64,000 nucleotides of DNA from Shimia sp. Lineage in GTDB: Bacteria > Pseudomonadota > Alphaproteobacteria > Rhodobacterales > Rhodobacteraceae. The first letter of the stretch is position 1, and each line of letters begins with the position of its first letter. Shown here one piece after another: positions 1-64,000 of the stretch. The position numbers were made by a program, and so were the translations under genes. Below the pieces are notes generated by a model, which did not search any database, was not told the DNA's origin, and saw only the letters and a list, made by a program, of their open reading frames with translations. The stretch is from assembly GCA_024224295.1 (NCBI GenBank), contig JAAENN010000177.1, positions 79 through 64,078 on the forward strand, written 5' to 3'.

Positions 1-1062
1 CGCGATATGGGCCAGTGAGGTGAGCGAGGCAGAGATGCCTTGCAGCTCGCCCTGAGCGTCATCGGACACGCGACTGGACATGATGCTTTGCAGCGCGGGT
101 AGGCCTATGGAGGAGAGCGCGGCAACGGGAATGCCGATGAACAAGAGGATGCCGTTGGAGATCACGGCGAGGTAAATCAGAGCCACAACTTCCAGTCCAA
201 GACCGATAACCACCGTGCGGCGATTGCCAAACCATTTGGTCGAGGGGCCAATCAGGGTGGCCTGCACAATGGCAAAGCAGAGACCATAGGCGGTGAGGCT
301 GAGGCCAATCATGGCCTCTTCCCAGCCAAAACGCTCGATGATGAAATAGGGCCAGATTGCCGGGTAGACGGCTGCGGCGATCTGATAGAAGAAAAACACA
401 ATCAGCAGGTTGGTCATGGACGGCAGTTTGCCGAGGGACTGCAGTGCGCCCAGCGGATTGGAACGCCGCCATTCAAAGGCGCGTCGGTTGGCGTCGGTTA
501 CGGTTTCCTTGAGGACCATCCATCCCAACAGAGCGTTGCCACCGGCCAGCGCTGCGGCGGCCCAGAACGGTGCGCGGGTGCCAAATTGGCCCATAAAGCC
601 TCCCAAGGCGGGGCCAAAAACAAATCCAACCCCCATGGCCGCGCCGATCATACCGAAGGCTTTGGCCTTTTCTTTGGCGTCCGACATATCTGCCATATAG
701 GCCATGGCGGTAGCATAAGTGGCCGCGGTGATCCCTGCCACGATGCGGCCAATCACCAGAATCCAGATGTTATGCGCAAAGGCCATGATCACATAGTCCG
801 CCGACATCACCGCCAGCGACACCAGCAAAACTGGACGGCGGCCAAAGCGGTCGGAAAGATTGCCCAAGAGCGGGCCGCAGAGGAATTGCATGAAGGCAAA
901 GACGGTGGAGAGAATGCCCCCCCAAATGGCCGCGGCGCCAAGGTCGCCGCCGGTCACCTCTTGGATGAGGTCGGGCATCACCGGGATGATCAGACCAATG
1001 CCCATGGCGTCAATCATCACCGTGGCCAGAATCACAAATATTGGCAGACGGTTGCGCATCAT
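1..1062 (-). CDS. TetA-like MFS drug:H+ antiporter (TCR/Tet family), 3' end runs off the window
   Basis: Not in the ORF track; I translated it from ATG 1062: MMRNRLPIFVILATVMIDAMGIGLIIPVMPDL... It has MFS motif A (GNLSDRFGRRPVLL), GRIVAGI and GFVFGPALGG, and the frame is open to position 1. Confidence 0.88.
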   Translation of the reverse strand, partial: MMRNRLPIFVILATVMIDAMGIGLIIPVMPDLIQEVTGGDLGAAAIWGGILSTVFAFMQFLCGPLLGNLSDRFGRRPVLLVSLAVMSADYVIMAFAHNIWILVIGRIVAGITAATYATAMAYMADMSDAKEKAKAFGMIGAAMGVGFVFGPALGGFMGQFGTRAPFWAAAALAGGNALLGWMVLKETVTDANRRAFEWRRSNPLGALQSLGKLPSMTNLLIVFFFYQIAAAVYPAIWPYFIIERFGWEEAMIGLSLTAYGLCFAIVQATLIGPSTKWFGNRRTVVIGLGLEVVALIYLAVISNGILLFIGIPVAALSSIGLPALQSIMSSRVSDDAQGELQGISASLTSLAHIA

Positions 1063-1126
1063 AATGACTTTAACTCTATGGTTGTATCAGGGCAGGAAAA
1101 CGCGGTTCGGTCAACTGATTACTGAG

Positions 1127-1166
1127 GCGCGGGGCCATATTCTGTGTGCTGAATATGGCTCCGCGC
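1127..1166. repeat. 16-bp inverted repeat (stem-loop) without U-tract
   Basis: GCGCGGGGCCATATTC-tgtgtgct-GAATATGGCTCCGCGC, with one imperfect pair. Confidence 0.8.
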
Positions 1167-1232
1167 TGCGTGTAGGGCGCAATTTGGCGTGATCCTCGAA
1201 GGGGCGCAAACCTTTCGTGACGGCAAATAGGT

Positions 1233-1994
1233 TTAGGCGGTAGCCATGTTTAGAAGCGACAGGCTGCTGAGCGCGATTTGCGGCACATAGAGGGGCTCGC
1301 TGGCGGCATCCGAAGTTTCTTGGAACAGGGCGTTCAGGCCAAGGAGCTGAGCGTGCAAGGCGGCATTCTCTGGGGAGGTCGGGGCAGACGTTGCAGCGCT
1401 GTCGCCCGACAGCGTGAGCCAGTTGGCAATGGTGCGGATGGGCACGCGAGTGTCTTGCGGCGCGCCAAGCTTAAGGGCTTCGCCGATGGCAGTGCCGATG
1501 TCGGGCGCTTCCGTGAAGGCCACCCGCAGGCAGGTTTCCCGGATCATCCGCAGATCGGCCAGAAAGGTGGCACGTGCGTCGCTCTCAGGCAAATTTTTCA
1601 GCGCGGTTTCGGCTTGTGTGAGAAGCTGGCGTAGGCGCAGCATCAGCGCTGTGTCGGCCACGTCTTGCGGATTGGCGTTGTGCAGGATGTATTTGCTGTG
1701 GTCCGGCGCTTCCATGGCTTTGTCAAAGGCCGCCACCAAAGCAGGGATGTAGCTGCCATCCTTGGCAACACCATCTGCAAGCCCTGCTGGGTCGATCTGC
1801 ACTTCCATTGCGCTGCGATGGATGAAAAAGGCGCTGTCTTCCGGGATGTCGCCACGTTCGGTCTGCACCTTGGCCAGCGTGCCCAACACCAGCAAAGCGG
1901 CGCGGATTTCGGCGCTGTGGGTGAACAGGCGGGCCGCTTCGCCCACCGGGTAGAGCTTGGTGAACATCGGGCTGTCAAAAACGGAGGCAGTCAT
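1233..1994 (-). CDS. Shortened fumarase/aspartase-superfamily protein, PcaB (3-carboxy-cis,cis-muconate cycloisomerase)-like, catalytic regions degenerate
   Basis: The N-terminus MTASVFDSPMFTKLYPVGEAARLFTHSAEIRA...AMEVQIDPAGLA...QDVADTALMLRLRQ matches Roseobacter PcaB-like lyases. It is only 253 aa and has no SSxMPxKxNP signature. Confidence 0.72.
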   Translation of the reverse strand: MTASVFDSPMFTKLYPVGEAARLFTHSAEIRAALLVLGTLAKVQTERGDIPEDSAFFIHRSAMEVQIDPAGLADGVAKDGSYIPALVAAFDKAMEAPDHSKYILHNANPQDVADTALMLRLRQLLTQAETALKNLPESDARATFLADLRMIRETCLRVAFTEAPDIGTAIGEALKLGAPQDTRVPIRTIANWLTLSGDSAATSAPTSPENAALHAQLLGLNALFQETSDAASEPLYVPQIALSSLSLLNMATA

Positions 1995-1998
1995 AGGG

Positions 1999-2721
1999 TT
2001 AATCTTTCAGGATTTGGTCGATCAGCGCGGCAAGGCCGGTTGGATCCGCAAAGAAGGGGGAGTGGCTGGTGGGCATCTCATAGACGTCTGCCGCGGGCCA
2101 GTCCTTGGTCATGGTGACCTGAAACTCTGGGGGGATGGTTTGGTCATTGGCGCAACGGATGTAGCTGCGTGGGGTTTGGCGGTGGCCGTCACCCAGCGTG
2201 ATTTTGGTGTCTTGGGCGGCGATGGATTGCGGCGTGAGGTTTGCCAGCGCGAAGTCGGCGGTGCCATCGGGGCAGTCGTGATAGAAGGAGACGCGCACTT
2301 GGGAAGGATCGATGGTGTAGCTGAGGCCGTCCGCTGATTTCACCACGGCTTTCATCAGCGGCTGACGCGGCGCGGCGCGGCGCATTTCGGCCAGCGAGTA
2401 GCCATCCCACGGCGCATAGGCGCAGAGGTAGATCAGGCGGGCGATTTTGTTTGCGCCGTTTTCATGCGCCATATCTGCGGCGCGGGTGATCGGGAAGCCG
2501 CCCCAGCTGTGGCCCAGAACGATGGTGTCCTCTCCAAGTGCATCGACAATGGACTGCGCGCAGCTGTCCAGAGACACGTCTTCCACAGGCGTGGTGTCGG
2601 CACCGTGGGAGGGCATGTCGATGGCGCGGGCGGTGTGGCCGAGGGCCTCAAGTGCGGGGATCAGGTCGCGGAAGCACCAAGCGCCATGGCTGGTGCCATG
2701 CACAAGAAGGATGTCAGACAT
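1999..2721 (-). CDS. Alpha/beta-fold hydrolase (methylesterase-like)
   Basis: HGTSHGAW oxyanion region, GHSWGG nucleophile elbow, C-terminal HSPF. Confidence 0.88.
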   Translation of the reverse strand: MSDILLVHGTSHGAWCFRDLIPALEALGHTARAIDMPSHGADTTPVEDVSLDSCAQSIVDALGEDTIVLGHSWGGFPITRAADMAHENGANKIARLIYLCAYAPWDGYSLAEMRRAAPRQPLMKAVVKSADGLSYTIDPSQVRVSFYHDCPDGTADFALANLTPQSIAAQDTKITLGDGHRQTPRSYIRCANDQTIPPEFQVTMTKDWPAADVYEMPTSHSPFFADPTGLAALIDQILKD

Positions 2722-3502
2722 GGCCGGTTTCTTTCATGAAGTCAGTGAGCAGCGCGGCGTATTCGGCGGGTTTCTCGACGCAAGGCAGGTGGCCGGTGCG
2801 GCGCAGGAGTTCCAGACGTGCGCCGGGGATCAATTCAACGGTTTCGCGCACCAGATCAGACGGGGTGGCGCCGTCCTCAGATCCGGCAATGCCCAGCGTG
2901 GGCAGGCGCAGGCCTGAGGTGGGTGTGTAGAAATCCGTGCCTTGGATGGCGGCGCAGCAACCGGCGTAGCCTTCCGCCGGGGTGCTTTCCAGCATGGCTT
3001 TCCAATGGGTCAACTCTGGACGGGTTTGGAAATCCCTCGAGAACCAGCGCAACATGATGTCAGCGGACATGGCGGGCAGGCCTTTGGAAGTGACCATGTC
3101 GATGCGATCTTGCCACATTTTGGGAGAGCCGATTTTGGCGGCAGTGTTGGATAGCACCATCGCACGCGCCAAATCGAGGCGTTTTACCGCGAGGCCTTGC
3201 GCCACCATGCCACCAATCGACAGGCCGACGACCAGCGCGTCTTTGACGTTGAGGTGCTCCAGCAGGGCTTCGGCGTCTTTCACCAGCGTGCCCATAGAAT
3301 ACGGCGCGGGGCGCACCTCACTTTCGCCGTGGCCGCGCATGTCGTAGCGGATGATGCGCAGGCCCTCGGGCAGATGTTCCAGGATCGGGTCCCAGAGGTG
3401 CAGCGTGGTGCCCAGAGAATTTATGAAGAGCACCGGCGCGCCGTTTGGGTCGCCCTCGTCGCGGTAGTGGGTGTTGATTTGGTTCAGTTTGGCGATTGGC
3501 AT
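2714..3502 (-). CDS. pcaD: 3-oxoadipate enol-lactonase
   Basis: FINSLGTTLHLWD, RYDMRGHG, GLSIGGM, GSEDGATP, GHLPCVE. Confidence 0.8.
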   Translation of the reverse strand: MPIAKLNQINTHYRDEGDPNGAPVLFINSLGTTLHLWDPILEHLPEGLRIIRYDMRGHGESEVRPAPYSMGTLVKDAEALLEHLNVKDALVVGLSIGGMVAQGLAVKRLDLARAMVLSNTAAKIGSPKMWQDRIDMVTSKGLPAMSADIMLRWFSRDFQTRPELTHWKAMLESTPAEGYAGCCAAIQGTDFYTPTSGLRLPTLGIAGSEDGATPSDLVRETVELIPGARLELLRRTGHLPCVEKPAEYAALLTDFMKETGHV

Positions 3503-3504
3503 GG

Positions 3505-4707
3505 TCAGTCTTGGTCGTCTGTTTTGAGGCGCATATGGGCCATGATTTGCCCGTGGTCAGAGGCGAGCTTGTTATAGGGCGCTTCGGCGTGGCTGCCATC
3601 GGTGAGATGGTCGTTGAGCACGCTGAAGTATTCCATGTCGCCGAGGCGGTCCGGATTGTCCGGGTGGAAGTGCTGGCTGAGATAGATTTGATCGATGCTT
3701 TCGTAAACCCCTCCAAACGCCGTGGTGTAGACCATATCGCGCAGAGATTTGCGGGTGAACAAGGCTTCGGCGGAGGTTAGGCGGACGGAGGTAACGGCGT
3801 CTTGGATGGCGTCGTTTTCGCGGCGACTGTAGCGGTCATTGGCGTGTTTGGCATCGTGGCGCAGCATCCAGCTGTAGTTGCGGAAGGGCACTTCGCCGGA
3901 GATGATTTCGGAGCTGACCGCATGTTCGCCGTCGTTGAAATCACCCAGCACCATGACAGGTCGGCCTTGGTTGAGTTCGTCTACAATGGCGCGGCGCAGG
4001 ACCCAGGCTTCGGCCATGCGGCGCAGGGCGGCGCGCATGGCGCCCATGGCGCGGCCCAGTGGGTCGTAGTTGGTGAGGTCAGCTTCTGACGCTTTCCCGT
4101 CGGCGTCTCGGGTGAACTCGCCCAGTTTGGATTTGAGGTGGCAGTTGAAGACAGTGATGATTTGATTGCCAACCGGGATGCGCGCCTTCAGGATCGGGCG
4201 GGAAGTGCGGCGCAGGACAAAGGCGCCGGAGTCGTCGCCATCTAGGCCCTGGAAGGGGATTTCAACCGGGGTGTTCAAGTCTTGGATGATCTCGGGTTGT
4301 TCGGCAAAGCCATAGCGCGAGAGGATAGCGACGCCGGGGCGGCGTTTGCCGGGTTCGCCGGTGTCGTTCACGTTGGGCGCGACAAACAAGCCGCCGTCGC
4401 CGTAAGGTGTGTAGCCCAATTTGCGGAAGATGGCTTTGCGGTGGTAGCGCTTGGATTTGTCGGGGATCACAGCCTCGTTGGAGGCTTCGCCAATGCGGTC
4501 GGCCTCGTCAATGACGGCGCGCAGGGAGGGTTCGTCAAAGATTTCCTGAAAGCCCACGATGTCGGCGTCCATGGAGAAGAGCTGGCTGGCGGTCCAGTCC
4601 TCTTTCCAGGCGTGTTCCTCCGGCGTGTAGGATTGGAAGGTGTAATATTCCTGATCCGGACCAATCAGGTTTTTTACGTTGAAGGAGGCGATGGTGAAAT
4701 TGGTCAT
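3505..4707 (-). CDS. Endonuclease/exonuclease/phosphatase (EEP) family protein
   Basis: IASFNVKN, DIVGFQEI, NCHLKSK, VLGDFND, IDQIY, C-terminal SDH. Confidence 0.9.
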   Translation of the reverse strand: MTNFTIASFNVKNLIGPDQEYYTFQSYTPEEHAWKEDWTASQLFSMDADIVGFQEIFDEPSLRAVIDEADRIGEASNEAVIPDKSKRYHRKAIFRKLGYTPYGDGGLFVAPNVNDTGEPGKRRPGVAILSRYGFAEQPEIIQDLNTPVEIPFQGLDGDDSGAFVLRRTSRPILKARIPVGNQIITVFNCHLKSKLGEFTRDADGKASEADLTNYDPLGRAMGAMRAALRRMAEAWVLRRAIVDELNQGRPVMVLGDFNDGEHAVSSEIISGEVPFRNYSWMLRHDAKHANDRYSRRENDAIQDAVTSVRLTSAEALFTRKSLRDMVYTTAFGGVYESIDQIYLSQHFHPDNPDRLGDMEYFSVLNDHLTDGSHAEAPYNKLASDHGQIMAHMRLKTDDQD

Positions 4708-5682
4708 TTACGGGAACCTTTTGAGAGCATCAGCAAAAACATCGGCGTCGACGTTGCCGCCGGTGCAGACGGCAACCACTGTGTCGCCTTCGATTTTGTC
4801 GCCGTGAAACAGAGCAGCGGCCAGGGCGCAGGCGCCGCCAGGTTCGGCGACGATTTTCAAGCGTTTGAAGGCGAGGGACATGGCCTGCAGCACCTCGTCT
4901 TCACTCACCACAAAGCCGGGGCCAACTAAACGTTGCAGGATTGGGAAAGTGAGATTGCCGGGCTGGGGCGTGATGATGGCGTCGCAGATGGAGCCGGTTT
5001 CACTGGCATTGCGCTGGATGCTGCCGGTTTCCAGCGAGCGCGCGGTGTCGTCGAAGCCTTCGGGCTCAGACGGGCGGGCGCGCAGGTTGGGGGCTTCGGC
5101 CTCCAAGGCCAAAGCGATGCCCGCCGTGAGACCACCGCCACCGCAACAGGCAATCACGTCGCCGAAGGTCACGCCAAGATCGGCGGCTTGGGCTGCGATT
5201 TCCAGACCCACGGTACCTTGGCCTGCGATCACCTGCGGCTCGTCATAGGGGCGGATCAAGGTCAGGCCGCGCTCCTCGGCGATCTTGTTGCCCACCTCTT
5301 CGCGGCTTTCGCCACCGGCGCGATCATAGAGCACCACTTCGGCCCCCAATGCGCGGGTGTTGTCGATTTTTAGCTTCGGCGCATTTTGCGGCATGATGAC
5401 CACCGAGGGCGCGCCGTGCGCGGTGGCGGCTGCGGCAACACCTTGCGCATGATTGCCTGAAGAGAAGGCGATCACACCGCGTTTGCGGGTGGCCTTGTCC
5501 ATGGCGGACACGGCTGACCAACCGCCGCGAAACTTGAAAGACCCGGTGTGTTGCAGACATTCGGCTTTCACCAGCACGCGGCGACCAGCGATGTTATCCA
5601 AGAACGGCGAGGTCAGCATGGGGGTGACACGGGCGTGGCCTTGGATTCGTAAAGCGGCGGCACGGATCATGTCGATGTTCAT
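4708..5682 (-). CDS. PLP-dependent threonine/serine dehydratase family protein
   Basis: TGSFKFRG PLP-lysine motif, SSGNHAQG, CGGGGL. Start moved to ATG 5682, which overlaps the upstream stop (ATGA). Confidence 0.9.
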   Translation of the reverse strand: MNIDMIRAAALRIQGHARVTPMLTSPFLDNIAGRRVLVKAECLQHTGSFKFRGGWSAVSAMDKATRKRGVIAFSSGNHAQGVAAAATAHGAPSVVIMPQNAPKLKIDNTRALGAEVVLYDRAGGESREEVGNKIAEERGLTLIRPYDEPQVIAGQGTVGLEIAAQAADLGVTFGDVIACCGGGGLTAGIALALEAEAPNLRARPSEPEGFDDTARSLETGSIQRNASETGSICDAIITPQPGNLTFPILQRLVGPGFVVSEDEVLQAMSLAFKRLKIVAEPGGACALAAALFHGDKIEGDTVVAVCTGGNVDADVFADALKRFP

Positions 5683-6524
5683 GCGGGCTCTCCGGCGGGC
5701 AGTTGGGCGATCCATTGGTGCAGCACGTCAAGGCTTTCCGGTTCGTCCAGGAAAGGCACGTGGGCGCGATCTTTGACTTCCGCGGCCAGCATCGGCGCGC
5801 GGGACTGCATCTCGGTGAAGGTCTCTTGGCTGAGAATGTCGGAGTTCTCACCGCGTAGGACGGCGAGGGGTCGGTTTTTCAGCTTGTCAAACTGAGGCCA
5901 CATGTCGCCTGCGGGGGCTTTGGGATCAAATTCGGCCAGCACCGCGTTGCGCAGTTTGGGGTCGTAGTTGATGTTGAGGCCGTCGCTAGTTTCAATAAAG
6001 TGGTGCGCGGCCTCTTCTGCCCAACGGCTGGGGGGCACGTTGTGAAAGCCGGGCAGGCGGGTGGCGAGGGCTTCGGCGGCTTCGGCGCGGGTGGTCCAAA
6101 CCGGTTTGCGGCCGATGAAGACAAGGATGACTTCGAGCCCGTCGGTTTCGATCACCGGTCCCACGTCGTTGAAACAGACACCAGTGATGCGGTTTGGGGC
6201 CATCTCCGTCAACGTCAATGCGATGAGGCCGCCACGCGAGGTGCCAAGGATCGCGGCTTTCTCGATGCCCAGATGATCGAGTAGTTCCTGTGAGTCTTGA
6301 GCTTCGCGCAGGAGATTGTAGGTGGTGAAATCTTCGGCCCACTCCGATTGGCCCCGGCCACGGTAGTCCATGCGGATCACGCGAGCGTCTTTGAGGTGGG
6401 GTCGCACGTAGTCAAAGTCGCTGGCATTGCGGGTAAGGCCGGAGAGGCAGAGCACAATTGGGCCGGGCCCGCCGGTGTCATCATAACAGAGCGACAGGCC
6501 GTCAGTGGTGGTGAAATGGGGCAT
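5679..6524 (-). CDS. Alpha/beta-fold hydrolase
   Basis: CLSGLTRN, DYRGRGQS, GTSRGG nucleophile motif, AHVPFLDE. Confidence 0.88.
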   Translation of the reverse strand: MPHFTTTDGLSLCYDDTGGPGPIVLCLSGLTRNASDFDYVRPHLKDARVIRMDYRGRGQSEWAEDFTTYNLLREAQDSQELLDHLGIEKAAILGTSRGGLIALTLTEMAPNRITGVCFNDVGPVIETDGLEVILVFIGRKPVWTTRAEAAEALATRLPGFHNVPPSRWAEEAAHHFIETSDGLNINYDPKLRNAVLAEFDPKAPAGDMWPQFDKLKNRPLAVLRGENSDILSQETFTEMQSRAPMLAAEVKDRAHVPFLDEPESLDVLHQWIAQLPAGEPA

Positions 6525-7210
6525 CAGGAACTCGCAAGGTCGGGAATGCTGGTGAGGTCTGAGAGAATGTGATTGGGCGTCCAGGGGAGGCGGTCGACAG
6601 GCTCACCTGCGCGGTTGACCCAGGCGGTGGTGAAGCCATAGCCGGTGGCACAGCCCGCGTCCCAGCCGTTGGAGGACACAAAAAGCACTTCGTCTTTGGC
6701 GCAGTTGAAACGCTGGCCGACAAGGTCATAGACCAGGGCGGCGGGTTTGAAGACCTGCACATCTTCGACGCTAAGCACATCATCGAGAAATTCTTGCACG
6801 CCAGCGGACTCCACCGCGCCATTGAGCATGTCAGGCGAACCGTTGGATAGGATCGCGGTGTTCATGCCTGCCGCCTTGAGTTTTGCCAGCATGTCCGGCA
6901 CCTCGGGGTAGGCGGAGAGTTCCCAATAGAGCGCCAGCAGGCGTTCGCTCAGCTCTGGGTCACCTTGCAGGCCAGAAGCCTCGAGCGCCCAATCGAGACC
7001 GTTTTGCGTGACCTGCCAGAAGTCAGTGTGGGCGTCGGCCACGGCGCGCAGCCAGGTGTATTGCAGCTGTTTCAGGCGCCAGTCGTTAGCAACCTTCTGC
7101 CAGTGTTTGGCAAAGGCTTCGCGGCCTGGCTCTGCGGCAGCTTCGCGGGCTGCGGCGGCGACGTCAAATAGTGTGCCGTAAGCGTCAAAAATGCAGGTGG
7201 TGATGGCCAT
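6524..7210 (-). CDS. Haloacid dehalogenase type II (L-2-haloacid dehalogenase-like)
   Basis: FDAYGTLFD, WRLKQLQY, LSNGS, FKP, SSNGWD. Confidence 0.9.
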   Translation of the reverse strand: MAITTCIFDAYGTLFDVAAAAREAAAEPGREAFAKHWQKVANDWRLKQLQYTWLRAVADAHTDFWQVTQNGLDWALEASGLQGDPELSERLLALYWELSAYPEVPDMLAKLKAAGMNTAILSNGSPDMLNGAVESAGVQEFLDDVLSVEDVQVFKPAALVYDLVGQRFNCAKDEVLFVSSNGWDAGCATGYGFTTAWVNRAGEPVDRLPWTPNHILSDLTSIPDLASS

Positions 7211-7351
7211 GGTGTTCTCCCGTGTCGCGAGCAGATTGGCAGGTTTGACGCGGGGCGAAAAGGCCTGTTTTACAAATAGACGTGAGGCCTATAGGGTGCG
7301 CCGCTCAAGCCGGCTGGAAGGGTCGGGGCAAGCTGATAGATGGGACATTTT

Positions 7352-7780
7352 ATGACCGCAGCAAAATCGGGCGATACCGTCCGCATCCACTACACCGGCA
7401 CCTTAAGCGATGGGTCCACTTTTGACAGCTCCGAAGGTCGTGATCCGCTGGAGTTCACTCTGGGCAGCGGTCAAGTGATCCCAGGGTTTGATACGGCTGT
7501 AGACGGAATGACTGTGGGCGAGAAAAAAGTGGCAGAGATTCCTGCGGATCAGGCGTATGGACCGCGTCACGAAGAAGCAATTCAGGATGTGCCACGCGAG
7601 CAGATCCCGGCAGAGATCCCACTGGAGATTGGTCTTCAGTTGCAGATGCAATCCCCAACCGGTCAGGTTATGCCTGTGTCCGTTGTGGAGATTACAGACG
7701 AGGTGGTGAAGCTGGACGCGAACCACATGCTGGCCGGCAAAGACCTGACTTTCGCAATTGAGTTGGTGTCTATCAACTGA
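7352..7780 (+). CDS. FKBP-type peptidyl-prolyl cis-trans isomerase (SlyD/SlpA-like, no metal-binding tail)
   Basis: HYTGTLSDGSTFDSS, GQVIPGFD, DANHMLAGKDLTF. Start set to ATG 7352; the track start at 7340 is also possible. Confidence 0.92.
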   Translation: MTAAKSGDTVRIHYTGTLSDGSTFDSSEGRDPLEFTLGSGQVIPGFDTAVDGMTVGEKKVAEIPADQAYGPRHEEAIQDVPREQIPAEIPLEIGLQLQMQSPTGQVMPVSVVEITDEVVKLDANHMLAGKDLTFAIELVSIN

Positions 7781-7806
7781 TCGGTGGATTGGTTGCGGAA
7801 GTGTCG

Positions 7807-7836
7807 AAAGCCCGCCGGTGTCGGCGGGTTTTTTTT
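7807..7836 (+). terminator. Intrinsic terminator after the FKBP gene
   Basis: aaagCCCGCCG-gtgt-CGGCGGGtttttttt. Confidence 0.85.
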
Positions 7837-7842
7837 ATGGGT

Positions 7843-8172
7843 TCAAGGAGTGCGGCTTTGTTGATCCACAATGAAATCGCCGCGTTTACAGGTTGCCAAA
7901 CTATTGGTCAAAACCACTTGGCCGCCAAGCCGATTTTCACAGTGCTTTTCGAAATAGAACTCATGCAACATGGATTTCGCCCGCATTCCGAAAGAGGGTT
8001 CCGCGCTGCCTGTCACGGTGCTTTGCAGCGCGATGAAAACAATCACGAGACTTGTGGCCACCAATAAAGGTTCCGCCTTTTTAAGGCGGGGACGAGCGTT
8101 CAGAGTGTTGCCAGCCAGCAGGACCAAAATCCCTAAGCCGCCAAGGGCGAAAATGAGCGGTTGAAACTGCAT
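7843..8172 (-). CDS. Hypothetical small membrane protein, paralog 1
   Basis: Two hydrophobic segments. 43 of 77 residues are identical, without gaps, to ORF 8412..8753. Confidence 0.8.
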   Translation of the reverse strand: MQFQPLIFALGGLGILVLLAGNTLNARPRLKKAEPLLVATSLVIVFIALQSTVTGSAEPSFGMRAKSMLHEFYFEKHCENRLGGQVVLTNSLATCKRGDFIVDQQSRTP

Positions 8173-8411
8173 TTATACAGATATCCATAATAACAGAAGA
8201 CAGCAATTTGGCGCCGTATAGTGGGGTCGTTGGGTTCGCTCCAAGCCCTTTATTCATGATTTTTTACCGTGGCAGATATGCGGTTTTTGAATGCCAGCGT
8301 TAGGTATTTGATTTGATGATCAAATTTTTGGAACCTGAGATGATTTGCGTTCCAACGGATTGGCTAAGACTGATGTACGCTGGGGCTGAGCTTGGCCAAA
8401 TAGGTGGAGGG

Positions 8412-8753
8412 TCAGCGCGGTACGTCACTTTGGCGTTGCGTTTGATCAGTCGAGAAGTCGTCGCGGATGCAATAGACGATACTGCCTGCCAGACGCACGA
8501 TACCACCCAGATGGTTTGCGCAGTGTTTCTCAAAATAGAGATCGTGCAAGATCGACTTCGACGGGCTTTTCATTGGAGACTGCGCGCCGTCAGACACAGT
8601 TGATTGCAACGCCAAAAATATCGCCACCAAACTCAAAACAACAAGCAGGGGTTCCGCGCGGTTCAGGCGCGGCTTGGACGCGGTTGAGACGCTGGAGAGA
8701 TAGACAAGAAGCAACACGCCTAGACCGGCGATCAAGAGAGCGACGAAGTGCAT
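8412..8753 (-). CDS. Hypothetical small membrane protein, paralog 2
   Basis: Paralog of 7843..8172; shared AEPLLV, ALQSTV, YFEKHC and LGG blocks. Confidence 0.8.
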   Translation of the reverse strand: MHFVALLIAGLGVLLLVYLSSVSTASKPRLNRAEPLLVVLSLVAIFLALQSTVSDGAQSPMKSPSKSILHDLYFEKHCANHLGGIVRLAGSIVYCIRDDFSTDQTQRQSDVPR

Positions 8754-9011
8754 AGTGCGAAGTCCAGAGGTGGTGGGGGACGTGATTGCGCTTCATAGGG
8801 GGGCCGTGCGTTTTCTCCAAGCGGTAATTTTGAGCAGGATGCGCCCGCTTTTTGAGCGATTGCAGGCCGGGACCTCTTAGCATTGTGATATAATTTGCGA
8901 ATTTCGCGCTGCTGCCGCTGACCCCTGGAGAAAAAATGTGCCGTATATGTGTTTTTGGGCGCTTTTCTTTTGCCCAAGCTGCGCTAGCTTGTGTGCTGGG
9001 AGGCGGTTTTT

Positions 9012-10067
9012 ATGGATTTATGTTCAATTTTGCGACTCAGGTGGCCACTGTTGCAGGCGCCGATGGCGGGGGTGTCGACATCTGAAATGGCAGCGGCGGT
9101 GAGCAATGTCGGTGGGCTTGGGGCGCTGGGCCTTGGGGCGGCGGGCGTGGACGGGGCGCGGGCGATGATCCGGGCGGCGCGGGCGCTAACCGATAGATCA
9201 ATCAATGCCAATGTGTTTTGCCATGCGCCGGCGCTGCGGGATGCGGATGTGGAAGCAGATTGGTTGGCCGCGCTGGCACCGACATTTTCGCGGTTTGGGG
9301 CGAAACCTCCGGCGGCGTTGCATGAGATTTACACCAGTTTTGTGGTGGATCGAGCGATGTGTGACATGCTGATTGAGGAAGCGCCGGGGGTTGTCAGTCT
9401 GCATTTTGGGCTGCCGGAGAAGGCGTGGATTGCGGAGTTGCAGGCGGCAGGCAATCTGGTGTTTGCCAGTACGACCTATGTGGTTGAGGCGCGGGCCTGT
9501 GAAGCGGCAGGTGTGGACGCGATTGTGGCGCAAGGCATTGAGGCAGGCGGCCATCGCGGGGCGTTCGACCCGGATGCCGAAGATGAGGCGCTGCCGACAC
9601 TTGCGTTGGTTGAGCGGGTGGCGGCGGCGTGTGAGCTGCCGGTGATTGCGGCAGGCGGCCTGATGGATGGCGGTGATGTGGCGCGGGCTTTGGGGCGTGG
9701 CGCGGTTGCTGCGCAGCTGGGGACGGCGTTTTTGGATTGCACGGAGTCGGCAGCGGATGCGGCTTACCGCGCGGCGTTGCGGGACCCGGAGCAGGGGCCG
9801 CCGGTGCTGACCACATCTATTTCAGGGCGCGCGGCACGCTGTATGCGGAATGATTTCGTGGAGCTGGGTCAAGGTTTGCATGCCAAGGTGCCGGACTATC
9901 CTGTGACCTATGATGCAGGCAAGGCGCTGAATGCGGCGGCGAAGGCGGCAGGAGAGACTGGCTTTGGCGCGCAATGGGCGGGCACCGGCGTGGCGCGGAT
10001 GCCGTCTGGTGGTGCAGCAGAGATTTTAGAAGCGATTGGCAGAGAGTTAGACGCGGCGCAGGCCTAA
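9012..10067 (+). CDS. Nitronate monooxygenase family flavoprotein
   Basis: LLQAPMAGVST, AQGIEAGGHRG, IAAGGLMDG, QLGTAFL. GGAGG lies upstream of ATG 9012. Confidence 0.92.
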   Translation: MDLCSILRLRWPLLQAPMAGVSTSEMAAAVSNVGGLGALGLGAAGVDGARAMIRAARALTDRSINANVFCHAPALRDADVEADWLAALAPTFSRFGAKPPAALHEIYTSFVVDRAMCDMLIEEAPGVVSLHFGLPEKAWIAELQAAGNLVFASTTYVVEARACEAAGVDAIVAQGIEAGGHRGAFDPDAEDEALPTLALVERVAAACELPVIAAGGLMDGGDVARALGRGAVAAQLGTAFLDCTESAADAAYRAALRDPEQGPPVLTTSISGRAARCMRNDFVELGQGLHAKVPDYPVTYDAGKALNAAAKAAGETGFGAQWAGTGVARMPSGGAAEILEAIGRELDAAQA

Positions 10068-10079
10068 CCCCAGAAACGC

Positions 10080-10104
10080 GAAATGCCCCGCGTGGGGGCA
10101 TTTC
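10080..10104. terminator. Hairpin between convergent NMO and fabB genes (probable terminator)
   Basis: GAAATGCCCC-gcgtg-GGGGCATTTC. Confidence 0.65.
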
Positions 10105-10128
10105 AAAATTTGTGTATCGTCGCGGAGA

Positions 10129-11358
10129 TCAGCCGCGATATTTGGACAGCAGCATCGAGCCGTTGGTGCCGCCAAAACCAAAGCTGTTGGTCATCACCGT
10201 GTCCAGGCCGGCGTTTTCGACGAGATCGGTGGCCACTTCATCTGGGTCGATCGCCGGGTCGAGGGTTTCCACGTTGATCGATGGCGTGATGAAGTCGCCG
10301 TCCAGCATGAGCAGGCAGAAGATTGCTTCCAGCGCGCCCGCCGCGCCTTGGGCGTGGCCGGTCATGGATTTGGTAGAAGAGATTGGCGGCGTGGTGCCTT
10401 CGCCAAAGACGCGGCGCACGGCTTCAACTTCGCCAACATCCCCCACTGGAGTGGAGGTGCCGTGGGCGTTGATGTAGCTGACCTTGCGGTCTTCTGGCAG
10501 TGTGGCTGTGGCCAAACGCATGGCGCGTTCGCCACCTTCACCAGATGGGGCAACCATGTCGTGACCATCAGACGTTGCGGCAAAGCCGGTCACCTCGGCG
10601 TAGATTTTTGCACCACGGGCCAGCGCGTGCTCGAGGTCTTCCAGAACCACAATGCCGCCACCGCCGGAGATGACAAAGCCGTCGCGGTCCGCGTCAAAGG
10701 CGCGGGAGGCTTTTTCCGGGGTGTCGTTATACTTGCTGCTCATCGCGCCCATGGCGTCAAACAGGCAGGAGAGCGTCCAGTCGAGTTCTTCGCCGCCACC
10801 GGCAAACATCACGTCCTGCTTGCCCATCATGATCTGCTCTGCGGCGTTGCCGATGCAGTGCAGGGAGGTCGAGCAGGCGGAAGTGATCGAGTAGTTGATA
10901 CCTTTGATCTTAAAGGCGGTCGCCAGATTGGCGGAAATGGTCGAGCTCATGCATTTTGGTACGGCAAAAGGCCCAATGCGCTTGGTGGCGCCGGTTTTGG
11001 CGACAGTCTGGTGTGCCACCAGCATCGCCGAGGTGGAGGGACCACCGGAGCCAGCCACAAGACCAGTGCGCTCGTTCACAACCTGATCTTCAGAAAGACC
11101 GGCATCGGCGATGGCCTGTTGCATGGCGATATGGGCGTAAGCCGCGCCGGGGCCCATGAAGCGCAGGGTGCGTTTGTCGACCAGCTCTTTGATGTCGATG
11201 TCGAGGTGGCCTGCGATCTGGCTGCGGAAGCCGTGTTCGGCCATTTCAGCGCTGGCGGAAATGCCGGATTTGCCCGCTTTTAGCGAGGCGGTGACTTCTT
11301 CGGCATTGTTGCCAATCGAGGAAACGATACCCAGTCCGGTAACGACGACGCGACGCAT
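10129..11358 (-). CDS. fabB: Beta-ketoacyl-ACP synthase I
   Basis: SACSTS catalytic Cys, [22 protein letters not shown]. Confidence 0.95.
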
Positions 11359-11512
11359 GTGCGCTCTCCCTTAGTTTGTTGAGCACTATGTAGGGGATGA
11401 AGGGGGGGCGGCGCAAGGTGGGGTGTGGGAGCAGTTAGATTGAACCGCCTTTCGCTGTGAAGGACGGTAACTATATGCTTCTTAAGCTGAGTACAGTTTT
11501 GAGGAGATTGAT

Positions 11513-12131
11513 TTGGAACTATTGATTTTTCTGGCACTGATGTTTGCAGTGGCGATCGCATACCTTCGCAGGCGCGCGCCCAAAATCTAAAGAATATCAA
11601 AGACCAAAGCCGGTCTCGGATGTGACGGTTCGTTCTTCGATGCCAGAAAGTCGCAGGCGGGCTTCTAGCGACAAGGCTGCCAGTGGTTCTTCGACGAGAG
11701 AAAGCCCGACAAGATTGGTAAGTGGGCGGGCCTATGTTGTCGATGGTGACACTTTGAAGATCTCAAAGACGCAAGTGCGCTTATTTGGCGTTGATGCCCC
11801 GGAAATGAACCATCCATACGGGCAAAAGGCTAAGTGGGCCATGGTGGCGCTGTGCAAAGGGCAAACTGTTTCAGCTGAGATAACCGGTGACGATGAATAT
11901 GGCCGGATGGTTGCGAAGTGTACTCTGGAGGATGGGCGAGATTTGTCTGCAGAAATGGTCAAACAAGGAATGGCTATAGACTGGCCGAAATTCTCTGGAG
12001 GTGCTTATGCAAGTTTGGAACCGGAAGGTGTGCGCAAAAAATTGTGGCTGGCTGATGCCCGACAAAAAGGGCGGTTGCATGTTTGGGAAGCCTATGAAGC
12101 GCGCCAAGCGGAACGTCGGAAGCAATCGTAG
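11513..12131 (+). CDS. Thermonuclease (SNase-like) family protein, apparently frameshifted from its N-terminal membrane anchor
   Basis: The catalytic ORF has VVDGDT, RLFGVDAPE and DEYGR. GAGGAG precedes TTG 11513, which opens LELLIFLALMFAVAIAYLRRRAPKI* in a different frame; removing one base near 11582-11585 would join the two frames. Confidence 0.75.
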
Positions 12132-12234
12132 AGCTTGGGACTGGCAGTCCTTTCGACTACGAGCCAACGCGCCCGCCCAGAGGGGGCGTTGCGGGCGCTG
12201 CCAAATCTCTAATTTGGCTTCAGTCGATAGTTTC

Positions 12235-13005
12235 TCACGCCAACCTTGCATCCACATAAAGAACATTGCGCTGGGTGCGTTCCAGGTCTGTGAGGACGCG
12301 GTAGGTTTCTTCGATCTGAGGCAGGGCGAGGATGTGCTCGGGCTTGCCGTCCGCCAGAATGGCGCCGTCGCGTAGGAGCACCAAACGGTCGCAAAATTTG
12401 GCGGCGAGATTCAAATCGTGCAGCGCGGCCATGACCACCGGCTTTTTGCGGTCCATCTCGTTGCGGATGGAGGTCAGGATGGAGAGCTGGTGGTGCAGGT
12501 CCAGCGCGCTTGTGGGTTCATCGAGCAGGATCACGTCTGGCGCGCGTACGATGGTTTGGGCCACCGCCACCATTTGTGCCTGTCCGCCGCTGAGATCAGC
12601 CACGCCACGGTTGGCGAGATGCGAGAGACCAAGGGCGTGCAGTGTGTCAGAGACGCGGTCGAGATTGTCATCGTTCACCCGCCATCCTGTGGTTTGTTTG
12701 AGCGCGAGTAGCACGCTTTCAAAAACCGACAGCAGCGCGTTGCAACCGTAGGCCTGCGGCATGTAGGCGACACGCTTGGCGCGGTCTTTGCGGCCCAGAT
12801 GGGTGACGTCTTCGCCTGCGATGGTCAGCGTGCCGTTGGTGGGTGTGATCAGCCCGGCGATGGTTTTGAACAAGGTGGATTTTCCTGCGGCGTTGGGGCC
12901 GATAAGGCCTACGAAAGCGCCGGAGGGGATGTCTGTGATGGTCACGTCGTGCAACACGGTTGTGCGGCCATAGCCTGCGGACAGACTGGCGATGGTCAGG
13001 GTCAT
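12235..13005 (-). CDS. Iron-complex ABC transporter ATP-binding subunit (FecE/YiuC-like)
   Basis: GPNAAGKST, LSGGQ, LLDEPTSALD. Start moved to ATG 13005 (ATGA overlap with the permease stop). Confidence 0.92.
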   Translation of the reverse strand: MTLTIASLSAGYGRTTVLHDVTITDIPSGAFVGLIGPNAAGKSTLFKTIAGLITPTNGTLTIAGEDVTHLGRKDRAKRVAYMPQAYGCNALLSVFESVLLALKQTTGWRVNDDNLDRVSDTLHALGLSHLANRGVADLSGGQAQMVAVAQTIVRAPDVILLDEPTSALDLHHQLSILTSIRNEMDRKKPVVMAALHDLNLAAKFCDRLVLLRDGAILADGKPEHILALPQIEETYRVLTDLERTQRNVLYVDARLA

Positions 13006-14063
13006 TGCAGGCGCTCCCGTCTTGAGCTGAGGATGATTGAGATGAAAATTGGAACGCCGATCAGAGATGTGATGATGCCGATGGGGTAGATGATGCCCGG
13101 CGTGATGGTTTTGGAGATCAGGGAGGTGAGCGACAGCACCAACGCGCCGACCATGGCCGAGAGCGGTACGAAGTAGCGTTGATCTTCGCCTACCAGCATG
13201 CGGGCGATGTGTGGCCCGACGAGGCCAACGAAGCCGACGGTGCCGACAAAAGACACGGCGGTGGCCGCAAGGAGCGAGATGCAGATCAGCATTTCGACGC
13301 GCAGGCGGCCGACGTCGACGCCCATGCTTTGCGCGGTGGCTTCGCCCATGCGCAGGGCGGTCATCGGCCAGGTGCGGTAAAGGCTGAAGGGGATGGCAAA
13401 ACACAGCAGGATGGTGCCAAGGCCGATCTTTTCCCAGCTGGCGCGGCTGAGCGAACCCATCATCCAGAAGACAATGCGAGCGATCTGATCCTCAGAGGCC
13501 ATGTATTGCATCAGCGCCAGCAGGGCGGAGAAGGTGAAGAAAATTGCGATACCAAACAGGATCATGGTTTCTGAGCCGACACCTTTGAGACGGGTGGCGA
13601 GCAGGATGAAGCCGCAGGTACAGAGCGCGAACACAAAGGCGTTTACGGTGACCAGCAAGGGGCCGACGGCGGGGATGACGCTGAAGCCGAGGACAATGGC
13701 CAGCGAGGCGCCAAAGCTTGCGGCGGCGGAGACGCCAAGCGTGAACGGTTCGGCCAGAGGGTTGTTGAGGATGGTCTGCATCTGTGCGCCGGCAACGGCC
13801 AGCAGTGCGCCGACAAGAACGGCGGTGACGGCGACGGGTAGGCGGTAATCCCAGACAATGACTTTTAACCGGGCGCCGTGGGACATTGGGTCAAAAAGCA
13901 CTTCGGAAACGGTGGAAAGGCTGTAGCCGCCCGGGCCGGTGGTGATGTCCAGAAGGAAACTCAGGCACAGAAGGCCAAAGACAGCGGCGATGACGCCATA
14001 ACGGCGGGACACGCGGGCGACATAGTCGTGGCGGATCGCCGTGGGATCAACTTCGAGGGTCAC
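13002..14063 (-). CDS. FecCD-family iron-complex ABC permease
   Basis: RLP, NPLAEPFTLGVS, GTVGFVGLVGPHIAR, many TM segments. Confidence 0.93.
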   Translation of the reverse strand: MTLEVDPTAIRHDYVARVSRRYGVIAAVFGLLCLSFLLDITTGPGGYSLSTVSEVLFDPMSHGARLKVIVWDYRLPVAVTAVLVGALLAVAGAQMQTILNNPLAEPFTLGVSAAASFGASLAIVLGFSVIPAVGPLLVTVNAFVFALCTCGFILLATRLKGVGSETMILFGIAIFFTFSALLALMQYMASEDQIARIVFWMMGSLSRASWEKIGLGTILLCFAIPFSLYRTWPMTALRMGEATAQSMGVDVGRLRVEMLICISLLAATAVSFVGTVGFVGLVGPHIARMLVGEDQRYFVPLSAMVGALVLSLTSLISKTITPGIIYPIGIITSLIGVPIFISIILSSRRERLQ

Positions 14064-14095
14064 GGGGGAGGTCTCCGAGGAGGGAAAAAGAGGGT

Positions 14096-14119
14096 CCGGC
14101 CCCGCATGAGCGGAGCCGG
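14096..14119 (-). other. Intercistronic hairpin after the iron SBP gene
   Basis: CCGGCCCCGC-atga-GCGGAGCCGG. Confidence 0.6.
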
Positions 14120-14135
14120 GAGTTGGCGAGGGGGA

Positions 14136-15290
14136 TTAGCCGCCAACCTTCAGACTGCCCCAGAACACGCCGGAGTAGTCGATCGGAAGGAACTTATCGT
14201 GCAGTTCCTTCATGGAGGCTTCTGGGTCCACGTCTTCAAACAGCTCCGGGTGCATCCATTTGGCAAAGGCCTGCATGGCGACGAAGTGATAAGGGCTGTT
14301 GTAGAATTGGTGGTAGACGGAGTGGAAACGACCGTTTTTCACAGCCGACAGTTCGCCCCAGCCTTCGCGAGAGGCAAGACCTGCGAGGCGTTCTTGTACT
14401 GCGGCAGGCTCCGCTTCGTAGCCAAAGAGAACGGCGGTGGTCGCCGGGTTTGCCTCAGACCAGTTGGCGCCGGTGCCGATGATGATTTCCGGATCATCGG
14501 CAAAGATAGCCTCAAGGCTGACGCTGGTTTTAAAACCTGGGAACTTCATAGAGCCCCAGTTGCGGCCACCTGCCAGATCAACCAGGCGACCAAGGTTGGC
14601 GGCACCGTAGGTGTTGCAGCATTTGTTCGGGTTATAGCCTGCGGCGTTTTCGATGAAGACAATCGGGCGGTCTTCAGCAGGGATCTGTGCCACGCGGGAG
14701 TAGATCTGTTTCATCTGACGCTGGTAGAAATCGCCAAACTCATCCGCCTGATCGCGTTTGTCAAAGATGCGCCCCATCAGCTGGATGCTGGGCACGGTGT
14801 TCTCTGTTGGGTTCTGACGGAAGTCGACAAAGACCGTGGCCACGCCGGCTTCGTCCAGTTTTTCAATGATGCCGCTTTCCTGCGCCTTGAGCAGGTTGCC
14901 GAGGTTCATGAACACCACTTCGGTGCCAAGCGCCACCACCGCCTCAAGGTTCCATTCGTCGGAGTAGGGGCTGCCGAAGCTCTTCAGATCAGCGATTTCC
15001 GGGTATTTGGCGAGATACTTGCGATAAGCGTCTGGGTCATATTTGACCATGTCGTCTTTCCAGCCGACGACGCGCTCAAACGGGTTGTCTTGGTCCAGTA
15101 GCGCAATCGAATAGATCATGCGGCCTTCGCCGATCACGACTTTGGAAGGGTTCTTTTCAACTTCGACAACGCGGCCCGCGACGTCGGTGACGGTGATGGT
15201 CTCTGCAAGGGCAATCGTGGCGGTTGTGACGGAAAACGTCACTGCTGCGGCAGCGGAGCAAAGACCCCGTGTCAGTGTGCTGACTTTCAT
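14136..15290 (-). CDS. Iron-complex ABC substrate-binding protein (YiuA-like class III SBP)
   Basis: Signal peptide, then ITVTDVAGRVV. GGAGAG precedes ATG 15290. Co-oriented with the FecCD permease and ATPase. Confidence 0.85.
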   Translation of the reverse strand: MKVSTLTRGLCSAAAAVTFSVTTATIALAETITVTDVAGRVVEVEKNPSKVVIGEGRMIYSIALLDQDNPFERVVGWKDDMVKYDPDAYRKYLAKYPEIADLKSFGSPYSDEWNLEAVVALGTEVVFMNLGNLLKAQESGIIEKLDEAGVATVFVDFRQNPTENTVPSIQLMGRIFDKRDQADEFGDFYQRQMKQIYSRVAQIPAEDRPIVFIENAAGYNPNKCCNTYGAANLGRLVDLAGGRNWGSMKFPGFKTSVSLEAIFADDPEIIIGTGANWSEANPATTAVLFGYEAEPAAVQERLAGLASREGWGELSAVKNGRFHSVYHQFYNSPYHFVAMQAFAKWMHPELFEDVDPEASMKELHDKFLPIDYSGVFWGSLKVGG

Positions 15291-15348
15291 GGGTCTCTCC
15301 TTGGGTATGTCGCGATAAGAGTCGCGATCTGGGCGCAAATGATATATA

Positions 15349-15365
15349 TGTACTAAAAGAGTCAA
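15349..15365. promoter_or_regulatory. Candidate Iron-Rhodo-box (IscR/Rrf2-type operator) overlapping a TTGACT -35 element
   Basis: TGTACTAAAAGAGTCAA is a partial match to the CTGActrawtyagTCAG consensus as I recall it, ~60 bp upstream of the iron SBP start. Confidence 0.5.
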
Positions 15366-15820
15366 GTAAATGAGTGAGGATTTCTTCAAAACGTGAGCAA
15401 AGCGGAAATCAGAGCTTTGGGTTCATTCTTTTTGGGGGGCGACGCCACTGAACTAGAAAAGGTCGGCGCCCTTTAATGCGCTGGTGGCGAAGGGAAGCCA
15501 TAACGTCATTTTACTGGTTGCCGCGCTTTGCTCGAACGATTGCTTTCAATTGCTGCAGTGGGAATGAGGCTAACCATATGTCCATTGCGTTCCTTTCCCC
15601 GTGAAGCCGGCGTTTAACCCTGCTGTTAGGCGCTACGCTAGAGAACCGGATTGCCAAGTGGGCAATGCCTGACTCTGTAGGTGAAGGTGCAGGTAGTCCA
15701 ACCAACGATCAGATCAGGCTTTATGAAAGGCGAGCTCAGGGTGGACTCGTCCTGTCGATCATGGGTGAATTTAGGGCGCGCCTCATTTTGCGGCCCCCCG
15801 TGCAATCTCATTCTAAACAA

Positions 15821-16021
15821 TCACTCGGACGAGGGAAAACTTGAACGCTTTGCAAGAGCGTTCAAGTTCAGGTACCCGTTCGAGACCTTCACCATGTCAG
15901 CCTTTGGAAGCATCATGTCCAGACGATCACAGTTGCGATCCTCGTCTCCGATGACGCTGTGACGGATATCTGTCGAAGTCGGGATCATGTCGATCAAAGC
16001 TTCGCCGCAGCATAAGATTAT
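15821..16021 (-). pseudogene. PfkB-family fructokinase remnant (start codon ATA, large internal deletion)
   Basis: AAGGA RBS, then ATA-ILCCGEALIDMIP (PfkB N-terminus) fused directly to DIRHSVIGDEDRNCDRLDMMLPKADMVKVS (mid-protein PNIRP...DIVKVS region), then an early stop. Confidence 0.75.
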
Positions 16022-16037
16022 TGCCAGTATCCTTTTT

Positions 16038-16664
16038 CTAAATCGTAATTGTCGAAGGTAGAGCGCGGTCTGCGATTGACTTCGCGTTCGCCAAATCATT
16101 TCCCAATGCACGCTGTTCGGCCTGGTCTTGAGGCAGGCCAAAGTCGATCCACCGTTGAACCAGCCGCTGTTTCAGTATCTCAGTTGGCACGTTCAACCGG
16201 ATTGAGACATCCCAAAAGGTTTGCAGATCTTGCCAGACGGGTGCATCAAATAAGAGGTAGTTCCCCTCAATCACAACGCAGTCGCATTGGGCATCAACGA
16301 CACCAGCCGCCGCACGCGAGAAATCTTCATCGCGATCAAAGGTTGGGTAGAAAACCCTGTCCACATGAGACAAAGCTTGGACCAATCGGAGGACACCTTC
16401 TGCATCGAAAGTTTCAGGCGCGCCTTTCCGGTGCAGCAAATTCAAATCTGACAGAACCCGATTGTCCAAATGAAAGCCATCCATCGGAACTACGGATGTC
16501 GAGCAGCCAGCTTGGGACAAGCTATCGGCCAACGCCCACGACAAGGTGGTTTTTCCCGACGCGGGCGGTCCCGCCAGAGCGATAAGTTTGCGTTTTCCGC
16601 TTTGGGGCGCTGTCAAAATCTGTTCCGACAGCGCCTGCGCGATGCTATGCTGTGCTGTCATCAT
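16038..16664 (-). CDS. frcK: FrcK-like P-loop kinase (uridine/pantothenate-kinase-like)
   Basis: GPPASGKTT, VVPMDGFH, RKGAPETFD, IEGNYLL; last intact gene of the sugar ABC operon. Confidence 0.75.
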   Translation of the reverse strand: MMTAQHSIAQALSEQILTAPQSGKRKLIALAGPPASGKTTLSWALADSLSQAGCSTSVVPMDGFHLDNRVLSDLNLLHRKGAPETFDAEGVLRLVQALSHVDRVFYPTFDRDEDFSRAAAGVVDAQCDCVVIEGNYLLFDAPVWQDLQTFWDVSIRLNVPTEILKQRLVQRWIDFGLPQDQAEQRALGNDLANAKSIADRALPSTITI

Positions 16665-17434
16665 GCCGCGTCCTGGGCGGGTGGCTCTTTAGCCCCTGTC
16701 ATGAAGGCGACGGCATCGGACATAGTGTAGTCCTTGGGGTTGATCGTGCAGAGACGTTTGCCTAACCGATGAATGTGGATCCGGTCAGCGACTTCAAAGA
16801 CATGGGGCATGTTGTGGCTGATCAGGATGATTGGGATACCACGGGCACGCACGTCCTTGATGAGCTCCAGCACTTTGCGGCTTTCCTTCACGCCCAAAGC
16901 TGCCGTAGGTTCATCCATGATAATGAACTTAGTGGCAAAGGCCGCGGCGCGAGCCACCGCAACCCCTTGGCGCTGCCCGCCAGACAGGGTTTCCACGGGT
17001 TGCTTGATGGACTGCACAGTCATCAGGCCCAGTTCAGTGAGCTTTTCTCGGGCGAACCTCTCCATGGCTTGTTTATCAAGCATGCGTAGGTACTTTCCAA
17101 GGAAGCCGGGTTTACGCAGTTCCCGACCCGTGAACATGTTGTCTGCGATGGACAATGCCGGAGACAGGGCGAGGTTCTGATAAACGATTTCGATCCCCAG
17201 TTCACGAGCCTCAATAGGTGAGGAAAAGTTGACCTGCTTACCTTCGATCAGGATCTCTCCCGCATCCGGAGAAGTGGCACCGCAAATCGCTTTGACGATC
17301 GACGATTTCCCTGCTCCGTTGTCACCAATCACTGCAAGGATTTCGCCAGGGAGTAATTCGAAATCTGAGTGATCAATAGCCGTTACGTGGCCGTAGCGTT
17401 TGACGACGCCTTTAGCTTGGACAACTGGTGTCAT
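16661..17434 (-). CDS. frcA: Sugar (fructose) ABC transporter ATP-binding protein
   Basis: GDNGAGKS, LSGGQRQ, MDEPTAALG. Start ATG 17434 overlaps the permease stop. Confidence 0.85.
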   Translation of the reverse strand: MTPVVQAKGVVKRYGHVTAIDHSDFELLPGEILAVIGDNGAGKSSIVKAICGATSPDAGEILIEGKQVNFSSPIEARELGIEIVYQNLALSPALSIADNMFTGRELRKPGFLGKYLRMLDKQAMERFAREKLTELGLMTVQSIKQPVETLSGGQRQGVAVARAAAFATKFIIMDEPTAALGVKESRKVLELIKDVRARGIPIILISHNMPHVFEVADRIHIHRLGKRLCTINPKDYTMSDAVAFMTGAKEPPAQDAA

Positions 17435-18489
17435 GCTGAAACCCTCCGGATCCATTGGTCAATTGCGACCGCGATAATGATAAGCCAACCGATTGCAAAA
17501 ACTTGCCACAGCACATCGACACCGGCCATGCGCAGACCTGATTGAAAGACGCCGACGATCAATGCGCCAAAAAGCGCCCCCATGATCGATCCTCGTCCAC
17601 CGAAGAGAGAGATGCCGCCTATGACAACAGCGGTGATGGATTGCAGGTTGCCTTCATAGAACGACTGCGGAGAGATTGATCCCACGCGTCCGATCGAAGC
17701 CCACCCAGCGATGGCGCAGACCAGACCAGCCAGCATATAAACGGAAACCAGCGTGCGTTCTGTGCGAATACCGGACATCTCTGCTGCTTCCATATCGTCA
17801 CCGATGGCATAGACATGACGCCCCCAGGCCGTCTTGTTTAGCATGTACCACAACACAATGAAGATCAGGATCATGAGTATCACGCCAAAAGTGATGCGTG
17901 CACCGCCAATATTGACCGCGTTTCCGAAGAATTTCAAAAGCCCGGCGTGCTCATCAATGTCTTGGCTTCGAATGGATTGCGCGCCGGATAGCCACAGGTT
18001 CAACGCAAAGAAAATGGACCACGTGCCCAGCGTCGTAATGAATGGCGGCAGTTTAATCTTAGTAATCAACAGGCCGTTCATGGCCCCCGCTAACATACCG
18101 CCAGCACAGCCGACGATGATCGCAATCGGCGCAGGCACACCCATATGGACAGCCAGATTTCCCATGATCACCGACATCAGGATCATGATCGCCGCGACCG
18201 ACAAGTCAATGCCAGCGGTAATGATAATAAGGGACTGCGCAGCAGCCAGTATGCCGATTATTGAAACCTGCTGCATGATCAGAGACAGGTTGAACGCGGA
18301 AAAGAACCGTCCCCCTGCGATGATCCAGAACACCGCTAGGCTCAGTATCAATACTATCACCGGTACGAAAGTTGGATTGTTGTGCAATATGTGTTGGACA
18401 CGTTTTAGCAACGTGTGGCGGGTTTCGAACCGTGCGACTTGTGTATCGCTACCGTCCAAGACCTGTTCGTAGCCTGGTTTGGTTGTCAT
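17431..18489 (-). CDS. frcC: Sugar (fructose) ABC transporter permease
   Basis: TAGIDLSV, KLPPFITTLG, AVVIGGISLFGGRG. GGGAG precedes ATG 18489. Confidence 0.85.
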   Translation of the reverse strand: MTTKPGYEQVLDGSDTQVARFETRHTLLKRVQHILHNNPTFVPVIVLILSLAVFWIIAGGRFFSAFNLSLIMQQVSIIGILAAAQSLIIITAGIDLSVAAIMILMSVIMGNLAVHMGVPAPIAIIVGCAGGMLAGAMNGLLITKIKLPPFITTLGTWSIFFALNLWLSGAQSIRSQDIDEHAGLLKFFGNAVNIGGARITFGVILMILIFIVLWYMLNKTAWGRHVYAIGDDMEAAEMSGIRTERTLVSVYMLAGLVCAIAGWASIGRVGSISPQSFYEGNLQSITAVVIGGISLFGGRGSIMGALFGALIVGVFQSGLRMAGVDVLWQVFAIGWLIIIAVAIDQWIRRVSA

Positions 18490-18559
18490 GGCGATCTCCC
18501 TCGCCCCCAGCTTAAGCTGGGTGCTGAGTGTGTTCAAAGGTATCGGTAAATAAATTAAT

Positions 18560-18580
18560 CCAGGGCGATGAGCGCCCTGG
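18560..18580 (-). other. Intercistronic hairpin after the sugar SBP gene
   Basis: CCAGGGCG-atgag-CGCCCTGG. Confidence 0.55.
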
Positions 18581-18603
18581 ACCATTTCTTGATTAGTGTG
18601 GTG

Positions 18604-19614
18604 TCAGCCCCAGCACTTACCCAGACCCTCGGCCGAAGTGAGGGATGGAATGCCATCAATAGGTTCGTCGGTGATCAGCTCGACACCAGTGTTGTAGAAA
18701 TCCAACCCTTCGGTGTTACGTGGTTTGGCACCGGTTTCGGCCCACGTCTTGATCGCATCAATGCCAAGCGACGCCATAAGAAGAGGGAACTGCATTGATG
18801 TGGCGCCGATCACGCCTTCCGAGATGTTCTGCACGCCGGGGCAACCACCATCCACAGAAACAATCATAACGTCGTTTTCACGCCCCACGGATTTCAATGC
18901 TTCATAAGCGCCGGCGGCGGCAGGTTCGTTGATTGTGTAGACTACGTTGATTTCCGGGTCGATCTGCATCAGGTTTTCCATTGCAGTCCGGCCGCCTTCT
19001 TCGTTGCCGTTGGTCACATCATTGCCAACGATGCGCGGATCGTCTTCGTCGCCAATGTCGGTCGGGTCTTTGATGTCGATACCAAAGCCCTGAAGAAAGC
19101 CATTGTTGCGCAGGTAATCAACAGAGATTTCGGACGCATTCAGGTCGAGCAGCGCGATCTTGGCGTTTGCAGCTTCATCTCCCAATTTGGCAGCAGCCCA
19201 TTCACCGATGAGCACACCGGCCTTGAAATTGTCGGTAGCGAATGTTGCATCCGCGACGTTGGCAGGCTCAAACGGCGTGTCCAGCGCGATGACCAAAGCA
19301 CCTGCGTCACGCGCCTGCGAGATCACTGGCGTTAGTGCGCGACTGTCGGTCGGTGTGATCAGGATACCTTTGGCCCCAGACGCAATGCAGGTTTCCACAG
19401 CAGCGATCTGGCTTTCGACGTCGCCGTCGATTTTGCCTGCAAAGGTAGACAGGTTAATTCCGTTTTCCTTAGCCGCGGCTGTTGCGCCTTCTTTCATCTT
19501 TACAAAGAACGGATTGGTGTCGGTCTTTGTGATCAAGCAAGCGTTGATATCTGCGTAAGCCGCGCCAGCCATCGTGGTCAGGGCAATGACCGAAGAAGTC
19601 ATTAGGTTTTTCAT
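18604..19614 (-). CDS. frcB: Sugar (fructose) ABC substrate-binding protein
   Basis: Signal peptide; [42 protein letters not shown] match FrcB-type SBPs. Confidence 0.85.
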
Positions 19615-19719
19615 GGTTTCCTCCCATCCATGTCAAATCAATTGTGTGGCCGCCTCCATGCTAGCCACCCACCTGCTCGAGTGCAGGCTGAGGCATAAAA
19701 AGCCAGATTCTGACATCTC

Positions 19720-19746
19720 TGTCAATTAGTTTGTAAACTTTACTAA
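19720..19746. promoter_or_regulatory. TTGACA -35 element (minus strand) next to a dyad, candidate ROK-repressor operator
   Basis: TGTCAA at 19720-19725, then TTAGTTTGTAAACTTTACTAA, which contains AGTTT-gt-AAACT and TTAGT-N11-ACTAA. Confidence 0.4.
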
Positions 19747-19792
19747 CAAAATAATTCGATCTACCTTCACATTAGATAACGAGGAATATAAT

Positions 19793-21001
19793 GTGCCCGA
19801 CATGGATGGTGACATGACAAGAAGACGACGCGGCGGCGTTAATCAAAGCGGGCTGCGTGACCATAATGAACGTCTGATCCTATCCGTTCTGCAACGCTAT
19901 CAAACGGTTCCGGCCGCAGAACTGGCCCGGCGAACTGGCCTCTCCAAACCCACCGTTTCGACAATCCTGCGCAACCTTGAAGAAGATGGGCTTGTTCGAC
20001 GCGGAGACCCAGTCCGCGGCAAGGTTGGTAAACCATCCATACCCATTGAACTGGATCCTGACGGTGCTTTTTCCGTGGGCCTGAAAGTCGGGCGTCGCAG
20101 CGCAGATTTGCTGTTGTTGGATTTCGCTGGAAACGTACGCGAACAACTGCACACTACTTTTGACTATCCTATGCCCGACGCCGTCTTTGGGTTCTTGGAA
20201 GCCGGGTTAACCGACCTGCTGGCAAATCTCTCAAGTAACCAGAAGCGTCGTGTCTGCGGGATTGGGATCGGCACGCCGTTTGAACTCTGGAAATGGCACG
20301 ACCTGACTGGCCCGTCAGTTGAAAAATTCCGCTCATGGAAAGACGTGGATTTTGCAAAGGAAGTCGCCCGGTTCAGCGATCTACCGGTTTTTGTCGCGAA
20401 TGATGCCACAGCAGCTTGCCATGCAGAGCACCTGTACGGACGAGGTAAAAAGTATCGCGACTTTGCTTATTTCTACATCGGCTCTTTCATTGGCGGTGGC
20501 ATTGCCTTGAATGGCACCGTGTTTGAGGGAAACCAAGGAAATGCAGGTGCGCTGGGCTCCATGCGTACCACTGGCCCGTTGGGTGAAAGTCAGCAGTTGA
20601 TCGACACGGCCTCACTACATCTGTTGGAGGCGCGATTGACAGAAGCTGGTCTTGATCCAAAGCTCATGTGGCAAAAGCCACAGGATTGGAGCGGTCTTTC
20701 CCGATATGTTGATCCCTGGATAGGGGAAACAGCCCAAGAGCTGGCAAAGGCGTCGCTGTCGATATGTTCGGTTATCGATTTCGAAGCGATCCTGGTCGAT
20801 GGTGCCTTTCCATCTGAAGTTCGCGAAGAACTGGTTGAACGGGTTCGCCGGTATTTGGTCAATCAGGATAAGCGCGGATTGATCGCCCCGAAAGTCGAAA
20901 TCGGAACTATTGGAGAAAATGCTCGTGCAATTGGTGCTGCGAGCGGCCCAATTTTCGCGGAATACCTTCTGAATACAAATGCGGGATTGTCGTCGATCTG
21001 A
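19793..21001 (+). CDS. ROK-family transcriptional regulator (FrcR-like)
   Basis: N-terminal HTH (ELARRTGLSKPTVS), GKVGKPS, NDATAAC, IGSFIGGG; divergent from frcB. Confidence 0.9.
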   Translation: MPDMDGDMTRRRRGGVNQSGLRDHNERLILSVLQRYQTVPAAELARRTGLSKPTVSTILRNLEEDGLVRRGDPVRGKVGKPSIPIELDPDGAFSVGLKVGRRSADLLLLDFAGNVREQLHTTFDYPMPDAVFGFLEAGLTDLLANLSSNQKRRVCGIGIGTPFELWKWHDLTGPSVEKFRSWKDVDFAKEVARFSDLPVFVANDATAACHAEHLYGRGKKYRDFAYFYIGSFIGGGIALNGTVFEGNQGNAGALGSMRTTGPLGESQQLIDTASLHLLEARLTEAGLDPKLMWQKPQDWSGLSRYVDPWIGETAQELAKASLSICSVIDFEAILVDGAFPSEVREELVERVRRYLVNQDKRGLIAPKVEIGTIGENARAIGAASGPIFAEYLLNTNAGLSSI

Positions 21002-21091
21002 TGTACAATACTCTGTTTTGAAAGCAGACCTTTACAAGACCTAAGGAAGTGACCGTTTTGTCCGCAGAGTTGCCATTTGACCTTGGAAACT

Positions 21092-21125
21092 AAGAAGCTC
21101 CCGGAGATATCTTCGGGAGCTTCTT
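21092..21125. terminator. Bidirectional intrinsic terminator between the ROK gene and fabA
   Basis: AAGAAGCTCCCG-gagatatctt-CGGGAGCTTCTT. Confidence 0.8.
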
Positions 21126-21155
21126 TCTGTCTAGATTTGATGTAATCTGCGCAGA

Positions 21156-21662
21156 TTACTCAGCCGCCAGACCAACCTTCATGTCTTTGACTTCATAGAT
21201 CTCTTCGCCGTCAGCAAAGACTTTACCGTTGGCCACGCCAAGCTTCAGCTTGCGGTCGATGATGCGGGTGAAATCCACATGGTAGGTCAGCATTTTGCGG
21301 TCTGGTTTGACCATTCCCTTGAGCTTCACTTCGCCCACGCCCATGGCCATGCCTTTGCCGGGCATGCCGCGCCAGCCGAGGTTGAAGCCGGTCAGCTGCC
21401 ACAGGCCGTCAAGGCCAAGACAGCCAGGCATGATTGGGTTGCCGGGGAAGTGGCACTCAAAGAACCAAAGGTCCGGGGTGATGTCGAACTCTGCAACAAC
21501 GTGGCCTTTGCCAAATTCACCGCGATCGGCGGAGATGTCGGTGATGCGGTCCATCATCAGCATGGGCGGCGCAGGCAATTGCGCGTTGCCGGGACCAAAC
21601 AATTCGCCACGGGCGCATTTCAGCAGGTCGTCTTTGTCAAAGCTCGTGGGATGGTCGGCCAT
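21156..21662 (-). CDS. fabA: 3-hydroxydecanoyl-ACP dehydratase/isomerase
   Basis: [32 protein letters not shown]. Confidence 0.95.
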
Positions 21663-21841
21663 TCTGGGAGGTCCCTTGTCATTCTGGGGTTGGTTTTGCT
21701 TGCTTTATCACCTGCCAGTGTGGTCCTGCAAGGCAATGTCGCCGTGCGAGCCGGAGCTGCAAATCTGTTTGCGACTCATTTTCATTTGAACTCTGGCAGG
21801 TTTTTGCGCTAAATATATAGCTGACGCACAGGAATATACAG

Positions 21842-22258
21842 ATGACCACTGAGGCACTTCGCAACGGCACCCAATGGCTCGCATCGGCTGGACTGCGCCC
21901 AACACGACAACGTGTGGCGCTGGCGGCGTTGCTTGTCGGTGATGGAAACGACAGGCATGTAACGGCGGAAAGTTTGTTTGCGTCGGTGCGTGAGCACGGA
22001 GACAGGGTGTCTTTGGCCACTGTGTACAACACGTTGCGCGCGTTTTGTGACGCTGGGTTGATGCAGGAAATCACTGTGGATGGTGCCAAAAGCTATTTCG
22101 ACACCAACACCGGCGATCATCCACATTTCTTCTGGGAAGATGACCGTGTGTTGACCGATGCGCCCGCCGAAGAGCTTGAGATTTCCCGTTTGCCCGGCGC
22201 GCCTGAAGGGGCAGAGATTTCCAAGATTGACGTGGTGATCCGCCTGCGTCGCACTTGA
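21842..22258 (+). CDS. irr: Iron response regulator Irr (Fur family)
   Basis: GLRPTRQR, SLATVYNTL, DTNTGDHPHF (HxH motif); divergent from fabA. Confidence 0.9.
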   Translation: MTTEALRNGTQWLASAGLRPTRQRVALAALLVGDGNDRHVTAESLFASVREHGDRVSLATVYNTLRAFCDAGLMQEITVDGAKSYFDTNTGDHPHFFWEDDRVLTDAPAEELEISRLPGAPEGAEISKIDVVIRLRRT

Positions 22259-22345
22259 GCGCGACGCTGGGTCAAACATTTCTGAGAGCAATTGTCCTTG
22301 ATTTGGGCCTGTGACAGCATAGGCGCAGAGCAGGGAGGATGTGTC

Positions 22346-23326
22346 ATGAAAGCAGTGACGTGGCGGGGCTTTGGGCCTGCGCGGGAAGTTTTGCAAATTG
22401 AAGATCTGGCGGTGCCCATACCTACGCCTGGCGAAGTTTTGGTGCGCGTGGCGTTTTCTGGTGTTAATCCGTCTGACTGTAAAGCGCGCGGTGGCGCGCG
22501 GCCTGGTGTGACCAAACCACCGTTTGAGGTGATAGTGCCGCACAGCGATGGGGCTGGTGTGATTGAAGCGGTTGGTGAAGGCGTTGATGCGGCCCGTGTG
22601 GGTGAGCGTGTATGGCTTTGGAATGGGCAATGGCAACGGCCTTTTGGCACCTGTGCGGAGTACATCGCGGTACCTGCAGCGCAGGCCATTGCCTTGCCTG
22701 ATGGTGTGCCGCTGGAAGACGGTGCAGTGATAGGGATTCCGGGGCTCACGGCAGCACAGACGGTGTTTGGCGGGGGCGATGTGACGGGGCAGACTGTACT
22801 GGTCTCTGGCGGCGGCGGATCTGTGGGTTTTCTGGCGGTGCAGCTTGCGGCCTGGGGCGGGGCGACGGTGATTGCCACTTGTGGCACGCGCGATATGGAT
22901 CGTGTGAAGGCTGCAGGCGCGGCACATGTGTTTGACTATGCCAGCCCGACATTGGCGGCGGACATCTTGGCCGTGTGTGACGGTTTGGATCGCGCCGTGG
23001 AAGTGGAGCTGGGGCCAAACCTGCTGTTGTTGGCCGAGGTGATGAAACCCTTGGGTACAATTGCGGCCTATGGGTCAGCCAAAGACATGGCACCGGAAAT
23101 GCCGTTTGGGCCGATGCTGTTCAAGGCTTTGAAGCTGGATATCTCGTTGATCTACATTCTGCCGCTCGCGGAACGTGCGGCGGCGATTGCGCGGTTGCAT
23201 GGGGCGTTTGCGGATGGGGCTTTGAAGCTTGACGCGCCCAATGTGTTTGCCTTGGAAGAGGCGGCTGCGGCACATGAGATGGTGGAGGCCGGAGGGCGCA
23301 CGGGGGCCGTGTTGGTGAAGTGCTGA
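22346..23326 (+). CDS. NADPH:quinone reductase (zeta-crystallin/MDR family)
   Basis: SGVNPSD, VPHSDGAG, SGGGGSVG. GGAGG precedes ATG 22346. Confidence 0.92.
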   Translation: MKAVTWRGFGPAREVLQIEDLAVPIPTPGEVLVRVAFSGVNPSDCKARGGARPGVTKPPFEVIVPHSDGAGVIEAVGEGVDAARVGERVWLWNGQWQRPFGTCAEYIAVPAAQAIALPDGVPLEDGAVIGIPGLTAAQTVFGGGDVTGQTVLVSGGGGSVGFLAVQLAAWGGATVIATCGTRDMDRVKAAGAAHVFDYASPTLAADILAVCDGLDRAVEVELGPNLLLLAEVMKPLGTIAAYGSAKDMAPEMPFGPMLFKALKLDISLIYILPLAERAAAIARLHGAFADGALKLDAPNVFALEEAAAAHEMVEAGGRTGAVLVKC

Positions 23327-23330
23327 GCCG

Positions 23331-24869
23331 CTAAGTCAGACCTTCGAGGCCAAACCACTGCGGCAACACAGACATGACCCGTCGCCAGAAACCTGCGTCC
23401 GGGTCTTTGGTGACCACTGTGGGGGCGACTGCCTTGGGTTGGTGTGTCCACTGTAGACCTTTGTCCTCGGCGGTGACCTTATAGGCAAACTCGTTGAGGT
23501 TTTTATCCAAGTTTCTCAAAATGCTACGGGCGTAGGCGGGGCTGTCCACCAGAAGGCCGATTTCCGCGTTTGTCTTGATTGAGCGCGGGTCGAGGTTGAG
23601 AGAGCCGACCAGCACAGACGTGTTGTCGATCACAGCCAGCTTGGTGTGCAGCGTGATGTGAGGTGGGTTCTCTTGGTCTGTGAGATTGAGCGCTGCAATG
23701 GCGTCGTGACGCAATTCGTAAAGCTCAACACCTGCGGCTAGCAGGTCAGCGCGATGGCGGGCGTAGCCGCCATGTACATAGGCGTGGTTTGTTGAGGCCA
23801 GCGAGTTGGTCACGATCCGCAGCTTTATGCCGGAGTGGGCCAGGTTGGCATAGAAGCGCGCGCCGTAGTCTTCGGGCACAAAGTAAGGGCTGATTAGGGT
23901 GACCTGTGATTTGGCTTCACCAATGGCGGCAAAGAAAGCTTCGCCCAAGATATGCGGGCCTTTGCCATCTGGATTGCGCAGCTTTTGAGGGGTGTCGGCA
24001 ATGATGCGCGAAGTACCCCGGAATGGGGCAATCTTTCGTTTGGTAATGTCTTGGAGGTAAGGCGTGTTGATCGCATTGATGTAGGCGGCGACTTCGGGGC
24101 TGTCGGGATTATAGGCCCAATCAGAGAGGGTAATCTGTGGCGGCTGCGGCGCGGATTTAGCGCGGAGGTTGGCGACGGGGATGGCGTAGGTATCGTTCCA
24201 GTAGGTGTCAAAGATTGGGTTGATCTCGGCCGCCTCAGAGCCAAAGACCGCGAGGTCGTAATCCGCAAACACCTCAGTGGGTTTCAGCTCGTAGTATTCA
24301 TCGGCAAAGTTGCGCCCGCCGATGATCGCCATGTCGTTGTCGACCACAAAAGTTTTGATGTGCATGCGCCGGTTTACGCGTTTGAAATCCCACAGAAACC
24401 CCATGGCTTTGGGTGCATTCCGCGAGCTGGGGTTGAAGATGCGGATGTCGATATTGGGGTGGGTGTCGAGCACGGCGAGGTCGGTGTCGTCTGCGGTGGT
24501 GAAGACGTCATCCACCAAGAGACGCACGCGGACGCCGCGATTGGCGGCGTCAAACAGGCGGTGGGTAAGGATGCCACTGGCGGTGTCCGGTTTGATCAGG
24601 AAGGTGGCAATGTCGATGCTTTGCCGCGCGCTTTCGATCATGCGCAGGCGGGCGCCGAGCGCGTCGGTGCCGTTGGTGAGTTCGAAATAGGCGGACTGGG
24701 TGCCGGTTTGCGCGGATACCGCGCGGCTGACTGCGTCTGAAGAGGTATCGGCGGTGAGGGCGTAGGAGGGCGTGCGCGGGGCGTCAAAAGGCACTTTTGC
24801 GCAGGCTGTTAGGGTCAGGGAGGCCGTAAGGGTCGCGATAATACGCGTGCTGCGTAGGCTTAGAACCAC
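23331..24869 (-). CDS. Phospholipase D family lipoprotein (ClsC/YmdC-like)
   Basis: Two HKD motifs (MHIKTFVVD, LHTKLAVID), GGRNFADEY, lipobox LTAC. Confidence 0.9.
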   Translation of the reverse strand: MVLSLRSTRIIATLTASLTLTACAKVPFDAPRTPSYALTADTSSDAVSRAVSAQTGTQSAYFELTNGTDALGARLRMIESARQSIDIATFLIKPDTASGILTHRLFDAANRGVRVRLLVDDVFTTADDTDLAVLDTHPNIDIRIFNPSSRNAPKAMGFLWDFKRVNRRMHIKTFVVDNDMAIIGGRNFADEYYELKPTEVFADYDLAVFGSEAAEINPIFDTYWNDTYAIPVANLRAKSAPQPPQITLSDWAYNPDSPEVAAYINAINTPYLQDITKRKIAPFRGTSRIIADTPQKLRNPDGKGPHILGEAFFAAIGEAKSQVTLISPYFVPEDYGARFYANLAHSGIKLRIVTNSLASTNHAYVHGGYARHRADLLAAGVELYELRHDAIAALNLTDQENPPHITLHTKLAVIDNTSVLVGSLNLDPRSIKTNAEIGLLVDSPAYARSILRNLDKNLNEFAYKVTAEDKGLQWTHQPKAVAPTVVTKDPDAGFWRRVMSVLPQWFGLEGLT

Positions 24870-25729
24870 TGACCGGGTTCCATCAGGCCGAGGTCAAGCA
24901 ATTGGCGGGAATGCCAATCAAAGCGCACAGAGTTGTGCCAAGTGAATTCTTCAATGTCGAACGTTGAGCCCGGGTTGGCTTTCAGAGCTTTAGCGGTGCG
25001 GAAGGAGCAGACTGCGGCCGTCAGGTTGTTGTGCCAAGGGCAGGCGTAGGTGTTGTATTCTTCATCGGTGAACGTGAAGTCGTCGCGCAGTTTCAGGCCG
25101 AGTTTGGCGCGGAAGATCGAAATCCGGTCGATCTTGCGTTTGTTGGCTGGGATGTGTTCTTCAAACCGCCATCGTAAACCACCAAAGAAGTCCAGTTGCC
25201 GTTCTTTCGGGTGGTTGTGGTTGTCTGTATCAAGGCGCGCCAGGGCGTAATATCCAGAACGGTCTAGTTGTGCGTCTTCCAAAGACACGGCGTTGGGGGC
25301 ATGTTCTAGGTTGGGGGCATATAAATCTATCACATAGGTGAGCATCGCATCGCGTTGCTCTTCCGTGTGGAAGGCCAGCATCTCGCCGATACCGCGGGTC
25401 TCGCAAAACGGATAAAAAAGATACTCGGCGTTAAAACAGTAGTAAATCCAGAGGGATGGCGCGGCGTCTATGACTTTGTTGATGGCATCCTTCATACGCT
25501 GCCCGCGCGGGGCGTCCATTGTTATGCGCGGGCACAGCACTGACAGTTCTTCAGAAAGAGAGAATGCAGCGGGCATAAATACGATGACTTTTTTGAAACC
25601 AAGGTCGAGGTGATGATAGAGCGTGCTTTCAATTTCGATATCGTCTTCGACGAAGATCAAAGCCACAGGGCCCTTCGCCAACTCTGATTTGCTATCGCGC
25701 AGAAATTGCTCCACCGAGTCGTATGTCAT
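24860..25729 (-). CDS. Conserved hypothetical protein
   Basis: Long ORF with typical codon use, divergent from miaB; start set at ATG 25729 (MTYDSVEQFL); no family identified. Confidence 0.7.
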   Translation of the reverse strand: MTYDSVEQFLRDSKSELAKGPVALIFVEDDIEIESTLYHHLDLGFKKVIVFMPAAFSLSEELSVLCPRITMDAPRGQRMKDAINKVIDAAPSLWIYYCFNAEYLFYPFCETRGIGEMLAFHTEEQRDAMLTYVIDLYAPNLEHAPNAVSLEDAQLDRSGYYALARLDTDNHNHPKERQLDFFGGLRWRFEEHIPANKRKIDRISIFRAKLGLKLRDDFTFTDEEYNTYACPWHNNLTAAVCSFRTAKALKANPGSTFDIEEFTWHNSVRFDWHSRQLLDLGLMEPGQWF

Positions 25730-25851
25730 GCGCGCCTCATTTTGCGTGTTTTTGTCCTTGTTGCGCTCAAAATCCGCTAAAAGCGAGCGCATTGCAAGCG
25801 CCCCTGGTTTTCTGTAGGGAAGCGCCTTGAAACAGCTACAGGATATGTCCC

Positions 25852-27186
25852 ATGGCCGAGAACACCACTGCTGAGAAAAAGAAGCTCTTCATCAAAACCT
25901 ACGGGTGTCAGATGAACGTTTATGACAGTGAACGCATGGCTGAGGCTATGGGTGGTGCGGGCTATGAGACCACGGACACGCCGGATGATGCAGACATGAT
26001 CCTGCTCAACACTTGCCACATTCGCGAAAAGGCCGCCGAGAAGGTTTATTCGGAGTTGGGGCGGTTCAAGGGGCTGAAGGCGGAGAAGCCGGACCTGAAG
26101 ATTGGCGTTGCGGGCTGTGTGGCGCAGGCTGAAGGCAAAGAGATCATGCGTCGCCAGCCGTTGGTCGATTTGGTTGTAGGACCGCAGGCCTATCACCGCC
26201 TGCCGGAGATGGAAGCCAAGACGCAGGAAGGCGTAAAGGCGCTGGACACGGATTTTCCTGAAGAAGACAAGTTTGAGAAGCTTAAGGGCCGCTCCAAAGC
26301 AAAGCGCCAGCCAGCGGCGTTTTTGACTGTGCAAGAGGGTTGTGACAAGTTTTGCGCCTTCTGCGTGGTGCCGTATACCCGGGGTGCTGAGGTGTCCCGC
26401 CCGGTGGATCGCGTGGTTACAGAGGCGCGTGATTTGGTGGAACGCGGTGTGCGCGAGATCACCCTATTGGGGCAGAATGTGAACGCCTACCACGGGGCAC
26501 ACGGCGGCGGCGATATGACTTTGGCCGGGTTGATCTGGGAGCTGGATAAGATCCACGGTCTGGAGCGTATTCGTTTCACCACTAGCCACCCGAACGACAT
26601 GATGGATGACCTGATTGAGGCGCATGGTACCTGTTCCAAGCTCATGCCCTATCTCCATCTGCCGGTGCAGTCAGGTTCCAATAAAATCCTGAAGCGCATG
26701 AACCGCAGCCATGATCGTGACAGTTACATCAAGTTGATTGAGCGTATTCGTGCGGCTCGGCCGGACCTGCTGTTGTCCGGCGACTTCATTGTTGGTTTTC
26801 CAGAAGAGACCGAAGCCGACTTTCAGGACACAATGGATTTGATCCGTGAAGTGAAATACGGGCAAGCCTATAGCTTCAAATACTCTACTCGTCCGGGGAC
26901 CCCAGCTGCGGAGCGTCCGCTGGTGGATGCCGCTGAAGCAGATGACCGTTTGCAGCGACTTCAGGCCCTGCTTGGTCAGCAGCAGAAAGAGATCCAGAAC
27001 GGTATGGTTGGTAAAGAAGTAAACGTTCTTTACGAAAAAGCCGGCCGTCTAGAGGGGCAAATGGTTGGAAAGTCCGACTATCTGCACGCGGTCTATGTGG
27101 CTGATCCTAAGGGGCAAATCGGTGACATCAAACGGGTGAGAATCGTGGAAAGCGCGGCGAACTCTCTCGGTGGTGTTTTGATCTGA
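25852..27186 (+). CDS. miaB: tRNA-2-methylthio-N6-dimethylallyladenosine synthase
   Basis: TYGCQMN, NTCHIRE, radical [12 protein letters not shown]-terminal TRAM domain. Confidence 0.96.
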
Positions 27187-27424
27187 GATTGACCTTGTGT
27201 CGGAAACAATCTTGGTTAATCTGAGAATATTGATGCGCGCGTTCTGCTTTGAGTAGGGCGTGCGTGACACATTTTGGACATATTTTAGGGCGCTGGCCAC
27301 GCGAATTAATGATTTCTTCTTCACATGAGTGGCAACTCGGTGCATCTTGATGGGATATAGAAAGCTTTGATTTAGAACACTGTTTCAAGAAAATGGCTTT
27401 CGGGGGATAGGAGAGGTACTCGCT

Positions 27425-28000
27425 GTGGCGAACAAAACCAAACAATTGGCGCGGGCGGCGCTTGGAGGTGCGGCGGCTGCCTGTGTTGCGCTTCTGGCCA
27501 TTGCTCAGCCCGCTGCGGCCCAAAACCAACGCACTGTTCTGGGCCAACCTTACGTGCCAACCGTCTGGGTTGATCCGGATGGGTGTGAACACTGGGTGAT
27601 GGATGACGGTGTCGAAGGCTATATGACCCCGCATGTGAACCGTCAGGGTATCCCGGTGTGTCGCCGTGGTAATGTTTGTGGTGTGATGAATTCTGACCAG
27701 TTCTTTGCCACTGACAAATACGGGATCAATTCAGCAAATAAGCAGCGATTGGCGGAGTTTTTCAACAGCTCGACTGCGTCGGCGTTCATTATTGCCGGTC
27801 ACACTGACAGTCGTGCCAGCGATGATTACAATATGCGTCTGAGTTACAACCGCGCCAATGCAGTTGCGAAAGTGGCGCGCGGCACAGGCGCTCGTGTGGT
27901 GGATGTGCGTGGCTATGGTGAGCGTATGCCAAGGGCGACCAATCGCACTTCTGCGGGCATGGCGGAGAACCGCCGTGTCGAAATCATCTGTCTGCGCTGA
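27425..28000 (+). CDS. OmpA-like peptidoglycan-binding domain protein with an N-terminal Cys/His module
   Basis: Signal peptide ending AAA; GHTDSRA, YNMRLSYNRA, GYGE, NRRVE. Confidence 0.88.
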   Translation: MANKTKQLARAALGGAAAACVALLAIAQPAAAQNQRTVLGQPYVPTVWVDPDGCEHWVMDDGVEGYMTPHVNRQGIPVCRRGNVCGVMNSDQFFATDKYGINSANKQRLAEFFNSSTASAFIIAGHTDSRASDDYNMRLSYNRANAVAKVARGTGARVVDVRGYGERMPRATNRTSAGMAENRRVEIICLR

Positions 28001-28012
28001 GGGAGTGGCGAT

Positions 28013-28312
28013 ATGAAACTGACCAAAAGCGTTCTGCTTCTCGGTGTCGCTGTGAGCCTTTCGGCTTGCATCGACAACAAAGTTGACAAGACCGTGGACA
28101 ACTTCACCGATGACGGCCACCTCAGCAATCTGATTGCCGGTATCTGGGTGGACCCTAACGGCTGTGACCATTGGATCATCGATGACGGTGTTGAAGGCTA
28201 CCTGTCTCAGCGTCTGGACCCATATGGCAAGCCAGTCTGTTCCGGTGCGGCCCCTCCCGGCGTGGCCACCGGTCCGTTCAAAGCGGGTGCGGGTATCGGC
28301 GACTGGATCTGA
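28013..28312 (+). CDS. Small lipoprotein sharing the WVDPxGCxHW module with the upstream OmpA protein
   Basis: Lipobox LSAC; GGGAG RBS; WVDPNGCDHWIIDDGVEGY. Confidence 0.85.
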   Translation: MKLTKSVLLLGVAVSLSACIDNKVDKTVDNFTDDGHLSNLIAGIWVDPNGCDHWIIDDGVEGYLSQRLDPYGKPVCSGAAPPGVATGPFKAGAGIGDWI

Positions 28313-28333
28313 TCCGCATCGCTTAAACGTTCC

Positions 28334-28363
28334 AAAGGTCGCCTGGGTATGGCGGCCTTTTTT
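28334..28363 (+). terminator. Intrinsic terminator closing the OmpA/lipoprotein pair
   Basis: aaaGGTCGCC-tgggtat-GGCGGCCttttt. Confidence 0.75.
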
Positions 28364-28478
28364 CTTGGCGAAACCCTGCCATATGTGTCCGCGTCACGGA
28401 AAATTCACGCCCGCCCGCTTGCACCTGCCTGCGTAACTTGGCACCATGGGGCTATACCTTTCTTCACAGGAGATGTGA

Positions 28479-29528
28479 TTGCCCACAGGCACCATGACAC
28501 CACCGCCTTCATCCGATACGCCGAAAAAGACCTCGGTGGAATTTCCGGACAACCGACTGCTGATTGAGCTTTGCGGCGAATATGATCGCAATCTCGCGGA
28601 TATAGAGCAGAAACTGGGTGTGCAGATTCTGCGACGGGGAAACCTGCTCGACATCCATGGCGAAGAGGTAGCCCAGACCGAGGCGGCCGAGGTTCTGGCC
28701 GCGCTCTATACCCGTTTGGAAAGTGGCAAATCCGTTGAGGGTGGCGACATTGATCGCGAGATTCGCATGGGCGCTTCTGAGGAAGACACCGGCGTGCGGG
28801 ACGGCGACCAAATTGAGATGTTCAAAGGCGGCGCGGTTGAAATCAAGACCCGCAAAAAGCTGGTTGAGCCGCGCACCGATGCCCAGAAATCTTATGTGCT
28901 GTCGCTGTTTGACAATGAGCTGGCTTTTGGCATCGGCCCGGCTGGTACGGGGAAGACCTACTTGGCTGTGGCTGTTGGCGTGAGCATGTTCATCTCCGGT
29001 CAGGTGGATCGGATTATCCTATCGCGTCCCGCTGTAGAGGCGGGCGAGAAGCTGGGCTATCTGCCCGGTGACATGAAAGACAAAGTCGACCCCTACATGC
29101 AGCCCTTGTATGATGCGCTGAATGATTTCCTGCCCGCCAAACAGCTGGGTAAGCTGATCGAAGAGAAAAAGATCGAGATTGCGCCGCTGGCCTTCATGCG
29201 CGGGCGTACGCTGTCCAATGCCTTTGTGGTACTGGATGAGGCGCAGAACGCTACCACTATGCAGATGAAGATGTTTTTGACTCGTCTGGGAGAGGGGTCT
29301 CGCATGGTTATCACTGGCGACCGCAGCCAGATTGACCTGCCACGCGGAGTACCTTCTGGGCTGAAGGATGCTGAACGCCTGCTAAGCAAAATTCCGAACA
29401 TCAGTTTCAACTATTTCACCGCCGATGACGTTGTGCGTCATCCGCTGGTGGCGGCGATCATCAAGGCCTATGACGCGGATGCGGTGCGGGCGTTGGCGGA
29501 CAGAGAGAAGAAAGAAAAGAAAGCGTGA
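28479..29528 (+). CDS. phoH: PhoH-family ATPase (PhoH/YbeZ)
   Basis: GPAGTGKT, RPAVEAGE, LAFMRGRT, LDEAQN, VVRHPLV. Confidence 0.93.
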   Translation: MPTGTMTPPPSSDTPKKTSVEFPDNRLLIELCGEYDRNLADIEQKLGVQILRRGNLLDIHGEEVAQTEAAEVLAALYTRLESGKSVEGGDIDREIRMGASEEDTGVRDGDQIEMFKGGAVEIKTRKKLVEPRTDAQKSYVLSLFDNELAFGIGPAGTGKTYLAVAVGVSMFISGQVDRIILSRPAVEAGEKLGYLPGDMKDKVDPYMQPLYDALNDFLPAKQLGKLIEEKKIEIAPLAFMRGRTLSNAFVVLDEAQNATTMQMKMFLTRLGEGSRMVITGDRSQIDLPRGVPSGLKDAERLLSKIPNISFNYFTADDVVRHPLVAAIIKAYDADAVRALADREKKEKKA

Positions 29529-29788
29529 GGCTGAGCGACTTGCCCGATTTGGGAGACCGACCGGGCATAAAAAAGCTTGCGCGACTTGTTAACGCCTATC
29601 AGGAACTTGGTGGTTTTTCCAATTGCGCGGAGGTCGTACGGCTTTCCGAGCGCGCAACGCTTGAGGATCTGCAGATCGAGTTGTTTTTGGACTACCGGGC
29701 GGGCAATCATTTGGGCGACGATAGTGTGGTTGCAGTAAATGAAGAGTTGTATCCACAATTTTTACGGATTTTGTCGCTAGAGAATTGA
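29525..29788 (+). CDS. Hypothetical 87-aa protein between phoH and ybeY
   Basis: GTG start overlaps the phoH stop (GTGA); its TGA directly abuts the ybeY ATG. Confidence 0.6.
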   Translation: MRLSDLPDLGDRPGIKKLARLVNAYQELGGFSNCAEVVRLSERATLEDLQIELFLDYRAGNHLGDDSVVAVNEELYPQFLRILSLEN

Positions 29789-30301
29789 ATGCAAATGCTG
29801 ACGGACACAATTATCGACGATGACCGCTGGGATGCCGTGGCCTTTGAAGAGCTTGCCGAAACGGCAGCGCAAGCGGCGTTGTCGCATCTGGGTCTAGCGC
29901 CGTCTGATTTTGAGATCGCGGTGCTGGCCTGTGACGACGCGCGCATAGCTGTGCTGAACGCGGATTTTCGTGACAAGGACAAAGCCACCAATGTGCTGAG
30001 CTGGCCGAGCGAGGAGCGTGGCGTGGATGTGGATGGCGACGTGCCGAAATTGCCGGAGCAAAGCCTGCCGGGCATGCCCGAGGAGCTGGGGGACATTGCG
30101 ATTAGCTTTGACACCTGTGCGCGGGAGGCGGCAGAAGCGGGCAAGCCGATGGCGGATCATGTAACGCATCTGATGGTTCACGGAACCTTACATCTTTTAG
30201 GCTACGACCACATACGTGACAAAGATGCCACGTTGATGGAAGGTTTAGAGACCACCATACTTGGCAAAATGGGTCTGGCAGACCCATATGTGATCAAATA
30301 G
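29789..30301 (+). CDS. ybeY: rRNA maturation endoribonuclease YbeY
   Basis: TNVLSWP, LGDIAIS, HGTLHLLGYDH. Confidence 0.95.
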   Translation: MQMLTDTIIDDDRWDAVAFEELAETAAQAALSHLGLAPSDFEIAVLACDDARIAVLNADFRDKDKATNVLSWPSEERGVDVDGDVPKLPEQSLPGMPEELGDIAISFDTCAREAAEAGKPMADHVTHLMVHGTLHLLGYDHIRDKDATLMEGLETTILGKMGLADPYVIK

Positions 30302-30336
30302 CGGGCAAAATACCGCAAAAACCTTGGAAAGGGCCC

Positions 30337-31233
30337 ATGGGCGACAGTGCAGACGGATCTTCTAACGCAGCGCCAAGCGCGCAGCCAGAAGGCCAGAGAA
30401 GTAAACCGAAGGGCTGGGTAAGCCGCCTGTTTGGTATGAGTGATACCCCGGAAACCGTGGCGGAGCGCCCGGTGGCCGCAACCACGCCGATGCCGCAGGC
30501 GCATGGTATGATGAACCTGAGACGGATGCGGGTCGAGGATGTGGCGGTGCCCAAAGCCGATATTCAATCGGTGCCCACCGTTATTACAAAAACAGAACTG
30601 GTGCAGCTGTTTCGCGACAGTGGCCTCACCCGACTGCCGGTGTATGAGAACACTTTGGACACACCAGTGGGTTTTGTGCACCTGAAGGATTTTGCTCTGC
30701 GTCATGGGTTCAATGGCGACAATGCCAAAGACTTTGACATCACCAAAGTTCTGCGTCCCTTGCTGTTTGTCCCCCCAAGCATGTCGATCGGTGTTTTGCT
30801 CACCAAAATGCAGGCGGAGCGTCGGCATATGGCGCTGGTTATTGATGAATATGGCGGCGTCGACGGCTTGGTGACCATCGAAGACCTGATTGAGCAGGTC
30901 ATTGGGGAAATCGAAGACGAGCACGACGTTGAAGAGGCTGACCTTTTTATTGAAGAAAAACCTGGGTGCTTTCTCGCACTGGCCAAAACGCCTTTGGAAG
31001 AGTTTGAAGCCGCTGTCGGTCGGTCTTTGAGCCATCACGAAGAGGTCGATCCGGAAGAGATCGACACACTTGGCGGGCTGGTCTTTATGCTCGCAGGACA
31101 TGTCCCCGCGCGTGGCGAGGTCGTTGAGAGCCCCGATGGCGTAGAGTTTGAGGTGGTGGACGCCGATCCGCGCCGGATCAAGCGGCTGCGGGTGTTCCTG
31201 CCAAGCCCATCGGTGGTGGTGCAGGATGGCTGA
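30337..31233 (+). CDS. corC: HlyC/CorC family CBS-domain protein
   Basis: TRLPVY, CBS pair, HMALVIDEYGGVDGLVTIED, C-terminal CorC domain. Confidence 0.88.
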   Translation: MGDSADGSSNAAPSAQPEGQRSKPKGWVSRLFGMSDTPETVAERPVAATTPMPQAHGMMNLRRMRVEDVAVPKADIQSVPTVITKTELVQLFRDSGLTRLPVYENTLDTPVGFVHLKDFALRHGFNGDNAKDFDITKVLRPLLFVPPSMSIGVLLTKMQAERRHMALVIDEYGGVDGLVTIEDLIEQVIGEIEDEHDVEEADLFIEEKPGCFLALAKTPLEEFEAAVGRSLSHHEEVDPEEIDTLGGLVFMLAGHVPARGEVVESPDGVEFEVVDADPRRIKRLRVFLPSPSVVVQDG

Positions 31234-32731
31234 CGGCGCTTTGCGCCGCCGGTTGCAGGTTGTGCCTCTCAAAATGCTGTTGCGCGGTGGCACGCTGGGA
31301 GCGGTGGCCGCGTTGGGGCACCCGCCCTTTGATCTGTGGTTTTTAACGCTCCTTGGCTTTGCCGCAGCATTTTACCAGTTGATGCGCGTGGATGCCGGTC
31401 GGTTGGCTTTTGTCCTGGGGCTGGGCTTTGGCATCGGTTATTTTGTCCTGTCCTTAAACTGGATCGTGGAGCCGTTTTTTGTCGATCCGTGGCGACACGG
31501 ATGGATGGCGCCTTTTGCGATCACGTTTTTGGCGGCGGGTTTGGGGCTGTTTTTTGCGGTGGCCTTTTGGAGTGCGAAACGTCTGAGCGTTGCAGGCGGA
31601 GCGGTGGTTTTGACGCTGACGCTTGCGGAGGTGATCCGGGCCTACCTGTTCACAGGATTTCCCTGGGCCATGCCCTCTTATGTGTTGATAGATCAGGGGG
31701 TTGCCCAAGGCGCAGCGATAGTAGGGCCGCATGGGCTGAATTTGCTGTTCTTTGTCGTGGCCTGGAGTCTCGCATGGGCGGTGTTCAGTGGGGAGCGTCG
31801 GGATGTTTGGAGCGTTGCTGCGCTGGCCATGATCGCCGGGCTTGCCGTGCCCGTGGCGTCGCCAAGCCCGTCGATCTCCGAAGAACGACCGGTTGTGCGA
31901 CTAATCCAGCCAAATGCGCCGCAGCATCAGAAATGGGATCCGCAATACGCTGGCTTGTTCTTTGAGCGGATGGTGAAATTCACCCGTACAGGGGAAGAGC
32001 GGCCGGACCTCATCGTGTGGCCTGAAACAGCGGTACCTGTTTGGCTGCATAACGCGGCGAACACGCTGGGGATCATCTCCGGCGCGGCGGGCGATGTGCC
32101 GGTGGTTTTGGGGATCAACCGCGCCGAAGGGCGGCGGATTTTCAACGCTGCAATCCTGATGGACTCAGAAGGGCAGGTCGCGGAGACCTATGACAAGCAT
32201 CATCTGGTGCCGTTTGGCGAGTACATCCCCTTTGGAGATTGGTTGAGCAAGATCGGGATTCAGGGGTTGGCCAGCCGAGACGGCGGCGGGTTTTCCCGCG
32301 GCGCGGGCGCGGATGTGCTCGATTTGGGTGCATTGGGCAAAGCGTTGGTGCTGATTTGTTATGAGGCGGTGTTTCCGCAGGATGTGCGCGCGGCCCCTGA
32401 ACGGCCTGCATTCATTTTGCATCTCACCAATGACGCCTGGTTTGGCAATTTCTCCGGACCCTATCAACACCTCGTGCAGGCGCAGATGCGCGCGATTGAA
32501 AGTGGCTTGCCAGTATTGCGTGCTGCAAATACCGGCATCAGTGCTGTGATTGATTCACAGGGGCGCGTGCTGGATGCATTGCCGCTTAACACAGAGGGGT
32601 TTTTGGATGTGGCCTTGCCAGAGGCGTCGCCTAAAACCCTTTATGCGAAAGGGGGCGATCTGCCTTTGGTTCTTGTGGTTGTATTGCTGCTGTTAATAGC
32701 GCTTTTACTGCATCGGCGCAAAACGCATTGA
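31226..32731 (+). CDS. lnt: Apolipoprotein N-acyltransferase
   Basis: FTGFPW, IQPN, WPETA, KHHLVPFGE, ICYE, TNDAWFG. Start set to ATG 31226. Confidence 0.95.
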   Translation: MADGALRRRLQVVPLKMLLRGGTLGAVAALGHPPFDLWFLTLLGFAAAFYQLMRVDAGRLAFVLGLGFGIGYFVLSLNWIVEPFFVDPWRHGWMAPFAITFLAAGLGLFFAVAFWSAKRLSVAGGAVVLTLTLAEVIRAYLFTGFPWAMPSYVLIDQGVAQGAAIVGPHGLNLLFFVVAWSLAWAVFSGERRDVWSVAALAMIAGLAVPVASPSPSISEERPVVRLIQPNAPQHQKWDPQYAGLFFERMVKFTRTGEERPDLIVWPETAVPVWLHNAANTLGIISGAAGDVPVVLGINRAEGRRIFNAAILMDSEGQVAETYDKHHLVPFGEYIPFGDWLSKIGIQGLASRDGGGFSRGAGADVLDLGALGKALVLICYEAVFPQDVRAAPERPAFILHLTNDAWFGNFSGPYQHLVQAQMRAIESGLPVLRAANTGISAVIDSQGRVLDALPLNTEGFLDVALPEASPKTLYAKGGDLPLVLVVVLLLLIALLLHRRKTH

Positions 32732-32756
32732 CCCTGCGCGAACGGAGGCGTAAGCC
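32728..32756 (+). promoter_or_regulatory. Probable sigma70 promoter for metK
   Basis: TTGACC-17 bp-TAAGCC just upstream of the riboswitch. Confidence 0.55.
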
Positions 32757-32768
32757 AAGGTAGTTTTT

Positions 32769-32816
32769 GTCGCCACAACGGCTTCCTGACGTGGCGATCG
32801 ACTTTCAATGGAGCAC
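32769..32816 (+). ncRNA. SAM/SAH riboswitch
   Basis: gtCGCCACAACGGCTTCCTGACGTGGCG...AATGGAGCA directly before the metK ATG matches the Rhodobacterales SAM-SAH motif. Confidence 0.88.
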
Positions 32817-32819
32817 TTC

Positions 32820-34001
32820 ATGACACGACAGAACTACACGTTTACTTCCGAAAGTGTTTCGGAAGGCCACCCAGATAAGGTTTGTGACCGCATCTCGGAC
32901 GCCGTTTTAGATGCCTTTTTGGCAGAGGAACCAGAGGCACGTGTGGCGGCGGAAACGTTTGCCACAACGAACCGGGTGGTGATTGGTGGCGAGGTTGGTC
33001 TGTCAGATCAAGACAAGCTGCATGATTACATGGAACGCATCGACGAGATTGCACGCGCCTGTATCAAAGACATCGGTTACGAGCAGGACAAGTTCCACCA
33101 CGAGACTGTGGAGATCACCAACCTGTTGCACGAGCAGTCCGCGCATATTGCGCAGGGTGTGGATGCGGCCGCCGACAAAGACGAAGGCGCCGGTGATCAG
33201 GGCATCATGTTTGGTTATGCCACCACTGAAACCGAGGCTTTGATGCCTGCACCGATCCAGTACAGCCACGCCATTTTGCGTCGTTTGGCTGAGGTGCGCA
33301 AATCCGGTCAGGAGCCGACGCTTGGGCCGGATGCTAAGTCACAGTTGTCTGTGCTGTATGAAGGTGGCAAGCCGGTGGGCGTGAGCTCCATTGTGCTGTC
33401 AACGCAGCACCTGGATGAGGCCATGACCAGCGCCGATGTGCGCGCCGTGGTGGAGCCTTACATTCGCGAGACCCTGCCAGAGGGCTGGATCACAGATGCC
33501 ACCGCGTGGCACGTGAACCCAACCGGCAAGTTTGTGATTGGCGGGCCTGATGGCGATGCGGGTCTGACTGGTCGTAAGATCATCGTGGACACCTATGGCG
33601 GGGCTGCTCCGCATGGTGGCGGCGCGTTCTCCGGCAAAGACCCAACTAAAGTGGACCGCTCTGCAGCCTATGCCGCGCGCTATCTGGCGAAGAACGTTGT
33701 GGCTGCTGGCATGGCGGAGCGCTGCACCATTCAGCTGTCCTACGCGATTGGCGTATCTGAACCTCTGTCGGTTTACGCAGATACACATGGTACCGGCGAA
33801 GTTGCCCCTGCGGACATCGAAAAGGCTGTGCGCAGTGTGATGAGCCTGACGCCACGGGGCATTCGCGAGAAGCTGCAGCTCAACAAGCCGATCTATCAGC
33901 GCACGGCAGCCTATGGGCACTTTGGCCGGACACCCACCGAGGACGGCGGTTTCAGCTGGGAGCGCACTGATCTGGTTGAGGATCTGAAAAAAGCGATTTG
34001 A
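32820..34001 (+). CDS. metK: S-adenosylmethionine synthetase
   Basis: [26 protein letters not shown]. Start ATG 32820; the track ATG 32808 lies within the riboswitch. Confidence 0.97.
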
Positions 34002-34024
34002 TCTGCGCGGTATCGCAGGATGTG

Positions 34025-34057
34025 AAAGCCCGTCGAGTTTATCGGCGGGCTTTTTTT
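34025..34057 (+). terminator. Intrinsic terminator after metK
   Basis: aaaGCCCGTCG-agtttat-CGGCGGGCttttttt. Confidence 0.85.
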
Positions 34058-34154
34058 GTCCAGTGCATGCCATGGACAACATGCCCCAACGGAAGTCTTT
34101 GGCATCGCAGGGTTCCTGTGTCACGGTCAGCGTGGGAAATGGGAGGAATGCGCG

Positions 34155-35009
34155 ATGTTGATCGATGTGGCTTTGCCGCTGTCGTTGGCGATTATTATGT
34201 TTTCACTGGGGTTTGGGCTGACCTTTGCCGATTTTGGCAGGGTGTTGACCATGCCACGGGCCGTAATTGTAGGCGTGGTGATGCAGGTGGTCGCGGTGCC
34301 CGCGGTGGCGTTTTTGCTGGTGTCTTTCACAAACTTGCCGCCTGCGATGGCCTTTGGGGTGATGCTGTTGTCGTTTTGCCCTGGCGGCGTAACGTCTAAC
34401 ATTCTGACCAAACTGGCTGGTGGCACGGTGGCGTTGTCGATTACGTTGACGGCAGTGGTGAGCCTGCTGTCGGTGCTGACCGTGCCTGCGTTGACCAGCT
34501 GGGCTGCGACGACCTTTCTGGGCGGGAATGCACCGGTGATCAATGTGACCGCGATTGGCATCAGCATGTTTGTGATCACCGCCGTGCCGGTGGCGATTGG
34601 CGTGTTGCTGCGGTTTGTGGCGCCAACTTTTGCGGACAATAACGAGGGGCGTGTGTCGGCTGTGGCGCTGATTTTGTTTGTGGTGATTGTCGGCGCGGCT
34701 CTAGCGACCAACTGGACGATGTTTAAGGCAAACATTGGTGGGTTAGCGCCGGTCCTGATGGCGTTGAATGCGGTGTTGTTAATTGCAGGTGTTGTTGTGG
34801 CGCGTGTGCTGGGACTGTCAGGGCCGGACGGGCTTTGTATCTCGGTGGAGATGGGCGTGCAGAACGCGACCCTTGGCATCGCCGTGGCGGGCATTATCGC
34901 GCAAACCGGCGGCATTCCGGAGTTTGCGGTGCCAGCGGCGGTTTATGGGATCACGATGTATATTGTGACCATTCCGGGCATGTTCATTCTGCGCAAGATT
35001 TTTGGCTGA
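34155..35009 (+). CDS. Bile acid:sodium symporter (BASS) family transporter
   Basis: IIMFSLG, CPGGVTSN, EMGVQNATL. GGAGG precedes ATG 34155. Confidence 0.92.
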   Translation: MLIDVALPLSLAIIMFSLGFGLTFADFGRVLTMPRAVIVGVVMQVVAVPAVAFLLVSFTNLPPAMAFGVMLLSFCPGGVTSNILTKLAGGTVALSITLTAVVSLLSVLTVPALTSWAATTFLGGNAPVINVTAIGISMFVITAVPVAIGVLLRFVAPTFADNNEGRVSAVALILFVVIVGAALATNWTMFKANIGGLAPVLMALNAVLLIAGVVVARVLGLSGPDGLCISVEMGVQNATLGIAVAGIIAQTGGIPEFAVPAAVYGITMYIVTIPGMFILRKIFG

Positions 35010-35067
35010 ACTTGACCTTTGCTGCGGGTTTGGGCAAAGGCAGGCCCGCAGCATAAGGTATTTAGGC

Positions 35068-35805
35068 ATGTCCGACGACAAACACCCCGGCAAAGATTCT
35101 GGCAGACACGCAAGCGGTGCGCCGTGGCGCAACTTCTATGGACGCTTCAAAGGCAAAGGCTTGCGGCCGAGCCAAGAGGCCTATCTGGACGAAGACTTGG
35201 CGGCGTTGTCTCCCGGTAAGGTCGGCTGGGACGAGAACCCGGAGCGGGAGAACCTCGACCTTGAGGCGCTGTTTGGTGGCAAGGATGTCTGGCTTGAAGT
35301 GGGGTTTGGCGGCGGTGAGCACATGGTGCATCAGGCCGTGCAGAACCCCGACGTGGGCATCATTGGCTGTGAGCCTTACATCAACGGCGTTGCCATGCTG
35401 CTTGGCAAAATCCGTGAAGCTGGTGCGCAAAACATCAAGGTGCATCCCGGTGATGCGCGCGACATGTTTGACGTGCTGCCCGATCAAAGCCTGAGCCGCG
35501 CATTTTTGCTGTACCCTGATCCTTGGCCAAAGAAGCGCCACCACCGCCGTCGTTTCGTGACGCCGGAGCATCTGGAGCCGCTGTCGCGCAAGCTGAAGCC
35601 GGGTGCGATTTTCCGCGTCGCGACGGATATTGAGGACTATGTGCGCCAGACGTTGGAAGAAGTGCCTCGCCAGGGGTATGAATGGTTGGCGGAGAAACCG
35701 GTGGATTGGCGCGAGCCATGGAACGATTGGATTTCCACGCGTTATGAGCAGAAGGCGTTCCGCGAGGGGCGCACGCCGCATTATCTGACCTTCCGCAAGA
35801 CGTAA
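35068..35805 (+). CDS. trmB: tRNA (guanine-N7)-methyltransferase
   Basis: LEVGFGGGEH, GCEPY, LYPDPWPKKRHHRRR, ATD. Confidence 0.95.
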   Translation: MSDDKHPGKDSGRHASGAPWRNFYGRFKGKGLRPSQEAYLDEDLAALSPGKVGWDENPERENLDLEALFGGKDVWLEVGFGGGEHMVHQAVQNPDVGIIGCEPYINGVAMLLGKIREAGAQNIKVHPGDARDMFDVLPDQSLSRAFLLYPDPWPKKRHHRRRFVTPEHLEPLSRKLKPGAIFRVATDIEDYVRQTLEEVPRQGYEWLAEKPVDWREPWNDWISTRYEQKAFREGRTPHYLTFRKT

Positions 35806-35909
35806 CTGCGGCGCTGGAGCGACGGCGCAACAATCGCGCCATTCCGGCCATGGACCTTGGGCATTTGTTGCGCTAACAGCGTTGTTAAAAGCAATAAGGA
35901 TGACGCGCT

Positions 35910-37256
35910 ATGTCTGGCCACGGCACACCCATTCCGATGACTTCTTCCGCTTGCGGTCCGCTGAAGGGCGAGGCGCATGTGCCTGGTGATAAGTCGATCA
36001 GCCATCGCAGCTTGATCCTTGGAGCGATGGCAGTGGGCGAGACCAAAATCTCCGGCCTGTTGGAAGGCGAAGACGTGCTCGACACCGGCAAAGCCATGGC
36101 GGCTTTTGGCGCAGAGGTGATCAACCACGGCGAAGGCAATTGGTCGGTGCATGGTGTGGGCGTGGGCGGGTTTGCCGAGCCGGACACGGTGATTGACTGC
36201 GGCAACTCGGGCACAGGTGTGCGTTTGATTATGGGCGCAATGGCGACCAGCGACATCACGGTGACCTTCACGGGAGACGCCAGCTTGAACGGCCGTCCGA
36301 TGGCGCGGGTTACTGATCCGATTGCGCTGTTTGGAGCGACCTCGGTGGGGCGTTCCGGTGGACGCTTGCCGATGACCATAGTTGGCGCAAAAGATCCTGT
36401 TCCGGTGCGTTACGAAGTTCCGATGCCGTCTGCGCAGGTGAAATCTGCCGTGTTGTTGGCTGGACTTAATGCGCCGGGGCAGACTGTGGTGATTGAGGAA
36501 GAAGCCACGCGTGATCATACCGAACGTATGTTGGCCGGCTTTGGCGCGGAGATTTCGGTGAAAGAGACCGAAGAGGGGCGTGTGATCACGCTGACCGGTC
36601 AGCCGGAGTTGAAGCCGCAGACCATTGTGGTGCCACGCGATCCAAGCTCCGCTGCGTTCCCGGTCTGTGCGGCGATTATCACGCCGGGCTCTGACGTTTT
36701 GGTGCCAAACATCGGGCTGAACCCAACCCGCGCTGGTCTGTTTTATGCGTTGCAAGCGATGAACGCGGACTTGACCTTCGAGAACGAGCGGGAAGAAGGC
36801 GGGGAGCCTGTTGCGGATCTACGCGCGCGGTTCTCGCCTGATCTTACGGGTGCTGAGATCGACCCAGCCCGTGCGGCCAGCATGATTGACGAATATCCGG
36901 TGCTGTCTGTGGTGGCCTCTTTTGCCAAAGGCGACACGGTGATGCGCGGTGTAAAAGAGCTGCGCGTGAAGGAAAGCGATCGGATCGACGCAATGGCAAA
37001 GGGTCTGCGCGCCAATGGCGTTGAGGTCGATGAGGGTGACGACTGGTGGATCGTGAAAGGTCTTGGCCACGGCAATGTGCCAGGTGGCGCGACGTGTGAG
37101 AGCTTTTTGGATCACCGCATAGCCATGAGCTTTATGGTGATGGGTATGGCGACACAGCAGCCTGTGAGCGTCGACGATGGTGGTCCGATTGCCACGTCTT
37201 TCCCTATTTTTGAACCGCTGATGGACGGCTTGGGCGCAAAGGTCACCCGCAGCTAA
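35910..37256 (+). CDS. aroA: 3-phosphoshikimate 1-carboxyvinyltransferase
   Basis: [40 protein letters not shown]. Confidence 0.97.
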
Positions 37257-37347
37257 ACCAGCGTTGTCGCCCCTCGGTGCACGTTCTTGTTGATTTTGGC
37301 GAAGCCTCGGTCATGATCGGGGCTTACGTTATCTTGGGCAAGGGCAA

Positions 37348-37860
37348 ATGAGCTTCAGTCAGCGGGTTTTCTGGATCAGTTTCACAGGTGCAACCAGTAT
37401 TTATCTGGTGATGGTATTTTGGACCATGCCAACGATCAGCTTAGCGGCCGGAGGACTGGCGCCGTTTGACATGCGGCCCTTTGGCTATTCACCGCAGGAG
37501 GCCCGGGGCTTTCTATCTGCACTGAGCGCAGAGGGGCGCGATTTCTACATCACCGTACAGCAGCGGCTTGATCTGGTGTATCCAGCGTTGTTGGGCATCA
37601 TGTTGATTGTTGGCTTTCAGAGCCTGTTCCCGCGGCGCTTGAGCATGGTGTTTTCCTTTGTTGCGCTGATCATGGTGTCGGCGGATTACTTGGAAAACTA
37701 CATGGTGGCGACGATGCTGCATATCGGTGCGGATGGGGTAGAGGATAGTCTTGTCACCATCGCCAGTTTCTGGACGCGTTGTAAATCTGTGGCGGCTACC
37801 GTTGCCTTTGTGGGCTTGGTGGTGGGCGCTGTGATGCAAATGCGCCGTCGCTGGGCATAG
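37348..37860 (+). CDS. Hypothetical membrane protein (~4 TM)
   Basis: Four hydrophobic segments, PFDMR...GY and ADYLEN motifs; lies between aroA and cmk. Confidence 0.75.
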   Translation: MSFSQRVFWISFTGATSIYLVMVFWTMPTISLAAGGLAPFDMRPFGYSPQEARGFLSALSAEGRDFYITVQQRLDLVYPALLGIMLIVGFQSLFPRRLSMVFSFVALIMVSADYLENYMVATMLHIGADGVEDSLVTIASFWTRCKSVAATVAFVGLVVGAVMQMRRRWA

Positions 37861-37932
37861 ACGCGCTGGCCCTTGCCTCGCGCGCTGTGGCTGGGTAGAG
37901 CGACTAGAAGTCAGAATAAGGCAGGGCAAGAC

Positions 37933-38547
37933 ATGCGGTTTACCATTGCAATTGATGGGCCAGCGGCAGCGGGCAAAGGCACAATCTCCAAGGCTGTGGC
38001 GGTGCATTTTGGCTTTGCCCATCTGGACACGGGTTTGCTTTATCGGGCGGTTGGCGCACGCACACTGGACGGGACAGACCCTATTGCCGCGGCCAAGGGG
38101 CTGACTGCCGAAGACCTGGACGCGGACAATCTGCGCACGCCGGACGTCGCGCAGGCGGCCAGCAAGGTTGCGGTGATTGGTGAGGTACGGGCTGCTTTGG
38201 TGGACTTTCAGCGGGCTTTTGCGCGTCGCGCCGGTGGCGCCGTCTTGGACGGGCGCGACATCGGGACGGTGATTTGCCCGAATGCTGAGGCCAAGCTGTT
38301 TGTCACGGCAAGTGCAGAGGTGCGGGCGGAACGCCGTTATCTGGAGCTTGTTGGTAAAGGCATAGAGATCGATCGCGAGACTGTTTTGGCGGACGTCAAG
38401 GAACGCGACGCGCGCGATATGGAACGGGCCGAGGCGCCCCTGAAGCCTGCGGCGGATGCGGTTTTGATCGATACCTCAGACCTTGCCATCGCAGATGCCA
38501 TTGCGGCTGCTGTGTCGGCTATTGATGCGGTGTGTCCGGCTGAGTGA
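37933..38547 (+). CDS. cmk: Cytidylate kinase
   Basis: [29 protein letters not shown]. Start set to ATG 37933. Confidence 0.95.
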
Positions 38548-38636
38548 GCCCATCACCATTCTGTGATGTAATCTGACAATTTGAACCAAATTCTCCTGAG
38601 CCTGCGTAAGGGGCTGAAAAACTGGGAGGATAGTTC

Positions 38637-39812
38637 ATGTCATTACAAGCACTGTTTCCGACGGTGGGCAGCAGTTTGCCAACGTCGAATGGTACGCTAT
38701 CTGCGGTGGCAGATTTCGAAGTATTGGCGCGCGCCTTGGATGCGGCGGGCCTATCGGCCAGCGTAGGAGGCTTGAGCGACTTTACATTGTTTGCTCCGAC
38801 AGACGCCGCCTTTGCGGATTTGGCAGTCACTTTGGGTTTTTCCGGCGACACCGACGATCCCGATGCGGTGTTTGGGGCGATTGCAGGGGCGCTGTCTGGC
38901 GTGGCATCCGACGGTGATCCCATCCCGCTGCTGACAGACATACTGCTGTACCACGTGAGTGGTACGGAAAGTGATGCGGCGGGTCTAAATGCTGATGGAC
39001 CGGTGGATACTTTGCTGACAGACGCTTCGGTTGAGGTGACTGACAACACCGTGGTCGACGGCGACCCTAATTTTCAGAACGCAGACATCATCAGTCCCGA
39101 TGTGGACGCGGGGATGGGGACCATTCAGGTGATCGACCAAGTGCTGCTTCCGCTGGACACACCGGCGGAGAGTGATCCCGGGACCTTGCTGGACGTACTC
39201 AAAGAAAGTGGAGGCCGTTTCGATGATGACAATACTGATTTTGACATGCTTCTGGCGGCGCTACAGGCGACGGGGCTAGATGCGGCAGCTGATGATCCGG
39301 ACGCTGAGCTTACTGTTTTTGCGCCCAATGATGCGGCCTTCGTCTCTTTGGCGCAGAGTCTTGGGTATGAGGGGGAGGATGAGGAGGGTGCGTTTCAGGC
39401 CATTGTTGACGTGGCTGGGGTGCTACGTCCCGAAGATCCGCTGTCCTTTGTCAGTGACGTTCTGAGCTATCACGTCAGCCCGGGAGAACAGGACAGCACC
39501 GCGGTTCTTGGTGCGGATAGTATTGATACGCTGTTTGGATCAGAGCTGGGTGTCGATGGCGCGTCGTTGGTGGACGCGGACCCCGATGCGGATGATGCCG
39601 AGATCATTGCGACAGATATTGGTGCCAGTAACGGCGTCGCGCATGTGATTGACGAGGTGCTTCGGCCTTTGGATTTGCCGATGCTGGAGGAAGGGCCGGA
39701 TGTAGAACCAGAAGTGACCTCGGGAGGCGAAGGCTACGGTGATGATGGATTTGGCTGGCTCGAAGGCTTAGGGTTTGCTGGACTGTTTCTCGCTTTGGTT
39801 TTTGTGGTGTAA
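38637..39812 (+). CDS. Two-FAS1 (fasciclin) domain protein with a C-terminal hydrophobic tail
   Basis: TLFAPTDAAF...LLYHV...IQVIDQVLLP and TVFAPNDAAF...LSYHV...NGVAHVIDEVL; GGAGG RBS. Confidence 0.9.
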   Translation: MSLQALFPTVGSSLPTSNGTLSAVADFEVLARALDAAGLSASVGGLSDFTLFAPTDAAFADLAVTLGFSGDTDDPDAVFGAIAGALSGVASDGDPIPLLTDILLYHVSGTESDAAGLNADGPVDTLLTDASVEVTDNTVVDGDPNFQNADIISPDVDAGMGTIQVIDQVLLPLDTPAESDPGTLLDVLKESGGRFDDDNTDFDMLLAALQATGLDAAADDPDAELTVFAPNDAAFVSLAQSLGYEGEDEEGAFQAIVDVAGVLRPEDPLSFVSDVLSYHVSPGEQDSTAVLGADSIDTLFGSELGVDGASLVDADPDADDAEIIATDIGASNGVAHVIDEVLRPLDLPMLEEGPDVEPEVTSGGEGYGDDGFGWLEGLGFAGLFLALVFVV

Positions 39813-39823
39813 AACGCGCTTTG

Positions 39824-40210
39824 TCAGGCGGACTTTTTCTGCTCCGCCTGTGCGTCAAACTCCAAACGAGCCTCATCAATATTGGGCAGGTTGTCCAAAG
39901 CCCATAGGCCAAGTGCTTTGACCGGCGCGTAAAACGAGTATCCCAGCTCCGTGAGCGCGTATTCCACTTTCGGCGGGATCGTCGGGTAATATGTCCGGTT
40001 CACCAAACCGTCGCGTTCCAGCTCCCGTAGTTTCAGTGACAACATGCGCTGGGAGATACCCAGATGACGTTTCAGCTCGTTGAAACGCAGCACTTTATAT
40101 TGCGCAAGCGAGAGTACAATGAGCACAGACCAGCGGTCCCCGACACGCCCTAAAACCTCGTTGATACGGGAGCATTCTGGGCATTGGCCCTCTTTCTCAA
40201 CAAAGCACAT
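39824..40210 (-). CDS. HxlR-family winged-helix regulator
   Basis: GDRWS, RFNELKR, ISQRMLS, PPKVEYALT; divergent from the nitroreductase. Start set to ATG 40210. Confidence 0.9.
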   Translation of the reverse strand: MCFVEKEGQCPECSRINEVLGRVGDRWSVLIVLSLAQYKVLRFNELKRHLGISQRMLSLKLRELERDGLVNRTYYPTIPPKVEYALTELGYSFYAPVKALGLWALDNLPNIDEARLEFDAQAEQKKSA

Positions 40211-40350
40211 GGCAGTTCCTTTCGTGTAACCCGGTCTCAGAAATGTGCCTTCTTGTGGCAATTTCCAGTGCCTCCTATATCGCGAGTATCAAAATGTTAC
40301 CAGCCGAGGCCAGGGTACATTGTACCCGCCGGAAACAAGGACACTACAGA

Positions 40351-40986
40351 ATGACATCGCTTAAAGATTTGATGGGCTGGCGTTATGCCACCAAGAAAAT
40401 GGACCCAGCTAAGGCCGTTCCGGCTGAAAAAGTAGATGCGATATTGGAAGCGATCCGCATGGCGCCAACGTCGAGTGGGACACAGCCGTTTGAGGTGTTT
40501 GTCGTAACCAATAATGAAATGCGTGAAGAGATCCGTAAGGTAGGCTGGGATCAAAGCCAGATCACCGAAGCCAGCCACCTGTTGGTGTTTGCAGCCTGGG
40601 ACAACTACTCGGCAGAGCGCATTGATGCGGTGCGTGCTCATATGGAAGAGTTGCGCGGCGAAAACGAGATGTTGTCTCAGTATTATGAGAACCTCAAAAA
40701 CGTGTATCTGCCGCGTGATGAGACTGTGAACCACGACCATGCGGCGCGTCAGGCCTATATCGCGCTGGGCTTTGCCATGTTGGCGGCAGCGGAATTGGGC
40801 GTGGACACCTGCCCGATGGAAGGATTTGATCCAGACGCTGTGGATGAGATCATGGGTTTGAAAGAACTGGGCCTGAAACCTGTGACGCTGTTGCCGCTGG
40901 GCTATCGTCAGGAAGGCGCGGATTGGCTGCTGCCGATGGCGAAAGTCCGCAAGTCTCGCGAGACTTTGGTTAGAGAGATCAGCTAA
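40351..40986 (+). CDS. Nitroreductase family protein (NfsB-like)
   Basis: WRYATKK, APTSSGTQP, GVDTCPMEGFD, LGYR. Start set to ATG 40351. Confidence 0.92.
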   Translation: MTSLKDLMGWRYATKKMDPAKAVPAEKVDAILEAIRMAPTSSGTQPFEVFVVTNNEMREEIRKVGWDQSQITEASHLLVFAAWDNYSAERIDAVRAHMEELRGENEMLSQYYENLKNVYLPRDETVNHDHAARQAYIALGFAMLAAAELGVDTCPMEGFDPDAVDEIMGLKELGLKPVTLLPLGYRQEGADWLLPMAKVRKSRETLVREIS

Positions 40987-41012
40987 GGTCCCTTGCATGA
41001 GACCACCATTAG

Positions 41013-41040
41013 AAGGCGCTCCGGAACGGGGCGCCTTTTT
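41013..41040 (+). terminator. Intrinsic terminator after the nitroreductase
   Basis: aaGGCGCTCC-ggaac-GGGGCGCCttttt. Confidence 0.75.
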
Positions 41041-41073
41041 GCGTCTTAGTTGGGGTTGAAATTCATGAGGTTA

Positions 41074-41091
41074 GAAATGTAATAACATAAC
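41074..41091. promoter_or_regulatory. Candidate Zur-type (Fur-family) palindromic operator
   Basis: GAAATGTAATAACATAAC is an imperfect palindrome, 30 bp upstream of ATG 41122. Confidence 0.5.
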
Positions 41092-41121
41092 TAAATGAAT
41101 CTGTCGGATATGAGTTTAGCC

Positions 41122-41400
41122 ATGGGACGGAATATCAAGAGCAATCTGCGCGGGCGGCGTAGGCAGGGCAATGTCATGCAGGCTTATGACGCGCTGCCGC
41201 CAGATCTGCGCCAATGGTTGCATACCGCAGCCTTGCCCTGGAGCCCGGCCTCGGCGCGCGGCATTTGGCGCAAGGCAGGCGGTGCCACGAACCCCAAGGC
41301 GGCGCTTGAGCGGTTGGCGGCGGTTGAGGAGGCGACCCTGAAAAAGGATCGCCTGGACGGGTGTGCACAGGATATTGCACGGGCCATAAAAGCCTCTTAG
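41122..41400 (+). CDS. Small basic protein, DUF6525-like
   Basis: AYDALPPDLRQWLHTAALPWS motif; the start is uncertain (41095, 41110 or 41122). Confidence 0.72.
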   Translation: MGRNIKSNLRGRRRQGNVMQAYDALPPDLRQWLHTAALPWSPASARGIWRKAGGATNPKAALERLAAVEEATLKKDRLDGCAQDIARAIKAS

Positions 41401-42890
41401 GGCGAGACTTTCTCCATATCGCCCAGCATCCAGCCGCTTTCGAGCCAGCCTTTTTCAGGTCCGTAGAGCCGGAACAGCAAGAAGTAGTCCTCAGTGGTGG
41501 GGATCCAGTTATTTTCCAGGCCTTTTGGCGCGGTTGGTCCGAAGTAAATGTCGTAAGAACCGTCGTCGTTTGCCTGCATGGTGTCGGCGTCTCGGGAAGA
41601 CAGACCAACGCGATCCACGTTGCGAATGAAGCTCTTGGTTTCCATGGAATAGACAATCACTGACCAGAAATCTTTCGCAGGTGTGTCTGCTGGTACGTTA
41701 AGTTTATAGGTGGCTGAAGGATCATACATGTCGCCGTTTTGATCGCGCAGACCAGTCAAGTAGAACGTCCCACCGCCAAGGAACTTGGGCAGGTAGGTGA
41801 TCCAGAAATAGCTTCCGCCCGCACGGTCATCGACCAGCACTTCGGTGTCGGTTTCATAGGGAAAGCCAGCTTCGGGTTGGCCTTCGGCGAAGTCCCAGAC
41901 CAACCACTGTGATTTGAGCGCACCATCTGCGGCGGTCCACAGCGGAACAGTCGCAAGACCCGGTTCGACAAAATAGCGCTGCATCGCGGCGTAGGCGAGG
42001 ACCAAGCCTTCGTTCATGGCTTTGAGTTGGCGGTCGTTGGGTTCAAAAGGCTTGCCCTTTTCGATGCCCACGTCTTTCAGAAAGTTGACCATGACTTTGT
42101 CTTGCGGGCGGATCGGATTGTTTTGAACGTAGTCGTTCAGATCCTGAAAATAGGTGTGATTGTAATACGGCAACGAGTCGTAGGGGACATCCGAGGCTTC
42201 GTGGTAAGTCGTGGGCGGTGGGTTGTCTGCCTCAGACAGGTAGTAGATTTTGATGGTTTGTGCGTAATCCGCAGCATCCGCGTCAGTCGCGCCATTGTAC
42301 AGCCGCGGGCGGAAGGAGAAGCCGTACTCGTATGTGTCGGTTTCAAACGGCATGTAGCCAGCGGAGGAGAGGTCTTCCAAAGATCGTGCGCCGTCATAGT
42401 CGGGCGGCAGCATCAGGTATTTACCGCCTTCGCCTTTGTCGTGGCCGTCTGGTCCGACATCCACAATCGGAGAGTCCCAGGCATTCACGATGGTGCCGAA
42501 ATAGCTGACTTTTTCCGTGGCAGCGGGCACTTCGATCACCAGTGGGCCAGGCGCGGAGGTCATGGAGGACCAGGCATAGGCGGTGACGTCATTTGCGGTG
42601 AGAAAGCCGTGTTTGGAGTCGAATGGTTTATTGAGATAAGCGACGTCGTTGTAATCGCCGCCCAGATCGCGCCGGATCCCTTTGAGGAAGTCAATCATCC
42701 CGGCAGCAGGCATGCCCCAGATTGCAGTCTGTGTCGCGCGTTGCACCATCATTTGGTACTCGATGTCTTCGACCTGCGCTGAGCGGGCCAGAATGTCACC
42801 TGTGTCGTTGAAGGTTTGTGCGTGGGCAACTTGCGAGATAAGCGTGAAGGCTGCGGTCAACAGTGTGCGTGTCGGGCTTGCTTTGATCAT
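41397..42890 (-). CDS. Secreted DUF1254/DUF1214 domain protein
   Basis: GAGGA precedes ATG 42890; signal peptide ending AHA; TANDVTAY, GPDGHDKGEGGKYL, FWSVIVY, YFGPTAP, NNWIPT, FRLYGP. Confidence 0.85.
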   Translation of the reverse strand: MIKASPTRTLLTAAFTLISQVAHAQTFNDTGDILARSAQVEDIEYQMMVQRATQTAIWGMPAAGMIDFLKGIRRDLGGDYNDVAYLNKPFDSKHGFLTANDVTAYAWSSMTSAPGPLVIEVPAATEKVSYFGTIVNAWDSPIVDVGPDGHDKGEGGKYLMLPPDYDGARSLEDLSSAGYMPFETDTYEYGFSFRPRLYNGATDADAADYAQTIKIYYLSEADNPPPTTYHEASDVPYDSLPYYNHTYFQDLNDYVQNNPIRPQDKVMVNFLKDVGIEKGKPFEPNDRQLKAMNEGLVLAYAAMQRYFVEPGLATVPLWTAADGALKSQWLVWDFAEGQPEAGFPYETDTEVLVDDRAGGSYFWITYLPKFLGGGTFYLTGLRDQNGDMYDPSATYKLNVPADTPAKDFWSVIVYSMETKSFIRNVDRVGLSSRDADTMQANDDGSYDIYFGPTAPKGLENNWIPTTEDYFLLFRLYGPEKGWLESGWMLGDMEKVSP

Positions 42891-43031
42891 GACGTCCTCG
42901 AAAATCAATGAAACAATCAACGAGAGGTTACGAGGCGGCAAAGATTTTGTCACTTTTGGAATGAAAGCGACCTGCCAAAGCATGTGCAGAGGACCAGGAC
43001 GCTTGAGGGGATTGCAAAGCGGCGAATCCGC

Positions 43032-43060
43032 TTGCCCACAAGGGCGATTCTGGCTATATC
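43032..43060 (+). promoter_or_regulatory. Probable sigma70 promoter of rpsA (~200-nt leader)
   Basis: TTGCCC-17 bp-TATATC. Confidence 0.55.
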
Positions 43061-43263
43061 GCCCCTGTCTATAAGGCGCTAATGCCATAAAACAACGGGA
43101 CGAGCAGGGTCGGAAACGCCGCCCCTCTTCGTTTTTTGTGTTTTTTTCCAGTTGTTTGGCGCGCCATTGACCAAATCGATCTGCCAGAATGGCGGACGCT
43201 AACCAAGACCGGCGGAGACAACCGCGCGGCCAGTAAAAATGTTTGAAAAGGAAATGACGCCAC

Positions 43264-44943
43264 ATGGCTGATACAACCATGGAGGAATTCGAAGCCCTCC
43301 TTAACGAAAGCTTCGAAATGGACACACCGAACGAGGGTTCGGTTGTCAAAGGCAAAGTCATCGCAATTGAAGCGGGCCAAGCCATCATCGACGTAGGCTA
43401 CAAAATGGAAGGCCGCGTTGATCTTAAAGAATTCGCAAATCCAGGTGAAGCTGCTGAAATCGCTGTTGGCGACGAAGTAGAAGTCTTCCTGCGCTCGGCA
43501 GAAAACGCCCGCGGCGAAGCGGTTATCTCCCGTGAGATGGCGCGCCGTGAAGAAGCTTGGGATCGCCTCGAGAAAGCCTATGCAGACGAAGAGCGCGTTG
43601 AAGGCGCAATCTTTGGTCGCGTCAAAGGCGGCTTCACAGTTGACCTTGGCGGCGCCGTGGCCTTCTTGCCCGGTTCCCAGGTTGACGTACGCCCAGTGCG
43701 TGACGCTGGCCCACTGATGGGTCTGAAGCAGCCGTTCCAGGTTCTGAAGATGGACCGTCGTCGTGGCAACATCGTTGTGTCCCGTCGTGCGATCCTCGAA
43801 GAGTCCCGTGCCGAACAGCGCGCAGAAGTCATCGGCAACCTGTCCGAAGGCCAAGCGGTCGACGGTGTGGTCAAAAACATCACCGAATACGGTGCGTTTG
43901 TTGACCTCGGCGGCGTTGACGGCTTGCTGCACGTAACTGACATGGCATGGCGTCGTGTGAACCACCCATCTGAGATCCTGACAATTGGCGAAACCGTCAA
44001 AGTTCAGGTGATCAAGATCAACAAAGAAACCCACCGCATCAGCCTGGGCATGAAGCAGCTGCAAGAAGATCCATGGGATCTGGTTGCTGCGAAGTACCCC
44101 CTGTCTTCCGTGCACAAAGGCCGTGTGACCAACATCACCGATTACGGTGCCTTTGTTGAGTTGGAGCCTGGTGTTGAGGGGCTCGTTCACGTGTCCGAAA
44201 TGTCTTGGACCAAAAAGAACGTACATCCCGGCAAGATCGTTTCCACCTCTCAGGAAGTGGACGTTATGGTGCTGGAAATCGACGGTGCCAAGCGCCGCGT
44301 TTCCCTGGGCCTCAAGCAGACACAGCGCAACCCATGGGAAGTGTTTGCAGAAACACATCCAGAGGGCACCGAGGTCGAAGGCGAAGTCAAGAACATCACC
44401 GAATTCGGTCTGTTCATCGGCCTGCCTGGCGAGATCGACGGCATGGTTCACCTCTCCGACTTGTCTTGGGACGAGCGCGGCGAAGAAGCCATCCAGAGCT
44501 ACCACAAGAATGACGTTGTTCAGGCCGTTGTGTCCGAAGTCGACGTTGAAAAAGAGCGTATCTCTCTCTCGATCAAAGCCCTCGGCGGCGACAAATTTGC
44601 AGATGCAGTTGGCGGCGTGAAGCGCGGCTCGATTGTGACCTGTGAAGTGACTGCCATCGAAGACGGCGGCATCGAAGTTGCGTACGAAGGCATGAAGTCC
44701 TTCATCCGTCGCTCCGATCTGTCCCGTGATCGTGCCGAGCAGCGCCCTGAGCGCTTCTCCGTTGGTGATAAGCTCGACGTACGTGTGACCAACATCGACA
44801 GCAAGACCCGTCGTCTGGGTCTGTCGATCAAAGCACGCGAGATCGCAGAAGAGAAAGAAGCCGTGGAACAGTACGGTTCTTCCGACTCCGGTGCGTCCCT
44901 CGGCGATATCTTGGGCGCAGCGCTCAAGACCGGCGACGAATAA
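43264..44943 (+). CDS. rpsA: 30S ribosomal protein S1
   Basis: Six S1 repeats; AFLPGSQVD, YGAFVDLGGVDGLLH. Confidence 0.98.
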   Translation: MADTTMEEFEALLNESFEMDTPNEGSVVKGKVIAIEAGQAIIDVGYKMEGRVDLKEFANPGEAAEIAVGDEVEVFLRSAENARGEAVISREMARREEAWDRLEKAYADEERVEGAIFGRVKGGFTVDLGGAVAFLPGSQVDVRPVRDAGPLMGLKQPFQVLKMDRRRGNIVVSRRAILEESRAEQRAEVIGNLSEGQAVDGVVKNITEYGAFVDLGGVDGLLHVTDMAWRRVNHPSEILTIGETVKVQVIKINKETHRISLGMKQLQEDPWDLVAAKYPLSSVHKGRVTNITDYGAFVELEPGVEGLVHVSEMSWTKKNVHPGKIVSTSQEVDVMVLEIDGAKRRVSLGLKQTQRNPWEVFAETHPEGTEVEGEVKNITEFGLFIGLPGEIDGMVHLSDLSWDERGEEAIQSYHKNDVVQAVVSEVDVEKERISLSIKALGGDKFADAVGGVKRGSIVTCEVTAIEDGGIEVAYEGMKSFIRRSDLSRDRAEQRPERFSVGDKLDVRVTNIDSKTRRLGLSIKAREIAEEKEAVEQYGSSDSGASLGDILGAALKTGDE

Positions 44944-44973
44944 GATCAACCGATCTTTCGTTTGAGAATTGGG

Positions 44974-45001
44974 AAACCCCGCCAGAAATGGCGGGGTTTT
45001 T
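44974..45001 (+). terminator. Intrinsic terminator after rpsA
   Basis: aaaCCCCGCCA-gaaa-TGGCGGGGttttt. Confidence 0.88.
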
Positions 45002-45377
45002 CTGTTGGAAGGCAAGCGCGGGCTGGGAATAGTCCTACAAAAAACGCCTTAAACGAAGGCCATGGATGTGGCGCCGGAAGCACAAGAGCTGTCACGATGG
45101 ACCGGACGGCCGCGCAACACGGCTTGCATTGCCGCGAATGGCTGCGGCGATGTTTCATTTTTCTTTCAGCGAACGGGGTACGTCAGCCGGAAGTGCATCG
45201 GCGGAGGTATTAGACGGGCGGTCTTCATGACGTTCCCAAAACGTCTCTCTGAGACGTTCAGAGGCGTCGGTTTTTCTGATGGCACGCTAGGCTGCTCGCG
45301 TACTCCTTCGATTGGGGCGCACAGCACCTTTTGTCATCTGTGCGCCGTAATTTATCAACTTATCGACCTGTGACGGG

Positions 45378-46139
45378 CTAGACGTAGAGGCGTTCTGCCT
45401 GTTGTGTCAGGGCCTTCATTGCGGCGCGGTAAGGCGCCGGGCCAAAGCTGATACGGGCAACGCCGGTTCCTGCGAAAGCTGCCAGGTCTGCGGAGACATC
45501 CAGGCACATTGCGTTTACGGGTAGGGAGATTGCTGTGCAGATGGTGCTGATCATCTTTTGGTCAGACAGGCCAGGGATGAAGAACCCACTGGCGCCGGCC
45601 TCGGCGTAGGCTGTGCCACGGGTGATGGCGGCTTCGATATGCTGTCCATGCTCGGAAGGATCAGACTGCAAAAACAGGTCGGTGCGGGCGTTGATGTAGA
45701 GCGGAACGCTGTGGGCATCAGCCTCAGCCCGGATGGCGGTGATGCGCGCGGATTGCGTGTCGATGTCGTGCAAGCCAGTGCCTTGCACCACGCGGTCCTC
45801 AAAGTTGATGCCAATGATGCCCGCCGCCAGCACGCCTGCGATGTTCTTGCGTAGCGCGTCCGGATCGACCGCATAGCCGCCTTCAAAGTCGAGCGAGACC
45901 GGCACATCACAGGACTCTGTGATGCGGGTGGCGATTTGCAGGAGGGTTTCCAGTGGAAGAGCTTCACCGTCGGCATAGCCTTGTGCGGCGGCTACGGACC
46001 AGCTGCCAGTGGCCAGGGCAGGGGCTCCGCCCCTGGCAATGGCGCCGCCGCTGCCGGCGTCCCAGCAATTGTAGAGCACTAGAGGCGTGCGAGCTTGGTG
46101 CAGCGCGGCAAAGGCAAGGGCGCGATCAGCTTGGGTCAT
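45378..46139 (-). CDS. Isocitrate lyase/PEP mutase family protein
   Basis: NCWDAGS, ATGSWSVAAAQGYADGE, DFEGGY, GINFED, NARTD. Start set to ATG 46139. Confidence 0.9.
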   Translation of the reverse strand: MTQADRALAFAALHQARTPLVLYNCWDAGSGGAIARGGAPALATGSWSVAAAQGYADGEALPLETLLQIATRITESCDVPVSLDFEGGYAVDPDALRKNIAGVLAAGIIGINFEDRVVQGTGLHDIDTQSARITAIRAEADAHSVPLYINARTDLFLQSDPSEHGQHIEAAITRGTAYAEAGASGFFIPGLSDQKMISTICTAISLPVNAMCLDVSADLAAFAGTGVARISFGPAPYRAAMKALTQQAERLYV

Positions 46140-47187
46140 GGACAGGTCCTTTTTGGTATTGGCGTTCGATTTCAACGAGTTTCTGTTTGCGCCAGAGGCC
46201 GCCGCCGTAGCCGGTGAGCGCGCCATCAGCTCCAAGTACGCGGTGACAGGGAACCAGCAAGGCAATCTGGTTAGCACCGTTGGCGCGGGCCACGGCGCGG
46301 GTCGCGGAGAGGCGGCCGATCGAGTTGGCCAGTTCAGAGTAAGTGCGAGTTTCGCCTGCTGGGATGTTGCAAAGCGCGTGCCAGACTTCTTTGGTAAAGG
46401 CTGTGCCGTGAAATGCGAGGGGTGTTTCGAATTGTGCATTCCGGCCCGCGAAGAAATTGGTGAGCTCGGTTTCAACTTGATCTGTCGGAGCATAACGGCC
46501 CAGACCAAGGTCACTTTTGGCAAAGTCACGTAGACGGGTGAGTTCGCGCGGCAGTGCTTTACGCTCGACAAACTCCAACAGGTGCAGGTGGGAGGCGCTG
46601 GACACCGCTATCATGTCTCCAAGGGGCGATGTGATCCAATCGGCACGCAAGAGACCGCCTTGTCGCAGGTCGGCTGGCGCACAGCCTAACAGGCGGGCGA
46701 AGGCTGCTCGGAAGGCGGAGGGGCTATCAAAGCTGGCGCTGTGCTGCGCATCAATCACTTTGTCGCCTTGGCTTAGCACTTCAAAGCCTTCCCGCAAGCG
46801 GCGTTGGCGGGCCATTTCAAGAAAGGTCATGCCAAACTGCCGTTTGAATGACCGGCGCACGGTGGAGAGATCAAAGCCCATTTGTGCGATGTGACGCTCG
46901 GACCAGCGGATGTCGGGGCGTTCGTCCAGCGCGGCCAAAAGTGCTGCAATGGCGGGGTCTGATTCTGCGGCTGGGGCCATGGGATGGCAGCGCTTGCACG
47001 CGCGGTAGCCCGCCTCGATACATTCGCCGATGGAGGCGAAGAAGGTGCAGTTTTCGGACTTTGGTTTGCGCGCGGGGCAGGTGAGACGGCAGAAGACTCC
47101 GGTGGAGGAGACGCAGACATAGGCGCGGCCGTCATAAGCGGGATCGCGGGCCAGCAGGGCCGCATAAAGCGTGTCATGGGTGGGCAA
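46126..47187 (-). CDS. ada: Ada-type bifunctional regulator / methylated-DNA-protein-cysteine methyltransferase
   Basis: Ada Zn-binding FCRLTC...ACKRC, AraC-type HTH, C-terminal VPCHRV. Confidence 0.9.
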   Translation of the reverse strand: MPTHDTLYAALLARDPAYDGRAYVCVSSTGVFCRLTCPARKPKSENCTFFASIGECIEAGYRACKRCHPMAPAAESDPAIAALLAALDERPDIRWSERHIAQMGFDLSTVRRSFKRQFGMTFLEMARQRRLREGFEVLSQGDKVIDAQHSASFDSPSAFRAAFARLLGCAPADLRQGGLLRADWITSPLGDMIAVSSASHLHLLEFVERKALPRELTRLRDFAKSDLGLGRYAPTDQVETELTNFFAGRNAQFETPLAFHGTAFTKEVWHALCNIPAGETRTYSELANSIGRLSATRAVARANGANQIALLVPCHRVLGADGALTGYGGGLWRKQKLVEIERQYQKGPVHDPS

Positions 47188-47331
47188 ATCAAAAAGTATG
47201 ATGCCACCCTAGCAGGCGACACCCGCCGTGCCGCCGGAAATCGGGCGTGTATTTCAGAAAGCTGGTCAGGAATGTGTGACTGGTAGTTTACCTTAGGGCA
47301 GGCTTAAGGTCAGGCAACAGGTGTGAGGGTA

Positions 47332-48084
47332 ATGATGGCAGAGAACAGTTTATATTCAGATCCGGCGCTGATTGCGGTCTATGACGCGCTCAACGCAGGA
47401 CGGCAGGATTATGATTTTTACCTGTCGCAATTGCCCAACGTGCCGCAGCGGATTTTGGACATTGGCTGTGGCACCGGCCAGTTTGCGCTAGAGTTGGCCG
47501 CCCGAGGGCATGATGTGTGTGCGGTGGATCCAGCGCCGGGAATGGTGGCATTTGCGCGCGAGAAACCAGGCGCAGATTTGATCGAATGGTATGTCGGACG
47601 GTGCTGTGTTGTGCCCAAGGCGCGGCCGTTTGATTTCATTTTCATGACCGGCCACGCGTTTCAGTGCCTATTGAGCGATCAGGACATCTTGCGGCTTTAC
47701 GCGGAGGTCGTAGCGCGGCTGGCACCGGACGGGGTGTTTTTTGCCGAGAGCCGTAATCCGGCTGTGAATGCCTGGGAGCGGTGGTGTCCAGAAAACGCCG
47801 GTCCGGCGGTAGCTCTGCCGGAAGGGCGCTCGGTGCATGTCTCGCATGAGGTCACTTCGGTGCAGGACGATCTGGTGCGATTTGTGGAGACCTATCGTTT
47901 TGACCCGGACGGAGCCGAACTGCGCTCGGAGAGTTGCTTGCGGTTTTGCTTAAAAGACCAGCTGGAGATTCTAGCGCAGCAGTCCGGGCTGGGGGTGCAG
48001 AGTTTGGCTGGAGGCTGGGATAGTCAGGCTTTTGAGGAAGCCAGAAGTCCCGAGATCATTATGGGTTTGCAGTTCCAGAATTAG
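47332..48084 (+). CDS. Class I SAM-dependent methyltransferase
   Basis: ILDIGCGTG, VDPAPGMV, FMTGHAFQCL. Confidence 0.9.
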   Translation: MMAENSLYSDPALIAVYDALNAGRQDYDFYLSQLPNVPQRILDIGCGTGQFALELAARGHDVCAVDPAPGMVAFAREKPGADLIEWYVGRCCVVPKARPFDFIFMTGHAFQCLLSDQDILRLYAEVVARLAPDGVFFAESRNPAVNAWERWCPENAGPAVALPEGRSVHVSHEVTSVQDDLVRFVETYRFDPDGAELRSESCLRFCLKDQLEILAQQSGLGVQSLAGGWDSQAFEEARSPEIIMGLQFQN

Positions 48085-48111
48085 AAAGGCCCGCCGGAGG
48101 GGCGGGCCTTT
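48085..48111. terminator. Bidirectional terminator between convergent genes
   Basis: AAAGGCCCGCC-ggagg-GGCGGGCCTTT. Confidence 0.8.
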
Positions 48112-48129
48112 GAGGCTTTGATGTTTGTC

Positions 48130-49041
48130 TTACCGACCGCGAATGCGGGGGTCGAGCGCGTCACGTAGACCATCGCCAAGGTAGTTCACTGACAGCACGG
48201 TCAGCGAGATGCCCAATCCGGGCCAGAACACGCGTTCTGGGTAGTCTTGCAGATACTGTACAGCATCATTCAGCAAGCGGCCCCAGGTTGGGAAGTCTGG
48301 TGGGAAACCAAGGCCTAGGAAGGACAGCGCCGATTCCGTGATGATCGCGTTGGCGATCCCCAATGTGGCGGACACCATGATAGGCGACAGCACGTTGGGC
48401 AGGATGTGACGGGTGATCATGTTCTTGTTGGACGTCCCGATGGACCGGGCGGCCAGTACAAATTCACGCTCTTTCAGCGCCAACACATCACCACGCACAA
48501 TCCGCGCAGTGGGCATCCAAGACGTGACGCCGATGGCCACCACGATCAGGATAAAGATGCCGCGTTCCGGACCAACCGCTGAGGAAAGAGGTTCGCGGAA
48601 GAGCATCATCATCACCAGCAGAAGTGGCAGGATGGGCAGCGCAAGGAAAAGGTCGGTCAGGCGCATAAGTGGACCGTCAAGTTTCTTGAAGAACCCTGCG
48701 ATGATGCCCACAAAACTGCCTAAGCTCAGAGCCAGCAACATGGCGGTCAGGCCTACGGCAATTGAGGTTTGTCCTCCCGCCATCATCCGCGCAAGCAGGT
48801 CACGGCCCAGTTGGTCGGTGCCAAACGGGTGTGCAAGGCTTGGACCTTGGTTGCGCGCCCGGATGTCAATGTAGGTCGCGTCATATGGCCATAAAAGCGG
48901 GCCAATAAACACGCCAAACACGATGATCAGGAAGATGATGCCACCCAGCAAAGCGCCTTTGTGCGCCTTGAACTGGTGCCAAACGTCATACCACTGGCTG
49001 TGCGGTGGGGTGGCTGGCTCGGTGTTGGTGGTATCAGTCAT
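48130..49041 (-). CDS. Peptide/nickel ABC transporter permease (DppC-like)
   Basis: HPFGTDQLGRD, EFVLAARSIG, ESALSFLGLG. Start set to ATG 49041. Confidence 0.93.
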   Translation of the reverse strand: MTDTTNTEPATPPHSQWYDVWHQFKAHKGALLGGIIFLIIVFGVFIGPLLWPYDATYIDIRARNQGPSLAHPFGTDQLGRDLLARMMAGGQTSIAVGLTAMLLALSLGSFVGIIAGFFKKLDGPLMRLTDLFLALPILPLLLVMMMLFREPLSSAVGPERGIFILIVVAIGVTSWMPTARIVRGDVLALKEREFVLAARSIGTSNKNMITRHILPNVLSPIMVSATLGIANAIITESALSFLGLGFPPDFPTWGRLLNDAVQYLQDYPERVFWPGLGISLTVLSVNYLGDGLRDALDPRIRGR

Positions 49042-50041
49042 AGCGGATCCTCGGATCAAGAATGCCGTAGAGCACGTCTGCGATCAGGTTGAAGAAGACG
49101 ATCAGGAAAGCGAACATAAAGGTCAGCGTCTGCACGGTTGGCAGATCATTTGCCTGAATGGCTCCGATCAGCTGGGCGCCAATACCGTTCACAGAGAACA
49201 CTTGCTCAGTGATAATGGCGCCGCCGAAGATGGCTGGCAAACCCAGCGCAATCACGGTCACAACCGGGATCATCGAGTTGCGTAGCACGTGCACCAGCAC
49301 AACCACACGCTCGCTCAGGCCTTTGGCACGTGCAGTACGCACGTAGTCCTGATTGAGGTTGTCCAGCATCGAGGCGCGCATGTAGCGGCTGATCTGGGCG
49401 GTGGTTTGCAGGGCAAGTACCATTACCGGCATGATCATCTGGCGCAGCTGATAGACAAAGCTGTCCCAGTCTACCACCTCATGTGTGGTGTCATAGATGA
49501 ACGGGAACCAACCCAAATTCACCGAGAACAACACGATCACAAGTGGGCCGGTGAAAAACGGCGGGATGGAGTAGCCGATCATGGTGATGAAGGTACCAGC
49601 CTGATCGAACAGGGAATACTGCTTGTAAGCTGAGTAGATGCCAATTGGCAGCGCGATCAGGATGCCCACGATGTAGGACAGACCCACAACCCAAAGCGTT
49701 TGGGGCAGGCGCTCGACAACCACGTCCATCACAGGACCGCGGTGCTGCCAGCTGATGATACGCTGCTTACCTTCGGCAAAGGTGGTGCCAAACATGTGGT
49801 CAAACAGGATCTGAGGTTCCACCCAGAAGAACTGGACCAGCCATTTGTAGAATCTGATGTAGCCAGGTTCGCCAAGGCCAAGGGCCAGGCGCATTTTTTC
49901 TTTGACCTCTGGCGGTACGGTCAGGGGAACTTCTGCCATCGGGTCGCCCGGCGCGAGCTCAAGCAGGAGGAAGATGACAAGTGAGATAAAGAGCAACGTC
50001 GGGATCGCAAGGATCAGACGGCGTATGGTGAAGGTCAGCAT
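49034..50041 (-). CDS. Peptide/nickel ABC transporter permease (DppB-like)
   Basis: APGDP, ERLPQT, DYVRTARAKGL, GGAIITE. Confidence 0.93.
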   Translation of the reverse strand: MLTFTIRRLILAIPTLLFISLVIFLLLELAPGDPMAEVPLTVPPEVKEKMRLALGLGEPGYIRFYKWLVQFFWVEPQILFDHMFGTTFAEGKQRIISWQHRGPVMDVVVERLPQTLWVVGLSYIVGILIALPIGIYSAYKQYSLFDQAGTFITMIGYSIPPFFTGPLVIVLFSVNLGWFPFIYDTTHEVVDWDSFVYQLRQMIMPVMVLALQTTAQISRYMRASMLDNLNQDYVRTARAKGLSERVVVLVHVLRNSMIPVVTVIALGLPAIFGGAIITEQVFSVNGIGAQLIGAIQANDLPTVQTLTFMFAFLIVFFNLIADVLYGILDPRIRYD

Positions 50042-50115
50042 GAAAGCGCCTTTATGCGTCGTTTTTGTTGTTGAGCTCCGCGCAGTGACCTTACTGTGCG
50101 GGGCTTAATAGAGTT

Positions 50116-50139
50116 GGGGCGAGCTCGAAAGCTCGCCCC
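50116..50139 (-). other. Intercistronic hairpin after the peptide SBP gene
   Basis: GGGGCGAGC-tcgaaa-GCTCGCCCC. Confidence 0.65.
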
Positions 50140-50150
50140 TGATCGGTGAA

Positions 50151-51851
50151 TTACTTCACACGATGCCAGTCTGCAACATTCCACAGCTCGGAGTCCCAAA
50201 CGTTCAGGACAACGCCGCCCAGAGTGTTGGAGTGTGCCGAGACGCGGCCACGGTGCACGAGAGGCACAATGGTGTAGCTGTCTTTGGTCAGCATGTTGTT
50301 CATCTTCTTGGCGATTTCGCCGCGCTTCTCGATGTCACCGGTGCGTGCCAGTTCGTCGATCAGTGCGTCATACGCTGGATCACAGAAGCGGTTGATGTTC
50401 TCACCCTGCCACTGGGAAGATGGCTTTGGCTCGCCGCCACAACGGTACGCTGCAAGGTACTGCTGAGGGTCGGTGCCGTTGAAGGTGTTGGCATACATTT
50501 CCACGTCTGCGTAGAACTTCTGGAAGGTGTCTGGGGAACCAGCGTCACCACCGAAGAAGACAGATGCGGACAGGTTGCGCAGTTCGGTTTCAACGCCGAT
50601 CTCGCTCCACCACTGCTTAATCAGGGCTTGGAAGTCCTGACGCACAGCGTTTGTGGAAGTCTGATACTGGATGGACAGCTTTACGCCGTCTTTGGCGCGG
50701 ATACCGTCACCACCTTTAACCCAGCCAGCTTCGTCCAGCAGCGCGTTGGCGCCGGCGATGTCCTGAGTGGCACAGTAATCGTTGGCCGCTGCATAGTTCG
50801 CAGGCACAGGCACCAGATCACAGGTCACTTTACCAGCTTTGCCGTAGCCAATTTCAACCAGCAGTTCGCGATCGATCGCCATGGACAGCGCTTTACGAAC
50901 GTTGATGTCGGACAGGAATGGGTGTGGGTGAGCCACAGTCGCACGCTCGCCTTCCGGAAGATCGGAGGACGGGTTGGTCATGTTCATTTCCAGACGCTCA
51001 ACCAGCGGACCGAAGCCTGCGATGGCTTTGCCTTTGCCGCCTTCTTCCATCTTGGCGATCACATCGGGTGCCAGCTGGAGGTTCCATGCGTAGTCAAATT
51101 CGCCGGTTTCCAGAACCGCACGACCAGCACCAGTTGCATCTCCGCCACCTTTGAAGGTCACAGTTGCAAACGCTGGCTTGGACGCGTCACGGTAGTTCGG
51201 GTTTGCTTCGTACTGGATCACGTCGTTGGTTTTGAAGTCAGTTACAACGAACGGGCCGGTACCGATTGGGCCAAAGTTCTCAGCGGTACACTCAGGAGCC
51301 TTGGCGCCTGTGCAATTCTCGAACTGAGCTTTCTGGATGATTGGCGACTGACCGCCAACAAATGGACCATATGGGTTTGGCTTAGGCTGGTTGAAGGTCA
51401 CTTTGACGGTTTTGTCGTCCAGTGCTTCGATGTTTTCAACGCCGTCAAAGAAAGCTGCCTGTGCACAACCGCCTTCTGGGTGCATGCAGTACTCGCCGGT
51501 GAAGACAACGTCAGCGGAGGTCACTGCGGAACCATCGGACCAAACCATGCCGTCAGCGATGGTCCAAGTGATGGTTGTCAGGTCCTCAGATACGCCGCCG
51601 TTTGCTACGGTTGGGATATCAGCTGCCAGGAACGGAACCATTTTGCCGGTTTCGTCGTAACGTGCCAGAGGTTCCAGGGTGAGGGAGGCGGATTCAACGT
51701 CCTTGGTACCGGAAGACAGGTACGGGTTCAGGATGGATGGCGCCTGCCAATAAATAATGTTCACGTGGCCGTCCGAACCGCGCTCTGCCATGGCTGCTGG
51801 GGCCATCACAAATGCTGCTGCGGCGCCAAGCATCAAAGTCTTTGCTTTCAT
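50151..51851 (-). CDS. Peptide ABC substrate-binding protein (family 5)
   Basis: Signal peptide; WSDGSAVTSADVVFT, IGTGPF, VRKALSMAIDR. Confidence 0.93.
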   Translation of the reverse strand: MKAKTLMLGAAAAFVMAPAAMAERGSDGHVNIIYWQAPSILNPYLSSGTKDVESASLTLEPLARYDETGKMVPFLAADIPTVANGGVSEDLTTITWTIADGMVWSDGSAVTSADVVFTGEYCMHPEGGCAQAAFFDGVENIEALDDKTVKVTFNQPKPNPYGPFVGGQSPIIQKAQFENCTGAKAPECTAENFGPIGTGPFVVTDFKTNDVIQYEANPNYRDASKPAFATVTFKGGGDATGAGRAVLETGEFDYAWNLQLAPDVIAKMEEGGKGKAIAGFGPLVERLEMNMTNPSSDLPEGERATVAHPHPFLSDINVRKALSMAIDRELLVEIGYGKAGKVTCDLVPVPANYAAANDYCATQDIAGANALLDEAGWVKGGDGIRAKDGVKLSIQYQTSTNAVRQDFQALIKQWWSEIGVETELRNLSASVFFGGDAGSPDTFQKFYADVEMYANTFNGTDPQQYLAAYRCGGEPKPSSQWQGENINRFCDPAYDALIDELARTGDIEKRGEIAKKMNNMLTKDSYTIVPLVHRGRVSAHSNTLGGVVLNVWDSELWNVADWHRVK

Positions 51852-52151
51852 GTCTCACTCCATGTTGTTGCACGCGTGAGGCGTGCTTTTAGGTGGATTG
51901 TCTCCACCCGGTTTTTTGGTTGTCTGGAGAAGGCGCAAATGAACTCATTTGCGGTTTCACAAAGTGAAAAAGTCGGACTCCCCTCAGACTGCAGTCATCA
52001 CAGACCAGTGAGGGTAAAATTGCAAGGGGCCAAATTGAATAAATGTTCATTCAGGGTCGGAATCTGGGTCTACATGGTTTGACCATTGCATTTATGGGCG
52101 ATAGCTTCGCGACGAGGGACAACAAAAACAAGAGTAAGGGGAGTCACCTTC

Positions 52152-53972
52152 ATGTTGGACAACGCCATTGCGTCAATCGAGAATCTGCGAGTCGAGTTCC
52201 AGACCAAGGACGGGCCCGTGGTGGGCGTGGAGGATGTGTCCTTCAAGGTGAACCCAGGCGAAACCGTTTGTATCGTTGGAGAATCCGGCTCCGGTAAATC
52301 GGTGTCTTCTCTATCGCTCATGCGTTTGGTTGAGTTTGGCGGCGGTGACATTGCGGGCGGTAGGCTGCTGTTTGATCGCAAGGATGCGGAGGATGTGGAC
52401 CTTTCCCAGGCCGATCAGGACCTGATGCGCACGATTCGCGGTAACGAGATCGGCATGATCTTCCAGGAGCCGATGACCGCATTGAACCCTGTGTTCACCG
52501 TGGGGCGTCAGTTGACCGAAGGGTTGCGGCTGCACAAAAAACTATCAAAGTCTGCTGCAGAAGCGCGCGCAATTGAATTGTTGCGTGAAGTGCGTATTCC
52601 GGAACCTGAACGCCGATTGAACCAGTATCCGCACGAATTGTCCGGCGGGATGCGCCAGCGTGTTGTGATCGCGATGGCGATGGCCTGTGAGCCGCGCCTG
52701 CTGATTGCGGATGAACCCACCACTGCGCTAGACGTTACTATTCAGGCGGAAATCCTGGCGCTGATGGATCGTTTGAAGCGTGAAACCGGCACGGCTGTGA
52801 TGTTCATCACCCACGACATGGCGGTTGTGGCGCAGATGGCGGACCGCGTAGTTGTAATGTTCCGCGGAAATAAGGTCGAAGAAGGCACGGTCGAGGAAAT
52901 CTTCGAGAACCCGACGCACGATTATACAAAGGCGTTGTTGGCGGCAGTACCAAAGTTGGGTGAGATGCGCGGGACCGATGTGCCAAGCCCAATGAAGCTG
53001 TTTGGCGACAATACTCACAATACGGATCCGATCCCAGGCACTGATGAGGTCATTCTTGAGGTGAAAAACCTCGTGACCCGCTTCCCAGTGAAAGGTGGCT
53101 TGATGCGCCGCACCGTGGCTAACGTGCACGCCGTTGAGGATTTGTCGTTCACGGTGAACAAGGGCCAAACCCTTTCGCTTGTTGGGGAGTCCGGATGTGG
53201 TAAGTCAACGGCGGGCCGCTCTCTTCTGCGCTTGGTTGAGCCAACGTCCGGTGAGGTGACCTTTGATGGGCAGGACATCATTTCTTTGAACTCCAAGGAA
53301 ATGCACGCGGCGCGTCAGGAGATGCAGATGATCTTTCAGGATCCGTTTGCCTCGTTAAACCCGCAGATGATGTTGCAGGATCAAGTGTCCGAGCCAATGC
53401 GCAATTATGGCACGCATTCTGGTAAGGAGCTGCAAAAACGTGTCGAGATGCTGTTTGACCGTGTGGAACTTCCGCGCAGCTTCATGCGCCGTTACCCACA
53501 TGAGATGTCAGGTGGTCAGCGCCAGCGGATCGCAATTGCCCGCGCGTTGGCCCTGAACCCGAAGCTGATTGTGTCGGATGAAGCGGTCTCCGCTCTTGAT
53601 GTATCGGTGCAGGCGCAGGTGTTGAACTTGATGATGGAACTGCAGGCCGAGTTGGGGATTTCCTATGTGTTCATCAGCCACGATATGGCGGTTGTGGAAC
53701 GCGTGAGCCACCATGTGGGCGTGATGTACCTGGGCCGGATCGTAGAAATTGGACCGCGCCGCGCGGTGTTCGAAAATCCGCAGCACCCTTATACGCAGGC
53801 GCTTATGAAGGCGGTTCCGATTGCTGATCCGCGTCAGCGCAAGTCCGAAAAAGACCTGAACTTTAGCCCAATTCCGTCGCCCATTCACCCTGTTGGCTAT
53901 GAGGCTGCACCGTCGGAATATAAAGAGGTTGGTCCAGGCCACAAAGTTCTGATCACCGACAGCGGGTATTAA
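52152..53972 (+). CDS. Peptide ABC transporter ATP-binding protein (two fused ATPase domains)
   Basis: Two GESG(S/C)GKS Walker A motifs, YPHELSGG, YPHEMSGG. Start set to ATG 52152. Confidence 0.94.
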   Translation: MLDNAIASIENLRVEFQTKDGPVVGVEDVSFKVNPGETVCIVGESGSGKSVSSLSLMRLVEFGGGDIAGGRLLFDRKDAEDVDLSQADQDLMRTIRGNEIGMIFQEPMTALNPVFTVGRQLTEGLRLHKKLSKSAAEARAIELLREVRIPEPERRLNQYPHELSGGMRQRVVIAMAMACEPRLLIADEPTTALDVTIQAEILALMDRLKRETGTAVMFITHDMAVVAQMADRVVVMFRGNKVEEGTVEEIFENPTHDYTKALLAAVPKLGEMRGTDVPSPMKLFGDNTHNTDPIPGTDEVILEVKNLVTRFPVKGGLMRRTVANVHAVEDLSFTVNKGQTLSLVGESGCGKSTAGRSLLRLVEPTSGEVTFDGQDIISLNSKEMHAARQEMQMIFQDPFASLNPQMMLQDQVSEPMRNYGTHSGKELQKRVEMLFDRVELPRSFMRRYPHEMSGGQRQRIAIARALALNPKLIVSDEAVSALDVSVQAQVLNLMMELQAELGISYVFISHDMAVVERVSHHVGVMYLGRIVEIGPRRAVFENPQHPYTQALMKAVPIADPRQRKSEKDLNFSPIPSPIHPVGYEAAPSEYKEVGPGHKVLITDSGY

Positions 53973-53976
53973 GCGC

Positions 53977-55140
53977 ATGGCGGAGCGTTTGAGCCCGCGG
54001 GCTATTTTAGATAAGCTGGTGTCGTTTCCGACTGTGTCGAGCGACACCAATCTGCCATTGATTGAATGGGTGCAAGACTATCTGACCTCGCATGGCATAG
54101 AGAGCCATCAGCATCCGCATGAGACCGATCCGGCTAAGGCCGGACTGGTCGCCCATGTCGGGCCGCATGTTGACGGCGCGATTGTGCTTTCCGGTCATAC
54201 GGATGTAGTGCCGGTCGAGGGCCAGCCTTGGTCCACCGATCCTTTTGAGGTGGTAGAAAAAGACGGTAAGCTCTTTGGCCGTGGCACCTGTGATATGAAG
54301 GGCTTTGATGCTTTGGCGGTCTGGGCCATTGTTGACGGCCACTACGGCGACCTCAAACGTCCGCTTCAACTGGCGCTTTCTTATGACGAAGAGATCGGCT
54401 GTACCGGCGCTGCGCCGTTGATTGAGGCCATGAATAGGCACTTCCCTAAAGGCTCTGCCACGATTGTGGGGGAGCCATCGATGATGGGCGCGGTGACAGG
54501 TCACAAGGGCGGGCAGGGGTTCAATGTACATGTACGTGGCTTTGAGGTGCACAGTTCGCTGATGCACACTGGTGTGAACGCGATCATGTATGGCGCCAAG
54601 CTAATTGAGTGGGCCAACGAGATGAACGTTGAAAACCGCGCCAAAGAGGCCGGGCCGGTGGCTGCGACGTTTGAGCCGCCATGGACCACAGTACATGTTG
54701 GCGTGATTGAAGGCGGTACTGCCCATAATATCACCGCGTTGGATTGCCGCTTTGGGCTCGATTTCCGGATTGTGCCGGATGAAAGCCGAGATGACTGGAT
54801 CGCGCGCTTCAAAGCCAAGGTGGCCGAAGTTGAGGCCGAGATGCAGGCGGTGGTGCCTGAGAGTCATATTGCGGTTCAGGAGAAGTTCTACGTGCCTGGT
54901 CTGATGCCGGAAGAGGCAGGCGAGGCGGAAGCCTTGGTGCGTCAGTTAACCGGGGACAATGCCAGCCGGGTGGTCAGCTACGGCACCGAGGGTGGGCATT
55001 TTCAGGATGCGAGCTATTCGACCGTGATTTGTGGCCCCGGTGACATTGCACAGGCACATCAGCCGGACGAGTTTTTGTCGGTAGCTCAGTTTGAGGCCGG
55101 GCAGGGCTTTATGCAAAAGCTGATTGTCGCGTGTTCCTGA
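53977..55140 (+). CDS. argE: Acetylornithine deacetylase (M20A)
   Basis: LSGHTDVVP, GRGTCDMKG, YDEEIGC, GEPS, AHQPDE. Confidence 0.88.
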   Translation: MAERLSPRAILDKLVSFPTVSSDTNLPLIEWVQDYLTSHGIESHQHPHETDPAKAGLVAHVGPHVDGAIVLSGHTDVVPVEGQPWSTDPFEVVEKDGKLFGRGTCDMKGFDALAVWAIVDGHYGDLKRPLQLALSYDEEIGCTGAAPLIEAMNRHFPKGSATIVGEPSMMGAVTGHKGGQGFNVHVRGFEVHSSLMHTGVNAIMYGAKLIEWANEMNVENRAKEAGPVAATFEPPWTTVHVGVIEGGTAHNITALDCRFGLDFRIVPDESRDDWIARFKAKVAEVEAEMQAVVPESHIAVQEKFYVPGLMPEEAGEAEALVRQLTGDNASRVVSYGTEGGHFQDASYSTVICGPGDIAQAHQPDEFLSVAQFEAGQGFMQKLIVACS

Positions 55141-55299
55141 GGCATTGCCAAAGGGTGACGAAATTGACCGAAATGAACGGTTAATGCCTGTCAAATTTTA
55201 ACCATGGTCCCAGAAACCCGCCTTTTTCCCTCTTCGAGGGGCTTGGCGGGTTAAAAACCTGTTGGTAACGTCAAAGGCAATCACAGGTGTTGGAGTGCC

Positions 55300-56121
55300 A
55301 TGCGTCATAGTCTTCCTATCGTTCCGCAGTTTTATGTGACCGCCCCACAGCCGTGCCCGTATCTGGACGGCCGGATGGAGCGTAAGCTGTTCACGGCGCT
55401 GCAAGGGGACAACGCGACAGCGTTGAACGACTCTCTTTCACAACAAGGCTTTCGACGTTCACAAAACGTGCTCTACCGGCCATCTTGCACCGACTGTAAC
55501 GCCTGTATGTCAGCGCGGATTGATGTGTCAAAATTCTCGGCGACCAAAAGTCAGCGCCGGGCTGCGCGTCGCAATGCGCATCTGCAGCGCCGCGCCACGT
55601 CGCCCTGGGCAACAGAGGAGCAATTTGACTTGTTCCGCCGCTATCTGGACAGCCGCCATGCGGAAGGCGGCATGGCGGATATGGATGTTTTTGAGTTTGC
55701 AGCGATGATTGAGGAAACTCCTATCCGCAGCCGCGTGGTGGAGTACTCTGATCAGGAGGGCGAACACTTGATTGGAGTGTGCCTGACCGACGTGCTCGAA
55801 GACGGTGTGAGCATGGTTTATTCGTTTTACGATCCAGAAATGAGCCGCACGTCTTTGGGGACGTTCCTGATCTTAGACCATATTGAAATCGCCCGAGAGG
55901 CGGGCCTGCCGTATGTCTACCTGGGCTATTGGGTGCCGGGCAGTCAGAAGATGGGCTACAAAGCCAAGTTTTCTGGTCTGGAGGTCTTTGTTGGCGGCAA
56001 GTGGCAGGTGATGAACGATCCTGAAGACTTCGGTCAAGATCACCACCCACTGTCGTCTCCGCCAATAGCCGAACAAGTGGCGAATATTTCCCTCCCTGAT
56101 GTCCATGGTCACAAAGTGTAA
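55300..56121 (+). CDS. bpt: Bacterial Asp/Glu leucyltransferase (ATE1-like, often annotated arginyltransferase)
   Basis: [43 protein letters not shown]. Confidence 0.88.
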
Positions 56122-56511
56122 ATGGCCCGACATTTGCATGCTGTTGCACTTGTGGTGCCAGACTACGATCTGGCGCTTGAGTTCTATGTTCAAACTTTGA
56201 GATTTGTGTTGCGTAAAGACCTGCGCCTTTCCGATGAAAAACGGTGGGTTGTAATCGCACCAGATGAGGCCTGTGCGACCAACATTCTGCTGGCAAGGGC
56301 GAAAGATGATGTACAAGCGGCGGCGATAGGCAACCAGTTTGGCGGCCGTGTGGGGTTGTTTCTGCACACTGATGATTTTGATCGCGAACATGCCGTTATG
56401 ACGGCAGCGGGTGTGTGTTTTGAAGAGGAACCTCGAGTAGAGGAATACGGCAAAGTCGCCGTCTGGCGCGATCCTTTTGGCAATCGCTGGGATTTGTTGC
56501 AGTTGACTTAA
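56122..56511 (+). CDS. VOC/glyoxalase family protein
   Basis: LVVPDYDLALEFY, RWVVIAP, YGKVAVWRDPFGNRWD. Confidence 0.92.
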   Translation: MARHLHAVALVVPDYDLALEFYVQTLRFVLRKDLRLSDEKRWVVIAPDEACATNILLARAKDDVQAAAIGNQFGGRVGLFLHTDDFDREHAVMTAAGVCFEEEPRVEEYGKVAVWRDPFGNRWDLLQLT

Positions 56512-56543
56512 GCATCATGACAATCACGGCCCAAGAGACAGAG

Positions 56544-56567
56544 AAAAGAGGGGGCACGCCCCTCTTT
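56544..56567. terminator. Hairpin between the convergent VOC and nuclease genes
   Basis: AAAGAGGGG-gcacg-CCCCTCTTT. Confidence 0.65.
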
Positions 56568-56599
56568 AATTGCAAAAACTAGCCCGTGTATACGACGCT

Positions 56600-57499
56600 T
56601 TAGGCGCTCAACAGGTCCACAATTTTGTCGATGGTATCAGCTTTGCGATCCGCCACCCTTGCGCCAATTCCCATTTCGAGAGCAATTTTGACAACGTCGC
56701 TTTCAGGCATTTTGGACAAAGAAGCGCGGGTGTGTTTGCCTTGTGGTGCCGTTTGTTTCTTCCACATTTTGCCAGCAGTGCGTTTCTGATCGTGCAGATC
56801 GCCACCAGAAACCCGGTCCCAGAACCGACCGCCCACATATTGTTCGGCATCATAGGTTTTCACCAAAAATGAGCCAAGGTCTTTTTCCTGCGCCTCATTA
56901 TCGATTTTGAAGGTCCAAAGTTTGAAGCCGCCGTTTTTGTGCTCGGCGAAGACACTTTTGACAAACCCATGTGGGATAGGGATATCGATCCCATGTTTTG
57001 ATTGCCTGTCACCTATGGTCTCTATGGGTTTCCCAAAATCGAATACAGGTGCGGTGAGCACATAGGTTTCTAGAATGTCATCATGAGAGTCCAGCTCGCG
57101 GACGGCCTCCTCCAGCTTGCGCCAGATCTTGCGGTTAAATTCCGGGGCTTGCGGAGACATGTTGGACAGCAGGAAGGTCTCACTGTTTTGTAGCACGGTT
57201 TCGCGCAAGTCTGCGCTGGCCACCAGATGTCCACGATCGTAACCGCTGCCTTTATACGCTCCTAAGCTGGCCCGAAAGCGCCACGGGATACGTTGATCGG
57301 CTCGAAAGTTATCCAGCCTGTCCCCGTCTGCGTATTCAACGTCCAGCAGCCTCTCCAGCGGGTTGATGATCTCCAGAACCCATTTGGCTTGTCTGAAGTA
57401 CCAAGAGTACCCAATGGTGAAGTGCCGGCCTGTGAGAATTTGATCACTGACCGGAGCGCCGTAACGCAGTTCGCGTTGCATTTGAAATGGATCATTCAT
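56600..57499 (-). CDS. DNA/RNA non-specific endonuclease (NucA/EndoG family) with a C-terminal Rho-N-like domain, no signal peptide
   Basis: YDRGHL, TFLLSNMSPQ, FNRKIWRKLE; GGGAG RBS; C-terminal LSKMPESDVVKIALEMGI...RKADTIDKI. Confidence 0.88.
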   Translation of the reverse strand: MNDPFQMQRELRYGAPVSDQILTGRHFTIGYSWYFRQAKWVLEIINPLERLLDVEYADGDRLDNFRADQRIPWRFRASLGAYKGSGYDRGHLVASADLRETVLQNSETFLLSNMSPQAPEFNRKIWRKLEEAVRELDSHDDILETYVLTAPVFDFGKPIETIGDRQSKHGIDIPIPHGFVKSVFAEHKNGGFKLWTFKIDNEAQEKDLGSFLVKTYDAEQYVGGRFWDRVSGGDLHDQKRTAGKMWKKQTAPQGKHTRASLSKMPESDVVKIALEMGIGARVADRKADTIDKIVDLLSA

Positions 57500-57639
57500 T
57501 CTGAAGTCTCCCGAAAAAAATTGATTGAAAAGTGTCCTCTTAAAACGAAATCAGCTTAGGCCCAAATTCCCTAAGGGAAAAGGGTTGGCTGTGTTGAATG
57601 CTTGCATAGCCATGCGAAATAGGGCTTTGGGCGTGTCAT

Positions 57640-57673
57640 AAAAAAACGCGGCGCCGGAAGGCTCCGCGTTTTC
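57640..57673 (-). terminator. Intrinsic terminator of the orphan SBP gene (copy 1 of a duplicated terminator)
   Basis: AAAAAAACGCGGCGCCGGAAGGCTCCGCGTTTT. Confidence 0.75.
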
Positions 57674-57724
57674 TGTTTGTGACGCTCTGTCCGTGAAAGA
57701 CAACGCAGATGAAGCTGGCAAGAC

Positions 57725-58804
57725 TTAGTTGGTCGCGCTCATGCCCATGGCGCGTTTAGACATCAGCTCGATTGCGTTGCCTGCGGCGCGTGTATAAGGC
57801 GGCCAAAACATGCTCTCCTCAAAGAATTCCGGGTTGGCTTCGATCAGCGGGTTGGTGTCTACCAAGGAAGAGGACGCGACCATGCCCAACCCTTCAACCA
57901 CGCGGGTCTGAACCTCTTTGCCGATGAAATAGTTGGCAAAGATCTCCGCGGCTTCAAGTTTGTCGCCTTCCAGATGTTTGGCAAAGTTGATGGTGTCGAG
58001 CCAGACGGTATTGCCTTCTTCAAATGGCACTAGCCCCCAGTTACCACCCTCTGCAATGGCTGCGGACGCGCCCACGCCATAAGAGGCCACCAAATCATAT
58101 TCGCCAGTGAAGGGCGGGGAAGCACTCCAGAACTGTCCAACCTGGCCGTATAGTGCATTCATGGTCTGTTGCAGGTCGCTGTCAGGGGAGGCGAGGGCAC
58201 CCAAAGTTGCTCGGTCGCCAGAGACGTCGTTCACCTCAAAGGCAGAACGGTCAAGCGCGAGCAGCGCCAGGGATACGTTTGGATGCACTTGCCCATCGGT
58301 TAGCGACAAGCGGCCTTTCCATTCCGGCTCGAGCGTAGCCTTCACGGAAGTTGGCATCTCTTGAACTGTGTCTAGGTTGGCCCAGATCCCATAGGCTCCA
58401 CCGCCCCATGGAATGTATAGGTGTTCAGCGCCCTTCATTCCCATTGGAATGTCGGTCAGCGCCTTGGACAGGTGCTGGTAGTTCTCCAGGCGGGGCGAGT
58501 TTACGTTGATTGGCTGCAGCATGTTGGCAGAGGGGCTGCCTTCCATGTTGATGTAGTTCAACGTCAGGAACGAGACATCCACATCGCCGGAGCGCAGCAT
58601 GTCAAACATCTGCCGCGGCCCTTCTGCTACGGTTTCCAGTAAGTTGACCTGGACGTCGTAGCCATGCTCCTTAAGGAGAGCATTTACAGCCGTGATCTCA
58701 GCCTCGGTAACGTAACCATCCCAAGTAAAGACATTAAGTTGCTCGGTTGCGTGGGCCATGCTTGCGCTTGCCGCCAGAATACTTCCGATTAATGCGTGTT
58801 TCAT
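57725..58804 (-). CDS. Orphan extracellular solute-binding protein (PotD/PotF-like fold)
   Basis: Signal peptide ending AHA; LNVFTWDGYV, IPWGGG, LEPEWKG, TVWLDT; no permease nearby. Confidence 0.8.
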   Translation of the reverse strand: MKHALIGSILAASASMAHATEQLNVFTWDGYVTEAEITAVNALLKEHGYDVQVNLLETVAEGPRQMFDMLRSGDVDVSFLTLNYINMEGSPSANMLQPINVNSPRLENYQHLSKALTDIPMGMKGAEHLYIPWGGGAYGIWANLDTVQEMPTSVKATLEPEWKGRLSLTDGQVHPNVSLALLALDRSAFEVNDVSGDRATLGALASPDSDLQQTMNALYGQVGQFWSASPPFTGEYDLVASYGVGASAAIAEGGNWGLVPFEEGNTVWLDTINFAKHLEGDKLEAAEIFANYFIGKEVQTRVVEGLGMVASSSLVDTNPLIEANPEFFEESMFWPPYTRAAGNAIELMSKRAMGMSATN

Positions 58805-58997
58805 CTAGGAACCCCAGTTGTTGAAAACAGTGTTTGCGACGAACGAGTAAATTGTCCTCGTTCGACTTGGCGCAAGATTGTGTGGCAACCAATAACAACT
58901 TATAAATGAAATCAAATCGCCCGCTACCGTTCCTGGTAGAATTTCGCGCAAAGTTGAAAGGCTCTTAATTTCAATTTTCCACAGTCTGTTACACAAC

Positions 58998-59030
58998 AAA
59001 AAAAACGCGGCGCCCGGAGGCACCGCGTTT
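58998..59030 (-). terminator. Intrinsic terminator of rplY (copy 2 of a duplicated terminator)
   Basis: AAAAAAAACGCGGCGCCCGGAGGCACCGCGTTT. Confidence 0.78.
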
Positions 59031-59057
59031 CCACAAACCGCATATGCGGTGATGTGA

Positions 59058-59693
59058 TTATTCTTCGGCTGCGGCTTCTTCGCCTTCAGCTTCGCCGTCT
59101 TCGTCATCACCAGCAGAGCGCAGGCCGGATGGCGCGGACAAGTTCGCGATTACGAAGTCACGGTCGATGGTTGGCTTGGCGCCTTCAGGCAGATCGATCT
59201 GGCTGATGGTGATGGTGTCACCAATGTCTTTGCCTGTCAGGTCAACAACCAGACGCTCAGGGATGTCGCCTGCGGTCACGTTCAGCTCAACTTCGGGACG
59301 CACGATGGTCAGCACGCCGCCTTTTTTGATGCCGGGCGCTTCTTCTTCGTTTTCAAAATCAACATGGATGAACAGGCTGATTTTCGAAGTGCGGCGCAGA
59401 CGCAGCAGGTCGATGTGTGTTGGCAGGTCTTTTATGGTGTCACGTTGAACGCCGCGGCAGATCACACGTACGTCTTCTTGACCTTCCACTTTCAGGTTGA
59501 ACAGTGTGGACAGGAAGCGGCCGTCTTTCAGTTTCTTGAACAGAACGTTGAAAGGGATCTGGATTGCCACTGGGTCGGCTTCGCCGCCGTAAACAACACC
59601 AGGAACGAAGCCGTCGCGACGTGCTTGACGAGCGGCGCCCTTGCCTGTCCCCGTGCGTGCTTCGGCGATAAGATCAGGAATTTGACCAGCCAT
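59058..59693 (-). CDS. rplY: 50S ribosomal protein L25 / general stress protein Ctc
   Basis: [32 protein letters not shown], acidic tail. Confidence 0.96.
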
Positions 59694-59797
59694 ATTGAAT
59701 TCTCCATATACATAGGCAGGGATCCTCCAAGGCTGTATCCCCGCGTGAAGCCGCGCCTATAGCGTGGATTTGCCAGAATGCAAAGGGGATTCGCACT

Positions 59798-60424
59798 TTA
59801 TGTGCTGTGAAACTCCCGCAAAATGCCGCCGGCTGCGACGACCTTGTCGTAAAGCGCAAAATCTGCTGGGCGTGCGCGCCGGAAAGCGGCCTCCACGTCT
59901 GGGGACAGAGTGGCCTCTACTGTCGGGGAAACGTTCTTTTGACGGGGCAAGACGTCGTCGCCAAACCGCTCTCTTAAAAACGCCTGCAGCAGGTCTTGGC
60001 GTTCATAGGCAAAGAGGTGGTCGACTGGGACGTCGCCAACGCCCAGAGACAGGAACGACGCCTGCGAGCCGATACCCGCGGCTTTAGAGGGGTGGGGGCT
60101 GATGGCGTCTAGCAGGAAGTCATCGAAGCTGACGCCACCGTGGCAGGTCGGGTTGTTGTGATCCATACGCTCTGGACTGCGGTATTTGTACCAGCTGCGG
60201 GCATGGTCAATCGGATCGCGCACCACCGCCACACGTTCGGGTGTGATGCCGTAGGTGTCTTTCAGAAAGGGGGCGAGCTTGGCGTGATATTTGCCGATGG
60301 TCATGTGTTTCACGCGTTTGGTGAACACCACGTCTGCGCGTTTGCGTAAGGCCAATTCATAGGCAGTGGTGCCGGTCTTGGGCACCGACAAAAATGCCAA
60401 ATTTGGTTTGAAAAAGACCAACAT
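59798..60424 (-). CDS. Sulfotransferase-fold hypothetical protein
   Basis: PKTGTTA (5'-PSB-like) and RDPIDHARSWY (3'-PB-like) motifs. Confidence 0.65.
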   Translation of the reverse strand: MLVFFKPNLAFLSVPKTGTTAYELALRKRADVVFTKRVKHMTIGKYHAKLAPFLKDTYGITPERVAVVRDPIDHARSWYKYRSPERMDHNNPTCHGGVSFDDFLLDAISPHPSKAAGIGSQASFLSLGVGDVPVDHLFAYERQDLLQAFLRERFGDDVLPRQKNVSPTVEATLSPDVEAAFRRARPADFALYDKVVAAGGILREFHST

Positions 60425-60489
60425 ACGCGTGCTACCTCTTGCCCGGTTCGTTTATGGCGCGCCGGGCAAGAGCTTGTCAAAGCGATTGA

Positions 60490-61656
60490 TCAGGTCTGCC
60501 AGCGGCCTTCGAAGTTTTCTGGCACCAGAAGGACATCGCGGTCCAGCTCATCAATGGTGCGGCGACCGCAGAGCGCCATGGAGACATCAAGCTCCTTGTG
60601 GATCACCTCAAGCGCTTTGGTCACACCAGCTTCGCCCATGGCGCCAAGACCATAGATGAACGCGCGTCCGATGTATGTGCCCTTAGCACCCAGGGCCAGA
60701 GCCTTAAGCACGTCTTGTCCAGAGCGGATGCCGCTGTCCAGATGCACTTCTACCTCATCGCCAACGGCCTCCATGATGGAAGGCAGGGCGCGGATGGCGC
60801 TGAGTGCGCCGTCAAGCTGGCGTCCGCCATGGTTGGACACCACAATCGCATCGGCCCCAACCTTGAGCGCCATTTTTGCGTCGTCGGCATCAAGAATGCC
60901 TTTGAGGATGACCTTGCCGCCCCACTTCTCTTTGATCTTCGCGACTTTGTCCCAGTCCAGCGTGAGATCAAAGCTTTCCGCGGTCCAAGCACCAAGGTCG
61001 GCGGTGTCGGTAATGCCGTCTACATGGCCAACGATATTACCAAAGTTGCGGCGTTTCGCCCCGAGCATTTCAATTCCCCAGCGCCACTTGGTCATCAGGT
61101 TGGCAATGGTGGAGGGGGTCAACTTGGGCGGGGCGGACAGGCCGTTTTTTAGGTCTTTGTGACGTTGGCCGAGAATTTGCAGGTCCAAAGTGATCACCAA
61201 TGCGGAACAGTTGGCGTCCTTGGCACGTTGGATCAGTCGGTCCACGAAGTCTTCGTCCGTCATGGTGTATAGCTGAAACCAGAAGGGCTTGGTGGTGGCC
61301 TCGGCTACTTCCTCAATCGAATTGATAGACATAGTGGACAAAGTGAAGGGCACGCCAAATTTTTCGGCAGCGCGGGCGGCTTTGATTTCCCCATCAGCGC
61401 ATTGCATGCCTGTGAGCCCTACGGGCGCAAGGGCGACCGGCATGGCCACGTCCTGGCCGATCATTTGACTGGCGGTGGAGCGGCCAGACATATCCACTGC
61501 CACGCGTTGGCGCAGATAAATGTCGGCAAAATCAGATGTGTTTTCGACAAAGGTCTTTTCTGTCCAGCTACCGGTCTCGGCATAATCGTAAAACATACGG
61601 GGCGCGCGGCGTTGATAGAGGCGCTTGAGGTCCTCGATACAGGTGATAACAGGCAT
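60490..61656 (-). CDS. lldD: FMN-dependent alpha-hydroxy acid dehydrogenase (L-lactate dehydrogenase)
   Basis: APVGLTG, WFQLY, LKGIL, SNHGGRQLD, DSGIRSGQD. Confidence 0.9.
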   Translation of the reverse strand: MPVITCIEDLKRLYQRRAPRMFYDYAETGSWTEKTFVENTSDFADIYLRQRVAVDMSGRSTASQMIGQDVAMPVALAPVGLTGMQCADGEIKAARAAEKFGVPFTLSTMSINSIEEVAEATTKPFWFQLYTMTDEDFVDRLIQRAKDANCSALVITLDLQILGQRHKDLKNGLSAPPKLTPSTIANLMTKWRWGIEMLGAKRRNFGNIVGHVDGITDTADLGAWTAESFDLTLDWDKVAKIKEKWGGKVILKGILDADDAKMALKVGADAIVVSNHGGRQLDGALSAIRALPSIMEAVGDEVEVHLDSGIRSGQDVLKALALGAKGTYIGRAFIYGLGAMGEAGVTKALEVIHKELDVSMALCGRRTIDELDRDVLLVPENFEGRWQT

Positions 61657-61801
61657 AAATTCACTCTCAGGTCGCTTTTTGGTAAATGTTCCGTACCAAT
61701 GTGGGGGCTTTGATGCAATCGCTTTTGGCTCTTAACGATGCGTTTACTGTTTGTACCTATTCTGTTCTTGTAGTTATCGTATGAGTGGCGCGGAGGTCCG
61801 C

Positions 61802-62347
61802 ATGAAAGGCATTATTTTTGTCGAATTGATACGTATGGCCGAGTCCGTGATGGGCGAAGAGGCGGTAGATGACATTCTGGAAAAGGTGAACTTGGAGAAC
61901 GACGGCGCATTTAGCGCGGTTGGCAATTATCCCTGTCGCGAGCTTTTGCAGATTGTGGATGCGGTTGGTGCAGAGCTTGGCGCGCCAGTTGAGGCGCTTC
62001 ATAAGCAGTTTGGCCATTGGATGTTTGGCCGATTTGTGGAGGGTTACCCAACTTTTTTTGAGGGCAAAACCGACGGTTTTGACATGTTGGAATCGATTGA
62101 GAACGAAGTCCATGTTGAGGTGCGTAAGCTTTACCCAGAGGTTGAGCTGCCTACCTTTGCAACAGAGTGGTTGGCGGGAGGACAGTTTAAAATGATTTAC
62201 GCCAGCGAGCGACCACTTCAGCACTTTTGCCACGGGCTGGTCGAGGCCTGTTTGCTGCATTTCAAACAAGATGTTTCTATCGAAATGACTGAGCGCAAGG
62301 ACGGTGGTAGCTTCTATGCGGAATTCCTGATGCAAACGGCCGCGTGA
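61802..62347 (+). CDS. H-NOX (heme NO-binding) protein
   Basis: MKGIIF N-terminus, VGNYP, proximal His in EVHVEVRKLYP, YxSxR (YASER). GGAGG precedes ATG 61802. Confidence 0.92.
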   Translation: MKGIIFVELIRMAESVMGEEAVDDILEKVNLENDGAFSAVGNYPCRELLQIVDAVGAELGAPVEALHKQFGHWMFGRFVEGYPTFFEGKTDGFDMLESIENEVHVEVRKLYPEVELPTFATEWLAGGQFKMIYASERPLQHFCHGLVEACLLHFKQDVSIEMTERKDGGSFYAEFLMQTAA

Positions 62348-63720
62348 TGTATCTGCGTGATCCAATCGCAGTTCCTGCGGATTCTGTTTCTAGGCGACGA
62401 TACTTGCGAGAACGTGTCGCGCGCGAGGAAGCCGAGGCGCTTCTGGAGGGTAAAAGCCGGGAGCTTTACGATGCCAATCAAAGGCTGCAGGGACTACTGA
62501 GCACCATGGAGCAGGCGGTGCATGAGCGGACGCAGGAGTTGGTAGAGTCGCGCGTGGCGGCAGAGTCCGCAAACGAGGCCAAATCTGTGTTTTTGGCCTC
62601 TATGAGTCATGAAATCCGCACGCCGCTCAATGGAATTCTTGGAATGGCGCAAGCGCTGGATGACAGCGGCTTAAGTGACGAACAAGCTAAACTTGTGACA
62701 ATACTGGGCGACAGCGGGCGGCTGTTGCTGGCGATCATCAATGACGTGCTCGACATTTCAAAGATTGAAGCCGGTAAATTGGAATTCGAAATTATCCCTT
62801 ACCAGCTTACGGAATTGCTGGATGGCATGCGGCACCACTATCAGTTTCGTGCGCGGGAAAAGGGACTGGAGTTTCATACGGAATTGACACCGGCGGCCCG
62901 ATGCTTGGTGAAGACGGATCCCGTGCGCCTTCAGCAGGTAGTGGGCAATCTCTTATCAAACGCAATAAAGTTCACGGAGGTCGGATCAGTGACGCTGAGT
63001 GTTGATGTGATTCCACATCGATCTGGCAAGTCGGTTCTGAGCATAAAGGTCAAGGACACCGGACCTGGCATCCCAAAAGCGCAGCAATTTCGGTTGTTTG
63101 AGCGGTTCAGTCAGGCCAACGCAAGCGTCACGCGTGTGCATGGTGGTACAGGGCTTGGTCTGGCGATATCTCGCCATATCTGTGAGCTTATGGAGGGAGA
63201 GATTTCCCTGCGCTCGGTGCCCGGCGAGGGGGCGGAGTTTCATGCAAAAGTCATGGTCGAGGAGACGAAAGGCAAGGTTGCACAGTGTAATGGGAGATCG
63301 ACCACGGATGCCGGGAGGAGCCTATCCAACTTACGTGTTCTTGCGGCGGAGGATAACCGGACCAATCAGGTAGTGCTCAAACACATGCTTAAGAAAGTTG
63401 GCCTGACTTTAGACATTGTCGACAACGGAGAAAAAGCCGTGCAGGCTTGGCAAAAGACCCGATATGATATGGTGCTGATGGATATCAATATGCCGGTCAT
63501 GGATGGTATTGAAGCAACGCGGCGCATCCGGGAACTCGAAAGCCGGAATATGCAGGAACCGACGCCCATTCTTGCTGTCAGTGCAAATGCCATGGTGCAT
63601 CAGGTCGCTGGGTATCTTTCGAAGGGCATGAGTGGGCATGTGGCGAAACCGATCAGTCGGGAAAGTCTTGTAGAAGCCATGGCCACAGCTTTGCGCGCAG
63701 AGGGGCGCTGGCCTGAGTAG
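62347..63720 (+). CDS. H-NOX-associated hybrid histidine kinase (HisKA-HATPase-REC)
   Basis: RERVAREEAEALLEGKSRELY coiled coil, SHEIRTPLNG, NAIKFT, GGTGLGL, AEDN...LMDINMP...AKP. TGATG overlap with the H-NOX gene. Confidence 0.92.
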   Translation: MYLRDPIAVPADSVSRRRYLRERVAREEAEALLEGKSRELYDANQRLQGLLSTMEQAVHERTQELVESRVAAESANEAKSVFLASMSHEIRTPLNGILGMAQALDDSGLSDEQAKLVTILGDSGRLLLAIINDVLDISKIEAGKLEFEIIPYQLTELLDGMRHHYQFRAREKGLEFHTELTPAARCLVKTDPVRLQQVVGNLLSNAIKFTEVGSVTLSVDVIPHRSGKSVLSIKVKDTGPGIPKAQQFRLFERFSQANASVTRVHGGTGLGLAISRHICELMEGEISLRSVPGEGAEFHAKVMVEETKGKVAQCNGRSTTDAGRSLSNLRVLAAEDNRTNQVVLKHMLKKVGLTLDIVDNGEKAVQAWQKTRYDMVLMDINMPVMDGIEATRRIRELESRNMQEPTPILAVSANAMVHQVAGYLSKGMSGHVAKPISRESLVEAMATALRAEGRWPE

Positions 63721-64000
63721 CGTCAGAGCCAGTGCGTTGCGCAGCACTGTTGAGAACGCGACAGGAAGGTGCTGCCCGGTCAATTAAGTGAAACTGGTGA
63801 GTATTTGAGTGCCCTTTGCCCCGCGTTTTAACGGTAGGCGTCTGTTCTGGTGACGTCTTTTAAACAGGTCTGTGCCGTAAGCCGTGACCAAGAGAGTAGA
63901 CTGTTTCTAGCTGGCTCAGCGGGAATGTCTGGTTGGTGTGTCCCGGCCCGGTGCGAAGGCCGTAGATTTAAGTTTGTCAGAGCCGCGTGATGCAGCGAAC

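Follow-up and report, generated by a model that had tools for sequence, protein, structure and literature searches.

The locus and its neighbours

The window, a stretch of 64,000 nucleotides from a Shimia sp. contig, carries on its minus strand a run of genes in which a pcaD-type gene is followed by a gene for an alpha/beta hydrolase, a short gene derived from pcaB and an MFS transporter gene (Table 1). The short gene is an open reading frame of 253 codons plus a stop, with an ATG start and no internal stops, that begins 4 nt behind the stop of the hydrolase gene, just as the preliminary description had it; this spacing suggests coupled translation. The hydrolase ORF in turn overlaps the pcaD ORF by 8 nt. 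On the other side, after a gap of 170 nt, comes the MFS gene, whose place downstream of the lyase or of the short gene is conserved. The assignment of pcaD is confident (TIGR02427, 299 bits against a cut-off of 255.85). Promoter and terminator scans gave no signals above chance.

Table 1. Features of the locus by position in the window, and the parts lost from the short protein relative to the 442-aa form of PcaB
Feature	Positions	Strand	Evidence or content
MFS transporter gene, cut by the window edge	1..1062	-	ORF list, synteny
Short PcaB-derived gene	1233..1994	-	ORF list, partial NCBIfam matches, collinear hhalign match, synteny
Domain 1, about aa 1-108, intact	1671..1994	-	AlphaFold2 secondary structure, conservation, dN/dS 0.06-0.10
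Degenerate catalytic region 1, aa 104-110, HNANPQD	1665..1685	-	Alignments, conservation comparison
Shortened five-helix bundle, aa 109-253, without domain 3	1236..1670	-	AlphaFold2 models, hhalign, Foldseek
Junction of deletion 1 (approximate), about aa 138-141	1572..1583	-	About 35 aa lost: region 2 (TPMxARTxGQxATxTSFG) and its beta-hairpin
Loss of about 11 aa			GAAGTxxALGP
Loss of 4 aa			SWHT
Junction of deletion 4 (approximate), about aa 203-207	1374..1388	-	About 31 aa lost, including the catalytic serine loop GSSTMPQKQNP
Loss of about 10 aa			HQRDGAAW
Loss of about 98 aa			C-terminal domain (domain 3)
Alpha/beta hydrolase of 240 aa, SABP2 / hydroxynitrile-lyase (methylesterase-like) family	1999..2721	-	Pfam Abhydrolase_6, PDB sequence matches, synteny
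pcaD-type 3-oxoadipate enol-lactonase	2714..3502	-	TIGR02427, synteny

Every short-form locus that we examined has pcaD directly upstream of the short gene, or with the 240-aa hydrolase alone in between. Genomes with the short form and genomes with the full-length form of the lyase have the gene order pcaD, 240-aa hydrolase, lyase, MFS in common, both in the genus and family-wide. In Cognatishimia activa (name as given by the source) the short gene comes directly after pcaD and has no adjacent hydrolase or MFS gene.

Further features of the neighbourhood were recorded. By PDB sequence matches the 240-aa hydrolase is closest to enzymes of the SABP2, hydroxynitrile-lyase, polyneuridine-aldehyde-esterase and pyrethroid-hydrolase types; its relatives are mostly plant methylesterase-like enzymes, and the gene is missing from the pcaD/short-gene position in several genera. 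Genes are tightly packed upstream of pcaD, where the same strand (3505-6524) encodes a 400-aa protein of the EEP family, a PLP-dependent PALP enzyme of 335 aa and a further alpha/beta hydrolase of 281 aa; the PALP and hydrolase ORFs, as listed, overlap by 37 nt. The gene string HAD, hydrolase, PALP, EEP, pcaD is found again in another Shimia, and the string HAD, hydrolase, EEP, pcaD, without PALP, at the Cognatishimia locus.

Descent from PcaB and the parts lost

PcaB (EC 5.5.1.2) is an enzyme of aromatic degradation. The proper full-length comparator for the short protein is the roseobacter-type PcaB of 437-445 aa encoded at the same locus, not the other PcaB of this genome, which has 355 aa and belongs to a type 33-36% identical to the 442-aa lineage. 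In hhalign all 253 columns of the short protein are collinear with residues 1-344 of the 442-aa enzyme (probability 100%, E 3.4e-86). Since every column finds its place in the full enzyme, a C-terminal half made of new sequence is ruled out. The short gene also occupies the same slot, between pcaD and hydrolase on one side and the MFS gene on the other, and is the positional orthologue of the 442-aa PcaB; this orthology and the adjacent pcaD tie it to the pca genes. Domain 1 is 67% identical to that of the nearest full form, from Shimia.

Family models recognize the N-terminal part of the protein and nothing beyond it. The NCBIfam PcaB models match from residues 1-135 to 1-159, in agreement with the PcaB-like N-terminal domain of the preliminary description, at scores far under their cut-offs: 79.5 bits (E 2.3e-22) against 371 for NF004631, 59.7 against 355.75 for TIGR02426 and 50.2 against 595 for NF006554. 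Pfam Lyase_1 (PF00206) has no match in the 253-aa protein even at E<=1, and precomputed Pfam annotation lists PF00206 in the full forms and '-' in every short form. In a sequence search of the PDB, residues 1-132 alone align to the Agrobacterium CMLE 2FEL. Database searches returned relatives of two types, the first of 248-267 aa, 41-88% identical across the whole length and named by the source as Shimia or Cognatishimia, the second of 437-443 aa with Lyase_1 and named as other Shimia species, Salinihabitans, Tateyamaria and others. The helices beyond the N-terminal domain that had seemed to resemble the family by eye, PIRTIANWL, LGLNALFQ and VPQIAL, do have counterparts in the full-length enzyme, where PVLRIADWL, GLLSTLQ and LPQIAL align with them.

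Relative to the 442-aa form the short protein lacks 189 residues, which the alignments to full-length relatives and the profile-profile comparison (hhalign) resolve into five internal in-frame deletions plus the C-terminal domain; the exact gap boundaries differ by a few residues among alignment methods. The several in-frame deletions with an open frame, the HNANPQD reading of region 1, the absence of region 2 and of the SSxMPxKxNP signature and the missing C-terminal domain had all been noticed beforehand, and the comparison with full-length relatives bears them out, with region 2 and the signature both falling inside mapped deletions. Region 1 is an invariant HWGATSQD in the full forms; here it reads LHNANPQD, and it is variable among short forms. 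H104 and G106-D111 are at least 90% conserved solely in the full forms. The region 3 signature, GSSxMPxKxN, is deleted here and in all short forms examined. That the catalytic serine loop might be there in divergent form had been raised as an objection; in the alignments the loop is deleted, which rules this out.

In the class II fumarase superfamily the active site is formed by regions 1-3 contributed by three subunits. None of the three regions that mark the Lyase_1 superfamily (region 1 being H-x-G-x-T-S-x-D) is found intact in the short protein. The protein is a PcaB descendant stripped of its catalytic equipment, and from the lost motifs we predict that it has no cycloisomerase activity.

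The short protein is predicted to be compact and well folded. An AlphaFold2 model of the short form, based on 51 short-form sequences, has a mean pLDDT of 94.7 and a pTM of 0.91; the model of a full form, P0047, has a pLDDT of 91.5. The best PDB matches found by Foldseek are the three solved bacterial CMLEs (2FEL/2FEN, 1Q5N, 1RE5), with TM scores of 0.76-0.84 normalised to the query and of 0.80-0.84 for 2FEL, 1Q5N and 1RE5, and the top matches overall are CMLE, Tad1, CreD and ASL (TMq up to 0.84). The predicted model keeps the fold of the Lyase_1 superfamily, in which a helical domain at the N-terminus precedes a central bundle of five helices, with the helices of the bundle shortened. Domain-1 helices are identical between the short-form and full-form models. 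The main helices of the bundle run from 109-133, 139-154, 183-203, 208-226 and 230-252 in the short form and from 109-145, 165-190, 234-261, 286-308 and 317-347 in the full form, so that in the models all five central helices have been shortened and the hairpins are still equal in length. We read the models as indicating that the deletions take away the active-site loops at both ends of the bundle and trim each flanking helix, leaving a shorter, matched bundle.

Constraint and distribution of the short form

We estimated dN/dS by NG86 on codon alignments, a rough pairwise estimator at the dS of 0.3-0.9 that applies here. Over the whole gene, six pairs that are independent in the phylogeny yield 0.10-0.15 (upper bootstrap limits reach 0.24), and short forms at unsaturated distances yield 0.10-0.16. 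In independent pairs residues 1-135 give 0.06-0.10, and residues 136-253, the shrunken helical part, 0.11-0.18 in the five pairs with dS estimable. On the same columns, short and full forms give 0.117 vs 0.114 for the N-terminal part and 0.174 vs 0.244 for the C-terminal part; the full forms are no more constrained there, so the parts that were retained are not relaxed. For the same genome pairs the median is 0.115 for pcaD, 0.140 for the hydrolase, 0.110 for the MFS gene and 0.153 for the short gene. All 14 short-form species of the genus have kept an unbroken frame, over synonymous divergence near or past saturation. An antisense gene that imposes conservation of the frame is unlikely, as dS of the short gene (0.35-0.88) is not below that of its neighbours. 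These values indicate that purifying selection keeps the short gene, at a strength like that on the neighbouring genes. The preliminary description had argued for selection over random decay and would have given this up for a form unique to its strain with dN/dS near 1; the short form is present in 14 of 34 species and its dN/dS is far below 1. Distribution and dN/dS together rule out a strain-specific pseudogene, and catalytic motifs lost, purifying selection and a fold that is predicted to be kept mark the protein as a probable pseudoenzyme.

Comparing conservation between the two forms, we found 40 positions conserved at 90% or more in both, most of them in domain 1. Another 44 positions conserved to this degree in the full enzymes have lost conservation in the short forms, including all of regions 1-3, and four are conserved solely in short forms. 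The 40 shared positions against four that are specific to the short forms point to an old property that was retained and not to one newly invented. Short and full forms share 13 conserved polar residues. Conserved residues of domain 1 that include H59-R60, E64 and Q66 are not shared with the aligned Agrobacterium or Pseudomonas CMLE sequences.

The polar residues could also be taken as a relocated or new active site, built from domain 1, by which the protein would still act as an enzyme on another substrate of the pcaD/hydrolase/MFS locus. R31, Q44, R60, E64, Q66, D68, H99, R120 and R122 are conserved in short forms, H59-R60, E64 and Q66 are specific to the subfamily, and pseudoenzymes with migrated catalytic residues are known (PMC10211241). 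However, the full-length enzymes conserve these residues to an equal degree, so that they are not new, conservation was gained at only four positions, no other enzyme family was matched in Pfam, NCBIfam or Foldseek, and the site of the superfamily needs three regions that are all deleted or degenerate here. We consider such an enzyme very improbable.

In the genome of the window (G000) the protocatechuate genes lie on another contig, C118, where pcaQ is divergent from pobA-pcaC-pcaH-pcaG-X-pcaB (L010:8212-14125). X encodes a protein of 277 aa matching NF053568 with 469 bits, a 3-oxoadipate:acetyl-CoA acetyltransferase, the BKACE-type alternative to PcaIJ. The PcaB of this cluster has 355 aa and scores 447 bits with NF004631, against the cut-off of 371. 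This separate protein covers the PcaB reaction in the genome. The cluster has no pcaD, and the pcaD of the window is the sole one found in the genome at E<=1e-40.

Across the genus we surveyed 34 species and grouped their genomes by the state of the lyase gene. The short form is present in 14 genomes, 12 of which have a 355-aa PcaB (one, G021, with an internal stop) and 12 pcaH; G007 and G014 have the short form and neither of the two. Eleven genomes carry the full form, none with a 355-aa PcaB and four with pcaH. In one genome, with pcaH and no 355-aa PcaB, the lyase gene is cut by the contig end, and in eight the gene is absent (355-aa PcaB in four, pcaH in four). Full form and 355-aa PcaB are thus complementary in their distribution within the genus. 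In a second lineage, G155, which has a 317-aa form, a 355-aa-type PcaB and pcaH are also there. The internal stop in G021 (G021:C1:1012409-1013440) is a TAA, which may reflect a pseudogene or a sequencing error.

On a tree of pcaD, the short-form species and four of the species that lack the gene make up one clade with 99% support, with the four as a nested subclade. In these four the gene is cleanly gone, with 121-400 bp from the hydrolase to the MFS gene, and they still carry pcaHG and the 355-aa PcaB. The clean loss in this subclade shows that the short gene is dispensable in some backgrounds. The pcaD orthologue of the locus is found in 34 of 34 genomes and pcaH in 21 of 34, and the pcaD copy at this locus may have a role beyond protocatechuate catabolism. 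Since pcaD persists without any lyase in eight genomes of the genus, PcaD is not strictly dependent on the lyase or the short protein. Four genomes of the genus have a second pcaD that adjoins pcaH.

Tetramers of the class II fumarase fold assemble via the central helices, all five of which the short form keeps in shortened version, and 12 of the 14 short-form genomes of the genus have a 355-aa PcaB. The short protein might then act as a regulator of the 355-aa PcaB, or of another member of the superfamily, by entering mixed tetramers of lower activity, with the half of the bundle that is retained as the contact. Five genomes (G007, G014, G134, G200 and G298) speak against it, as they keep the short form without pcaH or any PcaB above about 125 bits. 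So do the identity of merely 33-36% between the two lineages and the four species that run pcaHG and the 355-aa PcaB with no short form. We hold such regulation to be very improbable.

Displacement by the 355-aa PcaB is insufficient as the sole trigger of the shrinkage, both because these five short-form genomes have no pca pathway and because 7 of the 11 genomes with an intact 442-aa enzyme lack pcaH. Nor, given the seven genomes that keep the intact enzyme without pcaH, is the trigger simply loss of the protocatechuate pathway. The intact proteins of these seven have 438-444 aa (L026, L027, L029, L032, L033, L036 and L037, from G033, G002, G008, G004, G022, G031 and G010), and L026, the one that was aligned, has its catalytic motifs intact.

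Beyond the genus, a search of one genome for each of 400 Rhodobacteraceae genera found a homologue in 183, nearly all of about 440-450 aa, and short forms of 317, 278, 239 and 237 aa in at least four further genera. In a profile search of 1.84 billion representatives, about 37 clusters (50% identity) of 237-340 aa match the short profile end to end. The named members, with names as given by the source, are all roseobacters, among them Salipiger pentaromativorans (340 aa), Epibacterium ulvae (283 aa), Pseudoruegeria (276 aa) and Cognatishimia. The serine loop and the region 2 core are missing from all aligned members, deletion lengths vary, and the largest forms retain the last helix of domain 3; by these alignments the proteins of 237-340 aa make up a graded size series. 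In a PcaB otherwise of full length, L063 (G078:C2) of 409 aa, from a genome without pcaH, the catalytic motifs are intact and the sequence from about residue 345 is unrelated to the C-terminus of the enzyme, which looks like a frameshift in domain 3, possibly early decay or an assembly error.

The graded series can also be seen as ongoing erosion from 340 to 237 aa, and a single genus shows the gene full, short and absent, with absence falling within the clade of short forms, as might be expected of a functionless remnant on a slow path from full length to loss. In such a remnant the open frame would be a matter of chance alone, or would persist because polarity in the operon, or a product that is misfolded or frameshifted, does harm. 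Yet dN/dS of 0.10-0.15 equals that of the bona fide neighbours and shows no relaxation on the retained columns, the 14 species and about 37 clusters all have an unbroken frame, 13 polar residues are conserved in both forms and the fold is predicted with very high confidence. Selection against misfolding alone would not keep surface polar positions or so low an omega. We therefore hold a remnant to be improbable.

Small trees unite the short forms. In a tree of 66 sequences, even when built from domain 1 alone, all 27 short forms fall in one clade (support 97/90). With 41 short and 32 full representatives, the best tree needs nine changes, and the Epibacterium short form pairs with a 446-aa enzyme with 98% support. 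By domain-1 identity most short lineages compared are closest to a full-length enzyme, the protein studied here being 67% identical to the Shimia full form vs 44-62% to other short lineages. An AU test does not reject a single short-form clade (p 0.11; p 0.22 on the pcaD tree). On balance the trees suggest, at modest strength, that the shrinkage was repeated.

Proposed role and comparison with known systems

The explanation that we favour, with a probability of roughly 70%, is that the short protein is a shrunken descendant of PcaB that has lost its catalytic regions by in-frame deletion, keeps a predicted fold and is held by selection, across many marine Rhodobacteraceae, in a non-catalytic role. 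Catalysis at the pcaD-hydrolase-lyase-MFS locus would no longer have been needed, so that the active-site loops could be trimmed away, and a property already present in the ancestral enzyme, seated in domain 1 and the base of the bundle, would have held the remaining protein under selection. We ascribe this property to the ancestor because the constraints that are retained are a subset of the ancestral ones, and its location in domain 1 also fits the conservation of H59-R60, E64 and Q66, which the aligned Agrobacterium and Pseudomonas CMLEs do not share.

The likeliest candidate for the property is protein binding or scaffolding, in the form of self-assembly, of docking to a protein encoded in the same operon, or of both. 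This is a guess, with the odds against it, in which PcaD would be the first candidate partner, given its upstream position at all short-form loci examined. A wider proposal, which we put forward as possible and at present somewhat unlikely, is that domain 1 and the bundle base give the 442-aa PcaB itself a second function that is not catalytic, for example as a partner or regulator of PcaD, and that the enzyme has been trimmed independently, in frame, to a scaffold of 240-340 aa wherever catalysis became unnecessary. If this is true, an enzyme would have been miniaturised convergently into a pseudoenzyme, and living relatives would still show many of the intermediate sizes.

A search of the literature gave no descriptions of truncated PcaB-like proteins, and to our knowledge bacterial pseudoenzymes are poorly documented. 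In the case described here a whole active site appears to have been removed by coordinated in-frame deletions, with a helix bundle that is shortened and, according to the models, still foldable. The living relatives of 340-237 residues offer a natural series in which the reduction of a large oligomeric enzyme fold can be followed, and the findings point to a possible second role of PcaB in roseobacters that has gone unrecognised. They also bear on annotation, as the beta-ketoadipate pathway can be falsely completed in metabolic reconstructions of marine bacteria; G007, G014, G134, G200 and G298, with no pcaH and no working PcaB, are examples of this risk.

The closest known system is the roseobacter 442-aa PcaB, which shares with the short protein its slot (pcaD, hydrolase, lyase, MFS) and, at the 67% identity given above, domain 1. 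Unlike it, the short protein has 253 aa, a degenerate region 1 and no regions 2 or 3, no domain 3 and none of the motifs GAAGT, SWHT and QRDGAAW, which do not vary among full forms. The long-'missing' pcaB of Roseovarius nubinhibens (ISM_RS06170) is at a separate locus and was confirmed genetically in a 2025 study (PMC12442348). The Agrobacterium-type CMLE (2FEL/2FEN, a chain of 359 residues) is the best structural match of the predicted model (TMq 0.76-0.82), and together with the 355-aa PcaB of this genome it represents natural family members without domain 3. These, however, are active enzymes that keep the three catalytic regions and full-length helices, whereas the short protein keeps no catalytic region and its helices are about one third shorter.

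In birds, delta-1 crystallin is an inactive paralogue of argininosuccinate lyase that serves as a structural protein of the lens. It belongs to the same superfamily and is kept for a non-catalytic role, as we infer for the short protein (for background on delta-crystallin see PMC2779060). Delta-1 crystallin, however, is of full length, has catalytic regions that are almost unchanged and is still a tetramer, whereas in the bacterial protein the loops have been physically deleted and the predicted fold shortened, apparently more than once.

Follow-up and report, generated by a model that had tools for sequence, protein, structure and literature searches.

Within the window (the whole stretch of 64,000 nucleotides of Shimia sp. 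DNA that was analysed), two small open reading frames (ORFs) of similar sequence lie one behind the other, between a gene for an FKBP-type prolyl isomerase and a gene of the nitronate-monooxygenase (NMO) family. We refer to them as genes A and B. They raise three questions: whether they are genes at all, how they came to occupy this place, and what their products might do. A first-pass annotation had taken them for a duplicated pair of small membrane proteins of no recognised family, each with a conserved extracytoplasmic domain built around two histidines and two cysteines.

A tandem pair of genes under purifying selection

The resemblance between the two ORFs lies far beyond what chance produces. 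The earlier count of 43 identical residues at 77 ungapped positions, from PRL to DQ (residues 28–104), is exact; shuffled sequences give 4.9 ± 2.1 identities over this stretch and reach at most 14 in 20,000 shuffles. BLASTP aligns the two products without gaps at 52 identities in 107 positions (E 4e-32). The genes stand in tandem, separated by a spacer of 239 bp (8173–8411), and both have counterparts elsewhere in the genus. The orthologue of A in genome G026 is 97% identical and sits at the equivalent position, and the orthologues of B are 88% identical in G026 and 77% identical in G022 and G024. The features of the locus are collected in Table 1.

Table 1. Features of the A/B locus and its surroundings (positions are those of the window)
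Feature	Position	Strand	Remarks
HAD hydrolase gene	6524–7210	minus	Neighbour
FKBP-type prolyl isomerase gene	7340–7780	plus	Convergent with A
G+C-rich hairpin, CCCGCCG-GTGT-CGGCGGG followed by T8	7811–7836		Between the FKBP stop and the A stop
Gene A	7843–8172	minus	109 aa; FKBP-side copy; from the ORF list; product a predicted two-helix membrane hairpin with a C-terminal Cys-pair mini-domain
Conserved GGA (TGGAY) of A	8184–8186	minus	9–11 nt before the ATG
Promoter-like motif of A	8215–8245	minus	Ends 42 nt 5′ of the ATG; −35 CTTGGAGC (8238–8245), 17-nt spacer, −10 TATACG (8215–8220)
Gene B	8412–8753	minus	113 aa; NMO-side copy; paralogue of A (49% identity)
Conserved GGA (TGGAY) of B	8763–8765	minus	Equivalent of the GGA of A; 9–11 nt before the ATG
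Promoter-like motif of B	8792–8822	minus	Ends 38 nt 5′ of the ATG; −35 GCTTGGAG (8815–8822), 17-nt spacer, −10 TATGAA (8792–8797)
Relic of the ancestral FKBP terminator, TTTTTGGGCGCTTTTCTTTTGCCC	8953–8976	plus	Just 5′ of the NMO ribosome-binding site
NMO-family gene		plus	Divergent from B; neighbour
fabB	10129–11358	minus	Neighbour

To describe selection we compared 16 copies from 12 congeneric genomes and G000, together with three metagenome contigs. Over many orthologue pairs the NG86 dN/dS ratio falls between 0.13 and 0.35 (0.24 for gene A against G026, and 0.13–0.35 for the orthologue pairs of gene B), and it is well below 1 in every pairwise comparison. One pair, G003 and G028, shows 13 nucleotide differences and 0 amino-acid changes (dN 0, dS 0.17). 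The differences in that pair are distributed 1/1/11 over the three codon positions and those in another pair 10/2/27, an excess at the third position in both. Purifying selection, which the first-pass annotation had proposed for both genes, is thus borne out, and the pattern indicates that A and B are real, tandemly duplicated genes.

Constraint extends over both the hairpin half and the C-terminal half of the protein. The tightest sliding windows of pN/pS cover a helix at residues 64–78 (0.04–0.08), followed by the second transmembrane segment, TM2 (0.12–0.16); the loosest cover the linker at 52–66 and the strands at 82–93. Positive selection was considered and rejected, as the sliding pN/pS never exceeds 0.58 along the protein. 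The family nonetheless changes its amino acids roughly 3–15 times faster than the neighbouring genes do, and the start codon and reading frame are kept between species despite saturated dS.

If A and B were instead ORFs that arose by chance, or the decaying remains of a fragment once inserted here, their weak ribosome-binding sites and the shortening of some copies would be readily accommodated. This reading is largely refuted, and we regard it as hardly credible: it conflicts with the low dN/dS ratios, with the third-position excess, with the 13 substitutions that leave one protein unchanged, and with a start codon, frame and promoter motif that persist across species at saturated dS.

A small orphan family in one chromosomal slot

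Relatives of A and B are few. A profile search of 1.84 billion protein representatives found nine members at E ≤ 1e-3, and two word-index searches (index of 5.8e9 clusters) found four and six clusters, whose only annotation in the sources, Shimia sp. and uncultured Shimia sp., is ‘hypothetical protein’. When 61 related genomes were searched, convincing matches (E ≤ 3e-6) occurred only within the genus itself, in 12–13 of 34 genomes (13 including G000). All copies, even the most divergent (P0013 and P0014, at 33–39% identity), occupy one and the same slot adjoining the FKBP gene, in which they lie tail-to-tail with FKBP and head-to-head with the NMO-family gene. Between species the small protein is 30–50% identical, compared with 92–99% for the flanking FKBP in those genomes.

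Congeners without the family have a gap of only ∼100 bp between FKBP and NMO, in which the terminator of FKBP and the ribosome site of NMO are all that is found. On the FKBP gene tree, the family is found in nine of nine species of one clade and in G003, G028 and G013; G033, G027, the G004 group and every deeper branch lack it. Judged by these searches, A and B belong to a very small orphan family confined to one subclade of Shimia (the name used by the sources), in keeping with the earlier description of a duplicated family without recognised relatives, and no profile database returned a match to it.

The neighbourhood says little about function. The FKBP, NMO and HAD genes occur also in genomes that lack the family, so their presence beside it is uninformative in this respect. 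The ORFs surrounding A and B include no sigma-factor, kinase, transporter, phage, toxin, effector, mobile-element or metal-homeostasis gene. The first-pass annotation had named a sensor or anti-sigma partner, a surface or phage-interaction factor and a hetero-oligomeric channel as candidate functions.

Promoter-like motifs and leaders

The DNA upstream of the two genes had been described as diverged. This holds for most of it but not for one promoter-like block, the sole upstream block still alignable between A and B. The underlying motif, summarised as CTTGGAR-N17/18-TATAGA and more loosely as CTTGGAR-N17/18-TAT(A/G)NN, recurs in 14 of the 16 copies across species and in the three metagenome contigs, and ends 35–46 nt before the ATG although the DNA around it has diverged. 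It resembles a promoter of the sigma-70 family, a function that is predicted from the motif. Because the block is common to A and B, the duplication probably carried the promoter with it, which makes it plausible that each copy is transcribed separately, as the first-pass annotation had suggested. A scan of the genome for TTGGAR-N15–17-TATRNR gave 20 occurrences and no recognisable regulon, and the published text on RpoHI/RpoHII offered no usable consensus with which to compare the motif.

Neither gene is preceded by a canonical Shine-Dalgarno sequence. The TGGAY element is present in every copy while the rest of the leader has diverged, and it could serve as a Shine-Dalgarno element, though a weak and distant one. 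A scan of the spacer for RNA elements (Rfam), antisense RNA and repeats found none.

Origin and later history of the inserted block

Two terminator-like sequences delimit the block that carries the genes. The G+C-rich hairpin on the FKBP side was read directly from the sequence and was not listed by the pattern scan. The same hairpin lies 3′ of FKBP in all congeners and is probably the FKBP terminator; it may terminate gene A as well, since an A-run stands ahead of it on the opposite strand. On the other side, the relic next to NMO matches GGCGGGCTTTTCTTTTGCG, the sequence that directly trails FKBP in congeners without the family. This relic is recognisable directly 5′ of NMO in all gene-bearing genomes, is better kept in single-copy species (G011, G007 and G023), and, on this alignment, is the NMO-side edge of the inserted block. 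From the relic beside NMO and the complete hairpin beside FKBP, we infer that the block entered between the FKBP stop and the old terminator. The comparisons indicate a block of ∼0.65 kb that was inserted here, later duplicated together with its promoter, and reshuffled by recombination.

The source of the insert did not emerge from tblastn and blastn comparisons with FKBP, HAD, NMO and the rest of the genome (best E 0.7–2), and a duplicated piece of FKBP, HAD or NMO was rejected as its origin on the same values. Recent horizontal acquisition was rejected on the GC3 of the family (0.57–0.72), which lies within the normal range of a genome whose median is 0.65. That G+C is low overall in the region stems from the first two codon positions of a protein rich in hydrophobic residues, and base composition thus indicates that the gene is a long-standing resident of the genome.

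The later history differs among species. Two intact copies are found in G000 and G026. G022 and G024 combine an intact B-type copy with an FKBP-side copy of which only the hairpin is left, the lone copy of G013 is likewise hairpin only, and the remaining species have one full copy each. In the three copies without a C-terminal domain, the hairpin is still constrained (dN/dS 0.19–0.40), and the other frames of these shortened copies contain no remnant of the domain.

Exchange between lineages has also left its traces. The slot DNA of G000 and G026 is 92–100% identical, and dS between the two genomes is 0.07 for A and 0.24 for B, against 0.58 for the adjacent FKBP; beside this near-identical slot, their HAD proteins are just 68–70% identical. 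When B is compared with G022 and G024, dS in the C-terminal half is 4–5 times that in the hairpin half. These contrasts suggest recombination breakpoints both around and inside the small genes. Separately, the C-terminal tail of B, DQTQRQSDVPR (listed under window positions 8733–8753), resembles the DQAPRPNDVPR of the distant single-copy protein of G010 (L025) and is missing from the G022 and G024 orthologues of B, a pattern suggesting that the tail was swapped between alleles.

A broader and rather improbable extension of this history is that an orphan gene, born or captured not long before, came in with its own promoter where one Shimia subclade branches off, and that it supplied a new, fast-evolving envelope fold, a hairpin with a disulfide-stapled knob of one helix and three strands, for strain-specific interactions (e.g., with phages or competitors). 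If that were true, tandem duplication, domain loss in some lineages and trading between species by recombination would form part of the same history.

Protein architecture and predicted topology

Hydropathy analysis and AlphaFold2 agree on two transmembrane helices, TM1 at residues ∼2–23 and TM2 at ∼33–56. Only 1–3 residues precede TM1. The loop between the helices, RPRLKKAEP, is basic, with 3–4 basic residues and a charge of +3/+4; the N-terminus has a charge of 0 and the C-terminal domain is neutral. An alignment of 18 members gives M1, A9, G12, E34, P35, S41, L42, F46 and A48 as the residues invariant throughout the family, and all of them fall within the hairpin. The first-pass annotation had placed the conserved core in the C-terminal domain. 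We would place it in the membrane hairpin, since this segment holds all of the invariant residues and survives under constraint in copies without the C-terminal domain.

The AlphaFold2 model of the full-length protein has a pLDDT of 73. Modelled alone, the C-terminal domain of ∼45 residues takes the same fold as in the full model, with a core pLDDT of 91–94. It is predicted to comprise a helix (66–82) and three strands (85–89, 92–97 and 100–106), the helix packing on the three-stranded sheet. Among full-length members the invariant residues of this domain are F74, C78, L82-G83-G84 and C95; in the predicted structure C78 lies on the helix and C95 on the middle strand.

By the positive-inside rule, basic loops stay in the cytoplasm. 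Given the basic loop and the uncharged N-terminus, both termini are predicted to face outward, which would leave the loop in the cytoplasm and put the N-terminus and the C-terminal domain in the periplasm. The earlier proposal of a membrane protein with an extracytoplasmic mini-domain is therefore probably right: prediction gives two transmembrane helices with the C-terminal domain outward by charge distribution (loop +3/+4, N-terminus 0), and the Cys pair is kept. The genome encodes DsbB, so the simplest reading of the modelled domain is that a C78–C95 disulfide would staple the helix to the sheet.

The same residues have been read differently. In the ten closest members H70, H77, C78 and C95 do not vary, and the two histidines fall within the most constrained window, as would be expected of a metal-binding mini-domain engaged, for example, in copper or zinc sensing or buffering. 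More distant homologues in the same slot depart from this pattern: in place of His70/His77 they have Ser/Lys (P0012), Asp/His (P0013), Pro/His (P0014) or Ser/Ser (P0015), and the histidines are also replaced in G003 and G028, whereas Cys78 and Cys95 are kept in every full-length member. Because the histidines are retained only in close relatives, a four-ligand metal site, as the first-pass annotation had it, is not a feature of the family. The sequence has no CxxC or HxH-type motif, no metal-homeostasis gene lies nearby, and the Cys pair is expected to be oxidised in a periplasm that contains DsbB; we consider metal binding very unlikely.

Comparison with known families and systems

No database that we tried returned a strong match to a characterised family. 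Neither A nor B has a Pfam family at E ≤ 10, and none of the 18 members matches MgrB there; NCBIfam has no match for the family; PHROGs has none either (an unrelated HNH family at E 0.26 is its top hit); and PADLOC has no defence-component family at E ≤ 1. A sequence-profile search of the PDB gave a best E of 0.5, in transmembrane segments. Foldseek searches of the PDB gave a best E of 1.7 (TM < 0.45) for the C-terminal domain model and of 1.3 for the full-length model, and BFVD, a set of predicted viral folds, gave a best E of 0.09; none of these Foldseek searches had a hit at E ≤ 0.001. Several candidate identities were rejected. DUF2632 was hit by 3 of the 18 members (best E 0.008) in what looks like a match of transmembrane segments only. 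A membrane anti-sigma factor, which is co-transcribed with a neighbouring ECF sigma factor and binds sigma through a cytoplasmic N-terminal domain, does not fit a pair with no adjacent sigma-factor gene and with only 1–3 residues before TM1, and a known anti-phage defence protein is at odds with the lack of a PADLOC profile match.

Several known systems resemble the pair in part. MgrB of Enterobacteriaceae is a 47-aa membrane protein with two periplasmic cysteines that are essential for inhibition of the sensor kinase PhoQ; it binds a larger membrane protein, and residues in the membrane and in the periplasm both matter (PMC8404706). A small inner-membrane protein with a periplasmic (here predicted) Cys pair is common to both. 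MgrB, however, has one transmembrane helix and a periplasmic tail of 22 residues, whereas A and B have two helices and a folded domain of ∼45 residues in proteins of 109–113 aa. Membership of the MgrB family was rejected on this difference in size and helix number and on the lack of a sequence match; as there is no fold match in the PDB or BFVD, the likeness is one of analogy only.

Connectors of the MzrA type consist of a membrane-anchored periplasmic alpha/beta domain that modulates EnvZ, and they are restricted to particular lineages. A and B share with them an N-terminal anchor in the membrane, a small alpha/beta domain after it that is (here by prediction) periplasmic, and the lineage restriction. 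The anchor of MzrA is a single helix, whereas that of A and B is a hairpin, and in A and B the anchor rather than the domain is the conserved part; Pfam and Foldseek against the PDB gave no sequence or fold match to the MzrA type. The CS-alpha-beta proteins (defensins and scorpion toxins) are secreted and have three or four disulfides in a CxxxC...CxC pattern. The likeness is that a disulfide, a predicted one in A and B, ties a helix to one strand of a small antiparallel sheet of three strands, but A and B have just one Cys pair (C78 and C95, with a separation of 17 residues), are membrane-tethered, and have no Foldseek match.

Class II holins and pinholins, membrane proteins of phages, are similar in size (∼70–110 aa), cross the membrane with two helices and end in a hydrophilic C-terminus, and they sometimes come as related pairs. 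Their C-terminus is highly charged and cytoplasmic and their neighbour is a phage endolysin gene, whereas the C-terminal domain of A and B is neutral, bears cysteines and is predicted to be periplasmic. Membership of this class was rejected: the neighbours are HAD, FKBP, NMO and FabB, none of them a phage gene, and neither PHROGs nor BFVD gave a match. A looser version holds that the hairpin perturbs the membrane as a pore, with B and A forming a pair of the holin/antiholin or toxin/antidote kind. Small proteins encoded by two similar adjacent copies, with a hairpin that alone is conserved and outlives the loss of the domain, might be so explained. The locus nevertheless offers no endolysin, spanin or prophage context, no PHROGs match, and no antisense RNA or Rfam element in the spacer; each gene has a conserved stand-alone promoter motif, and the family has long been inherited vertically. 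A two-partner system is also not required, as most species have a single copy, and we see little prospect for a pore of this kind.

A possible function and its main rival

Taken as a whole, the account that we favour is of an orphan, duplicated pair of small inner-membrane proteins, to which we assign a probability of roughly 0.45. Its descriptive parts we hold with high confidence. Under this account the hairpin would bind, within the membrane, a larger envelope protein such as a sensor kinase, a transporter, or a respiratory or biogenesis complex; its partner might alternatively be itself or the paralogue. The periplasmic knob, if stapled by a disulfide, would add a second and possibly redox-sensitive contact surface, and A and B, each with its own promoter, would be diverged isoforms. 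Such a small inner-membrane modulator, likened to MgrB by analogy, is in our view the most likely of the mechanisms considered, although still less probable than not.

The main rival treats A and B as factors in biological conflict, that is, as a fast-evolving envelope protein for phage exclusion or receptor masking, or as an orphan immunity protein that would guard against a competitor's toxin acting on the membrane or in the periplasm, with duplication and domain loss as products of an arms race. Such a role would suit a protein that is 30–50% identical between species beside an FKBP that is 92–99% identical, the patchy presence and absence of the family within the genus, its tandem duplicates and shortened copies, and the mosaic recombination around the slot. 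It sits poorly with the lack of PADLOC and PHROGs matches, with the lack of a toxin, effector, phage or mobile-element gene nearby, and with native GC3 in a slot that is fixed and old. Moreover, pN/pS never rises above 0.58 and is lowest (0.04–0.08) in the helix of the periplasmic domain. We judge a conflict role unlikely and retain the inner-membrane pair as the preferred reading.

With the pair, the small membrane proteins known from bacteria, a growing class, would gain an uncharacterised and unannotated family. The history of the pair is unusually clean: its insertion site, empty ancestral state, promoter-carrying duplication, domain loss and allele exchange can all be read within one genus, and it could serve as a convenient model for the rise and diversification of lineage-specific envelope genes in marine roseobacters. 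No long-standing open question hinges on it.

Neighbouring genes

Some observations concern the genes around the pair. The NMO-family ORF, listed from a GTG at 8991, almost certainly starts at the ATG at 9012 (MDLCSIL...), as its orthologues align only from residue 7–8 on and GGGAGG stands ∼8 nt upstream. Since fabB is adjacent in the window, the NMO-family gene may here encode a FabK-like enoyl-ACP reductase. In several deeper-branching species (G002, G031, G009 and G015; L042, L047, L048 and L049) a gene for a FabI-like enoyl-ACP reductase (262–266 aa) replaces the NMO-family gene. The slot adjoining FKBP is itself variable in the genus, G019 having an unrelated gene of 228 aa there (L039, 2015–2701).

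The HAD gene (6524–7210) shows a sharp allele replacement. The G000 protein is 67–70% identical to those of G026, G011, G010 and G007, and 92–97% identical to those of G022, G024, G029, G023 and one metagenome contig. The alpha/beta-hydrolase and FKBP genes that flank HAD keep an identity of ∼85–99% throughout, and DNA identity with G026 falls from ∼85% to 55–70% between roughly 6540 and 7230.

Follow-up and report, generated by a model that had tools for sequence, protein, structure and literature searches.

What is achieved by two neighboring genes whose exported products share one small module, in the first case in front of an OmpA-like domain and in the second behind a predicted lipid anchor? 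The question arises from a 64,000-nucleotide stretch of Shimia sp. DNA (the window). The two genes, designated here ORF1 and ORF2, are flanked by those encoding MiaB on one side and PhoH, YbeY, CorC and Lnt on the other. An earlier note on this DNA had described them as a separate unit whose products pair through the module to form a two-part tether between outer membrane and peptidoglycan. The coordinates it gave for both genes are correct, and the open reading frame listing places them on the forward strand.

Organization of the locus and its two products

ORF1 (27425..28000) encodes 191 residues from a GTG start codon, 10 nt downstream of the ribosome-binding site GGAGAGG (27408..27414, read from the sequence). 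Its first 32 residues (27425..27520) have the features of a Sec-type signal peptide, with a cleavage region judged by eye to lie between AAA and QNQ. This end is of the signal-peptidase I type, a lipobox is absent and C20 varies among orthologues. The module follows at residues 47-79 (WVDPDGCEHWVMDDGVEGYMTPHVNRQGIPVC; 27563-27661, delimited by BLASTP against ORF2) and, with the CRRGNVC junction, extends as far as C85 (27563..27679), a residue kept in 147 of 149 orthologues. Residues 93-183 (27701..27973) match the OmpA-like (OmpA_C) peptidoglycan-binding family PF00691 of Pfam over its full profile (1-98/98) with an E-value of 4.2e-11 and 43.5 bits, compared with a gathering threshold of 27.2. 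The GHTDxR and NRRVE motifs are intact and C189 lies just past the domain, so that the proposed succession of signal peptide, module, two more cysteines (C85 and C189) and OmpA domain is accurate. The C-terminal domain also aligns with that of OprF (5u1h), D128 and R183 matching the OprF and Pal residues and both being retained in 144/149 orthologues. In OmpA-like domains, the Asp of GHTD and the Arg of NRRVE make contact with the stem-peptide diaminopimelate. The residues required for peptidoglycan contact are present in ORF1, and wall binding is predicted from its sequence.

The intergenic spacer of 12 nt (28001..28012) bears the ribosome-binding site GGGAG of ORF2 (28013..28312), which encodes a small lipoprotein of 99 residues with a single module (residues 44-76, IWVDPNGCDHWIIDDGVEGYLSQRLDPYGKPVC; 28142..28240, delimited by BLASTP against ORF1). 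A lipobox, LSAC, was read from the sequence at residues 16-19 (28058..28069) and conforms to the pattern [LVI][ASTVI][GAS]C. Lipidation is predicted at C19, which is invariant in 149/149 orthologues, and the mature mass would be about 8.5 kDa. The description of ORF2 as essentially only the module proved too narrow. The 24-residue linker preceding it (NKxDKTVDxxxDxxHLS) and the 23-residue tail past it (SGAAPPGVATGPFKAGAGIGDWI, consensus SGxAPPxxAxGxFKxG...DxI; 28241..28309) are also strongly conserved, the tail including the invariant alignment columns S77, G78, A80, P81, P82, A85, G87, G92 and D97. The Omp10 model (NF041251) scored 24.4 bits on ORF2 against a cut-off of 100, with a match confined to residues 1-50, that is, to the signal peptide and linker. 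The names attached to 2,042 ORF2 relatives are only hypothetical protein or lipoprotein.

An intrinsic terminator (10-bp stem, 7-nt loop and T-run) was located by a terminator scan at 28334..28370, in agreement with the reported 12-nt gap followed by a terminator. The same combination of hairpin and T-run is present downstream of ORF2 in 66 of 77 related loci, as opposed to 1 of the 77 control segments taken from within phoH. The spacer between the genes measures 9-14 nt in 71/80 related loci, and ORF1 precedes ORF2 in all 80 named loci and in all 79 genus-level genomes, 76 of which hold the pair in the miaB-phoH slot. Flanking genes are miaB on one side and phoH-ybeY-corC-lnt on the other in nearly all genomes. 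The claim of an independent unit between miaB and phoH is thus upheld, and the co-occurrence proposed as a check is complete, both genes being always together and adjacent (80/80 named loci).

The module was detected in 98 of the 151 Rhodobacteraceae genera; in 94 of them exactly two copies are found about 600 bp apart on the same strand. Among 401 genomes no match was obtained in any other Alphaproteobacteria family, and only 262 cluster representatives match the module among 1.84 billion proteins. The pair is restricted to Rhodobacteraceae among the Alphaproteobacteria families sampled, its bearers including marine roseobacters, phototrophs and strains of Phaeobacter, Rhodovulum and Roseovarius. 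When ORF1 was compared with its relatives, 1,982 were matched over residues 36-90, and the module region is 82-100% identical in at least 120 of them from many genera. Judging from these alignments, the pair is under very strong purifying selection.

Upstream of ORF1, the miaB-ORF1 spacer contains a promoter-like element (27319..27348, + strand) to which a promoter role may be ascribed: CTTCACA (27319-27325) resembles a -35 box, and a weaker -10-like stretch lies downstream of it. The heptamer was found in 88 of 144 related spacers, and the consensus drawn from 95 loci is CTTCACAa-N5-c-AAAtTTGcTAaacT. The element at 27319 was left uncalled by a generic sigma-70 scan, the upstream spacers were not enriched in CtrA box, ECF, sigma-32 or canonical sigma-70 patterns, and an Rfam search over 27100-28550 returned nothing credible.

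The shared module and its relatives

The two modules align without gaps, as first reported, with 19 of 33 residues identical and 28 similar (BLASTP E-value 6e-16). At the nucleotide level the identity drops to 70%, and a shared codon is used for 9 of those 19 identical positions. These figures speak for an old duplication preserved in the protein sequences and against recent gene conversion. Each paralogue holds its own near-invariant signature across genera, which fits non-interchangeable partners. The cysteine pairs C54/C79 of ORF1 and C51/C76 of ORF2 are present in 149/149 orthologues, and a disulfide probably closes the module, which is confidently predicted to be a three-stranded beta domain of 35-40 residues, an AlphaFold2 model of ORF2 residues 37-84 displaying three beta strands with a pLDDT of 94.4.

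Comparison of the module with Pfam, NCBIfam and the PDB, permissive thresholds included, returned nothing characterized, and the best E-value in a Foldseek search of the model against the PDB was 1.6. The earlier remark that the module has no functional description still applies: curated matches are absent from these three resources and the sole relative is DUF6440 (PF20037), itself an uncharacterized family. The window module scored 13.1 bits against DUF6440 (12.2 bits in the genome search) for a gathering cut-off of 26.5. Matches below this threshold were obtained with 33 of 125 module sequences (best E-value 2.1e-4), while hhalign gave a probability of 82% (81.9%) with an E-value of 1.1e-5 and ORF2 matched phrog_11767 with an E-value of 5.7e-5. 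In BFVD, Foldseek ranked first a phage protein of the DUF6440 family with 38% identity, a TM score of 0.67 and an rmsd of 1.8 A; its probability is 1.00 but its E-value, 0.036, lies above the 0.001 line. By profile and by predicted fold, the module is a distant relative of DUF6440.

The spacing of the two cysteines is the same in DUF6440 and in PHROG 11767, 14094 and 8801, and the pattern common to module and DUF6440 reads DP(x)GC ... G-L/Y-x-S/T-P-R-x-D-x-x-G-x-P-I/V-C. Unlike the pair, DUF6440 proteins consist of a single module behind an N-terminal transmembrane helix, and lack the HW..DDGxEGY hairpin, a paralogous partner and an OmpA fusion. They are encountered in Firmicutes, in other Proteobacteria and in the early regions of many phages, small phage membrane proteins being included.

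Co-variation between the two proteins

Inter-protein co-evolution was surveyed by an unbiased scan of 6,695 ORF1-ORF2 column pairs using APC-corrected mutual information. The top eight scores all join one module to the other, and the best pair (z 11) associates V63 of ORF1 (27611-27613) with V60 of ORF2 (28190-28192). In each protein this is the only position of the DDGxEG hairpin that varies, and the ORF2 model locates it in the turn joining strands 2 and 3. Aromatic residues at ORF1-63 are accompanied by A, I, T or S at ORF2-60. About 10 phylogenetically independent contrasts on supported branches run in the same direction and 0 in the opposite one (p ~0.002, with residue groupings picked after the table had been seen); coding the two positions as majority versus non-majority gives p ~0.008. 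The contrast test yields p-values of 0.25-1 at other variable positions. Gene conversion as the source of this co-variation was rejected: the DNA is 70% identical with identical runs of at most 11 nt, and the co-varying residues are mostly different in the two proteins (W/A, W/I, A/L).

The strongest couplings (63-60, 76-73 and 69-66, ORF1-ORF2) connect equivalent or neighboring module positions, the pattern expected of a pseudo-symmetric contact. From these sequence data we infer a physical ORF1-ORF2 heterodimer. The like-with-like pairing put forward in the earlier note gains real, if indirect, support from the module-module co-evolution. An AlphaFold2 model of a read-through fusion, the two genes being in the same frame and the stop being replaced by Gly, reached a pLDDT of only 48, with both modules below 40, from a paired alignment of 35 genomes, and speaks neither for nor against a dimer.

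A different explanation of the shared module is that it binds a common envelope component, the two proteins not touching each other. Candidate ligands include the glycan strands of peptidoglycan, a sugar of the lipopolysaccharide or capsule and an outer-membrane protein; ORF2 would be a miniature membrane-to-ligand link, and ORF1 would hold two sites, for the ligand and for the peptidoglycan stem peptide. Both hairpins touching one third molecule could also yield co-variation. Conserved aromatic (Trp, Tyr/Phe), acidic (Asp, Glu) and His residues on a very small, presumably disulfide-pinned beta fold suggest a resemblance to carbohydrate-binding modules. Tandem arrays of two to three modules per chain (P0241, P0243, P0244) are more typical of ligand-binding repeats; DUF6440 relatives are single membrane-anchored modules without an obvious partner gene, and ORF1 proteins devoid of OmpA exist. 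We consider this explanation unlikely, though worth keeping in mind, since the top couplings lie at equivalent or neighboring positions, two signature-distinct paralogues that are always together would be needless for parallel binding of one ligand, and neither Foldseek against the PDB nor sequence searches revealed any likeness to known carbohydrate-binding folds. The preferred reading is that the ORF1 and ORF2 modules probably dock on each other, as suggested by their co-variation, and would thereby link membrane to wall.

Comparison with known envelope proteins and proposed mechanism

Pal resembles the pair in uniting a lipid anchor and an OmpA-like domain for non-covalent peptidoglycan binding, with the GHTD...NRRVE motifs conserved. 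In Pal, anchor and wall domain belong to one chain, whereas the pair distributes them over two chains with a module on each, and the chain bearing the OmpA domain has no lipobox. ORF1 scores well below the cut-offs of the Pal models (TIGR02802, 56.6 bits against 125.35; NF008067, 40.8 against 261), and the tol genes (tolQRAB) are not found nearby. The best NCBIfam matches of its C-terminal domain are YiaD (NF053611, 87.4 bits for a cut-off of 175), PA1041 (NF053612, 71.4 for 250) and YfiB (NF053585, 70.2 for 128), all small peptidoglycan-binding envelope proteins and all below cut-off. These are single-chain lipoproteins without the two-cysteine module, and ORF1 differs from this group in having neither a glycine zipper nor a YfiR partner.

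The sub-threshold resemblance to YfiB is also compatible with a sensor or regulator pair of the YfiB-YfiR or RcsF kind, in which the His/Asp/Cys module would sense a metal or the redox state and thereby alter partner or wall binding. The invariance of the module His, Asp, Glu and two Cys fits such a role, and a palindrome conserved in many genera 5' of the promoter-like element suggests regulated expression. Such a role is improbable: the nearly constant surroundings of the pair include no signalling gene for a kinase, a diguanylate cyclase or an anti-sigma factor, relatives freely carry Q, A, R, K, S or T in place of the acidic residue behind the first module Cys, and a structural disulfide is the likelier state of the cysteines in the oxidizing periplasm. 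Neither the metal-binding sensor offered as an alternative in the earlier note nor a redox sensor found specific support.

DalA (RSP_1200) of Rhodobacter sphaeroides, a Rhodobacterales-enriched outer-membrane lipoprotein, associates non-covalently with peptidoglycan and influences both cell division and the integrity of the envelope (PMC10470522). It is a protein of about 18 kDa with homologues reported in Terrabacteria, its gene adjoins that of an L,D-transpeptidase, and an 'OmpA family protein', RSP_1033, was co-precipitated with it (PMC10470522). Identity of ORF2 with DalA was rejected on size and distribution, ORF2 being about half as heavy when mature and confined to one family, and thus set apart by the published description (PMC10470522). 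No functional study was found in the literature on the pair, RSP_1033 or DUF6440, and every database searched labels the pair members 'hypothetical' or 'OmpA family'.

In the mechanism proposed here, ORF1 and ORF2 would be expressed as a translationally coupled operon and ORF1 exported to the periplasm, where its OmpA-like domain would hold peptidoglycan non-covalently. The paralogous modules would dock with their DDGxEG hairpin tips facing each other across a pseudo-twofold axis, so that the lipid anchor of ORF2 and the wall-binding domain of ORF1 are joined from two chains. A conserved Rhodobacteraceae-only operon encoding a two-subunit envelope complex of this kind, a split Pal-like link, is assigned a probability of about one half.

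The membrane concerned is assumed to be the outer one. The residue following the lipidated Cys of ORF2 is V, E, D, A, G, T, L or a gap, and is D or E in about 32 of the 149 orthologues. In E. coli, to which the rule applies, lipoproteins with an Asp there are kept in the inner membrane. ORF2 might likewise stay there, the complex tying the inner membrane to peptidoglycan or positioning enzymes that remodel the wall, a role suggested for DalA, to which it is unrelated, and the transmembrane anchors of the DUF6440 relatives would agree with this. This variant is a long shot: a conserved retention signal would not vary as this position does, the Asp rule is known for E. coli whereas sorting rules are not established in Alphaproteobacteria, and a linker of about 24 residues would be a short bridge between the inner membrane and the wall.

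Under the split Pal-like reading, a membrane-to-wall tethering role is what we infer for the pair, in a form narrower than first suggested. The pair itself, the anchor and the OmpA domain stand, but the outer membrane is an assumption and the OmpA domain has been lost from ORF1 in three lineages that keep the pair (L158, L160, L162). The wall-binding motif is degenerate in a further one (L122), and wall binding is therefore not universal. ORF1 also bears a lipobox in P0355 and L161; because of this and of the OmpA losses, tethering does not suffice as a full account. Divergent lineages still place a small lipoprotein with one module beside a protein of one to three modules, with or without OmpA, and the pairing persists even where the gene order is reversed. 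The source genome encodes, elsewhere, a canonical Pal (135.2 bits) and seven other OmpA-domain proteins, a point against the proposed link.

Most Alphaproteobacteria, to our knowledge, lack Braun's lipoprotein, and the fastening of their outer membrane to the wall is therefore an active question. The pair covers about two thirds of the genera of Rhodobacteraceae, a lineage without that lipoprotein. If the modules dock, a membrane-to-wall link is built from two chains by a new domain, and a first functional handle on DUF6440 and three PHROG families is obtained. More tentatively, and at less than even odds, the DUF6440-type fold may be a periplasmic dimerization handle that was duplicated here into an obligate heterodimer, a two-component membrane-to-peptidoglycan staple. 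If true, this would be the first function for a domain family spread across Firmicutes, Proteobacteria and many phages, and the single membrane-anchored copies of phages might dock onto host envelope proteins. A spanin or lysis-cassette role for these relatives was considered and rejected: the gene of Aeromonas phage 56 and that of Pseudomonas phage PAE2 both belong to the early replication/recombination region and do not adjoin the lysis genes.

The two genes and their products

In the ORF listing, ORF1 (27425-28000) starts with GTG and encodes 191 aa; the co-directional ORF2 (28013-28312) encodes 99 aa. The two genes are separated by 12 nt, each is preceded by a ribosome-binding site, and a terminator-like 10-bp hairpin with a T-run is located 3' of ORF2 (28334-28370), so that the ORFs, the gap and the terminator described in the earlier note were all recovered. 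From sequence pattern and conservation, ORF1 is predicted to carry an N-terminal Sec-type signal peptide (MANKTKQLARAALGGAAAACVALLAIAQPAAA, followed by QNQ). The module VWVDPDGCEHWVMDDGVEGYMTPHVNRQGIPVC (residues 47-79) comes next, then a CRRGNVC junction and a C-terminal OmpA-like domain at residues 93-183, which scores 43.5 bits on PF00691 (cut-off 27.2). On the same basis, ORF2 is predicted to possess a lipobox, LSAC. Its module, IWVDPNGCDHWIIDDGVEGYLSQRLDPYGKPVC (residues 44-76), is joined to the lipobox by a linker of 24 residues and followed by a tail of 23 residues. The gap-free alignment of the two modules noticed earlier was reproduced, with 19 of 33 residues identical (E 6e-16). The corresponding DNA is 70% identical and the same codon is used for 9 of the 19 identical residues; the likeness is therefore kept by protein-level selection and not by recent gene conversion. 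Both genes lie in one reading frame, separated by TGA and 12 nt (27998-28015), an arrangement also found in 36 of 80 related loci. One database entry of 328 aa (P0122) looks like both genes miscalled as one, through a frameshift or fusion.

Conservation was evaluated on 149 distinct orthologue pairs. All module cysteines are invariant, as is C19 of ORF2, the predicted lipidation residue. C85 and C189 of ORF1 are present in 147 and 145 pairs respectively, and D128 and R183 of the OmpA domain are retained in 144. The near-invariant signatures are PDGCEHWVMDDGxEGYMTPHxxRQGIPVCRRGNVC for ORF1 and PNGCDHWIIDDGxEGYLSQRLDxYGKPVCSGxAPP for ORF2. We infer a single disulfide within each module and a second one in ORF1, C85-C189, which would staple the two ends of the OmpA domain together.

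Identity of the pair with Pal was rejected because the score stayed below the Pal model cut-off, a lipobox is absent from ORF1, tol genes are not linked to the pair, and the genome of the window contains a true Pal, along with seven other OmpA-domain genes. DalA of R. sphaeroides, an 18-kDa lipoprotein of wider distribution, was likewise rejected (PMC10470522). RSP_1033, an "OmpA family protein" of R. sphaeroides, was co-precipitated with this divisome lipoprotein (PMC10470522, Table 1).

Distribution and genomic setting

Relatives number 2,042 for ORF2 and 1,982 for the module region of ORF1, all under uninformative names (hypothetical protein, lipoprotein, OmpA family protein). The module occurs only twice in the genome of the window, in ORF1 and ORF2. 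When one genome per genus was surveyed throughout the GTDB family (151 genera), it was found in 98 genera. In 94 of these there are exactly two copies, on a single strand and separated by about 600 bp, and the co-occurrence that the earlier note proposed to check by a module search is thus borne out. No match was obtained outside Rhodobacteraceae among 401 genomes across Alphaproteobacteria, and only 262 proteins emerged from an exhaustive HMMER search that covered 1.84 billion cluster representatives.

In the window, which comes from a Shimia species (Rhodobacteraceae/Roseobacteraceae), the pair is flanked by MiaB upstream and by PhoH, an 87-aa ORF, YbeY, CorC and Lnt downstream. The order miaB, ORF1, ORF2, phoH is kept in 80 of 80 named loci wherever the contig includes the flanks, with an ORF1-ORF2 spacer of 9-14 nt in 71 of them. 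The pair is present in 79 of 79 further genus-level genomes, in the miaB-phoH slot in 76, and a hairpin with a T-run lies 3' of ORF2 in 66 of 77 loci, versus 1 of 77 control stretches. In three of the eight genera devoid of the pair (L182-L189) the miaB-phoH gap measures 97-223 bp; in the others unrelated DNA or genes occupy the slot, among them a divergent TonB-dependent receptor, a porin-like protein of 252 aa and further ORFs. Given this linkage, the terminator and the content of the slot in these genera, the pair is a self-contained cassette that occupies a variable slot, which agrees with its earlier description as a unit of its own between miaB and phoH.

The 87-aa ORF (29525-29788) starts on the phoH stop, ends just before ybeY and has no match in Pfam. 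Lnt, the apolipoprotein N-acyltransferase (LNT_N and CN_hydrolase domains, 31148-32731), is encoded by the last gene of the phoH-ybeY-corC operon. About 3 kb thus separates the ORF2 lipoprotein gene from this lipoprotein-maturation gene downstream of it. As the operon is widely conserved where the pair is missing, the proximity is probably coincidental.

The motif CTTCACA is conserved in the miaB-ORF1 spacer of 88 of 144 loci (27319-27325 in the window) and is followed about 12 nt downstream by AAAtTTGcTAaacT (region 27290-27350; likewise in L017, L054, L058 and about 90 other loci). We take CTTCACA-N12-AAAtTTGcTAaacT to resemble the housekeeping promoters with a short spacer that have been described in Caulobacter. 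Just upstream of CTTCACA, many genera display a palindrome of the CACAATAT/ATATTGTG type; L054 and L058 have perfect copies, and the Shimia spacer has none. Together they look like a candidate promoter with an operator for a dimeric regulator, and suggest that the pair is served by a promoter of its own, which may be regulated.

Kinship and co-evolution of the modules

A confident AlphaFold2 model of the module (pLDDT 94.4, pTM 0.70), for which 125 diverse module sequences were aligned, displays three beta strands and an extended segment ending at the second cysteine; the variable residue x of the DDGxEG hairpin (V63 in ORF1, V60 in ORF2) lies in the turn that connects strands 2 and 3. Neither Foldseek (best E 1.6) nor profile searches matched the module to PDB structures or sequences. 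Three independent lines nevertheless agree on a distant relationship to the uncharacterised Pfam family DUF6440. Below-threshold matches to it occur in 33 of the 125 sequences (best E 2e-4). Alignment of the module profile to a bona fide DUF6440 protein by hhalign gave a probability of 82% (E 1.1e-5), with both cysteines and the DP.GC and G.P.C motifs matched up. Foldseek against predicted viral structures returned a DUF6440 phage protein as best match (TM 0.67, rmsd 1.8 A over 40 columns, 38% identity, probability 1.00, E 0.036) and three further DUF6440 proteins among the top twelve. ORF2 also matched phrog_11767 (E 5.7e-5). The Rhodobacteraceae module represents a specialised offshoot: its HW..DDGxEGY hairpin is lacking in canonical DUF6440 proteins, which carry one module behind an N-terminal transmembrane helix. 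Phage members, all annotated hypothetical, are encoded in early regions of Aeromonas, Pseudomonas, Vibrio, Rhizobium, Ralstonia, Xanthomonas and Microcystis phages, and were not adjacent to lysis genes in the loci inspected. Some canonical examples lie in prophage-like DNA (among L191:1480-1707(-), L192:1369-1689(+), L194:2917-3210 and L195:2992-3216). This kinship adds no function to a module for which the earlier note knew of no functional description.

Co-evolution was measured by APC-corrected (background-corrected) mutual information over 149 distinct genome pairs, using all variable columns (103 of ORF1 by 65 of ORF2, 6,695 column pairs). The eight top scores are all module-to-module. 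The highest by a wide margin couples the equivalent x positions, ORF1 V63 and ORF2 V60 (z 11), followed by 71-66, 70-49, 76-71, 68-66, 76-73, 84-71 and 69-66. The x combinations observed are V/V, A/V, A/L, A/F, W/A, W/I and F/I; tryptophan in ORF1 (41 genomes) is never matched in ORF2 by V, L or F. Pairwise independent contrasts on a MiaB+PhoH+CorC tree estimated with FastTree, with residue groupings chosen after data inspection, associated an aromatic ORF1-63 with A/I/T/S at ORF2-60 in about 10 concordant and 0 opposite changes on supported branches (p about 0.002), and in 16 versus 1.3 on all branches. A grouping-independent coding (majority or non-majority residue) gave p about 0.008, and nine control positions p 0.25-1. 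A pseudo-twofold contact between paralogues predicts that equivalent positions are coupled, as they are here. A third partner common to both proteins could however produce a similar signal. A model with a shared ligand is tentatively retained as a less probable account; direct module-module contact is moderately favored. A read-through fusion of the in-frame genes, modeled by AlphaFold2 with a paired alignment, gave low confidence (pLDDT 48).

Proposed complex and variant architectures

As judged from sequence, the pair most probably forms a heteromeric envelope complex. ORF2 would be the lipid-anchored subunit and ORF1 the wall-binding subunit, joined via their paralogous modules, in a design comparable to Pal or an OmpA-family lipoprotein split over two chains. 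To this reading as a whole we assign a probability of roughly 0.5. The earlier note had proposed such a two-part tether between outer membrane and peptidoglycan, with like-with-like pairing of the modules. That proposal is supported in part: the pairing is backed by co-evolution, whereas outer-membrane sorting, wall binding and the heterodimer itself are features that we infer. A variant placed at the inner membrane is improbable, and we give equally little credence to a function as a sensor pair.

Because the small lipoprotein persists across all readable variant architectures, the invariant of the system is a set of two proteins with the module, of which one is a small lipoprotein; the OmpA domain is usual and not obligatory. 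Among related proteins, two or three tandem modules occur with or without OmpA (P0121, P0241, P0243, P0245, P0246), P0336 combines two OmpA domains with one module, and a lipobox, module(s) and OmpA are united in a single chain in P0244, P0355, P0357 and locus L161. ORF1 has its own lipobox in L161 and L091 and no OmpA domain in L158, L160 and L162; in L122 the binding motif is degenerate (GDRVEI for NRRVEI), with loss of the wall-binding Arg. A one-module small lipoprotein adjoins a larger module protein in all readable neighbourhoods of distant members, and it is still adjacent in L091, L093 and L094, despite a reversed gene order and a different location.
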